From: a virus
IMG/VR virus record: IMGVR_UViG_3300045988_060029
DNA: 44,780 nt
Direction: 5' to 3' (one strand)
Under the pieces are notes generated by a model. It made no database searches and was not told where the DNA came from. It worked only from the letters and a program-made list of their open reading frames with translations. Each line of letters begins with the position of its first letter. Within the stretch, counting starts at the first letter, position 1. Below are positions 1 to 44,780 of the stretch, in pieces. The translations under genes were made by a program, and so were the position numbers.

Positions 1-55
1 GAGAAATAGGTTGCGCGAATTGCAAGCGGCATTTATTGAGGAGGTAACACGCCAT
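1..55. repeat. 55-bp terminal direct repeat, identical to 44726-44780 (assembly overlap of a circular molecule)
   Basis: GAGAAATAGGTTGCGCGAATTGCAAGCGGCATTTATTGAGGAGGTAACACGCCAT was read at both ends. The ORF starting at 44436 continues in frame into 56-61 (AAA TAA). Confidence 0.95.
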
Positions 56-107
56 AAATAAACGGGAGTATTGTGAAAGCCGGAAAAGCGTTGCATATTA
101 CAGCGGC

Positions 108-311
108 TTGAATGGGCTTGAAATAAAGGGCATTGAATACGGTATAAACGATTTTGTTTATTGCGTTTCGGGCTGTTGGTATGGCGGGAAAGCGGCGCGG
201 CGTTTCCACCGTTGCAAAATCTACTACCCCGCAAACGGGAAAGATAGCGCATTTTTCCGGGTGCATGGGTACAAAATCCCGCTTGATGAATGTATTAGAA
301 TGGGGGTTTAG
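108..311 (+). CDS. Hypothetical small protein (67 aa)
   Basis: Track ORF that packs tightly with the next gene (stop 311, ATG 314). The start is an alternative codon (TTG) with no clear SD, so the start is uncertain. Confidence 0.5.
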   Translation: MNGLEIKGIEYGINDFVYCVSGCWYGGKAARRFHRCKIYYPANGKDSAFFRVHGYKIPLDECIRMGV

Positions 312-313
312 TT

Positions 314-580
314 ATGCGATATTACAGGGTAAAACCGCAATACGATAATTATAAATTATCGCGGAATTATGAAATATTCGTTGGTACTGAATTATTGACG
401 GAAACAGAATATAAAAAAGCGTTGCTAAAATACGCCAACAGGAACAACACGCGCCGCGCCACAATTCCCCCGTCAAGCCGTGATAAAGCCATGTTTGCGG
501 AAAAATTCGATATTGTGGAAATATCGAAAAATAAAACCTATTGGTTTTTCGGGGCGCGTTTTGCGCGGGAGGTGGAATAA
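314..580 (+). CDS. Hypothetical protein (88 aa)
   Basis: Track ORF. Its stop overlaps the next ATG (TAATG at 578-582). Confidence 0.6.
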   Translation: MRYYRVKPQYDNYKLSRNYEIFVGTELLTETEYKKALLKYANRNNTRRATIPPSSRDKAMFAEKFDIVEISKNKTYWFFGARFAREVE

Positions 581-801
581 TGGCAAGTAACCGAATGCCC
601 CGCCATTTTACCCGGATAACGGGTGAAATGCTCATAGAAACAACAGAAACGCGCCCCGGCGATATTATCCGGGTATATAAAAAAATGATATGGGCTATTG
701 TGGATATAATCCGCGCACAAATCGCCATTTTTACATATTCGTTTTTATGTTGCGAAATGCTGAAATATTCAAATTACAGGAGGTTTTACAATGAACATTG
801 A
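580..801 (+). CDS. Hypothetical protein (73 aa)
   Basis: Internal ATG of track ORF 541..801, preceded by GGAGGTGG and coupled to the upstream stop. Confidence 0.5.
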   Translation: MASNRMPRHFTRITGEMLIETTETRPGDIIRVYKKMIWAIVDIIRAQIAIFTYSFLCCEMLKYSNYRRFYNEH

Positions 802-1057
802 TAGCACTATGAAAGAATTAGCGGAATATATCCGCATGGGTGAGGAAATAGCCGCAAACATTGACGCATTGAAAGACGCGCTAAAACAGTACATGAGGGA
901 AACAGGCGTTGACAGCTTGACGGGAACGGAACATAAAGCAAGTTATAAAGCGGTTGTTTCCTCCCGGATTGATACGACAGCGCTAAAAAAGGACGCGCCC
1001 GAAATAGCCGCGAAATATACCCGGACAACGGAAAGCCGCCGCTTTACATTCGCATAA
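791..1057 (+). CDS. Hypothetical protein (88 aa), small helical protein recalled from Firmicutes phages/conjugative elements
   Basis: ATG preceded by AGGAGG. The C-terminal part ...IDTTALKKDAPEIAAKYTRTTESRRF resembles a family I recall but cannot name. Confidence 0.65.
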   Translation: MNIDSTMKELAEYIRMGEEIAANIDALKDALKQYMRETGVDSLTGTEHKASYKAVVSSRIDTTALKKDAPEIAAKYTRTTESRRFTFA

Positions 1058-1074
1058 TATAGGAGGTTGAGAAA

Positions 1075-1143
1075 ATGACGCTTATTTGTATCTTGCTTTT
1101 TCCGTTGGTGGTATTGGCTGAATTGCGAAAAATCAATAAATAA
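1075..1143 (+). CDS. 22-aa hydrophobic peptide (MTLICILLFPLVVLAELRKINK)
   Basis: ATG lies 8 nt after AGGAGG and the ORF is followed directly by a terminator. It is below the track length cutoff and was read by hand. Confidence 0.4.
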   Translation: MTLICILLFPLVVLAELRKINK

Positions 1144-1148
1144 CAGGC

Positions 1149-1178
1149 AAGCCCCGCTATTATTGGCGGGGCTTTTCC
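1149..1178 (+). terminator. Rho-independent terminator
   Basis: AAGCCCCGC (1149-1157) pairs with GCGGGGCTT (1166-1174) and is followed by TTTT-rich sequence. It ends the small-gene operon. Confidence 0.75.
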
Positions 1179-1358
1179 TATGCCCTATTATAGCCGCTGT
1201 AATGCGCTGCATGGGGTTTTATTGCGTTAGGGGTATAAGGATATACACCGCTTATATTATGCCAGTTGCGTGGCGTTCTGTTGCGTTGTGGGCGGTATGT
1301 CTTGCAAGCTGTACCCATGCGCGGCGCGTTCGGGAGTCCGTCAAGTCGTCCGGCGTTG

Positions 1359-1386
1359 CTGTCGTTTGGGTGTAGTTTATTGACAG
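1359..1386. promoter_or_regulatory. 28-bp inverted-repeat site CTGTCG-N16-TGACAG (candidate serine-recombinase site)
   Basis: CTGTCGTTTGGGTGTAGTTTATTGACAG. It shares the right half TATTGACAG with the site at 1435-1463. Confidence 0.35.
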
Positions 1387-1434
1387 GGGCGCGGGGCGCG
1401 TTCAATAGGGTTGTTTTTCGCACTTTTGGCGGTA

Positions 1435-1463
1435 CTGTCACGGGCGCGAAATGCTATTGACAG
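1435..1463. promoter_or_regulatory. 29-bp inverted-repeat site CTGTCA-N17-TGACAG (candidate serine-recombinase site)
   Basis: CTGTCACGGGCGCGAAATGCTATTGACAG has perfect 6-bp outer inverted repeats. It lies about 0.4 kb upstream of the small recombinase gene. Confidence 0.35.
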
Positions 1464-1593
1464 CGGACGCGGGGCGGCTTGACGCTGTACCCTCGGAGGG
1501 GGAACGCGCCCCGCCGCCGTGCCGGGAGGGAGTACGGCGAGTAGCCGAAAATTTCAAAAAGAATAAAAAGGACTATAAATTATCTCTTTTGTA

Positions 1594-1622
1594 TTGACAT
1601 TCATCTTCTCTTGTGCTACACT
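1594..1622 (+). promoter_or_regulatory. Sigma-A type promoter for the XRE/recombinase/lipoprotein unit
   Basis: TTGACA (1594-1599), 17-nt spacer, TACACT (1617-1622) with an upstream TG. Confidence 0.55.
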
Positions 1623-1650
1623 AATCTCACAAACTAAAGGAGGACGCACT

Positions 1651-1863
1651 ATGGTACGCAATAATATTGAACTCGATGTAAAGGTCAAATGTGTTGAACA
1701 GGGTGTGACACAACAGACCATTGCAGAAAAGATTGGGACTACGGGACAGTATGTCAACAGAATCGTCAAGAAGAAAGACGGGATTATGAACAAGACTTTC
1801 GTTGAAATCATGGAAGCTCTTGGGTACGACATCGAAATCACCTATATCCCAAAGGAAAAGTAA
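1651..1863 (+). CDS. XRE-family helix-turn-helix regulator (70 aa)
   Basis: Internal ATG of track ORF 1594..1863 after AAAGGAGG. HTH-like segment GVTQQTIAEKIGTTGQYVNRIV. Confidence 0.7.
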   Translation: MVRNNIELDVKVKCVEQGVTQQTIAEKIGTTGQYVNRIVKKKDGIMNKTFVEIMEALGYDIEITYIPKEK

Positions 1864-1878
1864 ATCGGAGGTGAGTAC

Positions 1879-2451
1879 ATGAGGGTCGGTTATGTACGAG
1901 TCAGCACCGCAGAGCAAAATCCGGCGAGACAGGTGGAGCTTATGAAGTCCCTCGGTGTGGAGAAAGTCTTTCTCGACAAAATCAGTGGGAAGAATACGGA
2001 CAGACCGCAGTTTAATGAAATGCTGTCGTTTCTCCGTGATGGCGATACTCTGTATGTGGAGTCATTCTCAAGGCTCTCCCGTAGCACCAAAGACCTGCTG
2101 AACACGGTGGGTGTCCTGTCTGCCCGTGGCGTTCAGCTTGTGTCGGACAAAGAGAAAGTGGACACCAACACCCCGCAAGGGCGGTTCATGCTGACGGTGT
2201 TTGCGGCGTTGTCGGAGTTGGAGCGGGAGAATATCCTTGAGCGTCAGCGCGAGGGCATTGAGATTGCCAAAGCGGCGGGAAAATACAAAGGGCGTAAGCC
2301 GATTGCCGTGACGGACAGATTTCTCGGTGCGGCTCGGAGTTGGCAGGAGGGTTCTCTCCCACTGAAAGACGCCATTGAGCAGTCGGGGCTGTCGGAGTCC
2401 ACATTCTTTCGTAAGTGCAAACAGCAAGGGATAAGGAGGGTCGGTGTGTGA
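1879..2451 (+). CDS. Small serine recombinase (resolvase/invertase family, 190 aa)
   Basis: N-terminal VGYVRVSTAEQN with the catalytic Ser context, RLSR motif, C-terminal HTH, and the size typical of the Hin/Gin/Tn3-resolvase class. Confidence 0.9.
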   Translation: MRVGYVRVSTAEQNPARQVELMKSLGVEKVFLDKISGKNTDRPQFNEMLSFLRDGDTLYVESFSRLSRSTKDLLNTVGVLSARGVQLVSDKEKVDTNTPQGRFMLTVFAALSELERENILERQREGIEIAKAAGKYKGRKPIAVTDRFLGAARSWQEGSLPLKDAIEQSGLSESTFFRKCKQQGIRRVGV

Positions 2452-2816
2452 GAAAGCTGATTTTAGCATTGTGTATGGTCGTGATGGTATTCGCGTTAGT
2501 CGGTTGCGGTCAGAAAGAACCTGTCGCGGAAAAGACGGACGCTGAGAAGTTCGCAGAGGAAAACAGTATCTCGGTGGAACTGGCAGAGAACATTGAAAAC
2601 GCCCTGTCGCAGACAGATGTTCCCTCCTCTCTGAATAAGCTCAATGATTGGGAACAGATTGAGGATTATGCGGACGGTCAACGGTACACGGGTTGGGTCT
2701 ACTCCACCGCTCAAGATAAGTATTATTACATGGTGTTCTATGTAAGTGGTGATACCGTTGAGGGTATTCGAGACCAAAAGAACGGGCTTGAATATCTCTA
2801 TCAAAATGAAAATTGA
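2448..2816 (+). CDS. Lipoprotein (122 aa), possible superinfection-exclusion factor
   Basis: GTG start 8 nt after AAGGAGGG, overlapping the recombinase stop. Signal peptide with lipobox LVGC (…MVFALVGCGQ). Confidence 0.7.
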   Translation: MRKLILALCMVVMVFALVGCGQKEPVAEKTDAEKFAEENSISVELAENIENALSQTDVPSSLNKLNDWEQIEDYADGQRYTGWVYSTAQDKYYYMVFYVSGDTVEGIRDQKNGLEYLYQNEN

Positions 2817-2831
2817 CGATTACAAGAATTG

Positions 2832-2885
2832 GCGCATGATTGCGATTGAGGGTTTATCCTCGACCAGTCATGCGCTTTTCTTTTT
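2832..2885 (+). terminator. Intrinsic terminator-like hairpin directly upstream of the terL RBS
   Basis: GCGCATGATTG (2832-2842) pairs with CAGTCATGCGC (2865-2875), 11 bp with one G-U, followed by TTTTCTTTTT (2876-2885). The 5' arm shares a 15-mer with 4655-4669. Confidence 0.65.
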
Positions 2886-2898
2886 GCAGGAGGTAAAA

Positions 2899-4542
2899 AT
2901 GGAACAGCTACTTTCAAAAATTCTCGAAAAAATAAAAAAGGACGCTTACCTGTTTCGGACATGGGAAGACCTGCTCTATATGTGCAAGGAAGCTATGAAA
3001 ACTGACATTTCGCTCGGCGTGAGGTATCTCAAGCTCCTCTCGGCTGAATGTGAGAGAGGTATCAGTGACCCGCTCACCTCGGAACAGGAGGTCAAGGAGC
3101 TATACGGATTGCACAAGCGGGTTCTCCTCGCCGCCGCGCCGTATGATTTTGACAGCTACCTGCTCTATGTGGAGTGGAACAGAGAACCGAAAAAGAAGTT
3201 TTACCCGCCGCGCCGCAAGGTACTGAAACAGGTGGTGGACGCGCTACAGGAACTTGCAGACGATAAACTTGACCTGCTTGCGGTCTCTCTCCCGCCCGGT
3301 AGCGGCAAGACCACTCTCGCTATCTTCTACCTCACTTGGCTCGGCGGGAAGATTCCCAACGAACCTATGTTGACAGGTTCTCACTCCAACTCGTTCGTGC
3401 GCGGTGTGTACGATGAGTGCTTGCGTATCTTTGACGCAAATGGTGATTACCTGTGGCACGATGTATTCCCCGATATACAGGTTTCTAACACGAACGCGAA
3501 AGATTGTCGTATCGACCTTGATAAGCGACAGCGTTTTGAAACATTGGAGTTTACCTCCATCGGCACGGGCAACGCGGGTCTATATCGTGCCGCCACCCTC
3601 CTCTATTGTGACGATTTGGTGTCGGGTATCGAGGTCGCGCTATCTAAGGAGCGGCTTGACAAGCTGTGGGAGACCTACACAACGGACTTGAGACAGCGTA
3701 AAATCGGAGACCACTGCAAGGAGCTTCATATTGCTACCCGATGGTCGGTACACGATGTTATTGGTCGATTGGAGCGGGAGTATGTAGACAGCGACAAGGC
3801 GAAATTCATTGTCGTACCTGCTATGGACGAAAACGATGAGTCCAATTTCGATTATGCTTATGGGGTCGGGTTCTCCACCCACTTCTACCGGGAACAGCGC
3901 AATATTATGGACGATGTTTCGTGGAGGGCATTGTATATGAACGAACCCATTGAGCGTGAGGGATTGGTCTACTCGCAGGACGAGCTACGCCGCTATTTCG
4001 AGCTTCCCAAAGAAGACCCGGACGCGATTATCGGTATCTGTGACACCAAAGACAAGGGTGCGGACTACGCATTTCTCCCTGTGGCGTATGTGTACGGGCA
4101 GGATTACTATATTGACGATTGCGTGTGTGACAACGGCTTGCCGAATGTTGTGGACGCTCGGCTGACGGAAATCCTTGTGCGCGATAAGGTCAAGTCCTGT
4201 CGCTTTGAGTCCAATTCCGCAGGTCGGCGCGTAGCTGAGAAGATACAGGAGGAAGTCCGAAAGAAAAACGGTATCACCCATATCACGACCAAGTTCACAA
4301 CAGCGAACAAGGAAACGAAAATCATCGTCAACAGCGCATGGGTCAAGGAGCATTGTTTGTTCAAAGACGCTTCTCTCTATCAGCGGAAGTCTGACTATGG
4401 GAAAATGATGGATATGCTCTGCTCCTACACTGTCGCGGGTAAGAACAAGCACGATGATGTACCCGATGGAATGGCTATGCTTGCCGAATATGCACAGTCG
4501 TTGAGCGGTCAAAAAGTCGAGGTGTTCAAACGACCTTGGTAA
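2899..4542 (+). CDS. terL: Terminase large subunit
   Basis: ATG after AGGAGG. Walker A LPPGSGKTT, C-terminal nuclease-type acidic motif HDDVPDG, and position upstream of the portal gene. Confidence 0.92.
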   Translation: MEQLLSKILEKIKKDAYLFRTWEDLLYMCKEAMKTDISLGVRYLKLLSAECERGISDPLTSEQEVKELYGLHKRVLLAAAPYDFDSYLLYVEWNREPKKKFYPPRRKVLKQVVDALQELADDKLDLLAVSLPPGSGKTTLAIFYLTWLGGKIPNEPMLTGSHSNSFVRGVYDECLRIFDANGDYLWHDVFPDIQVSNTNAKDCRIDLDKRQRFETLEFTSIGTGNAGLYRAATLLYCDDLVSGIEVALSKERLDKLWETYTTDLRQRKIGDHCKELHIATRWSVHDVIGRLEREYVDSDKAKFIVVPAMDENDESNFDYAYGVGFSTHFYREQRNIMDDVSWRALYMNEPIEREGLVYSQDELRRYFELPKEDPDAIIGICDTKDKGADYAFLPVAYVYGQDYYIDDCVCDNGLPNVVDARLTEILVRDKVKSCRFESNSAGRRVAEKIQEEVRKKNGITHITTKFTTANKETKIIVNSAWVKEHCLFKDASLYQRKSDYGKMMDMLCSYTVAGKNKHDDVPDGMAMLAEYAQSLSGQKVEVFKRPW

Positions 4543-4597
4543 TTCACATTTTCCACATAGTTTTCCACATTTAATTCGCAAAAGAAGAACATGAACA

Positions 4598-4626
4598 TTG
4601 ACTTTTACGAATTGATATGCTATAAT
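4598..4626 (+). promoter_or_regulatory. Near-consensus sigma-A promoter between terL and portal
   Basis: TTGACT (4598-4603), 17-nt spacer, TATAAT (4621-4626). Two TTTTCCACAT direct repeats lie upstream at 4549-4558 and 4561-4570. Confidence 0.65.
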
Positions 4627-4654
4627 TGTAAGTGTAGAAATAGATTGTTTTGAG

Positions 4655-4705
4655 TGGCGCATGATTGCGCGGGAACGAAAGTTCTCGGCGGTCGTGCGCC
4701 ATTTT
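4655..4705 (+). promoter_or_regulatory. Long leader hairpin (GAAA tetraloop) plus T-run upstream of the portal RBS
   Basis: TGGCGCA (4655-4661) pairs with TGCGCCA (4695-4701). The stem extends inward to loop GAAA (4677-4680) and is followed by TTTT (4702-4705). It shares the 15-mer TGGCGCATGATTGCG with 2830-2844. Confidence 0.55.
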
Positions 4706-4730
4706 ACATTTTCAGAGAGGAGGGACAAAT

Positions 4731-6158
4731 GTGGGAAATGTAATCGACACTTCCAAGCCTGTTGCGGAAACTCGACAGATGTTTGGGCGCAGAGTTATCA
4801 AGAGTAGCGTTACGGAAATCACCGATGAAAATGTCGTGGAAGTGTTACTCAAAGCATTGTCCATTCACGATCTGAACCGCTCGGAGATTGATTATCTTTG
4901 GGAGTATTACAAGGGAAAGCAACCGATTCTGAACCGCACCAAGGAGGTTCGCCCGGAAATTTGCAATCGTATTGTGGAAAACCGTGCGAATGAAATCGTG
5001 TCCTTTAAGGTCGGGTATCTGTGTGGAGAACCGATTCAGTATGTCGGCAAGAGCGGCGAGGAGTCCGTTACGGCGGCGATTACCCGCTTGAATGAGCTGA
5101 TGTTCGCGGAGGATAAAGCGTCTCAAGACCAAGAGATTGTAGAATGGCAGATGATTTGTGGAACGGCGTTCCGACTGGTTCTGCCGGACGCACGGGGCGA
5201 GGAAGATGAGTCCCCGTTCGAGCTGTATACGCTCGACCCGCGAGATACCTTTGTGGTGTACTCCAACGAAATCGGCAATAAGCCGCTTATGGCGGTGAAA
5301 TACAGCAAGGACGATAACGAGATTACCCGCTACTCCATTTATACGGAGAACCGCTACTATCTCGTGGAGGACGGTATTCTGAAAGAGTCCACCCCTCATG
5401 CGCTGAACATGATTCCCATTTTCGAGTACCCGGCGAATAATGCTCGGCTTGGCTCGTTCGAGATTGTTCTCCCCCTCCTCGATACGATGAACAACATCAC
5501 CTCCAACCGTATGGACGGTGTTGAGCAGGTGGTACAGGCGTTTATCAAGTTTATCAACTGTGACATCACCAAAGAGGAGTACGAGGAGTTTCTTACCCTC
5601 GGTGCAATTAAGGTGAAATCTGTGGACGGCGCGAACGCCGATGTGGGGGTTGTCACGACTGACCTCAATCAGACACAGACACAGACTTTGAAAGAGGATT
5701 GCTACAATTCCATTCTCACAATCTGCGGTATGCCGAACCGCAACGGCGGTAGCTCCACGAGCGACACTGGCGCGGCGGTACTTCTGCGAGACGGTTGGTC
5801 TCTCGCAGAAGCGAGAGCGAAAGACAGCGAAAATATGTTCAAAAAGGCTGAGAAGAAAATGCTCAAGCTCGTGTTGCGTATCTGCCGTGAGCTGAGTGAT
5901 TTTGATATTGCCCTTAAGGACATCGAATTGCAGTTCACCCGCCGTAATTACGAGAACATTCAGAGTAAGTCACAGGTGCTTACCACCATGCTCGATAATC
6001 CGAAGATTCACCCGCTCCTCGCTTTCCAACATTCCGGCTTGTTTATCGACCCGGAACGCGCTTACGCAATGAGCGTGAAGTATTACGAGCAGGAACAGGC
6101 GAAAGTGATTGAGCAGAAACCTGTGGAAAATCCGAACCCCGATGAGGACGATAAATGA
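4731..6158 (+). CDS. Portal protein (SPP1 gp6-like)
   Basis: GTG start after GAGGAGGG. YLWEYYKGKQPILNR…NRANEIVSFKVGY matches SPP1-type portals as I recall them. Position between terL and scaffold. Confidence 0.9.
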   Translation: MGNVIDTSKPVAETRQMFGRRVIKSSVTEITDENVVEVLLKALSIHDLNRSEIDYLWEYYKGKQPILNRTKEVRPEICNRIVENRANEIVSFKVGYLCGEPIQYVGKSGEESVTAAITRLNELMFAEDKASQDQEIVEWQMICGTAFRLVLPDARGEEDESPFELYTLDPRDTFVVYSNEIGNKPLMAVKYSKDDNEITRYSIYTENRYYLVEDGILKESTPHALNMIPIFEYPANNARLGSFEIVLPLLDTMNNITSNRMDGVEQVVQAFIKFINCDITKEEYEEFLTLGAIKVKSVDGANADVGVVTTDLNQTQTQTLKEDCYNSILTICGMPNRNGGSSTSDTGAAVLLRDGWSLAEARAKDSENMFKKAEKKMLKLVLRICRELSDFDIALKDIELQFTRRNYENIQSKSQVLTTMLDNPKIHPLLAFQHSGLFIDPERAYAMSVKYYEQEQAKVIEQKPVENPNPDEDDK

Positions 6159-6189
6159 TTTTAGGCGGCATTGACCGTTTGAGATAGTC

Positions 6190-6264
6190 AGAGAAGACTT
6201 TAATCGCAAATAGGTAGAGAAACCTTAAATCGCACCATAACGGGAGAGAACCCGTAAAAACGCA
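6190..6264 (+). repeat. Three tandem imperfect ~19-20-nt repeats in the portal-scaffold spacer
   Basis: AGAGAAGACTTTAATCGCA (6190), AGAGAAACCTTAAATCGCA (6216), AGAGAACCCGTAAAAACGCA (6245). The last one abuts the scaffold RBS. Confidence 0.6.
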
Positions 6265-6278
6265 AGGAGGAATATTTT

Positions 6279-6854
6279 ATGGCAAAGATTGATGTAAGTA
6301 AAATTGAGGGTTACGCCGAAATGTCCGCAGAGGATAAGCTCAAGGCTTTAGAAGCATTTGACATTCCCGACCCCGATTATTCCGGCTATGTGGATAAGAA
6401 GCTGTTTGATAAGACCGCTTCCGAACTGGCTGAGAAGAAAAAGGAACTGAGGGACAAGCTCTCTGAGGACGAAGCCGCCAAGCTGAAAGAAAAGGAGGAG
6501 CGTGATGAGCTTGAGGAAAAGTACAACAAGCTCCTGCGTGAGAGCGCGGTCTCCAAGAACAAGGCGAAATTGGTCGCGTTGGGCTATGAGGAAAGTTTGG
6601 CTGATGAGACAGCGGAAGCTATGGCAGACGGCAATTTGGAAAAGGTCTTTGCCAATCAGAAGAAGCACCTCACTTCCTTTGAAAAGAGGATTCGTGCGGA
6701 AGCTCTGAAAGATACTCCGAAGCCTACTCCCGATGGGGACAGCAAGACCATGACACTCAAGAAACTCCGGGAAATGAATCCTGCCGACAGGCTCAAGTTC
6801 TCGCAGGAACACCCGGAAGAATATAAGGAACTTTATACAGGAGGTAATGAGTAA
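6279..6854 (+). CDS. Scaffolding protein
   Basis: 191 aa, highly charged E/K-rich coiled-coil composition, located immediately upstream of the capsid gene. Confidence 0.75.
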   Translation: MAKIDVSKIEGYAEMSAEDKLKALEAFDIPDPDYSGYVDKKLFDKTASELAEKKKELRDKLSEDEAAKLKEKEERDELEEKYNKLLRESAVSKNKAKLVALGYEESLADETAEAMADGNLEKVFANQKKHLTSFEKRIRAEALKDTPKPTPDGDSKTMTLKKLREMNPADRLKFSQEHPEEYKELYTGGNE

Positions 6855-7786
6855 TGGCTCATAAGATTTACGATAATTTCTATCTGTCGAACGAGATTGA
6901 AGACCAGTTCAATTCTCACCTCGACCTACAGCAGTTCTGCACCGTGGATAACTCCCTCGTGGGTACTGCGGGTATGACGCGCAAAATCAACCGTTACAGT
7001 GCAAGCAACGCCACTCAGAAGTTGGCTATGGGCGCGGGTAACACCGAAAGCATTGAGGTCACTTATGCTCCGTTCGAGTATAAGATTCTGATGGCTCAGA
7101 ACCGTTTCGAGTATTACGATGAGCAGGAAATGACCGACCCCATGCTCGTTCCCGTTGGTGTGCGTCACATGGGTACGGATATGTTCAACACCGTCAATGC
7201 TGACATTTTTGCAGAGTTCAACAAGGCAACGCAGGTCATTGTTGTTTCCGCACTCAACTTTGACGCTTTCGCGGACGCACAGGCTATGTATAACCTTGAG
7301 AACATCGAGGGCGTGAACTTCTTTGCGTTCGTCTCTCCGGCTGATGTGGCGGCTCTGCGTAAGGCTCTTGGTCTGAGCTTGCAGTATGTTGAGTCCTTTG
7401 TCCGTAGCGGTTATGTCGGTACGGTGGCGGGTGTCAACATCTATACCAAGAAAGACGCGGTTTCCGGCACTATCTGTACCGCTACCAAACAGGCGGTCAC
7501 TCTGTTCAACAAAAAGGGTGTTGAGGTCGAGACTCCTCCTCGCGATTCCAGTGACGCGAACACTCGTAAGAACACTATTTTCAGCCGCAAGTATTATCTC
7601 CCCGCGCTGACGGACGAGCGTTACGCGGTCAAGATTGTTAAGGGTACTGCGGCGGTAAGCACCGATACCACGGTTACGGCGGGTAAGACCTACTACACCA
7701 AGAGCGGTCTTGGCTATGTGGCGGTGGTTCCCGCAGAGGGTGATAGCCCGAAGACCAAGGGTTGGTACGAAATCACTGCGGCGTAA
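6854..7786 (+). CDS. Major capsid protein (HK97-fold class)
   Basis: 310 aa directly after the scaffold gene (TAATG coupling). The N-terminal YDNFYLSNEIEDQF…VDNSLVG pattern is recalled from a capsid family. Confidence 0.85.
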   Translation: MAHKIYDNFYLSNEIEDQFNSHLDLQQFCTVDNSLVGTAGMTRKINRYSASNATQKLAMGAGNTESIEVTYAPFEYKILMAQNRFEYYDEQEMTDPMLVPVGVRHMGTDMFNTVNADIFAEFNKATQVIVVSALNFDAFADAQAMYNLENIEGVNFFAFVSPADVAALRKALGLSLQYVESFVRSGYVGTVAGVNIYTKKDAVSGTICTATKQAVTLFNKKGVEVETPPRDSSDANTRKNTIFSRKYYLPALTDERYAVKIVKGTAAVSTDTTVTAGKTYYTKSGLGYVAVVPAEGDSPKTKGWYEITAA

Positions 7787-7803
7787 GTTAGGAGGTGGAC
7801 AAC

Positions 7804-8121
7804 ATGACTGATACTGAAAAACTGGCGGCTCTGAAAGCTATGGTCGGTGATTCTGACACGGACGAAGTGTTGTCCACCTACCTTAGATTGTCCGGCAGTA
7901 AAATTCTCGCAAAGGCGTACCCGTATGACGATACTGTGACCGAAGTTCCCGCCAAGTACGAGTACCTGCAAATCGAAATCGCCGCCTATATGCTCAACAA
8001 GCGTGGTGCGGAGGGGCAGACCTCTCACACCGAAAACGGCATTACACGACAGTATGAGAACGCGGATATTCCCGCGTCCATGCTCAAGGCGGTCACTCCA
8101 CATTGCGGGGTGATTCGATGA
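7804..8121 (+). CDS. Head-tail connector (gp6-like adaptor)
   Basis: ATG 9 nt after AGGAGG. …YLQIEIAAYMLNKRGAEGQTSHTENGI… is typical of head-tail connector proteins. Confidence 0.7.
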   Translation: MTDTEKLAALKAMVGDSDTDEVLSTYLRLSGSKILAKAYPYDDTVTEVPAKYEYLQIEIAAYMLNKRGAEGQTSHTENGITRQYENADIPASMLKAVTPHCGVIR

Positions 8122-8525
8122 GGTGCATGAACCGAAATAAGGTGAAGTTCTACTACGCTCTCTACGAGGGCAGAGAACCTATCCTTAACGAACAAGGCAG
8201 GAAAACAGGTCAGTACAAGGTCATTCACGGTAATCCAATCGAGGAACACGCCAATATTTCAGCGGCAAAGGGCGAAACACAGACACGGCAGTTTGGTGAG
8301 AATGAGTCCTATGACAAGGTAATTGTAATGGATTTCATTACGCCGCCCATTGACGAGTATTCCGTCTTGTGGGTCGATACCTTACCGATACTCAATGCGG
8401 ACGGTTCACTCAAGGTCAATGACGCAGGCGAGGTAATCACCCCTCACGATTATGTAGTGAAAAAGGTCGCAAAGAGTTTGAACAGCGTATCAATCGCCAT
8501 AAGCAAGGTGACGGTCAGTGGGTAA
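8118..8525 (+). CDS. Head closure / head-tail joining protein (by position)
   Basis: ATGA overlap with the upstream stop. Size and position fit the connector block. Confidence 0.45.
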   Translation: MRCMNRNKVKFYYALYEGREPILNEQGRKTGQYKVIHGNPIEEHANISAAKGETQTRQFGENESYDKVIVMDFITPPIDEYSVLWVDTLPILNADGSLKVNDAGEVITPHDYVVKKVAKSLNSVSIAISKVTVSG

Positions 8526-9039
8526 AAAGATTATTCGATTTGGGCTGTCTGTGCGTGACATCGACAGGGCAATGCGAGAACTGGAACAGTATAAGCAGGA
8601 TATTATCCGCAAAACCGACCTCTTGCGTGAGAAAGTTACGGAGCGGCTTGCGGAACTGTCGAGAGACGGATTTGCGGGAGCTGTCGTGGACGATTTGCTT
8701 AAAGGCGGTCAACGCACTGCACAGGTCGATGTGAGTATCGACCAACGGAGCAATATCACGCTTGTCATTGCGCGGGGTGAAGACGCGGTTTGGGTCGAGT
8801 TCGGCGCAGGTGTTCATTACAACGGCTCGGCGGGTACTTCTCCTCACCCGAAAGGGTCAGAGTTGGGGTTCACCATCGGCGGCTACGGCAAGGGTATGGG
8901 TAAGAAAGATGTGTGGGGGTTCTATGAGGACGGTAAATTACGCTTGACTCACGGCGCACCCGCTACCATGCCAATGTATAACGCCGTAAAAACCGTTTGT
9001 GATGAAATCGCAGAAATAGCGAGGGAGGTGTTTCAATGA
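8518..9039 (+). CDS. Tail-head joining protein (HK97 gp10-like, tentative)
   Basis: Position in the connector block. …VWVEFGAG… resembles the gp10-family EFG motif. Confidence 0.45.
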   Translation: MGKKIIRFGLSVRDIDRAMRELEQYKQDIIRKTDLLREKVTERLAELSRDGFAGAVVDDLLKGGQRTAQVDVSIDQRSNITLVIARGEDAVWVEFGAGVHYNGSAGTSPHPKGSELGFTIGGYGKGMGKKDVWGFYEDGKLRLTHGAPATMPMYNAVKTVCDEIAEIAREVFQ

Positions 9040-9452
9040 TTGACATGGAAGACGATATTTTTGACGAAGTATCGGAAAAGGTTTATGCGGCGTTCGAGAA
9101 GAAATGCCCCGACCTGCTCATTATGAGCGAATATGTCAAGTCACCCTCCTCGTTTCCTTTTATCTCCATCGTTGAGATAGATAATGCCACATTCCGCAAC
9201 TCTCAGACCACGGAGGGACACGAAAATCATGTGGCTGTGACCTACGAGGTTAATGTCTACTCTAATAAGACATCGGGTAAGAAAGCGGAGTGTAAGGAAC
9301 TGGCGGCGTTCATTGACGAACAGCTCTTGGAACTGAACTTCACACGGATAATGCTCGAACCTGTACCAAACCAAGACGAAGCGACCATTTATCGTATGCT
9401 CGGACGCTACCGGGCAGTAATATCCAAAAATAAAACAATTTACAGGAGGTAA
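9036..9452 (+). CDS. Tail completion/terminator-like protein (by position)
   Basis: ATGA-coupled to the upstream gene and located immediately before the major tail protein. Confidence 0.45.
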   Translation: MIDMEDDIFDEVSEKVYAAFEKKCPDLLIMSEYVKSPSSFPFISIVEIDNATFRNSQTTEGHENHVAVTYEVNVYSNKTSGKKAECKELAAFIDEQLLELNFTRIMLEPVPNQDEATIYRMLGRYRAVISKNKTIYRR

Positions 9453-9457
9453 AAATC

Positions 9458-9886
9458 ATGGCTATTTCCACCTATAAGATTTTTCTTATGAAGAAAGCAA
9501 GCACGGGCAATACCTATGAAAAGGTTATCGACATCAAGGATTTCCCCGACCTTGGCGGTGCGCCGGAAATGTTGGAGACCACTACCCTGTCTGACAAAAT
9601 GCAGACCTATATTCCCGGTATTCAGTCTCTTGACGCGCTTGAGTTCACTGCGAACTACACCAAGGAGGACTTTACCAAGCTCAAGGCTCTTGAGGGCAAG
9701 GAGGAGTCCTACGCAGTGTGGTTCGGTGGCACTGAGAGCGGCGGCGTACTGACCCCCACTGGCTCTGACGGTAAGTTCGAGTTCAAGGGTCAGCTTTCCG
9801 CGTTCCCCGTTGGCGGCGGCGTGAATGAGGTCGTTGATATGACCGTCACTATCGCACCGTCTACCCCTATCACTGTGGCAGAGTAA
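9458..9886 (+). CDS. Major tail protein
   Basis: 142 aa after a GGAGG RBS and upstream of the chaperone/TMP genes. The sequence resembles the small TP901-1/phi13-type tube proteins I recall. Confidence 0.8.
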   Translation: MAISTYKIFLMKKASTGNTYEKVIDIKDFPDLGGAPEMLETTTLSDKMQTYIPGIQSLDALEFTANYTKEDFTKLKALEGKEESYAVWFGGTESGGVLTPTGSDGKFEFKGQLSAFPVGGGVNEVVDMTVTIAPSTPITVAE

Positions 9887-9910
9887 AAGAAAATTTAGGA
9901 GGACAGAACA

Positions 9911-10240
9911 ATGAGTAAACAGTTGACTTTCACTTTCGAGGATAAGGAATACACCCTCGAATACACCCGCAGAACCGTTGCAGAAATGGAGAAAAAGGGC
10001 TTTATCGCGTCCGAAATCACCGAAAAGCCCATGAGTACCCTCCCGGCACTGTTCGCAGGTGCGTTCCTTGCTCACCATCGTTTTGTGAAGCAGGACACCA
10101 TCGACACAATCTATTCTAAGCTCACCAAGAAAGAGGAGCTTATCGGTAAGTTGGCAGAAATGTATAACGAGCCGATTATGACCCTCGTTGAAGAACCCGA
10201 AGAAAGCAAGGGAAACTTGAACTGGACAGCGACTTGGTGA
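9911..10240 (+). CDS. Tail assembly chaperone (gpG analogue)
   Basis: 109 aa between the tube and TMP genes, with an acidic C-terminus and a slippery heptamer near its 3' end. Confidence 0.8.
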   Translation: MSKQLTFTFEDKEYTLEYTRRTVAEMEKKGFIASEITEKPMSTLPALFAGAFLAHHRFVKQDTIDTIYSKLTKKEELIGKLAEMYNEPIMTLVEEPEESKGNLNWTATW

Positions 10241-10677
10241 GTGACCCGCTGTCCTCCACTGAGGGGAGTGGTGGTGTTACTGCCACTGCTCCCCTCCACT
10301 CTTACGGAGAGAAATTTGAGGAGCTTTTTCCGTATTACCTGTCTCTCGGCATGACCGAAGAACAGTATTGGGACAAAGATTGCCGACTGGTGATTTTTTA
10401 TCGGAAAGCGGAAGAACTCCGAACGAGCAGAAAAAACCAAGAAATGTGGTTACAGGGTGCGTATTTCTACGAAGCTCTGTCCCGTGTGTCACCTCTGCTC
10501 CATGCTTTTGCCAAAAAGGGTACAAAACCTGCTCCGTACTTGGCAGAACCGTTTGCTATTACGGAAAAACAGGCTGAGTATCGGCAGGAAGAAAAGGACA
10601 AGAAAACCTATGATAAGGGCAAAGCACTTATCGAGGGCTTTATGGCGAAGCATAACAAGAAATTTGAAGGGAAGTGA
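9911..10677 (+). CDS. Tail assembly chaperone G-T fusion (via -1 frameshift at 10210-10216)
   Basis: Canonical G/GT arrangement upstream of the tape measure gene. The -1 ORF (track 10234..10677) has no RBS of its own. Confidence 0.65.
10210..10216 (+). promoter_or_regulatory. -1 programmed frameshift slippery heptamer G GGA AAC
   Basis: In the zero frame the codons are GGA (10211-13) and AAC (10214-16), preceded by G. The -1 frame is open from 10192 to 10677. Confidence 0.7.
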
Positions 10678-13600
10678 GAACCGTGTCTACTACAATCGAA
10701 CAGTTAGAACTTGAGGTACAATCGAGTGCTACCTCGGCAGTGGCACAATTAGACGCGCTTGCTTCTTCTTTGGGTAAAGTAAAATCCGCTACCAAAGGTG
10801 GAGTTGGTCTTACCGCTGTGGCAAAACAGCTTACTACGCTGAATACCGCACTGAATAGTATCAGCTCCACCAACGCGGATAATCTGAATAAGATGGCACA
10901 GGGCTTACAGGCACTTTCCTCTTGCGGAAACCTCAAGCTCTCGTCTTCTGTAGCTAATCAGATTTCCAACCTTGGGACAGCGGTACGGTCTCTGAATGGG
11001 ACTGATTTTTCCTCGCTCGGACGGCTTGCGGACGCGCTTACTCCGCTTTCCACAATCGGCAAGTCGAACCTCAACAGCTTTATCTCTCAGCTACAGCGAT
11101 TGCCGCAAGCGGTACAGGGTCTTAACGGTGTGGACATCGGCGGGTTGGGAACGCAGATTTCTGAACTGGTATCTGCTCTTTCCCCACTTTCTCAGATGGG
11201 TAAGAACAACCTTACCTCGTTTGTGACTCAGCTTGGCAAAATCCCCGCTCTCATGCAGTCTCTAAAGACGGTAAACATCGGGGAACTTGCGTCACAGGTT
11301 CAACAGTTGGCAGACGCTTTCGCTCCTCTCGCTACGCAAATGCAAGCCATTTCGAGCGGGTTTGCGGCGTTTCCGGCGAGAATCCAAAAGCTGATTACCA
11401 GTACAAACAATCTGTCGAAGTCGAACGACAGAGCGTCCACAAGCTATGTGAACCTCGCCGCAAAAATCGGTATTGCTATCGTAGCAGTAAAAAAAGCGGC
11501 TTCCGTATTGGCAGGATTTATCAATAAGTCCAACCAGTATGTTGAAGATTTGAACCTGTTCACCGCGTCTATGGGCGAGTACGCAAGCGCGGCGCAGGAG
11601 TACGCAGAGCGTGTCAGTGAAATCGTTGGTATCGACCCCGCCGAATGGTTGCGAAACCAAGGTGTATTTATGACGATTACCAAGGGTTTCGGTGTGGTAA
11701 GCGATAGAGCGTACACGATGAGTCGAAACTTGACTCAGCTTGGATATGACATTTCCTCGTTCTTTAACATTCCGTTCGAGGAAGCGTTCCAAAAGTTACA
11801 GTCGGGTATCGCGGGTGAGCTTGAACCGCTCCGTAGACTCGGCTATGACCTGTCTGTGGCTCGTCTACAGCAGGAAGCATACACCCTCGGTATTGAGAAG
11901 AAAGTCTCGGCTATGACACAGGCTGAGAAAGCGGAGTTGCGTTACTACGCGATTATGACGCAGGTAACAACCGCGCAGGGCGATATGGCGAGAACGCTGA
12001 ACGCTCCCGCAAACCAACTCCGCGTCCTGCAAGCACAGGTTACTCAGTGCGCCCGTGCAATCGGTAATATCTTTATTCCTGCTCTGAACGCTATCCTGCC
12101 GTATGCGATTGCCGTAGCAAAGGTTATTCGACTTATTGCGAACGCTATCGCAAGCCTGTTTGGGTTTGCTCTGCCGGAAATTGATTACAGCGGTATCGGC
12201 GCAACTGTCGGTGGAGTCGCTGACAGTACACAGGACATCGGAGACGGTCTTGGTGACGCTACCAAAAAGGCGAAAGAGCTGAAAAACGCTCTGCTCGGTA
12301 TTGATGAACTGAACATCATCTCTCCTCCCGAAGATACAAGCGGGAGCGGTGCAGGTGGTATCGGTGACATCGGAGGTGGAGGTCTTGGCTTTGACCTGCC
12401 GACCTATGATTTCCTCGATGGCGCAATCAGCTCTAAGGTTGATGAGATTGTTCAGAAGATGAAAGAATGGCTCGGTCTGAACAAGGAAATCGACTCGTGG
12501 GCTGACCTGTTCGATACCCGTCTTGGAAAAATCCTGTTGACGGTGGGTGCTATCGGTGCGGGTCTTGCGGCGTGGAAAATCGCAAAGAGCGTTGCCGATT
12601 TCGTGAAATATATCACCTCGTTCAAGGGATTCGGCGCAGGTTGGGCGGGACTCGGCGCACTTGGGCTGTTGTCCGACCTTAATGAGTTCATCGGGTATTT
12701 CCAAGACTTCCTTGAGAACGGCGCAACATTCCAAAATGTTGTCGGTATGATTAGTGAGTTCACGGGTGCAATCGGTGACTGCTTGATTATCCTCGGCAAT
12801 CTCAAGATTGGCGGTGCGCTCAAGGTCGTACAGGGTATTGGTGAGATTGCTGTTGCAATCAAGGACATTTCCGAAAGCGGTGTAAATTGGGAAAACGCCA
12901 ATACCGCTATCAGAGGTCTCACCAACATTGCAATCGGTATCGGCGTGTTCACGGGCAACCTCAAAGTGGCGGCATGGGGACTGGCTATTCAAGGCTTCAC
13001 CTCCATCATCACAGAGATTGGCGCGAATTGGGACGCTATCAAGCAAGGCGATTGGAGCGGCGTAGATAAGGTGACGCTGATTATCGGCGCACTGGAAGTC
13101 CTCGGCGGTCTCGCTATGGCATTAGATGTGTTCTCTAAGCTCAAGGAGGTCGCTACCATCGGTAAGGCTTCCGAAGCGGTCACGACCGTTGCAACGGCAA
13201 CAGAAACTCTCGATACCACGGTCAGCACGAAGTTGTCCCCAAACCTCACCTCTCTCGCAAAGAACCTCGGCTTGGGTATCGTAATTGTCGCGGAAGTCGC
13301 GGCGGCGGCACTCCTCATCACGGGTGCAATCATTCTACTCGGTGAGGGATTAGCGCAGGTCGGTGAGTCGTGGCAACCTGTTATCAATAATGGCGGCACG
13401 GTCTTAGCGGCTATGGGTATTGGTATCGGTATCTTAGCGGTTGTCGGTATTGTGACTGCTTTGCTTGGTTCTGTCGGTACACCGCTCATCGTGAACATTG
13501 CTCTCGGTACTGCAATTCTCGCAGAGTTGGGTATCGCAACGGGGCTGTTTCTCGTGGAGATTTGGGCTATCGGTAAGGGCTTGGACGAAATCGGGCAAGC

Positions 13601-15119
13601 ATGGCAACCTGTTCTTGACAACGGGGAAACCATTGCAACGGCTATCGGTCTCGGTACGGCTCTGCTTGTCGGTATCGGCGTAGTGACTGCCGCTCTTGGC
13701 GCGGCTACGGTTGCAAGTGCGGGTCTGCTCCCGTTGGCTATCGGTCTCGGTACGGCTTTGCTTGTCGAACTGGCGGCGGCGTTCATCATATTTACGGAGA
13801 GTCTGATAGCGGTAGCCAATGAGCTTGGTGACAACCTCGCTCCCGCGCTCGACAGACTCAATGACAAGCTCCCGACCCTTTCCACCAACATGAGCGAGTT
13901 CGTAGACTTTATGACGGATTTCGCAGGTGAGGTCGTTCGGTACACAGAGGTTTCGGCTATTGCCGGACTGAGCGCAACCATTGACACCATCATCGGTTGG
14001 TTTACGCAAGACCCTGTTGAGAAACTGGCAGACGATGTAGAGAACATTTACAACCAAACCACTACCCTCAACGAAAAGCTGAACTTGGCTGTACCCGAAC
14101 TGAAAACGGCAATCGACCTGCTCAAGCAGTATAAGGGCTTCCTTACCGAAATGGAAACGCTCTGCAACAGTAATGTTGAGCTGTCCACGGGTATGTTCGT
14201 GAACATGAAAGAGGTCGGTCAGAAGCTCGTGACGGGATTTGTGGACGGTATCAAGTCCAAGTCCTCTGACTTCTCCAATGCGGCGAAAACACTGGTGGAC
14301 GGGTTCAAGAACTCGCTGAACACCAACGCCGCAACCTGCAAGTCGAGCTTCATTTCTTGGGCTTCCAACCTCAAGAACTGGTTTACCTCCGCGTCCTTTG
14401 GTGCAATCAACCGAACAACATTCGGCAACTACGCCAAGGATATTGTGAGCGGTTTCAACAACGGTATCACCAATAACTACGCTACGGCTAAGAGCGGTAT
14501 GGTATCGTTTGCGAATACCGTGAAGAACGCTTTTACGGAAATTGTCTCTTACAAGGTGTTCTATGACATTGCAAAAGATGTTATCAGCGGTTTCAACAAC
14601 GGTATCAACGATTTCTACGATACGACTCGACCGTATATGCGGCGTTGGGCGAATGACGCGGCGGCGGCATACAAAGCGGCGTTGGACTCCAACTCCCCGT
14701 CCAAGCGGTTTATGCGTATCGGTGAGGACACTGTTCTCGGCTACAACCTCGGTATCGCCAACCTCGGCGGCACGACAAAGGGCGTTGTGACGGATTGGGC
14801 GAACTCGTTTACAAGCGTAAACCCGACCATGAGCTTTGCCGTAGACACCTCCGCTCTGAAATACTACAGCAGTGATTCGTTCGCACAGTCTGTTTCCGCT
14901 GATGTGGCGGCGCACAGCACGGTTACTGCAACGGGCTTCAAGGAGGGAATGGAGGAGTTCTACAGAGAGTATATCGAACCTACCCTGTCGCAGATGGCAG
15001 ACGATATGCGTAGGCAAGCCGACAAGCAAGAACAGACCGTTGTTCAGATTGGCAACCGTGTTGTCAATGACGCGGTTACTACTCAGAAAAAAGCCAACGG
15101 CTATGTATTCGCACGATAA
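10674..15119 (+). CDS. Tape measure protein (1481 aa)
   Basis: GTGA coupling to the chaperone stop. Helical N-terminal ~40-aa repeats, a long Gly/Ala/Ile hydrophobic central block with a ~77-aa duplication (…WQPV…NG.T…), and C-terminal …SGFNNGI… repeats. Confidence 0.92.
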   Translation: MRTVSTTIEQLELEVQSSATSAVAQLDALASSLGKVKSATKGGVGLTAVAKQLTTLNTALNSISSTNADNLNKMAQGLQALSSCGNLKLSSSVANQISNLGTAVRSLNGTDFSSLGRLADALTPLSTIGKSNLNSFISQLQRLPQAVQGLNGVDIGGLGTQISELVSALSPLSQMGKNNLTSFVTQLGKIPALMQSLKTVNIGELASQVQQLADAFAPLATQMQAISSGFAAFPARIQKLITSTNNLSKSNDRASTSYVNLAAKIGIAIVAVKKAASVLAGFINKSNQYVEDLNLFTASMGEYASAAQEYAERVSEIVGIDPAEWLRNQGVFMTITKGFGVVSDRAYTMSRNLTQLGYDISSFFNIPFEEAFQKLQSGIAGELEPLRRLGYDLSVARLQQEAYTLGIEKKVSAMTQAEKAELRYYAIMTQVTTAQGDMARTLNAPANQLRVLQAQVTQCARAIGNIFIPALNAILPYAIAVAKVIRLIANAIASLFGFALPEIDYSGIGATVGGVADSTQDIGDGLGDATKKAKELKNALLGIDELNIISPPEDTSGSGAGGIGDIGGGGLGFDLPTYDFLDGAISSKVDEIVQKMKEWLGLNKEIDSWADLFDTRLGKILLTVGAIGAGLAAWKIAKSVADFVKYITSFKGFGAGWAGLGALGLLSDLNEFIGYFQDFLENGATFQNVVGMISEFTGAIGDCLIILGNLKIGGALKVVQGIGEIAVAIKDISESGVNWENANTAIRGLTNIAIGIGVFTGNLKVAAWGLAIQGFTSIITEIGANWDAIKQGDWSGVDKVTLIIGALEVLGGLAMALDVFSKLKEVATIGKASEAVTTVATATETLDTTVSTKLSPNLTSLAKNLGLGIVIVAEVAAAALLITGAIILLGEGLAQVGESWQPVINNGGTVLAAMGIGIGILAVVGIVTALLGSVGTPLIVNIALGTAILAELGIATGLFLVEIWAIGKGLDEIGQAWQPVLDNGETIATAIGLGTALLVGIGVVTAALGAATVASAGLLPLAIGLGTALLVELAAAFIIFTESLIAVANELGDNLAPALDRLNDKLPTLSTNMSEFVDFMTDFAGEVVRYTEVSAIAGLSATIDTIIGWFTQDPVEKLADDVENIYNQTTTLNEKLNLAVPELKTAIDLLKQYKGFLTEMETLCNSNVELSTGMFVNMKEVGQKLVTGFVDGIKSKSSDFSNAAKTLVDGFKNSLNTNAATCKSSFISWASNLKNWFTSASFGAINRTTFGNYAKDIVSGFNNGITNNYATAKSGMVSFANTVKNAFTEIVSYKVFYDIAKDVISGFNNGINDFYDTTRPYMRRWANDAAAAYKAALDSNSPSKRFMRIGEDTVLGYNLGIANLGGTTKGVVTDWANSFTSVNPTMSFAVDTSALKYYSSDSFAQSVSADVAAHSTVTATGFKEGMEEFYREYIEPTLSQMADDMRRQADKQEQTVVQIGNRVVNDAVTTQKKANGYVFAR

Positions 15120-15132
15120 GGAGGGGGTAAGA

Positions 15133-15504
15133 ATGGCTTATTTGGCAATCAACGGTTATGAGCTACCTCCTCCGAAGCGAGGAGTACGCCCCACGGTGAC
15201 TACCGTAGTGGACGCGGGTAGAAACGCCAACGGCTCAGTAGTCGGTCAGCGCGTGGGTCGAGACCAGTACAAGATTGACAGTCTTGAATGGTCTTGGCTC
15301 ACCGCCGACCAATGGGCGCAGATATTAAATGTATTGAGTCACTTTTTCGTATATGTGACTTTCACTGACCCCGTGTCGAACTCCCTCAAGACTATCAAAA
15401 TGTACTGTGGTGATAGAACCGCAGAACCTTATTGGGTCGATGAAAACGGGAAACCGACACACTACAGAAATTGCAAGGTAAATCTGATTGACTGCGGAGA
15501 GTAA
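15133..15504 (+). CDS. Small tail component (123 aa; occupies the distal-tail-protein position)
   Basis: Internal ATG of track ORF 14872..15504 after AAGGAGGGGG, directly downstream of the TMP gene. Confidence 0.5.
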   Translation: MAYLAINGYELPPPKRGVRPTVTTVVDAGRNANGSVVGQRVGRDQYKIDSLEWSWLTADQWAQILNVLSHFFVYVTFTDPVSNSLKTIKMYCGDRTAEPYWVDENGKPTHYRNCKVNLIDCGE

Positions 15505-15516
15505 GGAGGGGATTTT

Positions 15517-17739
15517 GTGCAAAAGGTTTCAAAAGCATATAAAGAGAGCATGAAATCCTCTCTCCGCGAGAGAGCGTATATTATGATTTCGTTCGGTCTG
15601 CTCAATCAAGAAGCACAGGCAAAAGCAAAGGTTGAGCAGGGTGATTTCACCTACTACTCCAACTCCGCAAATATCCTGTCCGAAAAGACCGATGATACCA
15701 TCTACGCTACCCTTGAGGAGAATTTCACCAAAGTTGACGGGACGATGTTCTTCCTCCCACGGCAGAACGCTTCCAACGCTTACCTTGACACAGGCATTAT
15801 CAGCGACAAGCTCCTTACGCAAGCACAGTTCGAGCTTACAATCAATCTCAATGTTCCCGCTACGGATTTCAAGGGTATTACTATCAATTTCGGTGAGAAT
15901 TACCCTGTGAATTTCGATTTGATGAGCAGTAGCGGACAGGTTGTCGAGTTTCGCAATAATACGGAGGGGCTGTTCAGCACCGAAGAAGTGTTGACAAATA
16001 CGACCTCGGTGAAACTGGTCGTTTACAGTATGAAGAATCCCCATAGTCGGGTGCGTATCTACTCTATCCGATTCGGTTACGGTCTCGCGTACTACAATGA
16101 TTCCGTAATGGCTTCTTCCCTTGAGAGCTATGTCTCGCCCATCGGGGCAGATGTGCCGCAGATTGATTTCTCTGTACAGCTCAAGAACTACGACCACTAC
16201 TTTAATGTAGATAACCCGAAATCCGCTATCAACTTCCTTGAAACAGGACAGGAAATGGAAATCTACTACGGCTATCAGCTCCCTACGGGAGAGGTCGAAT
16301 GGATTCGCGGAAACCGCCTGTTGTGTTCGGAGTGGGAGTCGGACGATTACACCGCCACTATCCGCTGTCAAGATGTGTTCCGCAGTATGGACGCGGAGTT
16401 CTACAGAGGACTGTACCGCAGTGCAGGTAAGAGCTATTACGATTTGGCTCTTGAGGTACTGGCTGACGCAGGACTGACCGATTACTATATCGACCCGCAG
16501 TTGAAAAATCTGAAAAGCAAAAACCCCATTCCTCGCGTTCAGCACAAGGAAGCGTTGCAGATTATCGCAAACGCCTGTCGGTGTGTTCTATCACAAACCC
16601 GTATGGGCGGTATTCAGATTAAGTCCAACTTCATTCCCGAAGCGGCGGCAAGCGCAAACGCGGAAGCTACCTATTCCAATGTCGAAAAGATTATGGACGG
16701 TACTGCGAAAGACGAGTACGCCACCTTTGCTCAGAACTATACCACGGCAGACGGTAAGATGTTCTTCTTACCCCGCAATTTTGGAAATGCTACGCTGAAT
16801 ACAGGTTTTGTGTCAGCGGTGCAGTCTAAAGCGGACGGAACATTCACCACCAACCCCGTTGTTACGCTTACACAAGAAGTTGCGTGTATGTACTACGGTG
16901 TAAAACTGGTATTCGGACACTCGATTCCGGCAGCTTTTACAATCCGAACCTACAATGACGGGACGCTCGTAACGGAGTACGAGGTCGGGGCTGACGAAAT
17001 CAGTAAGAACACGGTCATTCACACGGACTTTGACGATTTCGATGTTATGAAAATCGAGTTCACAAAGACCGCCGAACCCTATAGCCGTATCGTGCTGAAT
17101 AATTTCAGCTTTGGTGATATTACGGATTTCACTATGACCCGCACAGATATGACCTCCTCCCCGAAAGCTATCAAGCAGGAGCTTGTCAAGGAGATAATTG
17201 TTCCTTGCTACAGCTATCAGACGGGCAATCAGCAAGAAAATCTTGTCAGCGAAGAAGTCACGGTCGCGGCGGGTGATGTGGAGACTTTTTTCGTGGGAGA
17301 ACCCTCCTACGGCTTTTCTGCCGCACTGGAAAATCAGTCGGGCGGTGTTTCCATTTTGGAGTCGGGCAACTACTACATCACCGTCAAGTTTACAGTGACA
17401 GGTACTTACCGCTTGGAGATTTCCGGCTACCGCTACAAAATTGTAGAGCGTTATGCAACAAAAACGCTCAATAATCGAGGAAAGACAATCAAGTGGGAAA
17501 ACCCTCTTATTTCCGATATGGGAATGGCGCAAGACCTCGCAGACTGGCTCGGTGACTATTATCAGTCCGGCATCGAGTATGAGTACGACACTCGCGGCAA
17601 TCCCGAAATTGATGTGAACGATATTGTTTACCAAGAGAACGAGTTCCAGTCTGATATGAAAGTAAACATCTACCGCCACACCATCATTTTCAATCAGAGC
17701 TTTGCGGGTAAGGTCACGGCTCGTAGAACAGGAGGTTAG
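15517..17739 (+). CDS. Tail tip/baseplate protein (740 aa) with an internal duplication
   Basis: Position after TMP. Two related segments: …ATLEENFTKVDGTMFFLPRQNASNAYLDTG… and …ATFAQNYTTADGKMFFLPRNFGNATLNTG…. Confidence 0.55.
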   Translation: MQKVSKAYKESMKSSLRERAYIMISFGLLNQEAQAKAKVEQGDFTYYSNSANILSEKTDDTIYATLEENFTKVDGTMFFLPRQNASNAYLDTGIISDKLLTQAQFELTINLNVPATDFKGITINFGENYPVNFDLMSSSGQVVEFRNNTEGLFSTEEVLTNTTSVKLVVYSMKNPHSRVRIYSIRFGYGLAYYNDSVMASSLESYVSPIGADVPQIDFSVQLKNYDHYFNVDNPKSAINFLETGQEMEIYYGYQLPTGEVEWIRGNRLLCSEWESDDYTATIRCQDVFRSMDAEFYRGLYRSAGKSYYDLALEVLADAGLTDYYIDPQLKNLKSKNPIPRVQHKEALQIIANACRCVLSQTRMGGIQIKSNFIPEAAASANAEATYSNVEKIMDGTAKDEYATFAQNYTTADGKMFFLPRNFGNATLNTGFVSAVQSKADGTFTTNPVVTLTQEVACMYYGVKLVFGHSIPAAFTIRTYNDGTLVTEYEVGADEISKNTVIHTDFDDFDVMKIEFTKTAEPYSRIVLNNFSFGDITDFTMTRTDMTSSPKAIKQELVKEIIVPCYSYQTGNQQENLVSEEVTVAAGDVETFFVGEPSYGFSAALENQSGGVSILESGNYYITVKFTVTGTYRLEISGYRYKIVERYATKTLNNRGKTIKWENPLISDMGMAQDLADWLGDYYQSGIEYEYDTRGNPEIDVNDIVYQENEFQSDMKVNIYRHTIIFNQSFAGKVTARRTGG

Positions 17740-17741
17740 TT

Positions 17742-18176
17742 ATGGCTTGGACAACGCCTAAAACAGACTGGTACGGTGTAACGAACCCCTCCGATGGGGT
17801 ATATACGGGAGACAGGTTCAACGCGGTCGATTTCAACCGTATCAAGAACAACCTCACCTATCTGCGTGAGTTGGCTCTCAAGATGTACGATGAGTTCTCT
17901 ATCGTCTCCCTCGGTGCTGACCGTACCTATTCGGATTACTTCTATGCTGATGAAATCAATCAGCTTGAGGAAAATCTGAAAACCATCAACAGCAAAACTC
18001 TCAAGAGGTCGTATGGCAACCCTCCGACCTATGTAGCAAACGGCAACACAATGGATTTTGCAGAGCTGAATCGGTTGGAACGCGCCATACTTGACCTCTA
18101 CGACAGACTCACCAATGAGTCTGAGGGGAGAAGAATGTTCACTTGGAATTTTGGAATGAGAGGAGGAGACCTGTAA
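17742..18176 (+). CDS. Tail-fibre-module protein (144 aa)
   Basis: Tightly packed after the baseplate gene. The MAWTTPKTDW… N-terminus is recalled from prophage fibre modules. Confidence 0.5.
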   Translation: MAWTTPKTDWYGVTNPSDGVYTGDRFNAVDFNRIKNNLTYLRELALKMYDEFSIVSLGADRTYSDYFYADEINQLEENLKTINSKTLKRSYGNPPTYVANGNTMDFAELNRLERAILDLYDRLTNESEGRRMFTWNFGMRGGDL

Positions 18177-18893
18177 ATGTCTTGGGAACTGTTACCCGTA
18201 AATTATACGGACGCTGTGTGGAGCGGTCTAAAACGGTACAACACCATCACCAATGAGGACGGTACGGTATCGTTCCAAGATGTGACTGCTTACAGCAACA
18301 AAGAAAAGTCCTTTTTTGGCGCGAGAGACGCGAACCGTATGAACGAAGCTCTCAATACCCTTATGTCGATGGTAGAAAACGGTTCTGACCTGTACGAAGC
18401 GTTTCAGAACTATTTCACCACACAGAAAGGGCTTTTTGAGAACGAAGCGGACTCCAAGCAGGACGGTTTTACCGCATATATTACTGCTTTGAAAGCGGAG
18501 GGGGACAATGTAATTAACTCCCTTAAAACTGATTATCGCACGGAAATGGACACCTTTGAGAGTCAGCAACAGGCACTATTCACGACTTGGTTCGAGTTCG
18601 TCAAGAGTCAGCTCGGAGAAGATGTTGCCGGAAATCTGCAAAATCAGATTACTGCTCTCGACACCAAAACGGACGGTTTTGACCCGCGCACAACTACTTT
18701 CTCTGCCGATGGAAAGACCATCACGGAAATCGACTCGGCAGGAAACAAGAAAATCGAAACCGTGTTCACTTCCGATACAGTTATCACGCAAAAGCTCTAT
18801 AAGAAAGAGTCAAACGGAAGTTATTCCCTCGTAAACACTAAGACCATCACATTCAGTGCAGACGGTCTAAACATCACAGAGGAGGTAGTGTAA
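18177..18893 (+). CDS. Tail fibre-associated protein (238 aa)
   Basis: Start abuts the upstream stop (TAAATG). Lies within the fibre module. Confidence 0.5.
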   Translation: MSWELLPVNYTDAVWSGLKRYNTITNEDGTVSFQDVTAYSNKEKSFFGARDANRMNEALNTLMSMVENGSDLYEAFQNYFTTQKGLFENEADSKQDGFTAYITALKAEGDNVINSLKTDYRTEMDTFESQQQALFTTWFEFVKSQLGEDVAGNLQNQITALDTKTDGFDPRTTTFSADGKTITEIDSAGNKKIETVFTSDTVITQKLYKKESNGSYSLVNTKTITFSADGLNITEEVV

Positions 18894-20828
18894 ATGTCTT
18901 GGGCAGAAGCAAAATGGACTGTTGACAGTCTGTTGCAGAAAATCGGGCAAGCCCCGAACAACATGAGGAGCTTTATCGCATACTCGCTTTCCGCGACCAG
19001 TATCGGCTTGAAGTTCCAAGAACCCGCCGACAGCTATGACGCGAACAACAATCTGATTTGTTCTGTGGGCGGTGTAATGATTCGCATGAGCGATACTGGT
19101 TATCCTACAAAGCCCTCAGAGGGGACGCTTGTAGTAAACAACACCAATCTCGGCGCGTATGTCAACACACCCTTTACGGTGAGCGGACTCACCAAGGGTA
19201 GAAAGTATTATTTTTCCGCGTTCCCTTATTCCGTACAGGGCGTTTACAACCTGTCGAGCAATGCGGCAAACAGAGCGGACGCAACTCCCGCCGCAGGTGA
19301 AATCGCCAATGTCACCATTTCTATTGACGATGATTCCGCGTTTTCCAGTGTGGTAGTCACCTGTGTCGATGAAACGGAGTCTGCGTCTACGCAGTCGGCA
19401 ACGCTCACCAAAACGAAGAAAACGGCTTCCTTTGTCGTGCCTATCGGTCATACCTATCATATCGAGTACGGTGCGGAGGACGGGTACAGCAAGCCGGATA
19501 ACACTACGCCGAAAGTTTCTGTGGCAGGTACGACCTCGAACTACACCGCAACCTACTACTATTTCACGGCTACGATTGCCGTTACCTACCCCGTAGGAGC
19601 GACCTGCACCTGTGAGTGTGGAAGTACAAAGTACACCGCCCCTAATACCTCCGGCAGTCACACTTTCCAAGTGCATAATGTCGGCACATGGACGGTAAAG
19701 GCGGTTTCCGGCTCTGATACAGACTCTAAGTCAGTATCTATCACTTCCTCCGGGCAGTCTCGCAGTGTGGAGCTGTCGTTCGTAAAAATCTACGGTATCA
19801 GCCGGGATATTACGGCTACCTCTCCCGCTTGGGCGAGAACGGATTCCGCTGTCGGCAAGACTGCTACCGCAACCGTAGGTACTGCAGCAGGTTCGAGTGA
19901 CTTCAACAACTGTTACCCTTGGAGCAGCATTGTCCGTGAAACCTTATCCACGGGAGATGTGATGGTGAAAATCCCTAAGTTTTGGTATCGCCGTTACCGT
20001 AGTGGAAATGTGGAATATCTCAAGATTGCGGATAAAGCCACGAGCGGGTTCACGCTTCACCCCGCGTTCAATCACGGCGGTGTGGCAAAGGATTATCTCT
20101 ATGTGGGTGCTTATAAGACCACGAGTGGTAACAAGTCCGCGTCCGGTGTAAGCCCGTTGGTAAATCAGACGAGAGCGACCATGCGTTCCAACGCGAAAGC
20201 AAAGGGTACGGGTTGGGGTATTATCGACATTGCCGCACTCTCCGCGATTCAAATGTTGATTCTCGTGGAATTTGCCAACAACAATGTGCAGTCTGTCATT
20301 GGGCGCGGCTACTGCGACAGTAACAGCTCTGCTCTCAGCACAGGTACTTGTAACAATGTCAGTGGTCTCACGGGCAGACCTGCCGGAACAGACGGCAAGG
20401 TTGATGTGGTTTGGCGCGGTATCGAGGGTCTGTGGGGTAATGTGTGGGAATGGGTCGATGGTGTCAACTGGAACAACGGCACTTACTATGTGTGCAACGA
20501 CCCGTCCAAGTACGCAGACGATACCACTACGAACTACACCGCCCTCTCCTTTAAGGGAGCAACCAACTGGTCTTCCAGTTATATCACGCAGGAGGGTCTT
20601 GACACTGGCAGTAATCCTCATGTCATGCTTCCGTCTGCCGCAGATAGCGGAAGTGAAACGACCTATGATTGTGACGCTTGTTGGTCTTCTACAGGTTGGC
20701 GCGTCTTCCGGCACGGCGGTGGTTGGCACAGTGGCTCGATCTGTGGTCTCTTTACGGCTAATTTGCACGATGACTCGTCCAACTCGGGCTCGGACCTTGG
20801 GTCGCGCCTGCTTTATATCCCCTCCTAA
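18894..20828 (+). CDS. Receptor-binding tail fibre; DGR target protein with C-terminal CLec/FGE-type variable domain
   Basis: C-terminal …LWGNVWEWVDG…WRVFRHGGGWHSGS… signature. The last ~45 codons contain the VR, which matches the downstream TR. Confidence 0.85.
   Translation: MSWAEAKWTVDSLLQKIGQAPNNMRSFIAYSLSATSIGLKFQEPADSYDANNNLICSVGGVMIRMSDTGYPTKPSEGTLVVNNTNLGAYVNTPFTVSGLTKGRKYYFSAFPYSVQGVYNLSSNAANRADATPAAGEIANVTISIDDDSAFSSVVVTCVDETESASTQSATLTKTKKTASFVVPIGHTYHIEYGAEDGYSKPDNTTPKVSVAGTTSNYTATYYYFTATIAVTYPVGATCTCECGSTKYTAPNTSGSHTFQVHNVGTWTVKAVSGSDTDSKSVSITSSGQSRSVELSFVKIYGISRDITATSPAWARTDSAVGKTATATVGTAAGSSDFNNCYPWSSIVRETLSTGDVMVKIPKFWYRRYRSGNVEYLKIADKATSGFTLHPAFNHGGVAKDYLYVGAYKTTSGNKSASGVSPLVNQTRATMRSNAKAKGTGWGIIDIAALSAIQMLILVEFANNNVQSVIGRGYCDSNSSALSTGTCNNVSGLTGRPAGTDGKVDVVWRGIEGLWGNVWEWVDGVNWNNGTYYVCNDPSKYADDTTTNYTALSFKGATNWSSSYITQEGLDTGSNPHVMLPSAADSGSETTYDCDACWSSTGWRVFRHGGGWHSGSICGLFTANLHDDSSNSGSDLGSRLLYIPS
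20695..20814 (+). repeat. DGR variable repeat (VR)
   Basis: Ungapped match to 20903-21022 at an offset of 208 nt. There are 19 mismatches, all opposite TR adenines. The core without the first 4 nt is 20699-20814. Confidence 0.9.
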
Positions 20829-20833
20829 GGGGG

Positions 20834-20856
20834 TGCGGGGGATTTTCTCCCCCGCA
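20834..20856 (+). promoter_or_regulatory. GC hairpin downstream of VR (DGR homing-associated stem-loop and/or terminator)
   Basis: TGCGGGGGA (20834-20842) pairs with TCCCCCGCA (20848-20856) around a 5-nt loop. It is present after VR but not after TR. Confidence 0.6.
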
Positions 20857-20902
20857 TAAGTGGGTCGATACAAAACAGATAGAACTTTATAAGGCGAACA
20901 GT

Positions 20903-21022
20903 AAAAGCGCGTCTTCCAACACGGCGGTAATTGGAACAATGGCTCGAAATGTGGTCTCTTTACGGCTAATTTGAACAATGACTCGTCCAACTCGAACTCG
21001 AACATTGGGTCGCGCCTACTTT
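20903..21022 (+). repeat. DGR template repeat (TR)
   Basis: Non-coding copy rich in AAC/AAT triplets, 114 nt upstream of the RT start. It has 32 adenines, 19 of which differ in VR. Confidence 0.9.
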
Positions 21023-21136
21023 TGTTATACAGCACAAACCTATACAAGATACTGTCTCGCCGTACCCATTGGTAAAAAATAGTTTGGAGGGATAGGGTTA
21101 GTAAGTCTCTTGAAACCCCTATAAGAAACAAAAGCA

Positions 21137-22297
21137 ATGAAAAGAATTGGCTTTCTACACGAACAGATAGTTTCAGAAGAAAATTGCAGACTGGCTATCA
21201 TCAATGCCGCAAAGCATAAGAAAAAGCGCAGAAATGTTCAAAAAGTCATGGATAATTTGGATTTCTACGCGAAAGACCTGTCTGAGCGGTTGGTTCGTTT
21301 GGATTTCACCTCACCGTATCGGACTCGTATCATAAAGGACGGTCTGTCGGGGAAAGAGAGGGAGTTACAGATTCCCGCGTTCTATCCCGACCAATGCGCT
21401 CACCATGCTATTGTGCAGGTGCTACAGCCGCTCATTATGAAATCCTCCTATTATTGGAGCTGTGCCAATATCCCAAACAGGGGGATTGACCGTGCCGCAA
21501 AAGGAGTGGAACGAGCTACCATGCGAGACATCAAACACGCAAAATACTGTGTGAAGATGGACATTCACAAGTTCTATCCGTCAATCCCGCACGACAAGCT
21601 CAAGGAACATTTACAGCGGAAAATCAAGGACAAAAAGGCACTTGGTATTATCCATTTGGTAATCGACTCGTACCATAGCTCTCCCGGACACGGTATACCT
21701 ATCGGGAATTATACCTCGCCGTGGCTTGCGGAGTTTTATCTACAGTCGTTGGATTACTTCATCAAGCAAACCCTCGGTATACGCTATTATGTCCGCTACG
21801 CCGATGATTTAGTCTTAATTGACAATAACAAACGGAAGCTCCGAAAAGCAATGTACGCGGTCATGGAGTTTGTAGGAAAACTCGGCTTGGAGATAAAGCA
21901 CGATTACCAGTTATTTCGTATTCAACGAAACTGCAAAAGCAGACAGCACCGTAGAGGGCGAAAGATTGACTTTGTAGGTCGCTGTTTCGGTATCAGAACC
22001 ACGACCATACGAAAAAGACGCGCTCTTGCGCTTATGCGGCAAAGCCGCCACATTCAGAAAATCCAAAAGCGAAACGGGGTCGTATCATTCCGTATGGCGG
22101 CGGGTTTCCTGTCGCGGTGTTCCTGTTTCAAGCATACTGACTCGCTCAGTATGAAAAAGAAATATTGCGATACAGTTAAAATCAGAAAATTAAAGGAGGT
22201 AGTCAGAAATGAGAGTAAAAGGAAATGTCTCTCCCGTAACCCTGTCGATGGAGTCTTACCTGCCGTTGGAGGGGTATGTAGAGGTCAGACTGCGTGA
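21137..22297 (+). CDS. DGR reverse transcriptase
   Basis: RT motifs …IPIGNYTSPWLAEFYL… and YVRYADDLVL (YxDD), plus …IDFVGRCF… thumb-like region. Adjacent to TR. Confidence 0.88.
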   Translation: MKRIGFLHEQIVSEENCRLAIINAAKHKKKRRNVQKVMDNLDFYAKDLSERLVRLDFTSPYRTRIIKDGLSGKERELQIPAFYPDQCAHHAIVQVLQPLIMKSSYYWSCANIPNRGIDRAAKGVERATMRDIKHAKYCVKMDIHKFYPSIPHDKLKEHLQRKIKDKKALGIIHLVIDSYHSSPGHGIPIGNYTSPWLAEFYLQSLDYFIKQTLGIRYYVRYADDLVLIDNNKRKLRKAMYAVMEFVGKLGLEIKHDYQLFRIQRNCKSRQHRRGRKIDFVGRCFGIRTTTIRKRRALALMRQSRHIQKIQKRNGVVSFRMAAGFLSRCSCFKHTDSLSMKKKYCDTVKIRKLKEVVRNESKRKCLSRNPVDGVLPAVGGVCRGQTA

Positions 22298-22526
22298 AAA
22301 CATCAAAGAAGTCACTGACATTGACCCGCAGACGGAAACCTCTGTCACCATGTTCGAGTACGATGAGTACACTTTCCTCTTGAAAAACCGTGAGGGCTTG
22401 CAAGAGGACATCGAGAACAATCTCAGCGATTGGCTTATCACTGGCAGAACGCTTGAGGTCAACGAAAGCGCAAGTATCGTGCAGGACATGAAAGCCGCAC
22501 TGGAAATTTTGGAGGTGAACAGATAA
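22209..22526 (+). CDS. Hypothetical acidic protein (105 aa)
   Basis: ATG after AAAGGAGG. Overlaps the RT 3' end by 89 nt. Confidence 0.55.
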   Translation: MRVKGNVSPVTLSMESYLPLEGYVEVRLRENIKEVTDIDPQTETSVTMFEYDEYTFLLKNREGLQEDIENNLSDWLITGRTLEVNESASIVQDMKAALEILEVNR

Positions 22527-22873
22527 TGGCACAGCTTTATATCGACAACGCGAAAAAGCTAAAGGTTCGGATTGACAATAATCAGAAAATTGTCGATACC
22601 GTAGAAGCGGCAGGTGGTATTGAAACCACTCTCACACAGTCTGACAAAATCGGCTTTGACTGGCTGAACTTCTATGTGAACAAGGTTTTGGTTCTACAGG
22701 AGTACAAAGAGCAGGAAAATCCTGTTGGCACTGCCGATAACCCCTTTGTATGGGAAAAAAGCATGGCTCTTATCGCAACCGGGTTCTATGTCCATGATGG
22801 TGTCCGTAAGGTTTGGGTCGGTGAGACAGGCGTTACCGCCGCGTGGGACGATAGTAATTGGGAGGTCATGTAA
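22526..22873 (+). CDS. Hypothetical protein (115 aa)
   Basis: TAATG coupling to the upstream gene. Lies between the fibre and lysis modules. Confidence 0.55.
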   Translation: MAQLYIDNAKKLKVRIDNNQKIVDTVEAAGGIETTLTQSDKIGFDWLNFYVNKVLVLQEYKEQENPVGTADNPFVWEKSMALIATGFYVHDGVRKVWVGETGVTAAWDDSNWEVM

Positions 22874-22911
22874 ATGTAAATCCTCACATTAAACGAAAGG
22901 AATTTAGCTAA

Positions 22912-23232
22912 ATGGTTTCTGAAAGCACACTGATTATCAGCATTGTAGGGGCGGTCTTTGCAAGCACAGGCTTTTGGGCGTTCCTCACAAGTCTTATCCA
23001 AAGCAAAAAGTCTAAAGACCGCGCGGAGGGGCAAATGCTGAAAGGTCTTGGGCACGACCGCATTTGCTATCTCGGTGAGTGTTATATTCAGCGCGGGTAT
23101 ATCACCAAAGACGAATATGAGAACCTGCATGATTATTTATACTTACCGTATAAAAAATTGGGTGGAAACGGTACTGCCGAAAAGATTATGAAAGAGATTG
23201 ACCGTCTCTCACTCAAAGACAAGGAGGATTGA
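22912..23232 (+). CDS. Membrane-anchored protein of the lysis region (106 aa)
   Basis: One N-terminal TM segment (LIISIVGAVFASTGFWAFLTSLI) followed by a soluble domain …KKLGGNGTAEK…. Confidence 0.5.
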   Translation: MVSESTLIISIVGAVFASTGFWAFLTSLIQSKKSKDRAEGQMLKGLGHDRICYLGECYIQRGYITKDEYENLHDYLYLPYKKLGGNGTAEKIMKEIDRLSLKDKED

Positions 23233-23235
23233 CCT

Positions 23236-23334
23236 ATGGAAGAAAAGTCGTATTTCCAAACTCACGGCGAAGAAATCACGCCGGAAATGTTGGACGAACT
23301 GAGTAACGGGAAAGGAGAAGACGAAGATGAGTAA
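23236..23334 (+). CDS. 32-aa acidic peptide (MEEKSYFQTHGEEITPEMLDELSNGKGEDEDE)
   Basis: ATG after GGAGGA. The stop overlaps the endolysin start. Read by hand (below the track cutoff). Confidence 0.35.
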   Translation: MEEKSYFQTHGEEITPEMLDELSNGKGEDEDE

Positions 23335-24328
23335 CAGCCCTCTCGTAAACTACACGCGGATTTCCCCCAATAAGACAAGTCCGCGCAGAAACAAAATCGA
23401 CACTATCACCATTCACTGTGTCGTGGGGCAGTGTTCCGTGGAAACGCTCGGCAATATTTTTGCACCGACCTCCCGACAGGCAAGCTCCAACTACGGTGTT
23501 GGTGCAGACGGTAAAATCGGTATGTATGTCGAGGAAAAAGACCGCTCTTGGTGTACCTCAAGCGCGGCAAACGACAACCGCGCTATCACCATCGAGGTCG
23601 CAAGCGATACCAAACACCCTTATGCGGTGAATGACAAGGCGTATGCCGCAATGCTCGACCTTGTAACCGATATTTGCCGCCGTAACGGTATCAAAAAGCT
23701 CGTATGGAGTACGGGCAAGAACAAGCGCATGAATCACCTTGGCGGTTGCAATATGACCGTTCACCGCGATTATGCGAACAAATCCTGTCCCGGCGATTAT
23801 CTGTATAACCGTCATGGTGAAATAGCGGCAGAGGTCAACAGGCGGCTCGGTGCGGCAGTTGATACTCCGACTGAGGACAAGCCTACTACCAGCTCTGTTA
23901 AGGCGGGAGATACCGTTAAAATCTCCTCCACGGCTACTTATTACGGCGGCAAGGCGATTCCTGCTTGGGTGAAAGCAAAGAACTGGATTGTCCGCGAGGT
24001 CAGCGGTGACAGAGCGATTATCGACAAGTCTGTGGACGGGAAGAACGCGATTTGCAGTCCTATCAACACGAAGTTCTTGAGTGTCGTTTCTGCCGCTTCT
24101 ACGCCCTCTCAGAGCGCGTGGACACCGCAGGTAGGTGATTATGTCTCGTTCACTGGAAAAACTCACTACGCAAGCTCTAACGGCGATAGAGCGGTGTCCT
24201 GTAAGGGCGGCAAGGCGAAAATCACGCAAATCTATGCAAAGGGCAAGCACCCTTATCATCTTGTCCATGTCGATGGAGAGTCTACGGTCTACGGTTGGGT
24301 TGACCGCAATACTTTCACCAAAGTGTAA
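23327..24328 (+). CDS. Endolysin: N-acetylmuramoyl-L-alanine amidase (Amidase_2/PGRP type) with two C-terminal SH3-like repeats
   Basis: …ITIHCV…NYGVG…HRDYANKSCPG… amidase signature. The C-terminal half is duplicated (GDTVKISS…/GDYVSFTG…). Confidence 0.88.
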   Translation: MSNSPLVNYTRISPNKTSPRRNKIDTITIHCVVGQCSVETLGNIFAPTSRQASSNYGVGADGKIGMYVEEKDRSWCTSSAANDNRAITIEVASDTKHPYAVNDKAYAAMLDLVTDICRRNGIKKLVWSTGKNKRMNHLGGCNMTVHRDYANKSCPGDYLYNRHGEIAAEVNRRLGAAVDTPTEDKPTTSSVKAGDTVKISSTATYYGGKAIPAWVKAKNWIVREVSGDRAIIDKSVDGKNAICSPINTKFLSVVSAASTPSQSAWTPQVGDYVSFTGKTHYASSNGDRAVSCKGGKAKITQIYAKGKHPYHLVHVDGESTVYGWVDRNTFTKV

Positions 24329-24342
24329 AGGAGGTTGACGGT

Positions 24343-24618
24343 ATGCGGAGGGTAAAGAAAAAGCCACCGAAAGAATTTTCAAAGAAAATCCTCATCGTGG
24401 CGGGAATTATCAATGCGGTCGTTATCGTCTTTACGATGGTAATGATTTGGCGTACTCTCGACCTTTCGCCGCTTGCCTACCTTATACCGTCAGTAGCCGC
24501 CGAAGTTGCCACGGGTACGGGATTCTATTATTCAAAAGCAAAGGTCGAGAACCGAATAAAACTGATGAGACAAAACAAAGTCACACCAAACGAAACACAT
24601 TTTTCTGAAAATTACTGA
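24343..24618 (+). CDS. Holin-like protein with two TM segments (91 aa)
   Basis: TM1 ILIVAGIINAVVIVFTMVMIW, TM2 LAYLIPSVAAEVATGTGFYY, and a charged C-terminus. Adjacent to the lysin. Confidence 0.6.
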   Translation: MRRVKKKPPKEFSKKILIVAGIINAVVIVFTMVMIWRTLDLSPLAYLIPSVAAEVATGTGFYYSKAKVENRIKLMRQNKVTPNETHFSENY

Positions 24619-24630
24619 GGAGGTATCACC

Positions 24631-24924
24631 ATGACTGACATTACCAATGTTGTTTCCGCTGTTATCACCCTGCTCGTAGCAGTCATTACCACTTTCCTTA
24701 TCCCTTATCTGAAAGAGAAAGTGGACGCTGAGAAGTTCGAGAAAATCAAGGCGTGGACGAAAGTTGCGGTCGAAGCCGCAGAAATGATTTACAACGGCGC
24801 GGGTCGCGGCGCGGAGAAGAAAGCCTATGTACTGGAATACTTGAACAGCAAGGGTTATAAGCTCGACTCCGACACCATTGACAAGCTGATTGAGTCCGCT
24901 GTCCTTGAACTGAAAAAGAGCTGA
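24631..24924 (+). CDS. Holin, LL-H-like family (97 aa)
   Basis: N-terminal TM segment plus …KVAVEAAEMIY…AEKKAYVLEYLNSKGYKLD…IDKLIESAV, which matches the LL-H holin pattern as I recall it. Confidence 0.65.
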   Translation: MTDITNVVSAVITLLVAVITTFLIPYLKEKVDAEKFEKIKAWTKVAVEAAEMIYNGAGRGAEKKAYVLEYLNSKGYKLDSDTIDKLIESAVLELKKS

Positions 24925-24937
24925 TTTAATCCCGTTC

Positions 24938-25046
24938 AAGTAGTTAAAGTAGTGGAAAATCCGTTTTTGCGTGTAACTTCCTCTAAGTACGCGCGTATTA
25001 GGTGAAAGTTTACGCAAAAACCGAAAAACAACTACTTTAACTACTT
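24938..25046. repeat. Palindromic element copy A (~109 bp), homologous to 42941-43053
   Basis: Arms AAGTAGTTAAAGTAGT (24938-53) and ACTACTTTAACTACTT (25031-46), with an inner arm TTTTTGCGT…ACGCAAAAA. The 21-mer TTTTGCGTGTAACTTCCTCTA (24965-85) is identical to 42968-88. Confidence 0.85.
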
Positions 25047-25081
25047 CATCTCGTCCCGTGGCAAAGAAAAAGAACGCCGAT

Positions 25082-26629
25082 TCAATCAGCGTTCTCTATC
25101 CTATAAACAAATCCAAAGGTGTGTTTGATGAAGAACACAGAGTTCGGATTTGCACTTTTTGGTGGAGCATAACACTCAATATCCGAACTCGTGAGAGTAG
25201 CGGTATTATTGCCCGAAAGATTGAATGTTAGCACAATCCGCTTCCCACCATCTTCATCGTCATACACATATACAGAGTTTACCAATGTATCAATCACGCG
25301 CCGTTGGTAATCCTCATCATCAACATTCCCGCTCTTGAACGAAGTAAGCCAATACCTAATGCGGCTCTCGTTCAAGAGCGGTTTTTTCATTTCCTCACGG
25401 GCGATACGCCCCTCAATATCAGACTTCTCCTGTTCCAGTTCGTCAAGGCGGTCTTTGGTAGCAGAAGTAATGATACCTTGCTCTATTGCAGAGACAAGGT
25501 TCTTTATTTTTTTCTGAACATCTTTCAGTTCAGCGTTGAGACCGTCCAAGTAGGTGGTATCTGCCGATTCTTTTTCGATGATTTCCATAGCCCGTTTTGC
25601 GATAAGGGCAATATTCTCATCAGTCAACACATTCTGAACTGTGTAGCGGACTACCAGTTTCTCTATCCAGTCTTTTCGTTCGGATTTCTTTTTACAGGCG
25701 TGTTCCCGCTTGGCTTTTGTGCATTTGTAGTAATAATGAACCTGCCCTGTTTTTGATGTGCCACTCTCACCGACCATCGGAGACCCGCAGTGACCGCAGA
25801 ACAGCTTGGTAGTCAGCAGATAATTTTCGTGAGCTTTCGCTTTCGCCCGTGCTTTCCCGTTGTGTTTGAGCATAGCTTGTACTTTCTCAAACAGTACCTT
25901 GTCTATGATAGCGGGCATACCATCGGGAATAACAATGTCCATGAGCTTGTATGTGCCGATATATTTCTCATTTCGGAGAATCGTTCGGAGACTGTTTTTA
26001 TTAAAAGCGTTGCCCCTTGCAGTTTTGTACCCACGCTCGTTGCAATAGGCAATGATTTGTGTCGCGGACATTCCATCGGCGTATAGTTGAAAAATCTCTT
26101 GTACGATTTTTGCTCCCGTTGGGTCAATCGCATACTTTCTGTCCTCACCCACGGTATACCCAAGCAAAAGGTTTGCCCCTCCCGTGGCAAGCCCTTGGAG
26201 GGCGTTTTCTCTGATACCGCGCTTGATGTTACGGGCAAGATTTTCAGAGTAGTATTCGGCATACCCCTCAAGGACGGATTCAAGGATAATTCCCTCCGGC
26301 GTGTCCGGCATGGGTTGTTTCGCATAGTAGACTCTCACACCGTTCTTTTTGAGCTTTGCCTTGTAGATAGCAGAGTCATAGCGATTACGAGCGAAACGGT
26401 CAAGGGTATACATTATCACCGCTTCAAATTGTCCCTTTTCGCTGTCTTTAATGAGACGCTGAAAGCTCGGACGGTTATCTGTTTTGCCGGAAATCGCCCG
26501 GTCAATGTATTCATTTATGATGGTGAACCCATTTTTAAGGGCAAACTCGTGACATTCTCTGAGCTGACCCTCTATAGATTCCTCTCTTTGGTTGTGGCTC
26601 GAATATCGAGCGTAAATTACCGCTTTCGT
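25082..26629 (-). CDS. Large serine recombinase (integrase), 515 codons, no canonical start codon
   Basis: The track ORF 25082..26419 lacks the catalytic domain. The same frame continues upstream as TKAVIYARYSSHNQREESIEGQL… to an in-frame TGA at 26647-26645. GGAGGTGAG lies 3 nt before ACG (26629-26627). Zn-ribbon CGHCG…CTK and a coiled coil are present downstream. Confidence 0.8.
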   Translation of the reverse strand, partial: TKAVIYARYSSHNQREESIEGQLRECHEFALKNGFTIINEYIDRAISGKTDNRPSFQRLIKDSEKGQFEAVIMYTLDRFARNRYDSAIYKAKLKKNGVRVYYAKQPMPDTPEGIILESVLEGYAEYYSENLARNIKRGIRENALQGLATGGANLLLGYTVGEDRKYAIDPTGAKIVQEIFQLYADGMSATQIIAYCNERGYKTARGNAFNKNSLRTILRNEKYIGTYKLMDIVIPDGMPAIIDKVLFEKVQAMLKHNGKARAKAKAHENYLLTTKLFCGHCGSPMVGESGTSKTGQVHYYYKCTKAKREHACKKKSERKDWIEKLVVRYTVQNVLTDENIALIAKRAMEIIEKESADTTYLDGLNAELKDVQKKIKNLVSAIEQGIITSATKDRLDELEQEKSDIEGRIAREEMKKPLLNESRIRYWLTSFKSGNVDDEDYQRRVIDTLVNSVYVYDDEDGGKRIVLTFNLSGNNTATLTSSDIECYAPPKSANPNSVFFIKHTFGFVYRIENAD

Positions 26630-26683
26630 AGTCTCACCTCCAATTCACGCTTTCGGTAAAGTAACTCAATAGGAATAACACGC

Positions 26684-27049
26684 TCAACCGATAGCGTTTG
26701 CTTTATCCCCCTCGTATTCTTTTCGGTCTCCAAACTCATAAACCATTGCCATGAACTCATGCTTGGCGCGGCGAGGTAACGCACGATAGACCTTTAGAAT
26801 GTCCTCCTCGTCCTCATTTTCGGGTACAGCTTTTTCACAGCAGAGGTCTTCTTCATCGGCAAAGAAGTCCATTACAGAGCATTGCAGAATTTTGGCGAGA
26901 GCAAGCAATTCCTCTTGGTTTGGTATAGAACCTCGTTTATTGATGGCAGTCGTGTATGAAGACTGTCCATTTTTTATTTGTTTGATAACGGCGGTTAAGT
27001 TCGTGCCGCGTTCGGCACAGATACGGTTGATGTTCTCAGCAAAAGTCAT
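26684..27049 (-). CDS. CI-like repressor (XRE-family HTH, 121 aa)
   Basis: N-terminal HTH (…ERGTNLTAVIKQIKNGQSSYTTAINKRG…), divergent from the cro-like gene and upstream of the integrase on the same strand. Confidence 0.8.
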   Translation of the reverse strand: MTFAENINRICAERGTNLTAVIKQIKNGQSSYTTAINKRGSIPNQEELLALAKILQCSVMDFFADEEDLCCEKAVPENEDEEDILKVYRALPRRAKHEFMAMVYEFGDRKEYEGDKANAIG

Positions 27050-27095
27050 AGAGTTCCCTCCTTGGAAAATAATTCGGATTTTTTGAATTTACCTC

Positions 27096-27124
27096 TTGAC
27101 AATTCAGATAATAAGAATTATACT
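27096..27124 (+). promoter_or_regulatory. Rightward early promoter (PR-like)
   Basis: TTGACA (27096-27101), 17-nt spacer, TATACT (27119-27124). Almost the same architecture as 44000-44028. Confidence 0.6.
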
Positions 27125-27136
27125 AATAACAAGAAG

Positions 27137-27151
27137 TTCGGAATATCCGAA
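27137..27151. promoter_or_regulatory. Operator palindrome TTCGGA-ATA-TCCGAA
   Basis: Perfect 6-bp inverted repeat between the divergent repressor and cro genes. Related half-sites lie at 27072-27080 and 27204-27211. Confidence 0.6.
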
Positions 27152-27292
27152 TTGACAATAAGAAACCGACCTCTCGAAAACGGCAATTTTCGGGAAGTTG
27201 AAGCGGATTAGTCCTATAACAATAATAACAATAATTCGCCTTTTTGTCAATGGCAATTTCGATTTCGAGAACCATGAAAGGAGGAAAACTCG

Positions 27293-27487
27293 ATGAGTCA
27301 GATTCAGAAGCGAATGGAAGCACTTGGTGTAAAGCAGGTGGACATGATTCTTGAACTGCGTAAGCGAGGTATCACAGTTCAGCCGCCCGAAATGTCGAGT
27401 ATCATTCGCGGGGTCTATACCTATCCAAAGGCGAAGCGAGTCCTCGATGAATGTGACAGAATCCTCACTGAACTTGAAGCTCACTGA
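27293..27487 (+). CDS. Cro-like small HTH regulator (64 aa)
   Basis: ATG after AAAGGAGG. It is the first rightward gene opposite the repressor. Confidence 0.6.
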   Translation: MSQIQKRMEALGVKQVDMILELRKRGITVQPPEMSSIIRGVYTYPKAKRVLDECDRILTELEAH

Positions 27488-27626
27488 TTCACAGGTGAGC
27501 GACCTCGCAAGACCACTTATGGGGATTTTGGAGCAGTTCTACCAAGACCCTAAAAACGAGGAGGACTACCAAAAATGGCTACTGAGTGTAGAAGAACTAA
27601 ACGAGTCAACAAACAGAGACTCGTAA
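27447..27626 (+). CDS. Possible small protein (59 aa), start uncertain
   Basis: 3' part of track ORF 27351..27626 (…VSDLARPLMGILEQFYQDPKNEEDYQKW…). It overlaps both neighbouring genes. Confidence 0.25.
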   Translation: MNVTESSLNLKLTDSQVSDLARPLMGILEQFYQDPKNEEDYQKWLLSVEELNESTNRDS

Positions 27627-28213
27627 GATTATTAACCGTTATCGCTGTGTCGATTGCTACTGCCTTTACGATTGGCAGACTGACCGCCCCTACGAAAACC
27701 GATACGGTGACGGTCACGAAAACAGTTGAAGTCCCTGTTTATAGCACAGATAAACTCCCGGAGACATCGGATATTTTCTATTTTGATGTACCTCTCTCAC
27801 ATAGCTTGCAGAGATATATCTATGAAATCTGTGCCGATGAGAATGTACCCGTAACGCTCGTGTACGCAATGATTGAGCATGAGAGTCAATTTAATCCCGA
27901 AATTGTAAGTAAAACGGACGATTACGGACTCATGCAAATCAATGAGGTCAACCACACATGGCTCAACGAGGAGTATCGGTGTGCGGATATGCTTGACCCG
28001 TATCAGAATGTGTTCTGTGGCGTGAAAATCATTGGGGAGTATGTCAATCGCTATGACGGAGACCTAACAAAAGCTCTGATGGCTTACAACATGGGTGACT
28101 ACGGTGCGCGAAAAGCATGGGAGAACGGAGTCAAGGAAATTACCTATTCCAACACGATTCTCGGTCTCATGCAAAACTACGAGGAGGTGCTTCAAAATGC
28201 AAAGAGTAATTGA
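27575..28213 (+). CDS. Membrane-anchored lytic transglycosylase (SLT domain)
   Basis: N-terminal TM segment (LLTVIAVSIATAFTIG). SLT motifs …MIEHESQFNP…DYGLMQIN…AYNMG…. Confidence 0.8.
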   Translation: MATECRRTKRVNKQRLVRLLTVIAVSIATAFTIGRLTAPTKTDTVTVTKTVEVPVYSTDKLPETSDIFYFDVPLSHSLQRYIYEICADENVPVTLVYAMIEHESQFNPEIVSKTDDYGLMQINEVNHTWLNEEYRCADMLDPYQNVFCGVKIIGEYVNRYDGDLTKALMAYNMGDYGARKAWENGVKEITYSNTILGLMQNYEEVLQNAKSN

Positions 28214-28424
28214 ACTGTTGGATAAAAAAGTTGAAACCTTGTTCAATCGACAGGATTTTGAATATCTGCTCGAACGGTACATGGGTTATGAAGCGGTTCA
28301 ATATTTCCGCGATATGATTGAGGAAATCGAGGATTCCTACAACGGACAGATTGATGAGCTTACCGTACAGAACGAAAACCTCCGTGAAAAGTTAGAGGAC
28401 ATTCGGGAGGTGTGCCGTGAGTAA
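28197..28424 (+). CDS. Hypothetical coiled-coil protein (75 aa)
   Basis: Internal ATG of track ORF 28095..28424 after GAGGAGG. Confidence 0.5.
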   Translation: MQRVIELLDKKVETLFNRQDFEYLLERYMGYEAVQYFRDMIEEIEDSYNGQIDELTVQNENLREKLEDIREVCRE

Positions 28425-28809
28425 TAAGAAAATCGGTAATGGCTTTGAAGCGGAGTTCTGCGAAAAGCTGTTCCAAAACGGTTATTGGGTTCACAATCTC
28501 TCACAGAACGCGGCAGGGCAACCCGCAGATGTTGTTGCAGTGAAAAACGGTGTTCCGTACCTCATTGACTGCAAGGTCTGTTCCGGCAAGGTATTCAGTG
28601 TATCTCGCATTGAGGACAATCAGCGAATGGCTATGACACTGTGGCGGGAATGTCTTAACGGCGAGGGGTGGTTTGCGGTGAAGTTCGGAGAAAACATTTA
28701 CATGATTACTCTGAGCAGACTCGACAGCATGGTTTCAAAAAACTTGCCGGAGGAGCTGTTCCAACGCTTTGCGCTGACATTTGAGGAATGGTTGGTGGCA
28801 GACAAATGA
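28417..28809 (+). CDS. PD-(D/E)xK nuclease, Hjc/RecU-like Holliday junction resolvase
   Basis: GNGFEAEF…PADVVAVKNGVPYLIDCK…FAVKF matches the archaeal-Hjc-type pattern as I recall it. Confidence 0.6.
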   Translation: MSNKKIGNGFEAEFCEKLFQNGYWVHNLSQNAAGQPADVVAVKNGVPYLIDCKVCSGKVFSVSRIEDNQRMAMTLWRECLNGEGWFAVKFGENIYMITLSRLDSMVSKNLPEELFQRFALTFEEWLVADK

Positions 28810-30209
28810 ATGTAACTGTATCAAATGTCCTCACCATCGAGAACCCTACGCAGGACGCATTGGTATGGTGCAAGAGAAACCTTGTGATTACGAACCCCGA
28901 ATATGCCAAGAAAGCCCGTATGCACTTTTGGCTTGGAAATACACCTCCAACGCTGACCTTGTATGAACGGCGCGGAGATACATTGATTCTCCCATTCGGA
29001 ACACTCCGAAATCTGCCGGACTGTATTGCACAGGAAAGTACCTTTCAGAGCGCGTTCTCAGACCCTGTGAGCGTTTCTTACGGTGGGGTGGATATTCCGC
29101 TCTACGATTATCAAAAGACCGCTGTGGACGCACTGTACGCCGCGAAATACGGTATCTTGCAAAGCGCGGCGGGTAGCGGAAAAACGCAGATGGGGATTGC
29201 TCTTGTGAAGCGTTTCGGAAAACGCGCCTTATGGCTCACCCACACACTTGACCTGTTACGGCAGAGTAAGACCCGTGCAGAACTGTATATGGACTCTGAC
29301 CTTATCGGGACTATCACAGAGGGAAAGGTCAATATCGGTAAGGGTATCACATTCGCTACTATCCAAACGATGTGCAAACTCGACCTCACACAATACAAGG
29401 ACTTTTTCGATGTGATTATCGTGGACGAGTGCCACCGCGTCGCGGGTACACCCACCGCCATGACGCAGTTCTATAAGGCTCTGAATAACCTGTCAGCCCG
29501 ACATAAAATCGGTCTCTCGGCTACGGTACACCGCTCTGATGGAATGATTGAAGCCACCTATGCCCTACTCGGTCATGTGGTCTACACCGTTCCCGATGAA
29601 GCTGTAGGAGACAAAATCATGCAGGTCGGTATTACACCTGTCGGAACAGGGGTGGAACTCAGTCGTGAATGTCTGAACTCAGACGGTACGCTGAATTACA
29701 CCAAGCTCATTTCCTATCTGTGCAACGATAATCACCGTGTCGCGTTCATAGCGTCATGGATTGTGGCAGAGGCCGAACATTCCTGTCTTATCCTGTCTGA
29801 CAGACTGGAACACCTTGAGCGGCTTATGAACGCTCTCCCTCGGAGCATGAGGGAAAATGCCGTAATGGTGAGCGGCAATATGACAACAAAAAAAGGAAAG
29901 GCTGAACGAGAACTTGCTATTGAGGATATGCGAAGCGGTAAAAAGAAGTACCTGTTCGCTACTTACTCCCTCGCAAAAGAGGGGTTGGATATTCCTCGGT
30001 TGGAGCGGTTGTTCTTGGCAACACCCAAGAACGATTACGCGGTTATCACACAGAGTATCGGCAGAATCGCCCGTACCTTTGCAGGTAAAGAGGACGCTAT
30101 CGCCTATGACTTTGTAGATAACATTCCATATCTCGTGAAGTCCTATAAAAAGCGGTGTACGACCTACCGAAAGAACGGGTGTTACTTCCGCTATACGGAG
30201 GGAGAGTGA
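28806..30209 (+). CDS. SF2 DEAD/DEAH-box DNA helicase
   Basis: Walker A AAGSGKT, DECH box (IIVDECHR), SAT (GLSAT), and C-terminal helicase motifs. ATGA coupling to the upstream gene. Confidence 0.85.
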   Translation: MNVTVSNVLTIENPTQDALVWCKRNLVITNPEYAKKARMHFWLGNTPPTLTLYERRGDTLILPFGTLRNLPDCIAQESTFQSAFSDPVSVSYGGVDIPLYDYQKTAVDALYAAKYGILQSAAGSGKTQMGIALVKRFGKRALWLTHTLDLLRQSKTRAELYMDSDLIGTITEGKVNIGKGITFATIQTMCKLDLTQYKDFFDVIIVDECHRVAGTPTAMTQFYKALNNLSARHKIGLSATVHRSDGMIEATYALLGHVVYTVPDEAVGDKIMQVGITPVGTGVELSRECLNSDGTLNYTKLISYLCNDNHRVAFIASWIVAEAEHSCLILSDRLEHLERLMNALPRSMRENAVMVSGNMTTKKGKAERELAIEDMRSGKKKYLFATYSLAKEGLDIPRLERLFLATPKNDYAVITQSIGRIARTFAGKEDAIAYDFVDNIPYLVKSYKKRCTTYRKNGCYFRYTEGE

Positions 30210-30212
30210 GAA

Positions 30213-30658
30213 ATGACAATTAAACCTATAACTTTTCGCACGGCGTGTGATTTTATCGCTCTCCATCATCGACATCACAAACCCACGGTCGGTTGCAAGT
30301 TCAGCATTGGTTTGTATGAAGAAAATGCGCTAATCGGAGTAGCCGTATGTGGGAGACCAGTAAGCAGACATCTTGACGATGGACTAACCTGCGAAATCAA
30401 CAGGTTGTGTGTGTGGTAGACGGTCATTACAATGCCTGTTCAATGCTTTACGGCGCGTGTTGCAGAATCGCAAAAGAAATGGGGTATGAAAAAGTGATTA
30501 CCTACATTCTCAAATCTGAAAACGGAGCGTCCCTAAAGGCAAGTAATTTTGTTTGTGATGGAGAAGCCGGAGGAACACATTGGACGGGCGTTCGTGACAA
30601 GGGACAGCAACTCCCCTCCGAAATGAAAACCCGTTGGAGTAGGAGGTTACGGAAATGA
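30213..30658 (+). pseudogene. Frameshifted gene for a small HHRHH-motif protein (GNAT-like; recalled as the XF1762 family)
   Basis: Track ORFs 30213..30419 and 30407..30658 are two halves of one family (…EINRLCV|VDGHYNACSMLYGA…), split at a (TG)5 run. Confidence 0.6.
30406..30415 (+). repeat. (TG)5 dinucleotide repeat at the frameshift point
   Basis: TGTGTGTGTG read directly. Removing one TG unit restores a single ORF. Confidence 0.9.
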
Positions 30659-33168
30659 GACTGATTGTATACGATGTTGAGGTTTTTGCCTTTGACTGGA
30701 TTGTAGTGTTCAAAGATGTAGAAACGGGAACGCATACGGTCATTCACAACGATAGCGAAGCTCTCCGGGAGTGCCTGTCCGATGATGGTATCTATGTTGG
30801 ATTTAACTCCAAGCATTACGACCAGTTCATCATTAAAGCCGCCGCAAATGACTTTACCCCGCAGGAGATTAAACAGCTCAATAATTTCCTCATCGGCGGC
30901 GGTCGCGGTTGGGAATACGCTCCCCTCAAGGCATTTTATTTCCGTTTCAACAATGTGGATATTCGAGACGATGTTCAGTTGGGTCTATCCCTCAAGGCTA
31001 TTGAGGGTCACATGGGAATGGATATTCAAGAGACGGAGGTATCGTTCGACCTCGACAGACCGCTTACGGAGGACGAGCTACAACAGACCGTTCATTACTG
31101 TAAGCACGATGTAGACGCTACTCACGAGCTGATGAAGCTCCGTGCGGATTACCTCAAAACCAAGAAAAACCTCGGAAAACGAGCAGGGATTGATGAGGTG
31201 CGGTCTCTCGCCGCGACCAACGCTAAGTTGACTGCAATGATGTTACGCGCAGAGCGTAAGGAATGGGACGATGGACGAGAGTATGTTTACCCCGAAAACC
31301 TTGATATTGCCGTTATCCCGAAACCCGTCTTGGATTTCTTTGAAACAATCCATGATATGTCAATTCCCGATGAGGTTCTGTTCAAGACCTCGTTTGAGAT
31401 TGAGATTGGCGGTATGCCTTGCAAATACGCTTGGGGCGGCGTTCACGGTAGTTTGACAGGTTATTACGAGGAAGCAACAGAGGACAGGGTTATCCAAAAC
31501 CGTGATGTTTCAAGTCTGTACCCCTCGCTGATTGAGATTTACAAGTATCTCTCCCGCAATGTCCCCGACCCGGAACTGTTCTACGCTATCAAGCGTGACC
31601 GCATACAGGCGAAGCACAACGGCGATAAGCAGACTGCAAAGGACTTGAAGCTACCACTTAACACGGTATCGGGCGCACAGGAGAATCGTTACAACGACCT
31701 GTATGACCCCCTCCCGACCCGCTCTCTGCGTATATCGGGACAGCTTTTCCTCACGGTTCTTACCATGCGCCTGTTGAACGCCTGTAAGACCATCAAGCTA
31801 CTTAACCTCAACACCGATGGTCTGATGTACTCTATCGACAAATCGGAACTCGCGCTTGTAGACGAAATCGCTCATGCGTGGGAAGCCGAAACCAAGTTCG
31901 AGCTTGAGGTCGATGATGTGCAAAAGGTTTGGATTAAAGATGTGAACAACCTCTTGATGATTAAGACCGATGGCGAGGTCAAGACCGTTGGTGGGTATCT
32001 GAACTACGGTGTGTCCGTAAAGGGCGCGTGGGCGATAAACAACAATATGGTTATCGTCAAGAAAGCTCTCATCGAGTATTTCGTCCACGGTACACCCGTT
32101 GAGGAAACAATTAACGGCAGTACGGATATTTTCGACTTCCAGTTGATAGCCAAAGCGGGTGCAAAATACCGCGAAGCCTATCACATTGTCGATGGTGAGC
32201 AAGTCCCGGTACAGAAAGTAAACCGTGTATATGCCACGGCTAATGAGCGATACGGGAAGCTGTTCAAGGTCAAAGCTGAGACGGACGCTACTGCGAAAAT
32301 CGAAATGCTCCCCGACCACTGTATCATCGACAACGACAATCATCTAACCATAGACGATGTAGACAGAACATTCTATATCGAAATGGCAAAAAAGAGAATC
32401 AATGATTTCTTGGGTATCAAACCCGAAAAGAAAAAAGGAGGAAAACGAAAAATGGCAACTACCGCAAAAAAGGAGACCGTTACACTGAATGTCTATCAGA
32501 AATTGCTCAAGGCAAGGGAAATGTTCCTGCAAGCTGATGTGCAGAAGACGGGTAAGAATATGCACCTGTCATTCAAGTATTTCGAGCTTGACGATATTGT
32601 TCCTACCGCCACCCGCATTTTCAGTGAGGTCGGTCTTATCCCTATCGTGAACTTCACTTCCGATGTGGCAACGATGAAGATTGTCAACATCGACAATCCC
32701 GATGAGGAGTATATCCCGTTCGTTGCTCCGTTCAATCAGATTGCCCCGATTATCAGCAACGCGGGAAAACAGGCTACCAATGAAATGCAAGCTCTTGGTT
32801 CTTCTATCACCTATATGCGCCGCTATCTGTATATGATTGCGCTCGACATTTGCGAGAGCGACAGCATTGACAGCGACATCGGTAAGCCCACCCCCGCTCC
32901 CGTATCTGCTCTGAAAGCCCCTCCTGCTACTCCCGAACAGCGACAGGAAGTAAAGCAGGAACTCACCGCCCCGCAGGACAACGCTACGCCGTTGCAGATT
33001 AAGGGTCTCAAGGCAGTGCTGAAAAAGCTCAAGGACGCTGACCCGACTAAGGAAGAAATGATTGCTCAGATTGCGGTGCAGACAGAGGGCTTTACCTCTA
33101 TCAGCAAATCCGATTGCGAGACGCTGATTCAGAAAATCACCGCTATGCTTGAGGGAGGTAACGAATAA
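30655..33168 (+). CDS. Family-B DNA polymerase (3'-5' exo + pol) fused in frame to an ERF-type annealing domain (837 aa)
   Basis: Exo motifs YDVEVF, NSKHYD, YCKHDVD. Pol motif A DVSSLYPSLI, motif C-like LNTDGLMY. No stop codon before the ERF-like region. Confidence 0.8.
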   Translation: MRLIVYDVEVFAFDWIVVFKDVETGTHTVIHNDSEALRECLSDDGIYVGFNSKHYDQFIIKAAANDFTPQEIKQLNNFLIGGGRGWEYAPLKAFYFRFNNVDIRDDVQLGLSLKAIEGHMGMDIQETEVSFDLDRPLTEDELQQTVHYCKHDVDATHELMKLRADYLKTKKNLGKRAGIDEVRSLAATNAKLTAMMLRAERKEWDDGREYVYPENLDIAVIPKPVLDFFETIHDMSIPDEVLFKTSFEIEIGGMPCKYAWGGVHGSLTGYYEEATEDRVIQNRDVSSLYPSLIEIYKYLSRNVPDPELFYAIKRDRIQAKHNGDKQTAKDLKLPLNTVSGAQENRYNDLYDPLPTRSLRISGQLFLTVLTMRLLNACKTIKLLNLNTDGLMYSIDKSELALVDEIAHAWEAETKFELEVDDVQKVWIKDVNNLLMIKTDGEVKTVGGYLNYGVSVKGAWAINNNMVIVKKALIEYFVHGTPVEETINGSTDIFDFQLIAKAGAKYREAYHIVDGEQVPVQKVNRVYATANERYGKLFKVKAETDATAKIEMLPDHCIIDNDNHLTIDDVDRTFYIEMAKKRINDFLGIKPEKKKGGKRKMATTAKKETVTLNVYQKLLKAREMFLQADVQKTGKNMHLSFKYFELDDIVPTATRIFSEVGLIPIVNFTSDVATMKIVNIDNPDEEYIPFVAPFNQIAPIISNAGKQATNEMQALGSSITYMRRYLYMIALDICESDSIDSDIGKPTPAPVSALKAPPATPEQRQEVKQELTAPQDNATPLQIKGLKAVLKKLKDADPTKEEMIAQIAVQTEGFTSISKSDCETLIQKITAMLEGGNE
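32452..33168 (+). CDS. ERF-family single-strand annealing protein (domain, or product of an internal start)
   Basis: In-frame ATG (codon 600) lies 10 nt after AAAGGAGG. …NVYQKLL…FKYFELDDI…LGSSITYMRRYLY… is ERF-like. Confidence 0.65.
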   Translation: MATTAKKETVTLNVYQKLLKAREMFLQADVQKTGKNMHLSFKYFELDDIVPTATRIFSEVGLIPIVNFTSDVATMKIVNIDNPDEEYIPFVAPFNQIAPIISNAGKQATNEMQALGSSITYMRRYLYMIALDICESDSIDSDIGKPTPAPVSALKAPPATPEQRQEVKQELTAPQDNATPLQIKGLKAVLKKLKDADPTKEEMIAQIAVQTEGFTSISKSDCETLIQKITAMLEGGNE

Positions 33169-34190
33169 TGGAATGGCTTGAAAGCAGACAGCTCAAGATT
33201 GCGCCACCGAAGCGCACGAAGAAAATTACAGGTACGCGCTTTGCTACAATCCTCGGTCTGAACCTGTGGTCTACGCCGTTTGAAATGTGGCTTGCGATTA
33301 CCAAGACATACGAAATCCCGTTTGAGGACACTATCTACACAAAGGCAGGTAAGGCAATCGAACCCAAACAGGCAGAGTACATGAAGAAGTCCTACGGTAT
33401 GGACATCATTACTCCGACCGACCGTTACGGTGAGGATTATTTCAAATCCACTTGGGGCGATTTCTTCCCCGAAAGCAAACATCTTGGCGGTATGTGGGAC
33501 TACCTCGGCGTTGATGAGAACGGCGTTGTAGACACGGTTCTTGAAATGAAGACCACCAAGCGTATCGAGGACTGGCAGAATGACGCTCCCGAATATTACG
33601 CTCTGCAAGCCTCCCTCTACGCTTACCTGCTCGGTGTGGACAATGTGATTATGGTCGCGTCTTTCCTTGAAGAAAAGGACTACGCTGACCCCACGAAGTA
33701 CACGCCGAACATCAAGAACACCATTACCGTGGAGTTCAAGGTGAGTGAGCGTTATCCCGATTTCGCAGAGAAAATCAAGTTCGTTGAGAACTGGTGGGCT
33801 GAGTATGTGGACAGCGGCATTTCCCCGGTCTATGACGAGAAGAAAGACGCTGAACTGCTTGCGGCTCTGCGTACTCACAACCTCACCCCCGATACCGACA
33901 TTAACGCTCTTATTGTCGAAGCGGAGGGGCTGAAAGGCGAAATCGACAAAACGAACGCCACTATTGCAGACAAGGAAAAGCGGCTCGGAGAAATCAACAA
34001 TATCATCAAGGAACACGCTATGGGGCAGTTCCGTGACGGTGATAAAAAGGTTGAAATCAAGGGTTCTATCTACACTTGGTCTGTGTCCCGCTCGGAGACC
34101 GCGACCATCGACAAGAAAGCTCTCGAAGCTGACGGTCTGCTCGACAAATATCAGAAGAAATCTGAACAGTACCGCATGACGGTGAAATAA
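33168..34190 (+). CDS. YqaJ/lambda-Exo-like recombination exonuclease with coiled-coil C-terminal extension
   Basis: …ITGTRFATILGLNLWSTPFEMW…LEMKTT… PD-(D/E)xK pattern. TAATG-coupled to the ERF region. Confidence 0.75.
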   Translation: MEWLESRQLKIAPPKRTKKITGTRFATILGLNLWSTPFEMWLAITKTYEIPFEDTIYTKAGKAIEPKQAEYMKKSYGMDIITPTDRYGEDYFKSTWGDFFPESKHLGGMWDYLGVDENGVVDTVLEMKTTKRIEDWQNDAPEYYALQASLYAYLLGVDNVIMVASFLEEKDYADPTKYTPNIKNTITVEFKVSERYPDFAEKIKFVENWWAEYVDSGISPVYDEKKDAELLAALRTHNLTPDTDINALIVEAEGLKGEIDKTNATIADKEKRLGEINNIIKEHAMGQFRDGDKKVEIKGSIYTWSVSRSETATIDKKALEADGLLDKYQKKSEQYRMTVK

Positions 34191-34204
34191 GGAGGATAAA
34201 GACA

Positions 34205-34645
34205 ATGAAATTTAAGAAATTCGTAAAATCTCTCGGAGCTGATGGTATTCTCTATGTTCGTGAAAATGGAGACCGTTGGTTGTCCTCCGGCTCTATCTTT
34301 ATGAAAGTCCCGGAAGACATTCGCACTGTAACCGCCTGTGATAGCGCGAGTATGCTCTCTCTCATTGAAAACATTATCAATTACGACACCTTTTCTCAGC
34401 CTTGCGAACTGGTCGAAGCGGTCATGCCTGTTGCCGATGGTGTAATCAAGGACTGTGTGCGTATTTTCGCCACCGAAAACAGCATTGATAAGACCGCTAT
34501 CTGCAATGATGGTTATGCTCTTATCGAGCGTGGTGACATTGTGGAAATGTTCGTTGACGAGAAGATTTCCGCATTGGTTATCAAGAGACCTGTAGACCTC
34601 GTGGACGAGGAAATTGTCGGAGTCATTCTCCGCACCGAATATTAA
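34205..34645 (+). CDS. Hypothetical protein (146 aa)
   Basis: ATG after AAGGAGG. No motif recognised. Confidence 0.55.
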   Translation: MKFKKFVKSLGADGILYVRENGDRWLSSGSIFMKVPEDIRTVTACDSASMLSLIENIINYDTFSQPCELVEAVMPVADGVIKDCVRIFATENSIDKTAICNDGYALIERGDIVEMFVDEKISALVIKRPVDLVDEEIVGVILRTEY

Positions 34646-34659
34646 GGAGGGTAAATAAC

Positions 34660-35175
34660 ATGGCAAGAATCCCTATGACGAGTGGTTTCACTCTTATCCC
34701 GGAGGGAACTTATGTGTTCCGCATTTACGATGTGTCCTACGATGAGGAGTTTGGCAAGATTGAGATTAAGCTCGTGAACGCGGCGGGTATGACTCAGACC
34801 GAACGCTTCACCATCAAGGACAAGAACGATGAACCGAATGAAAAAGCTCTGAACGCTTTTTCCTATTTTGCCAAGACCGCTATGGGTGACTACACCCTTG
34901 AGGACATTGACCCGATGGAGCTTATCGACCACTTCATTGAAGCGGAGGTTGTCCACACCAAGCTCCCGTCCAATAAAGACCCGAACAAGACGGTCACTTT
35001 TGCAAATCTCGGTGATAAAGCTCCTGCTGAGTATTTTGATACCGAACCTGTGTCCCGTGCGCTGACGCTCGGCAAGGACAAGAACGCCGCTCCTGCTCCT
35101 CAGAAACAGGCTACTACCCCCGCTCCTGCCGCACCGAAAAAGGGTCTCGACCTTGACGCACTGCTCGGAGGTTGA
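34660..35175 (+). CDS. Possible ssDNA-binding protein (DUF669-like), 171 aa
   Basis: Position next to the recombination genes. Pro/Ala-rich linker and an acidic tail …GLDLDALLGG reminiscent of SSB tails. Confidence 0.4.
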   Translation: MARIPMTSGFTLIPEGTYVFRIYDVSYDEEFGKIEIKLVNAAGMTQTERFTIKDKNDEPNEKALNAFSYFAKTAMGDYTLEDIDPMELIDHFIEAEVVHTKLPSNKDPNKTVTFANLGDKAPAEYFDTEPVSRALTLGKDKNAAPAPQKQATTPAPAAPKKGLDLDALLGG

Positions 35176-35223
35176 TGGGTATGGGGAGCGAAAGCTCCCC
35201 TCCCTCTAAAGGAGGTATCGTAA

Positions 35224-35703
35224 ATGGAATTACAGGATAGCGGCAACCGCAGAGAATTTGACTCCGGCGCGGTACGAGACATCAACGAGGGCAAAGGCAG
35301 GTGTGACCTGCTCCCGCTCGGTGTGATAGCCGATATGATTGATGATGAAATTCTCTGCCGTATCGACCAGTATGTTCGTTCCGGCAATAGAAGCTCTCTT
35401 GTAGCCGCAATCAAGTCTTTCGCGGAGTACCGATATGGGAGTCTTTATACGGCTCTGTTAGAGGTCTCCAAGCACTATGAGGACGGTTGCAACAAATACG
35501 GTGAGCGTAATTGGGAAAAAGGTATTCCCATTCACTGCTATATCGACAGCGGTGTGCGCCACTACATCAAGTTTATTCGCAGTGACGAGGACGAACCACA
35601 CGATAGAGCGTTTCTGTGGAATATGCTTGGTGCGCTGTGGACACAGCAATATCACCCGGAATGTTGTGACCTGCCGTTTACAGAGGAGGTACAAAATGAC
35701 TGA
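35224..35703 (+). CDS. Nucleotide pyrophosphohydrolase-like protein (dATP/dGTP diphosphohydrolase N-terminal-domain family, tentative)
   Basis: …SGAVRDINEGKGRCDLLP… and …NKYGERNWEKG… match the family pattern as I recall it. Confidence 0.45.
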   Translation: MELQDSGNRREFDSGAVRDINEGKGRCDLLPLGVIADMIDDEILCRIDQYVRSGNRSSLVAAIKSFAEYRYGSLYTALLEVSKHYEDGCNKYGERNWEKGIPIHCYIDSGVRHYIKFIRSDEDEPHDRAFLWNMLGALWTQQYHPECCDLPFTEEVQND

Positions 35704-36250
35704 TAAAGAACGCCTTGACCTTATGATGAGTACCAATCTCGCCGGGATTGTCAAAGACGATTTTCTCAAGTGGCTTGGTGAAAACGGATTTTTCAACGCC
35801 CCGGCAAGCACAAAGTACCACGGTAATTATGCGGGAGGTCTGTTCGACCATTCCTTTATGGTGATGAACCTGCTTGTGGAGCTTTCGGCGGCGAACGCTC
35901 TCAAGTGGAAACGCCCCGCGAGTCCGTTCATCGTGGGTATGTTCCACGACCTTTGCAAAATCGACCAGTATCGAGGAACTTGTTGTAAAGACGGGGCTTT
36001 GCACGACCACATTGTTGATTGGGAATATAATCCCAACACGCTTTTCAAAGGTCACGGTGATAAATCCATCATTCTTCTCTCCCAATTCCTCACGCTAACC
36101 GATGAGGAAGTCGCGTGTATACGCTACCACATGGGTGCGTTTACCGAAAAAGAAGAATGGCGGGATTACACCCGCGCCGTACACGCTTTCCCGAATGTCC
36201 TGTGGACGCACCAAGCAGATATGCTTGCGTCTCATGTGGTAGGGATTTGA
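35696..36250 (+). CDS. HD-domain phosphohydrolase
   Basis: Internal ATG of track ORF 35477..36250 after GAGGAGG. …STKYHG…GGLFDHS…FHDLCK… His/Asp motifs. Confidence 0.7.
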   Translation: MTDKERLDLMMSTNLAGIVKDDFLKWLGENGFFNAPASTKYHGNYAGGLFDHSFMVMNLLVELSAANALKWKRPASPFIVGMFHDLCKIDQYRGTCCKDGALHDHIVDWEYNPNTLFKGHGDKSIILLSQFLTLTDEEVACIRYHMGAFTEKEEWRDYTRAVHAFPNVLWTHQADMLASHVVGI

Positions 36251-36252
36251 CG

Positions 36253-36588
36253 ATGGCAGTATTCAAGAGAGCGAACGGTCACATTTTCGGCGTTCAATTC
36301 TCTGCCAAGGAGCAGAAAGCGATTGACGCAGAAATCCCCCGACAGTGTGCGGAGTACGACAAGAAAAACGCTGACGAGGTGGACGCGGTTATCCTGTGGC
36401 TACTTCACGAGAAGTTCGGTTTCGGTAAAAAGCGTCTGAGGGCGTTTTACGATTCCTTTTCCACTGAGCTTGACGCACTTGTTAAGCGGTACGAAATGGG
36501 TGACGAGGACAAAGCGTGGCTCTGTTCTCGGAAGCTAAAAGATTACGGTATTGATATTTCCACATGGAATAAGGAGGAAACAAAATGA
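36253..36588 (+). CDS. Hypothetical protein (111 aa)
   Basis: Internal ATG of track ORF 36115..36588 just after the HD gene stop. Weak RBS. Confidence 0.45.
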   Translation: MAVFKRANGHIFGVQFSAKEQKAIDAEIPRQCAEYDKKNADEVDAVILWLLHEKFGFGKKRLRAFYDSFSTELDALVKRYEMGDEDKAWLCSRKLKDYGIDISTWNKEETK

Positions 36589-36818
36589 GTTACAAGCTCA
36601 AAACGGCAAACGGCAAGGTTGCTTTTCTGCTCAAGACGGGCAAGGATTTTGTGAAAAATCAGATGGCTGTCGCTTCCGCACAGCACATTATCGACACAGG
36701 TACTATGCAGAAGTCCGATATTGAGGGCTATCCCATCAATGTGGACGATAAGTGGTACTTTGCCGGAGAGGTGTTTAAGAAGTCCGCTCCCCGTAAGACG
36801 GAGGGCGTTGCGGAATGA
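36585..36818 (+). CDS. Hypothetical protein (77 aa)
   Basis: ATGA coupling and a GGAGG RBS. Confidence 0.55.
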   Translation: MSYKLKTANGKVAFLLKTGKDFVKNQMAVASAQHIIDTGTMQKSDIEGYPINVDDKWYFAGEVFKKSAPRKTEGVAE

Positions 36819-37108
36819 GAACATTTTACTCCGAATATGTCCAACACTGTATGCGTTTCTACGCCCGTCACGCCAATCCGAAGTTCCGCAGTGACGCGGA
36901 TAAAAAGAACTGGTTCGCCTGTGACAGCGCATTGAAAGGCTTTACGGATAAGGAGCGGGAAATGCTCCTCACTATCTACCGTGAGGGAGATACGATTCCC
37001 GATAACATCTACAACCTGTCCGTTGCGTTGGAGATTAAACAGGATATTCTTTGGAAGCTCGTAAATGAGCTTGAACGCAAAGTTGCAAAAAGGAGGGGAC
37101 TTGTGTGA
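36815..37108 (+). CDS. Possible sigma-70 region-4-like transcription regulator (97 aa)
   Basis: …FTDKEREMLLTIYREGDTI…VALEIKQDILWKLVNELERKVAKRRGL resembles small phage sigma-r4/HTH regulators. Confidence 0.35.
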   Translation: MRTFYSEYVQHCMRFYARHANPKFRSDADKKNWFACDSALKGFTDKEREMLLTIYREGDTIPDNIYNLSVALEIKQDILWKLVNELERKVAKRRGLV

Positions 37109-37893
37109 ACTGCTACGAGAACATACCTGCGGAACTAAAAAAACTGAATCAGTGGGTTTGTACTCGTGGCAATAGCAAAGTCCCGATGAAAGCATGGGAG
37201 AATGAAGCCGCGTCCTCCACTAATCCGCAGACATGGGCTGATTTCGATACCGCGCACAAATCGGTTTCAGACGGTCATTACGACTACTGTGGGTTTGTGT
37301 TTAACGACAACGGATTTGTCGGGGTGGACATCGACACGGGTTATGACGAGGACGGACTTCTTTCTCCTCTTGCGGCAGATATTATCGGCAAATGCCGAAG
37401 CTACACGGAGAAATCCAAGAGTGGTCGCGGATTTCATATCCTGCTCAAAGGGGACTTGCCGTTCAAGGGCAAGAACAACCTTGCAGGTGTTGAGATTTAC
37501 AAGTCCTCCCGGTACTTCATTATGACGGGTGATACACTTCTATTTCGCTCTATCGAAGAAAATCAGAGCGCGATTGAGTATATTGTCGAAAAGTATTTTC
37601 CCGAAACTCAGCGAGAAAAAGATACTGCCGCTTATGGTGGTCGTATCTACTGCCCGATATGGGAAATGCCCGAAAACAATCGTATCAAGCTCCGTCCTGT
37701 CTATCCTCGAATCCCGAACGGTAGCCGCAATATCTGTCTGACCTCACTTGCGGGTATGCTCCACAATCAAGGCTACAGTAAGCAACAGATATATGACGAA
37801 CTGCTTTACTGTAACACGGTTGCCTGTGACCCTCCTCTTGACAGGGGTGAGATACAAACAATCTGTAACAGTGTGACACGGTACAAACGATGA
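37105..37893 (+). CDS. Primase-polymerase (prim-pol) with PriCT-like C-terminal domain
   Basis: …GFVGVDIDTGYDE… (DxD), …SKSGRGFHILLKG…, and a C-terminal …GSRNICLTSLAGMLHNQGYS…. Confidence 0.8.
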   Translation: MNCYENIPAELKKLNQWVCTRGNSKVPMKAWENEAASSTNPQTWADFDTAHKSVSDGHYDYCGFVFNDNGFVGVDIDTGYDEDGLLSPLAADIIGKCRSYTEKSKSGRGFHILLKGDLPFKGKNNLAGVEIYKSSRYFIMTGDTLLFRSIEENQSAIEYIVEKYFPETQREKDTAAYGGRIYCPIWEMPENNRIKLRPVYPRIPNGSRNICLTSLAGMLHNQGYSKQQIYDELLYCNTVACDPPLDRGEIQTICNSVTRYKR

Positions 37894-38096
37894 AATATGA
37901 ACCCTATCACGCGCTTATAAACGCAATCATTTTGCAAGCGGTCAAGAATTACCGTACTGCGTTGGACGATGAAAACACCTCCGGCATTACGGAGTGTGAG
38001 CGGTTCTTCCGCTCGGATTGGTTCACTTTCCTCACCGATGTGGACGGAGAAATCATCATTCGGCAGGTGAAAAGAGAAATAACACGAAAAAGATAA
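37890..38096 (+). CDS. Hypothetical protein (68 aa)
   Basis: ATGA coupling to the prim-pol gene. Confidence 0.55.
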   Translation: MKYEPYHALINAIILQAVKNYRTALDDENTSGITECERFFRSDWFTFLTDVDGEIIIRQVKREITRKR

Positions 38097-38143
38097 GAAA
38101 TATTAAAATAAGTGTTGACAACTAATCTTTTTCGTGTTATTAT
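38079..38143 (+). promoter_or_regulatory. 16-bp perfect inverted repeat overlapping a TTGACA-17-TATTAT promoter
   Basis: ATAACACGAAAAAGAT (38079-94) pairs with ATCTTTTTCGTGTTAT (38125-40). -35 at 38115-20 and -10 at 38138-43, upstream of the MazF-like gene. Confidence 0.6.
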
Positions 38144-38197
38144 CTAATCACAAAGAGACAAGAAACAATCTCTTGAAGATTAAAGGAGGTCTTATCG

Positions 38198-38665
38198 GTG
38201 ACAGAAATCTATCGAGGTGACATTTACTACATAATGCCGTTTTATACGGTCACGGGTTCTGAACAGAGAGCAGGTAGACCCGGCGTAGTCGTGTCCAACG
38301 ACATAAACAATCGACACTCTCCCAATGTGGAAATCGTATTCTTGACCTCGCAGGAAAAGAAACCGCTTCCCACCCATGTCCCTGTGATGTGCCGCGTTCC
38401 GTCCACTGCCCTCTGTGAGAACATTCAGACGGTATCAAAGGAACGGCTTTCCACATTCATTAAATCCTGCACCACGAAAGAGCTGAAAAACATTGACAAC
38501 GCTCTGCTCGTGTCTCTCGGTATCAACTCCCCGTTTCCTGTCGGGGGGGGGATTGATGAAAACGCGCCGCAGAAAAGCACACCCACAGAGGTGGAGCGCG
38601 ACCTCTACAAAACGCTGTATGAACAAATTCTTGATAAACTGGTAGGAGGAAACACCAATGATTAA
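38198..38665 (+). CDS. MazF/PemK-family toxin (endoribonuclease fold) with ~36-aa C-terminal extension; no adjacent antitoxin recognised
   Basis: …RGDIYY…GSEQRAGRPGVVVSNDINNRHSPNVEIVFLTSQEKKPLPTHV…ENIQTVSKERL… aligns with EndoA/MazF as I recall it. GTG start after AAAGGAGG. Confidence 0.8.
   Translation: MTEIYRGDIYYIMPFYTVTGSEQRAGRPGVVVSNDINNRHSPNVEIVFLTSQEKKPLPTHVPVMCRVPSTALCENIQTVSKERLSTFIKSCTTKELKNIDNALLVSLGINSPFPVGGGIDENAPQKSTPTEVERDLYKTLYEQILDKLVGGNTND
38543..38551 (+). repeat. G9 homopolymer tract inside the MazF-like gene
   Basis: GTC GGG GGG GGG ATT, exactly where the MazF-like domain ends. With G10 the reading would be GGG GAT TGA. Confidence 0.9.
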
Positions 38666-39344
38666 GGTAGAAAACATTGGAGTTTGGGGATTTGAACACG
38701 CTATCCGTGGTATGAGAAATCCTTTGAACAGTTGGGACAGGTCGGACAGTTACCACGCCGTTGACTGCGGCAAATGCGGTCGTATCGAGCGCGAGGGTAT
38801 CTGCTACCCGAAAGAGCATGACTGCACACCGTATTACTGCTATGAAATCGGTGAGAATGACCTTACTCTTATGCGAAAGCTGTTTGCGGCGGGACACGCG
38901 CACAGAAAGTATCTGCGGCAGATTTTTGTCGCTATGGACATCACTGCTCCGCTGTACTGGTGGAAAGAGTTTGACACCTACAAGGTAGGTACGACCGCTA
39001 ATTCCTGTTCCACCATGCACAAAATCGCCGCAAAGGAGTTTGAACTCTCTGATTTCAGCACGGAACATCTTGTCGGACTGTCTATCGCCGCGTTACAGGG
39101 TGTTCTCGATGTGATGAACTTGGAGCGAAAGCATTTTCTTGTCACCCACGATAAGGACTGTTGGTGGCAGATGATTCAGCTTCTCCCGTCCAGTTACAAT
39201 CAGCGGCGCACGGTTACTATGACCTACGAGAATGTGATGAATATGCTCGACTACCGCGAGGGTCATAAACTGGACGAGTGGCGCGAGTTTTGTGAAATCT
39301 TGAGGGCATTGCCCCATGTGGAGGTAATCAGAAATGGCAAGTAA
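38658..39344 (+). CDS. ThyX-like (flavin-dependent thymidylate synthase-related) protein, divergent
   Basis: …AHRKYLRQIFVAMDITAPLYWWKEFDTYKVGTTANSCSTMH… resembles a phage ThyX-like family. The canonical RHR…S…RY signature is not evident. Confidence 0.45.
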   Translation: MIKVENIGVWGFEHAIRGMRNPLNSWDRSDSYHAVDCGKCGRIEREGICYPKEHDCTPYYCYEIGENDLTLMRKLFAAGHAHRKYLRQIFVAMDITAPLYWWKEFDTYKVGTTANSCSTMHKIAAKEFELSDFSTEHLVGLSIAALQGVLDVMNLERKHFLVTHDKDCWWQMIQLLPSSYNQRRTVTMTYENVMNMLDYREGHKLDEWREFCEILRALPHVEVIRNGK

Positions 39345-39585
39345 CGAAATCAACACGGTCACATTGTCCGTCAGTTCCTATAACTCCGTCAAGAACGATG
39401 TGTTCCGCTACAACTTGTTCTTGGACAATCTCTTACAGGAAGCTATGCTCTCCGAAGACCATCAGTCTCTTGTGTTTGACTCCAAGAAAATCGAGGAAGC
39501 AGTCAAGTTCTGCTATTTCGAGCGGTATAAGAAGAAGTTGGCAACGCTGAGAACACAGGCTACGAAGTACGGAGATAAAAAGTGA
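39334..39585 (+). CDS. Hypothetical protein (83 aa)
   Basis: Overlaps the upstream gene end. No motif recognised. Confidence 0.5.
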   Translation: MASNEINTVTLSVSSYNSVKNDVFRYNLFLDNLLQEAMLSEDHQSLVFDSKKIEEAVKFCYFERYKKKLATLRTQATKYGDKK

Positions 39586-39595
39586 GGTGAGGTAA

Positions 39596-41119
39596 ATGGC
39601 AGGTGACAGAGAGCTTTTTGAGCTGAGTAACGGCAGGTGCATTATGGACGAAGACCTGTCCGATAAAATGTATATCATTAAGTCCTACCACCCCGAACGC
39701 GCTGATGAGACTTCCTCCGGCTTTGAGTGGTCGGAAATGGGTATGGCAAACCTGTTCGGTATGCTCTACAACCGCGAAGCGCGGTACTGCACAGAGCATA
39801 AGAGTTGGTACACCTATTTTGAGGGTGCGTGGCGGCGTGACGAGGGTGCAATCCTTGTCTCGGAGAAAATCAAGGACTTTGTGCGCTTGATGATTCTCTA
39901 CTGTGGCGAAATCACAGACGATGATACCCGAAAGGCGTACACCTCATTCGTGAACAAGATGGGTGATAGGCGTATGAGAGATAGAATCCTCAAGGACGCA
40001 ACAGGCGAACTCCGCATTTCTGCTACGGATTTCGACTCCAACCCCTACCTCATCAACTGTCTCAACGGGACATATTCCTTGGAGGACTATTCTTTCAGAG
40101 AACCACGGTGGGACGATTTTCTCACCATGCAAACCCGTTTCCGGCACACGGTACGCCGTGATGTGAAGTGTACGCGGTGGGAACAGTTCATTGATGAAGT
40201 TACACAGGGTGATAAGGATAAAGCTGACTTCCTGCAACGCGCTCTTGGGTACTCCATGCTCGGTATGAGCAATGAGGAATGTATGTTTATCCTCCACGGC
40301 AAAACGACCCGTAACGGCAAGAGTACCCTCCTCAATACGATTGAGTATATGCTTGGGGATTATGCAAAAGTCGCTCCTGTCGGTATGATTTGCCGTGGTG
40401 ACAGGCAGAAAGACGCGGAAGCCGCGTCCCCTACCCTTGCCGGACTCAAGGGCAAGCGGTTTGTCACGATGAGTGAGAGCAATGAGTACGGCAAACTGGA
40501 CGAGGAGAAAATCAAACAGCTTACAGGCGGTGAAGAAATCTCCGCTCGTGCGCTCTATCAGACAGCTATCACATACCGTCCTCAATTTACCTTGTGGCTC
40601 TCCTGTAACGACCTGCCAATGGTAACAGACAAATCCCTGTTCGCGTCTCAGCGTATCAAGGTGATTGAGTTCAACAGGCATTTTTCTCCGTCTGAGCAGG
40701 ACACTCACCTCAAGGACGAACTGACCTCCCTTGACGCTATGAGCGGCATTTTCATGTGGCTCGTGCGCGGTTACATCAAGTACAAGGAAAACGGTCTTAC
40801 AATGTCTAAGAGCTTGTCAGAGGTTGTTGAGCGATACGAGCGGGATAACGACCTTGTATTGCAGTTCCTCGAAAACCGCTGTGTGCGTGTCCCCGAAGAA
40901 GAAAATAATCCCTACGGTGAGAAAAACAAGCGTACTCTCATCAAGGCGAAAGACCTCTATACCGCGTTCAAACTGTGGGCGAAGTCTGAGGGCGCGTATG
41001 TGCTGTCCGCGCGGAAGTTCAATTCTGAAATGGAGCGTCACCCCGAATGGTTTGACCGCAAATCGACTTCCAGTGGATTTATGATTTATTGGGGCTTGAA
41101 GCTCAAGGAGGTAGTATAA
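39596..41119 (+). CDS. P4/D5-family primase-helicase NTPase
   Basis: …FLQRALGYSMLG…FILHGKTTRNGKSTLLNTIE… (Walker A) and …LKGKRFVTMSE… (Walker B region), typical of P4-family C-terminal domains. Confidence 0.85.
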   Translation: MAGDRELFELSNGRCIMDEDLSDKMYIIKSYHPERADETSSGFEWSEMGMANLFGMLYNREARYCTEHKSWYTYFEGAWRRDEGAILVSEKIKDFVRLMILYCGEITDDDTRKAYTSFVNKMGDRRMRDRILKDATGELRISATDFDSNPYLINCLNGTYSLEDYSFREPRWDDFLTMQTRFRHTVRRDVKCTRWEQFIDEVTQGDKDKADFLQRALGYSMLGMSNEECMFILHGKTTRNGKSTLLNTIEYMLGDYAKVAPVGMICRGDRQKDAEAASPTLAGLKGKRFVTMSESNEYGKLDEEKIKQLTGGEEISARALYQTAITYRPQFTLWLSCNDLPMVTDKSLFASQRIKVIEFNRHFSPSEQDTHLKDELTSLDAMSGIFMWLVRGYIKYKENGLTMSKSLSEVVERYERDNDLVLQFLENRCVRVPEEENNPYGEKNKRTLIKAKDLYTAFKLWAKSEGAYVLSARKFNSEMERHPEWFDRKSTSSGFMIYWGLKLKEVV

Positions 41120-41320
41120 ATGAACGCTTCTTGCTTGGACGAGAAAGGACGCTTTAAGTCCTGCCCGTACAGAGTATATACCGATGAGCATAAGGCGATT
41201 TTAAGGGGACAGGGTGATTTCGTCTCACAGTGTTTTTACCCGTGCATTGGTGAGGAGTGCGTTGCATACCATGTGGGAATTTGCTTACGCCTTGCCGCCG
41301 CGCTAAAGGAGGTCAAATAA
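41120..41320 (+). CDS. Cys-rich small protein (66 aa)
   Basis: ATG after AAGGAGG. Confidence 0.5.
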   Translation: MNASCLDEKGRFKSCPYRVYTDEHKAILRGQGDFVSQCFYPCIGEECVAYHVGICLRLAAALKEVK

Positions 41321-41523
41321 TGTCAAGAGTATTGACCGTGGACGGTAGCGTGAAAATCGGTGCATACCGCTTCCCCGACAGGAAAAAGCCCTGTCTTTGT
41401 GTAGAAAAAGGCAACACCTGTACGGTGTACGGCTCTTTTATCGACACCGACCGCGCAAATGAATTTATGAATGAACTCGCCGCCCTTGTGGGTGCGAGAG
41501 ATGATAAGGAGAGATTAGAATGA
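41320..41523 (+). CDS. Hypothetical protein (67 aa)
   Basis: Internal ATG of track ORF 41257..41523 after AAGGAGG. TAATG coupling. Confidence 0.5.
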   Translation: MSRVLTVDGSVKIGAYRFPDRKKPCLCVEKGNTCTVYGSFIDTDRANEFMNELAALVGARDDKERLE

Positions 41524-41882
41524 CAAACGATGAACGCCACCCTACCGGGCTACTCCATTCTGCTGATGAACTGCGTCAGCTTATCCGCGAGAACCCCGCC
41601 CTCCCACTTCTCGTCTTTGCGGGTGAGGAAGCCAATAGCGGGGATTATCCCTATATGAGTTGTAGTTACATCAAGGCGTACAAGGGAGAATTTCTCGACT
41701 GCACTCAGACGGTCAACGACTGTATGTGCTACACCGATAGGGACGAGTTCGAGGAAGCTGTCGCGGACTCTCTTGCCGATGGTGATTACACTGATGAGGA
41801 GTTTGACGCTCTCGTGAAGAAAACGGTTGCCGAATATGACCCATACTGGAAGCCGTGTATCATTCTGAATGTGGATAATTGA
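41520..41882 (+). CDS. Hypothetical acidic protein (120 aa)
   Basis: ATGA coupling. Confidence 0.55.
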   Translation: MTNDERHPTGLLHSADELRQLIRENPALPLLVFAGEEANSGDYPYMSCSYIKAYKGEFLDCTQTVNDCMCYTDRDEFEEAVADSLADGDYTDEEFDALVKKTVAEYDPYWKPCIILNVDN

Positions 41883-41894
41883 GGAGGTGTAATA

Positions 41895-42089
41895 ATGTTC
41901 ATTTGGCTTACAAACCCGACTATCGGACAGGTGCTTGTAAATCTCAACCTCGTCACCGCTGTCACCTGCGTACAGGGTAGAAATACCGTCTGTTTTACTG
42001 GCGGCGAGGAGGATTATATCGTGGTTACGGAGTCCCTTGAGGACATCTACGAGCGGATTCAGTCCGCAGAAAAGAGGTACAGGAAATGA
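41895..42089 (+). CDS. Hypothetical protein (64 aa)
   Basis: ATG after GAGGAGG. Confidence 0.5.
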   Translation: MFIWLTNPTIGQVLVNLNLVTAVTCVQGRNTVCFTGGEEDYIVVTESLEDIYERIQSAEKRYRK

Positions 42090-42403
42090 CGATACCCGAA
42101 AAGCTGAAAATCGGTGCAAAGGTTTACGGCGTGGAAATCACGAACAAGCTCGACTTGGGTAATGTGAATTACTCCGGCGAAATCTCCTATACCGACTTGG
42201 TTATCCGTATCTGTCCGAACGCACAGGCGAAAATGGAAGCCGACTTTCTTCACGAAATGATTCACGGTATGCTCGACCATCTTGGCTATACCGAACACGA
42301 TGAGAAAAAGGTTGACGAGCTTGCAAATGTGCTTCACATGGTGATACTGGATAACCCCGCCGTGTTCGCACCTGTTAAGGAGGGACAGCACGAAAATGGT
42401 TAA
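42086..42403 (+). CDS. Small HExxH-motif protein (105 aa), possible minimal metallopeptidase
   Basis: FLHEMIHGMLDH contains HExxH. ATGA coupling. Confidence 0.4.
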   Translation: MTIPEKLKIGAKVYGVEITNKLDLGNVNYSGEISYTDLVIRICPNAQAKMEADFLHEMIHGMLDHLGYTEHDEKKVDELANVLHMVILDNPAVFAPVKEGQHENG

Positions 42404-42590
42404 ATGCCCGTTCGCTGTTCCCACCTGCAAATGTTACGACTGTGCGTGTAATGCGTCTTATGATGAGTGCAATCATGGGTACTGTATAACTTGTTTTGAA
42501 TGTCTCAATGAGAGCAAGGCGGTACACAATATCTATCTTTGCACAGGTTATGAAAGAATGGTGGCAAATGGAAATGAAAATTCTGAATGA
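42396..42590 (+). CDS. Cys-rich small protein (64 aa)
   Basis: 13 Cys residues, including CxxC-type pairs (CKCYDCAC…CITCFEC). Confidence 0.5.
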   Translation: MVKCPFAVPTCKCYDCACNASYDECNHGYCITCFECLNESKAVHNIYLCTGYERMVANGNENSE

Positions 42591-42750
42591 GCTTGCGGGT
42601 ATGCTTGAGGACATAAATCCGAACGAAATCGTCTCTCACATACTGGACGGGACGCTTCTCCCGTGGCTTGCGAGTTGGAAAATGAAGTCTCAAATGCTTG
42701 TGGCTTTCCTGCTCGAAAATGAAAAAGCTCGATTATCCGAAAAGGATTGA
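42550..42750 (+). CDS. Hypothetical protein (66 aa), start uncertain
   Basis: Internal ATG of track ORF 42496..42750. It is the last gene of the early operon. Confidence 0.4.
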   Translation: MKEWWQMEMKILNELAGMLEDINPNEIVSHILDGTLLPWLASWKMKSQMLVAFLLENEKARLSEKD

Positions 42751-42754
42751 AAAA

Positions 42755-42926
42755 TAATCCTAAACGACATTAGGAGACTAATCCGAATAAGATTGACAAA
42801 TAATCTTTTCGACTTTTCGTTTTGCAGACGAAAATGAGCAGGTCTTTGAAAAACTAATCCTAATCGGATAACGACCTTTTTAGGGGCTTGTCTCAATCAG
42901 ATTGGAAAATAGTCTGTATCGGATTA
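42755..42926. promoter_or_regulatory. Cluster of TAATCC/ATCCGAAT operator-like motifs with a TTGACA box
   Basis: TAATCC 42755-60, CTAATCCGAAT 42778-88, TTGACA 42793-98, CTAATCC 42854-60, TAATCGGA 42861-68, ATCGGATTA 42918-26. Confidence 0.45.
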
Positions 42927-42940
42927 AAACGGTCAAGTTG

Positions 42941-43053
42941 AAGTAGTAAAAGTAGTTGTTTTTTAGCTTTTGCGTGTAACTTCCTCTATATAGGAAAATC
43001 CCTACTATAAGAAGTTACACGCAAAACCCGATTTTTAACTACTTTAACTACTT
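42941..43053. repeat. Palindromic element copy B (~113 bp), homologous to 24938-25046
   Basis: AAGTAGTAAAAGTAGT (42941-56) pairs with ACTACTTTAACTACTT (43038-53). The inner 16-bp perfect stem is TTTTGCGTGTAACTTC / GAAGTTACACGCAAAA. Confidence 0.85.
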
Positions 43054-43145
43054 ACTTGTAAGAAGAATAAGAAGAAAAGAGGACTCTCCGACTCGGAAAG
43101 AGGACTCTCGTGCGATTATACGACTTTACGGAGGTGCATTGGAAA

Positions 43146-43733
43146 ATGGCAGAGAAAAAGACGGAGAAAGATGTGCAGGTGATTAAGAAAAAGCCCCGTG
43201 GTGGAAACTCCCCTGTCATTGGTGATAACGGGCTTATGCTCGAAGCGGGAGATAATACGAAGATTATGAGTATCAATATAGCATTGTTTAATATGCAGGA
43301 TATTGATATGAATGATGTAAATGCAGTCACTCAGAGATTGGGTGAATATTTTGCGTTGTATGAGAAAGCTGACTTGAAGCCGACTGTTGCAGGAATGGCT
43401 ATTGCACTGAACGGAATGAGCAGACAGACATTGACGGCTATTGCACATGATAAACCGACTGGAAGTGCCGGATATAAGACAGCATTGCCGCGAGAGGTAG
43501 CCGACTCCATTAAAAAGGCGTATAAAATGTTGGAAAATATGTGGGAAACCTACATGAACAGTGGCAAAATTAACCCTGTTTCGGGTATCTTCCTCGGCAA
43601 GAACAACTACGGCTATCAAGACAAGACCGAATATGTGCTGACTCCCAATCAGCAGAACGACTCCGACTATGACGCAGAGGACATTCGACAGCGTTATCTC
43701 ATCGACTCTGACAGCGACTCTCAGAGCGACTAA
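43146..43733 (+). CDS. terS: Terminase small subunit
   Basis: …[22 protein letters not shown]… HTH-like region and …[18 protein letters not shown]… match the TerS family pattern as I recall it. Acidic DSDSDSQSD tail. Confidence 0.75.
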
Positions 43734-43770
43734 CAACTCTCGACTCTCAAACGACTTTCGACTATCGACT
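43658..43770 (+). repeat. Array of 9 CGACT pentamers spanning the terS 3' end and downstream spacer
   Basis: CGACT at 43658, 43664, 43703, 43715, 43727, 43741, 43752, 43759 and 43766. Two further copies lie upstream of terS at 43089 and 43121. Confidence 0.7.
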
Positions 43771-43777
43771 ATCACGC

Positions 43778-43832
43778 AGACCGCCCAAGCGGGAGCGCGG
43801 CTCACCTGCCGCCACCGTTGGGCGGTCTTTTT
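43778..43832 (+). terminator. Rho-independent terminator after terS
   Basis: AGACCGCCCAA (43778-88) pairs with TTGGGCGGTCT (43818-28), followed by TTTT. Confidence 0.7.
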
Positions 43833-43835
43833 GCG

Positions 43836-43862
43836 CGGATTTTTTACGGATTTGTAGGGATT
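43836..43862. promoter_or_regulatory. Three helically phased (C/G)GGATT motifs
   Basis: CGGATT at 43836 and 43847, GGGATT at 43857 (spacing 11 and 10 nt). The reverse complement AATCC(G) is the same core as the operator-like motif. Confidence 0.4.
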
Positions 43863-43999
43863 TTGCCCCGCTCCTATTAACACTTTACTGCAATAAAGCA
43901 AAATGCCCCATTGCCGGACGGCGGCGCGGGGTGAATTTCGCTATATAATAAGTAGGATTTGAAATAATCCGAAAAAGATAAAAAATATTGAAAAAAGGG

Positions 44000-44028
44000 T
44001 TGACAATTCGGAAAAGATGAATTATACT
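44000..44028 (+). promoter_or_regulatory. Promoter of the junction-spanning small-gene operon, a near-copy of the PR-like promoter
   Basis: TTGACA (44000-05), 17-nt spacer containing ATTCGGA, TATACT (44023-28). Compare TTGACAATTCAGA…AATTATACTA at 27096. Confidence 0.6.
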
Positions 44029-44082
44029 ATAATCACAACAGGACAACAAACAACACAAAACAGATTATAGGAGGTTTACAAA

Positions 44083-44430
44083 ATGCGAATTTACGAATTG
44101 ACGCCGGGCGGCTATGACCGCGCAAAATCCTTTTACGGGAAAGCGAAAGTTATTGAAAAGGACGGGGAAACGCTTTTACAATCCTATGATACTACCGTTT
44201 GCAAGATTGATAAAAGCGGCGAATTTGTCCGAATGTGGGAGGGGTACAGCGCAACCACAATGCGCCATATCAACGCATTTATTGAAATGTTCGGCATTTC
44301 GGGCGGCGGTAAAAAGTGGTGGGACGCGCTCCCGGTGGAGGAAAAGCCCCACGGCGGCGCGGATATGACCCCCCGCCGAAAGTCTAAAAGCAATGTACGC
44401 AAGACGCGCCGCGAATTATTGAGGAGGTAA
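44083..44430 (+). CDS. Conserved small phage/plasmid protein (115 aa), function unknown
   Basis: ATG after AGGAGG. …SYDTTVCKID…WEGYSATTMRHINAF… is recalled from mobile-element early regions. Basic tail. Confidence 0.65.
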   Translation: MRIYELTPGGYDRAKSFYGKAKVIEKDGETLLQSYDTTVCKIDKSGEFVRMWEGYSATTMRHINAFIEMFGISGGGKKWWDALPVEEKPHGGADMTPRRKSKSNVRKTRRELLRR

Positions 44431-44435
44431 AGAAA

Positions 44436-44780
44436 ATGAAATTCAAGACAACACAAAAGGCAATTAAGGCGAATTACAACACAATTATTTGTGTTCCCTA
44501 TTGCGGTTTACAAAACCTTTTGAATTATGAAAGCCCGGTTGCGTACACGGTACGCCGTGAAGGGTGGGCGGCTGATATTTACGATATGGGCGGCGGGGTT
44601 GCTATTGTAACAGGTTATGCCCCGTTCGGGAGTGTTCGCCCGTCCTATGAATTGCGGGAACGGTACGAAAAGCAAGCGGAAATAATACGCGATATATACC
44701 GCTATTCCACAAAATTAAATGATACGAGAAATAGGTTGCGCGAATTGCAAGCGGCATTTATTGAGGAGGTAACACGCCAT
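44436..44780 (+). CDS. Conserved small protein; the ORF runs off the window end and closes at 56-61 in the circular form (116 aa)
   Basis: ATG after GAGGAGG. There are 115 codons to the window end, then AAA TAA after the 55-bp overlap. Confidence 0.65.
   Translation, partial: MKFKTTQKAIKANYNTIICVPYCGLQNLLNYESPVAYTVRREGWAADIYDMGGGVAIVTGYAPFGSVRPSYELRERYEKQAEIIRDIYRYSTKLNDTRNRLRELQAAFIEEVTRH
44726..44780. repeat. Second copy of the 55-bp terminal overlap
   Basis: Identical to 1-55. Confidence 0.95.

Follow-up and report, generated by a model that had tools for sequence, protein, structure and literature searches.

A phage genome of gut Clostridia carries, judged from its sequence, what is very probably a functional, accessory-free diversity-generating retroelement (DGR) that diversifies the C-type-lectin tip of a tail fibre. 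The phage appears to be a temperate, siphovirus-like one, complete and circularly assembled; the whole stretch of DNA analysed, 44,780 nucleotides of IMG/VR record IMGVR_UViG_3300045988_060029, is here called the window. The DGR is considered genuine, and it is probably active. A DGR had been proposed at this locus in the first-pass annotation, and that interpretation is supported as a whole by the pattern of the repeats, by variation among related loci and by checks of the reverse transcriptase (RT) and of the target fold. The features of the locus are collected in Table 1.

Table 1. Features of the retroelement and its surroundings (positions in the window)
Feature	Position	Strand	Remarks
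Target, 644-aa tail-fibre-like protein	18894..20828	+	ORF; last tail-module gene, after the tape-measure protein
Predicted C-terminal CLec-fold domain, aa ~345-644, bearing VR	19926..20825	+	AF2 model and Foldseek
VR	20699..20814	+	Mutable part 20710-20796
IMH-like invariant 3' end of VR, TTGGGTCGCGCCTGCTTT	20797..20814	+	Against IMH*: G/A at 20810 in every copy
Small hairpin CCCCT-CCTA-AGGGG around the stop codon	20819..20832	+	DNA fold; conserved G5 tract forms its 3' arm
GC-rich inverted repeat TGCGGGGGA TTTTC TCCCCCGCA	20834..20856	+	9-bp stem (7 GC), 5-nt loop; 19 nt after VR
TR-enclosing helix, 5' arm GGCGAACAGUA	20893..20903	+	Pairs with 21050-21061
TR, non-coding	20907..21022	+	28 adenines; IMH* is 21005-21022
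TR-enclosing helix, 3' arm UACUGUCUCGCC	21050..21061	+	Abuts the RT-18 P1 hairpin
Structured RNA, Rfam RT-18 (RF03021)	21063..21137	+	Directly upstream of the RT gene, between TR and RT
RT-18 elements	P1 hairpin 21063-21074; A-run to 21079; P2 21082-85/21126-29; P3 21092-97/21117-22; P4
RT, 386-aa ORF	21137..22297	+	RVT_1 1.5e-18; phrog_1423 1.3e-85
orf105, 105-aa acidic protein, pI 4.3	22209..22526	+	Start overlaps the RT ORF; homologous to tail-fibre assembly chaperones in their N-terminal domain

The repeat pair

VR and TR form a direct repeat, separated by 92 nt, which had been described as a gapless alignment of 120 nt at an offset of 208 nt with 19 of 32 TR adenines changed. The offset and the absence of gaps hold, but the homology is 116 nt long and the count is corrected to 15 of 28. 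Positions 20695-20698, which read GTTG against AAAA in the downstream copy and are constant in eight related genomes, lie outside it. The central claim survives re-alignment intact: each of the 15 mismatches lies opposite a TR adenine, and none of the 88 non-A positions differs. By chance, all 15 mismatches would fall on the 28 A positions among 116 with a probability of 1.4e-11.

One mismatch stands apart from the others. At 20810, TR has CTA and VR has CTG, with G in all VRs seen; this is a fixed difference between IMH and IMH* and not a product of mutagenesis. Thus, 14 of 27 mutable adenines have been changed in the present genome. These 27 A-templated positions fall in 15 codons specifying aa 606-635, within the part of the target that VR covers (aa 602-641, at the 3' end of the ORF). 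Read in the VR frame, TR adenines lie mostly in AAC and AAT codons, as was originally noticed: there are ten AAY codons and one AAA, with CAA, CAC, ACG, GAC and ATT also present. The resulting coding capacity is approximately 1.8e16 DNA variants, or about 1e15 protein variants. No second VR was found in the window when both strands were searched.

The 3' end of VR is GC-rich and invariant, with the single fixed difference from TR, and 20797-20814 is a putative IMH, assigned by comparison with BPP-1 (PMC5758913, PMC3240598). Beyond it lies the 9-bp GC hairpin reported in the first-pass annotation, which is indeed present after VR and absent after TR. It is not a typical terminator, because it has no T-run. 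Together with the small hairpin around the stop codon it folds, as DNA, with -16.3 kcal/mol (z -4.5). Most relatives keep a G5...C5 hairpin after VR, and across the clade a G5 tract is found again 2-4 nt ahead of the main hairpin. In BPP-1, the counterpart hairpin is required for efficient homing (PMC3240598).

The target protein and its fold

The target begins with a helix, continues with three beta-sandwich (FN3/Ig-like) domains and ends in a C-type-lectin fold. An AF2 model of the full-length protein has a pLDDT of 84, and Foldseek matches it to FN3 arrays and to TaqVP. Modelled separately, the last 300 aa give a pLDDT of 86.5 and a pTM of 0.90. The best PDB matches of this domain are TaqVP (5vf4, 2.6e-13), Mtd (1yu4, 3.9e-3) and TvpA (2y3c, 7.4e-3), followed by FGE at about 1e-2, whilst BFVD returns 'tail collar fiber' proteins with TM 0.8-0.89. 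At the level of sequence, aa 345-644 match phrog_5302, 'tail protein' (3.6e-65), and the GNVWEWV signature noted earlier is present, within WGNVWEWVDG at aa 514-523. The suggestion of a CLec/FGE fold is therefore borne out at fold level, where TaqVP, Mtd and TvpA match best, but not by Pfam, which gives no match to the domain and none for FGE-sulfatase (PF03781) at E <= 0.01 or even at E <= 10.

The VR-bearing domain is modelled with high confidence and takes the C-type-lectin fold known from DGR variable proteins; the target would be the receptor-binding protein. Its closest structural match, TaqVP, is a CLec-fold DGR variable protein (TM ~0.5-0.6); however, the two are only 16% identical, and TaqVP is of cellular origin rather than part of a phage fibre and lacks a beta-sandwich array at its N-terminus.

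Variation among related loci

Related copies were fetched with only the flanks fixed and the VR interior unconstrained, which yielded 22 loci with 18 distinct VRs, all compared as assembled consensus sequences. Against TR, these 18 VRs differ in 299 of 486 A cells and in 0 of 1080 non-A cells; every one of the 27 A-templated columns is variable, and none of the 60 non-A columns. At protein level, columns within aa 606-635 hold up to ten different residues (16 proteins of a 90% cluster). TR, meanwhile, is unchanged in 7 of the 8 viral loci and, with no substitutions, in 9 of the 13 newly fetched metagenome loci in which it was found. Between assembled related loci, polymorphism is thus confined to A-templated positions, with TR conserved.

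An alignment of eight genomes (92-99% identical) has variable columns at 1 of 92 positions in the VR-TR spacer, 1 of 116 in TR and 5 of 114 in the TR-RT spacer, compared with 11-13% in coding sequence, so that the non-coding parts are far better conserved than the coding sequence. The arrangement extends to more than 100 relatives with RT identity down to 33%: VR is followed by TR some 170-390 nt on, and RT begins roughly 105-220 nt downstream of TR, the mismatches being A-biased. The clade is found mainly in phages of Clostridia and Bacilli.

Because the comparison is between assembled consensus sequences, and the VR of the window is a single sequence, it might be supposed that the locus is a DGR by descent which is now inactive, its VR differences being old events inherited by separate lineages. 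This seems very improbable. Genomes that are 1-4% diverged elsewhere have VRs differing at 11-24 of the 27 A positions, and the 18 VRs contain no non-A difference although adjacent coding sequence varies in 11-13% of columns. In addition, the RT ORF is intact with all its catalytic motifs, and strong purifying selection acts on TR, on the two spacers and on the RNA helices.

The reverse transcriptase

The RT ORF starts 114 nt after TR and has the YADD box attributed to it, in the form RYADD. The conserved protein stops near aa 365 (~22231), in keeping with homologues of mostly 359-365 aa; the final ~21 aa are unconserved and overlap the next gene. RYADD and IGNYTSP are invariant in 35 homologues. 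The protein also has R75, equivalent to R74 of bRT, an Ile that corresponds to I181 of bRT and a basic patch at the C-terminus, the meaning of the I-G, R74 and I181 motifs being taken from earlier work (PMC3521204, PMC7826257).

Motif 4 (IGNYTSP) has the I-G start of DGR RTs but, throughout the RT family, ends in SP and not SQ. DGR motif 4 is defined as [I/V/L]GxxxSQ, with SP a minority variant seen in 15 of 155 DGR RTs (PMC3521204), and the Q187P substitution in bRT leaves the misincorporation frequency at template adenines unaltered (PMC7826257). SQ is thus typical of DGR RTs rather than required.

The sequence scores by themselves are not decisive as to RT class. The best PDB match is 8ub7_A, a 328-aa 'Reverse transcriptase' (3.2e-16, 62.8 bits) that is taken here for Bordetella bRT; close behind, at 60.2 bits, comes an RT of group II intron type. 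The strongest NCBIfam match is to the group II intron RT/maturase model TIGR04416, ahead of Drt3a and a retron model, and the JGI name of the protein is 'retron-type reverse transcriptase'. These points would suit an intron or retron RT lying next to an unrelated partial duplication of the fibre gene 3' end, 116 nt long. Such a coincidence is exceedingly improbable, as the NCBIfam scores are all far under their cut-offs (101 against 300 bits, 93 against 200 and 66 against 235, respectively), and the conserved protein of ~365 aa has no maturase or endonuclease extension. At gathering thresholds, RT-18 is the one RT-linked RNA that Rfam detects in the window, with no group II intron and no retron RNA family among its matches. 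Adenine-only mismatches at P ~1e-11, a pattern seen in every relative, are also beyond ordinary divergence. Group II intron and retron identities were both rejected on these RNA searches and model scores.

RNA structures around TR

TR is flanked by two arms of a predicted helix, and the region between TR and the RT gene contains a structured RNA. Both had been overlooked in the first-pass annotation, as had the absence of Avd. The enclosing helix covaries across relatives, cognate duplexes averaging -18.7 kcal/mol and non-cognate ones -10.6 kcal/mol.

The structured RNA matches Rfam RT-18 over the whole model. In the window the match is marginal (41.6 bits against a gathering threshold of 41.3); relatives score 43-72 bits, with the more distant ones at 60-72. 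Pairing is retained in 97.5% of cells compared with 69% in shuffles, none of 500 shuffles reaching the observed value, and compensatory changes are found in 11 of 12 pairs. The motif includes a sarcin-ricin-type loop, UAGUA...GAAA; JAR3D assigns a sarcin-ricin loop to both RT-18 and RT-10 (PMC13085918). Weinberg et al. (2017) linked RT-10 alone to a DGR and speculated on the other RT motifs (PMC5737381), in contrast to the present locus, where RT-18, an orphan Rfam motif, is now assigned a place within a DGR, between its TR and its RT gene.

A search upstream of TR gave no convincing promoter. A candidate priming pairing, ACAA/UUGU, is not conserved, and the priming nucleotide was not located.

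Accessory proteins

Avd is found in approximately 74% of DGRs. Here, the 99 ORFs of 80-190 aa gave no Pfam match to it (PF05635), and the small ORFs near the DGR are acidic. Avd is not a defining feature, since accessory-free DGRs are a recognised architecture, represented by 75 of the 372 DGRs surveyed by Wu et al. and given there as 29% (PMC5758913). The combination of target with VR, TR and RT, with no Avd detected, places the element in this architecture, and it would act independently of Avd. Like the 'Architecture A1' DGRs and the avd-less ones of Lineage 3 described by Wu et al. (PMC5758913), it has target, TR and RT with no avd, HRDC or MSL, and it resembles their accessory-free DGRs generally, which are often phage-associated with a CLec-type VR at the target C-terminus; the likeness is one of architecture. 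Lineage 3A is limited to Bacteroides, unlike the present clade.

It is unlikely, though by no means negligible, that the element needs an accessory that was missed, either a divergent Avd elsewhere in the phage or its host, or orf105 as a CH1-like accessory. Avd proteins are poorly conserved (PMC5758913) and could therefore escape Pfam or come from the host. Wu et al. describe an accessory, 'CH1', that is likewise acidic and is known only from Avd-less DGRs (PMC5758913). A member of the orf105 family follows and overlaps RT in 101 of 144 loci, at RT identities down to 33%; conservation of the tail genes upstream does not reach so far. Against this, besides the negative Pfam search, where a DGR lacks avd Wu et al. 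did not find one elsewhere in the genome either (PMC5758913). Long members of the orf105 family match Pfam Phage_tail_APC (3.7e-20) and PHROG tail-fibre-assembly families, and a chaperone identity would explain the linkage of orf105 to the fibre without any role in reverse transcription; going by this resemblance, orf105 is probably not part of the retroelement. Moreover, the stretch from TR to the 3' arm of the helix is only about 27 nt long; its counterpart in BPP-1 is about 58 nt long and holds the Avd-binding stem-loop.

A tentative reading, to which we give slightly less than even weight, is that the DGRs of this clade work with two parts only, the RT and its own RNA, and that the TR-enclosing helix and RT-18 do the positioning for which BPP-1 uses Avd. 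On this reading the helix and RT-18 would replace Avd, and the Avd-binding stem-loop would therefore be missing.

A model for the element and comparison with BPP-1

By analogy with BPP-1, the element may work as follows. An RNA spanning approximately 20890-21137 would be made, perhaps by read-through from the tail operon, with TR held in a loop closed by the enclosing helix. This helix, the P1 hairpin and the A-run would form a counterpart of the BPP-1 'cPRT Stop', whilst binding of RT would fall to the remainder of RT-18, which contains the sarcin-ricin-type loop. RT would then copy TR into cDNA, misincorporating opposite adenines, and the cDNA would replace VR, guided at its 3' end by the IMH and the GC hairpin found only there. 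The boundaries of the transcript and the site of priming are those that we infer, and the roles suggested for the individual RNA elements are drawn from the BPP-1 parallel.

BPP-1 (mtd-avd-TR-brt) is the DGR prototype, and the two elements have much in common. In both, the CLec-fold tip of a tail fibre is diversified at its C-terminus, TR adenines lie in AAY codons, VR alone is followed by a GC hairpin after an IMH-like GC-rich end, and RT has the residues corresponding to R74 and I181. A sarcin-ricin-type loop also occurs in the RNA downstream of TR (RT-10 in BPP-1, RT-18 here), and the helix with RT-18 resembles cPRT Stop (bioRxiv 10.1101/2023.10.23.563531). The differences are that the present element has no avd, a VR-TR gap of only 92 nt and little room between TR and the helix for an Avd-binding stem-loop; that motif 4 ends in SP; and that the hairpin, which has a G5 tract ahead of it, carries a loop of five nucleotides that is pyrimidine-rich on the sense strand, not GRNA. 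The 644-aa target, with its three beta-sandwich domains, is only distantly similar to Mtd in fold (E 3.9e-3).

Significance

DGRs on the tail fibres of gut phages are well documented, and the element itself is unsurprising. To our knowledge, the mechanism of the accessory-free class has not been studied, and a cryo-EM-based survey of DGR RNA elements covers Avd-containing DGRs only. A conserved helix resembling cPRT Stop, with a hairpin and an A-run but no evident Avd-binding stem-loop, offers a testable picture of Avd-independent reverse transcription. If the two-part reading is true, the clade would provide a natural minimal DGR, and the orphan motif RT-18 would gain a function; a two-component DGR would also be appealing where targeted mutagenesis is to be engineered. 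As a complete and very common phage, with several proteins that recur unchanged on at least 1000 contigs and an unusually clean DGR signal (0 of 1080 non-A cells), it is well suited as a natural model of how host range diversifies among phages of Clostridia.

Repeat pair and potential repertoire

The diversity-generating retroelement (DGR) is built around an ungapped direct repeat of 116 nt, in which the template repeat (TR) lies at an offset of 208 nt from the variable repeat (VR). Re-alignment of the two copies gives 15 mismatches, all 15 at TR adenines (28 in TR), and none of the 88 non-A positions differs; the probability that 15 of 15 mismatches would fall on 28 A positions by chance is 1.4e-11. 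The constant offset and the restriction of changes to adenines of the downstream copy are thus as described in the first-pass annotation, which had nevertheless read a repeat of 120 nt with 19 mismatches in 32 adenines. The four supposed mismatches at the 5' end (20695-20698, GTTG versus AAAA) lie outside the homology and are constant among relatives. No second VR was found in the window.

Position 20810 is A in TR and G in every VR compared. It is a fixed difference between IMH and IMH*, the 3' ends of VR and TR respectively, and did not arise by mutagenesis, which leaves 27 mutable adenines. These occupy 15 codons: ten AAY, one AAA, and CAA, CAC, ACG, GAC and ATT, the earlier description of TR adenines in AAC, AAT and AAA triplets holding for most of them. 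From the 27 positions the potential repertoire is approximately 1.8e16 DNA sequences and 1e15 proteins, with a stop codon possible only at the AAA codon.

Table. Coordinates of the DGR features and adjoining elements in the window
Feature	Position	Strand	Remarks
VR	20699-20814	+	upstream copy, end of 644-aa target ORF (18894-20828)
Target-site hairpin	20834-20856	+	9-bp stem (7 GC), 5-nt loop
TR-enclosing helix	20893-20903 / 21050-21061	+	5' arm 3 nt before TR; 3' arm 1 nt before P1
TR	20907-21022	+	downstream copy, non-coding
RT-18 RNA (Rfam RF03021)	21063-21137	+	ends at RT start codon; 41.6 bits, gathering score 41.3
Reverse transcriptase (RT) ORF	21137-22297	+	386 aa; starts 114 nt after TR
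orf105	22209-22526	+	105-aa acidic ORF; strong Shine-Dalgarno sequence; start inside RT ORF

Variation of VR among related genomes

Searching with N in place of each TR adenine retrieved eight IMG/VR contigs that share 92-99% identity with the window across several kb. In the eight-genome alignment, 27 of the 28 A-templated columns of VR are variable and none of its 88 non-A columns. Variable columns number 1 of 116 in TR, 1 of 92 in the VR-TR spacer and 5 of 114 in the TR-RT spacer, and make up 11-13% of the flanking coding sequence. To guard against retrieval bias, a second search of viral and metagenome contigs fixed only the flanks and left 87 interior bases free, yielding 22 loci with 18 distinct VRs. 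These 18 differ from TR in 299 of 486 A cells and 0 of 1080 non-A cells; by column, all 27 A positions vary and none of 60 non-A positions does. Pairs of VRs differ at 11-24 positions, while TR carries no substitution in nine of the 13 new loci where it was located.

In the surviving VRs, that is, sequences seen after selection (20710-20796, 18 related copies), A-templated positions read A in 38%, G in 34%, T in 17% and C in 11% of cases, G being about twice as frequent as T and three times as frequent as C. This excess of G may reflect a misincorporation bias of the RT or selection on the protein.

In an alignment of 16 proteins from the target's 90% cluster, single columns of aa 606-635 hold as many as 10 different residues, and the rest of the protein hardly varies. 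Such comparisons among assembled sequences come closest to the read mapping that had been proposed, though they bear on variation between copies and not on activity within one sample. Cluster size was also considered as a measure of hypervariation (5566 members in the target's 90% cluster versus 500-2300 for neighbouring proteins); however, such sizes grow with the length of the protein and the breadth of the cluster and so provide no clean control, and column-level counts were used instead.

The reverse transcriptase

The RT matches RVT_1 (1.5e-18) and phrog_1423 (1.3e-85), and contains the YADD box noted earlier, here within RYADD, which is invariant in the family alignment together with IGNYTSPW. 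Its best solved relative is 8ub7 (3.2e-16), deposited as a 328-aa 'Reverse transcriptase' chain and taken here to be bRT, the RT of the Bordetella phage BPP-1. Group II-type RTs score almost equally in the PDB comparison. In NCBIfam, which holds no DGR RT model, the profile search suggested in the first-pass annotation placed the RT far below the cut-offs of the group II intron, Drt3a and retron models.

The DGR signature [I/V/L]GxxxSQ has a nearly invariant I-G part, and SP in place of SQ is known from a minority of DGR RTs (PMC3521204). A bRT Q187P mutant has an unaltered frequency of misincorporation at template adenines, and bRT residues R74 and I181 have been shown to promote adenine mutagenesis (PMC7826257); the latter two correspond in alignment to R75 and to the Ile of IGNYTSP. 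Towards its C-terminus the protein is strongly basic, with 18 K/R in aa 263-312 (overall pI 10.2), which is a described trait of DGR RTs (PMC3521204). As homologues are mostly 359-365 aa long, the last ~21 residues of the ORF are unconserved read-on into the next gene.

The target protein

The tail module ends with the target gene, which follows those for the tape measure and for proteins of 740, 144 and 238 aa, and the gene 3' of the DGR cassette belongs to a family that includes tail-fibre assembly chaperones. PHROGs assigns aa 345-644 to a tail protein (3.6e-65). Pfam gives no match to the target even at E <= 10, nor do PDB sequences give a significant one. The CLec/FGE fold previously proposed is thus invisible to Pfam, but it emerges from structure: a confident AF2 model of aa 330-644 (pLDDT 86.5, pTM 0.90) best matches, among PDB structures, the DGR variable proteins TaqVP (2.6e-13), Mtd (3.9e-3; the BPP-1 target) and TvpA (7.4e-3), followed by formylglycine-generating enzymes. 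In the set of predicted viral structures, the same model has numerous matches to 'tail collar fiber' proteins (TM 0.8-0.89), some of them fibres of crAss-like phages. In the full-length model, three beta-sandwich domains matching FN3 arrays lie between an N-terminal helix and the CLec domain. By the secondary structure of the AF2 model, the variable residues lie mostly in loops between its last strands.

An accessory-free architecture

The gap of 92 nt between VR and TR contains no ORF, and among the 99 ORFs of 80-190 aa, both strands included, none matches the family of the DGR accessory protein Avd (PF05635). The small ORFs adjoining the RT are acidic, with pI of 4.3 and 4.6; Avd proteins average pI 9.5 (PMC5758913). 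The compact order VR-TR-RT is common to more than 100 relatives (viral contigs and GTDB genomes), with RT identity down to 33%, TR following VR by ~170-390 nt and the RT following TR by ~105-220 nt. Absence of Avd is a known feature, since Wu et al. described accessory-free DGRs as 'Architecture A' (75 DGRs in a survey of 372, given there as 29%), detected no avd elsewhere in these genomes and suggested that the mechanism is independent of Avd (PMC5758913). It defines the class of the present DGR, which is of the accessory-free architecture.

In 101 of 144 loci, with RT identity as low as 33%, a member of the orf105 family lies 3' of the RT gene and overlaps it. A role as a CH1-like DGR accessory was considered and demoted, as long members of the family carry a tail-assembly-chaperone domain (PF16778) and are tail-fibre assembly chaperones; judged by these family members, orf105 is most simply read as a fibre-assembly gene. 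The accessory gene 'CH1' of Wu et al. is acidic and exclusive to Avd-less DGRs (PMC5758913), and orf105, an acidic ORF beside an Avd-less DGR, may correspond to it. The 115-aa ORF after orf105 (22528-22912) is a replaceable cassette, missing or replaced in two otherwise collinear related loci (L002 and L003), and an XkdX gene takes its position in an Oscillospiraceae prophage (L009).

RNA structure around the template repeat

RT-18 scores close to its threshold in the window and reaches up to 72 bits in relatives. Across 37 sequences, its P1, P3 and P4 pairs are 97.5% paired, versus 69% in shuffles and 31-41% with slid partners; compensatory changes occur in 11 of 12 pairs, and none of 500 shuffles scores as high as the observed alignment. 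P2, judged by eye, covaries too, and the UAGUA...GAAA loop is conserved. JAR3D assigns this loop to the sarcin-ricin type, as it does that of RT-10 (PMC13085918), the motif of the BPP-1 spacer RNA (PMC5737381).

A further helix encloses TR. Its arms differ in sequence yet remain complementary across the clade, cognate duplexes averaging -18.7 kcal/mol versus -10.6 for non-cognate ones. The 3' arm adjoins P1 throughout, and most loci leave 0-6 nt between the end of the 5' arm and TR. The MFE fold of the whole TR RNA is no better than that of shuffles (z +0.8); the evidence for RNA structure rests on covariation, not on folding energy.

In BPP-1, the 'cPRT Stop', which includes a short stem-loop and unpaired adenosines, is needed for cDNA synthesis, and the interval from TR to the primer strand holds a stem-loop that binds Avd; the DGR RNA survey in the same study covered Avd-containing DGRs only (bioRxiv 10.1101/2023.10.23.563531). 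The present helix, P1 hairpin and A6 run have the same arrangement as the cPRT Stop, although only ~27 nt separate TR from the 3' arm here, in contrast to ~58 nt in BPP-1. By analogy, we infer that the three may be counterparts of the BPP-1 elements. For the priming site, an equivalent of Sp A56-G57 and a template:primer duplex were sought; the candidate duplex of ACAA (21044-47) with UUGU (21022-25) was dropped because the pairing is not conserved in relatives.

Hairpins downstream of VR

The GC hairpin first noticed after VR was recovered on re-analysis. It is preceded by a small hairpin over the stop codon, the two together having -16.3 kcal/mol (z -4.5), and is followed by no T-run. A hairpin around the stop codon is found in 34 of 41 loci, but under permissive rules (G-U pairs allowed, >=4 bp), and is kept here as an observation and not as a conserved structure. 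Throughout the RT clade the post-VR motif is G5, 2-4 nt, then G5-loop-C5 (window 20829-20856; related loci L012-L089), and with two G5 tracts the C5 arm has two possible partners. The hairpin after VR in BPP-1 is needed for efficient homing, and BPP-1-type hairpins of phage DGRs are reported with GRNA loops of 4 nt, read in the sense strand (PMC3240598). Here, in contrast, the sense-strand loops are pyrimidine-rich, and the extra G5 tract before the hairpin is, beside that of BPP-1, a feature of this RT clade. Rfam Clostridiales-2 (RF02937) was rejected as an identity for the VR hairpin: it scores 18.6 bits at 20821-20875 against a threshold of 58.6, which 0 of 20 related loci reach, so that the resemblance is probably merely that of a shared GC hairpin.

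The phage and its relatives

The window corresponds to one entire JGI contig, whose ends share a direct repeat of 55 nt (1-55 identical to 44726-44780); from this overlap it is probably a circularly assembled, complete genome of ~44.7 kb. The phage encodes an SPP1-type portal, tape-measure protein, amidase endolysin, large serine recombinase, ERF/YqaJ recombination pair, D5-type primase-helicase and MazF toxin. The last is of PemK/MazF type (38198-38665, +, 2.1e-19) and lies in the replication/early region. In the large serine recombinase (25082-26419, -, extending to ~26600), the catalytic N-terminus AVIYARYSSHNQ is in frame upstream of the first ATG/GTG/TTG; either the start codon is non-canonical or the gene is 5'-truncated. 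A small serine recombinase of 190 aa (1879-2451, +; Resolvase domain, 8.3e-43), of the resolvase/invertase size class, adjoins the packaging genes.

Close relatives occur in Oscillospiraceae, Acutalibacter, Lacrimispora and Lachnospiraceae assemblies, the target's 90% cluster includes a Ligaoa zhengdingensis protein, and several phage proteins are found with identical sequence on at least 1000 contigs. Megablast against INPHARED phages and an exact-pattern scan of GTDB genomes gave no match. A related viral contig (RT identity 76%) has a tmRNA gene at its edge (L018 7282-7671, -), which suggests that this relative integrates beside ssrA. In another related IMG/VR contig (L008), the last 90 nt (13785-13874) correspond to window 5267-5356 on the opposite strand, directly after a part collinear with 17858-25210, which points to misassembly or rearrangement in that contig.

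Conclusions

The element is a genuine DGR and is very probably active. As a DGR of accessory-free architecture in a gut-associated virus, directed at a CLec tail fibre, it is in itself ordinary. What merits specialist attention is the RNA anatomy of a DGR that lacks Avd, and its link to RT-18.
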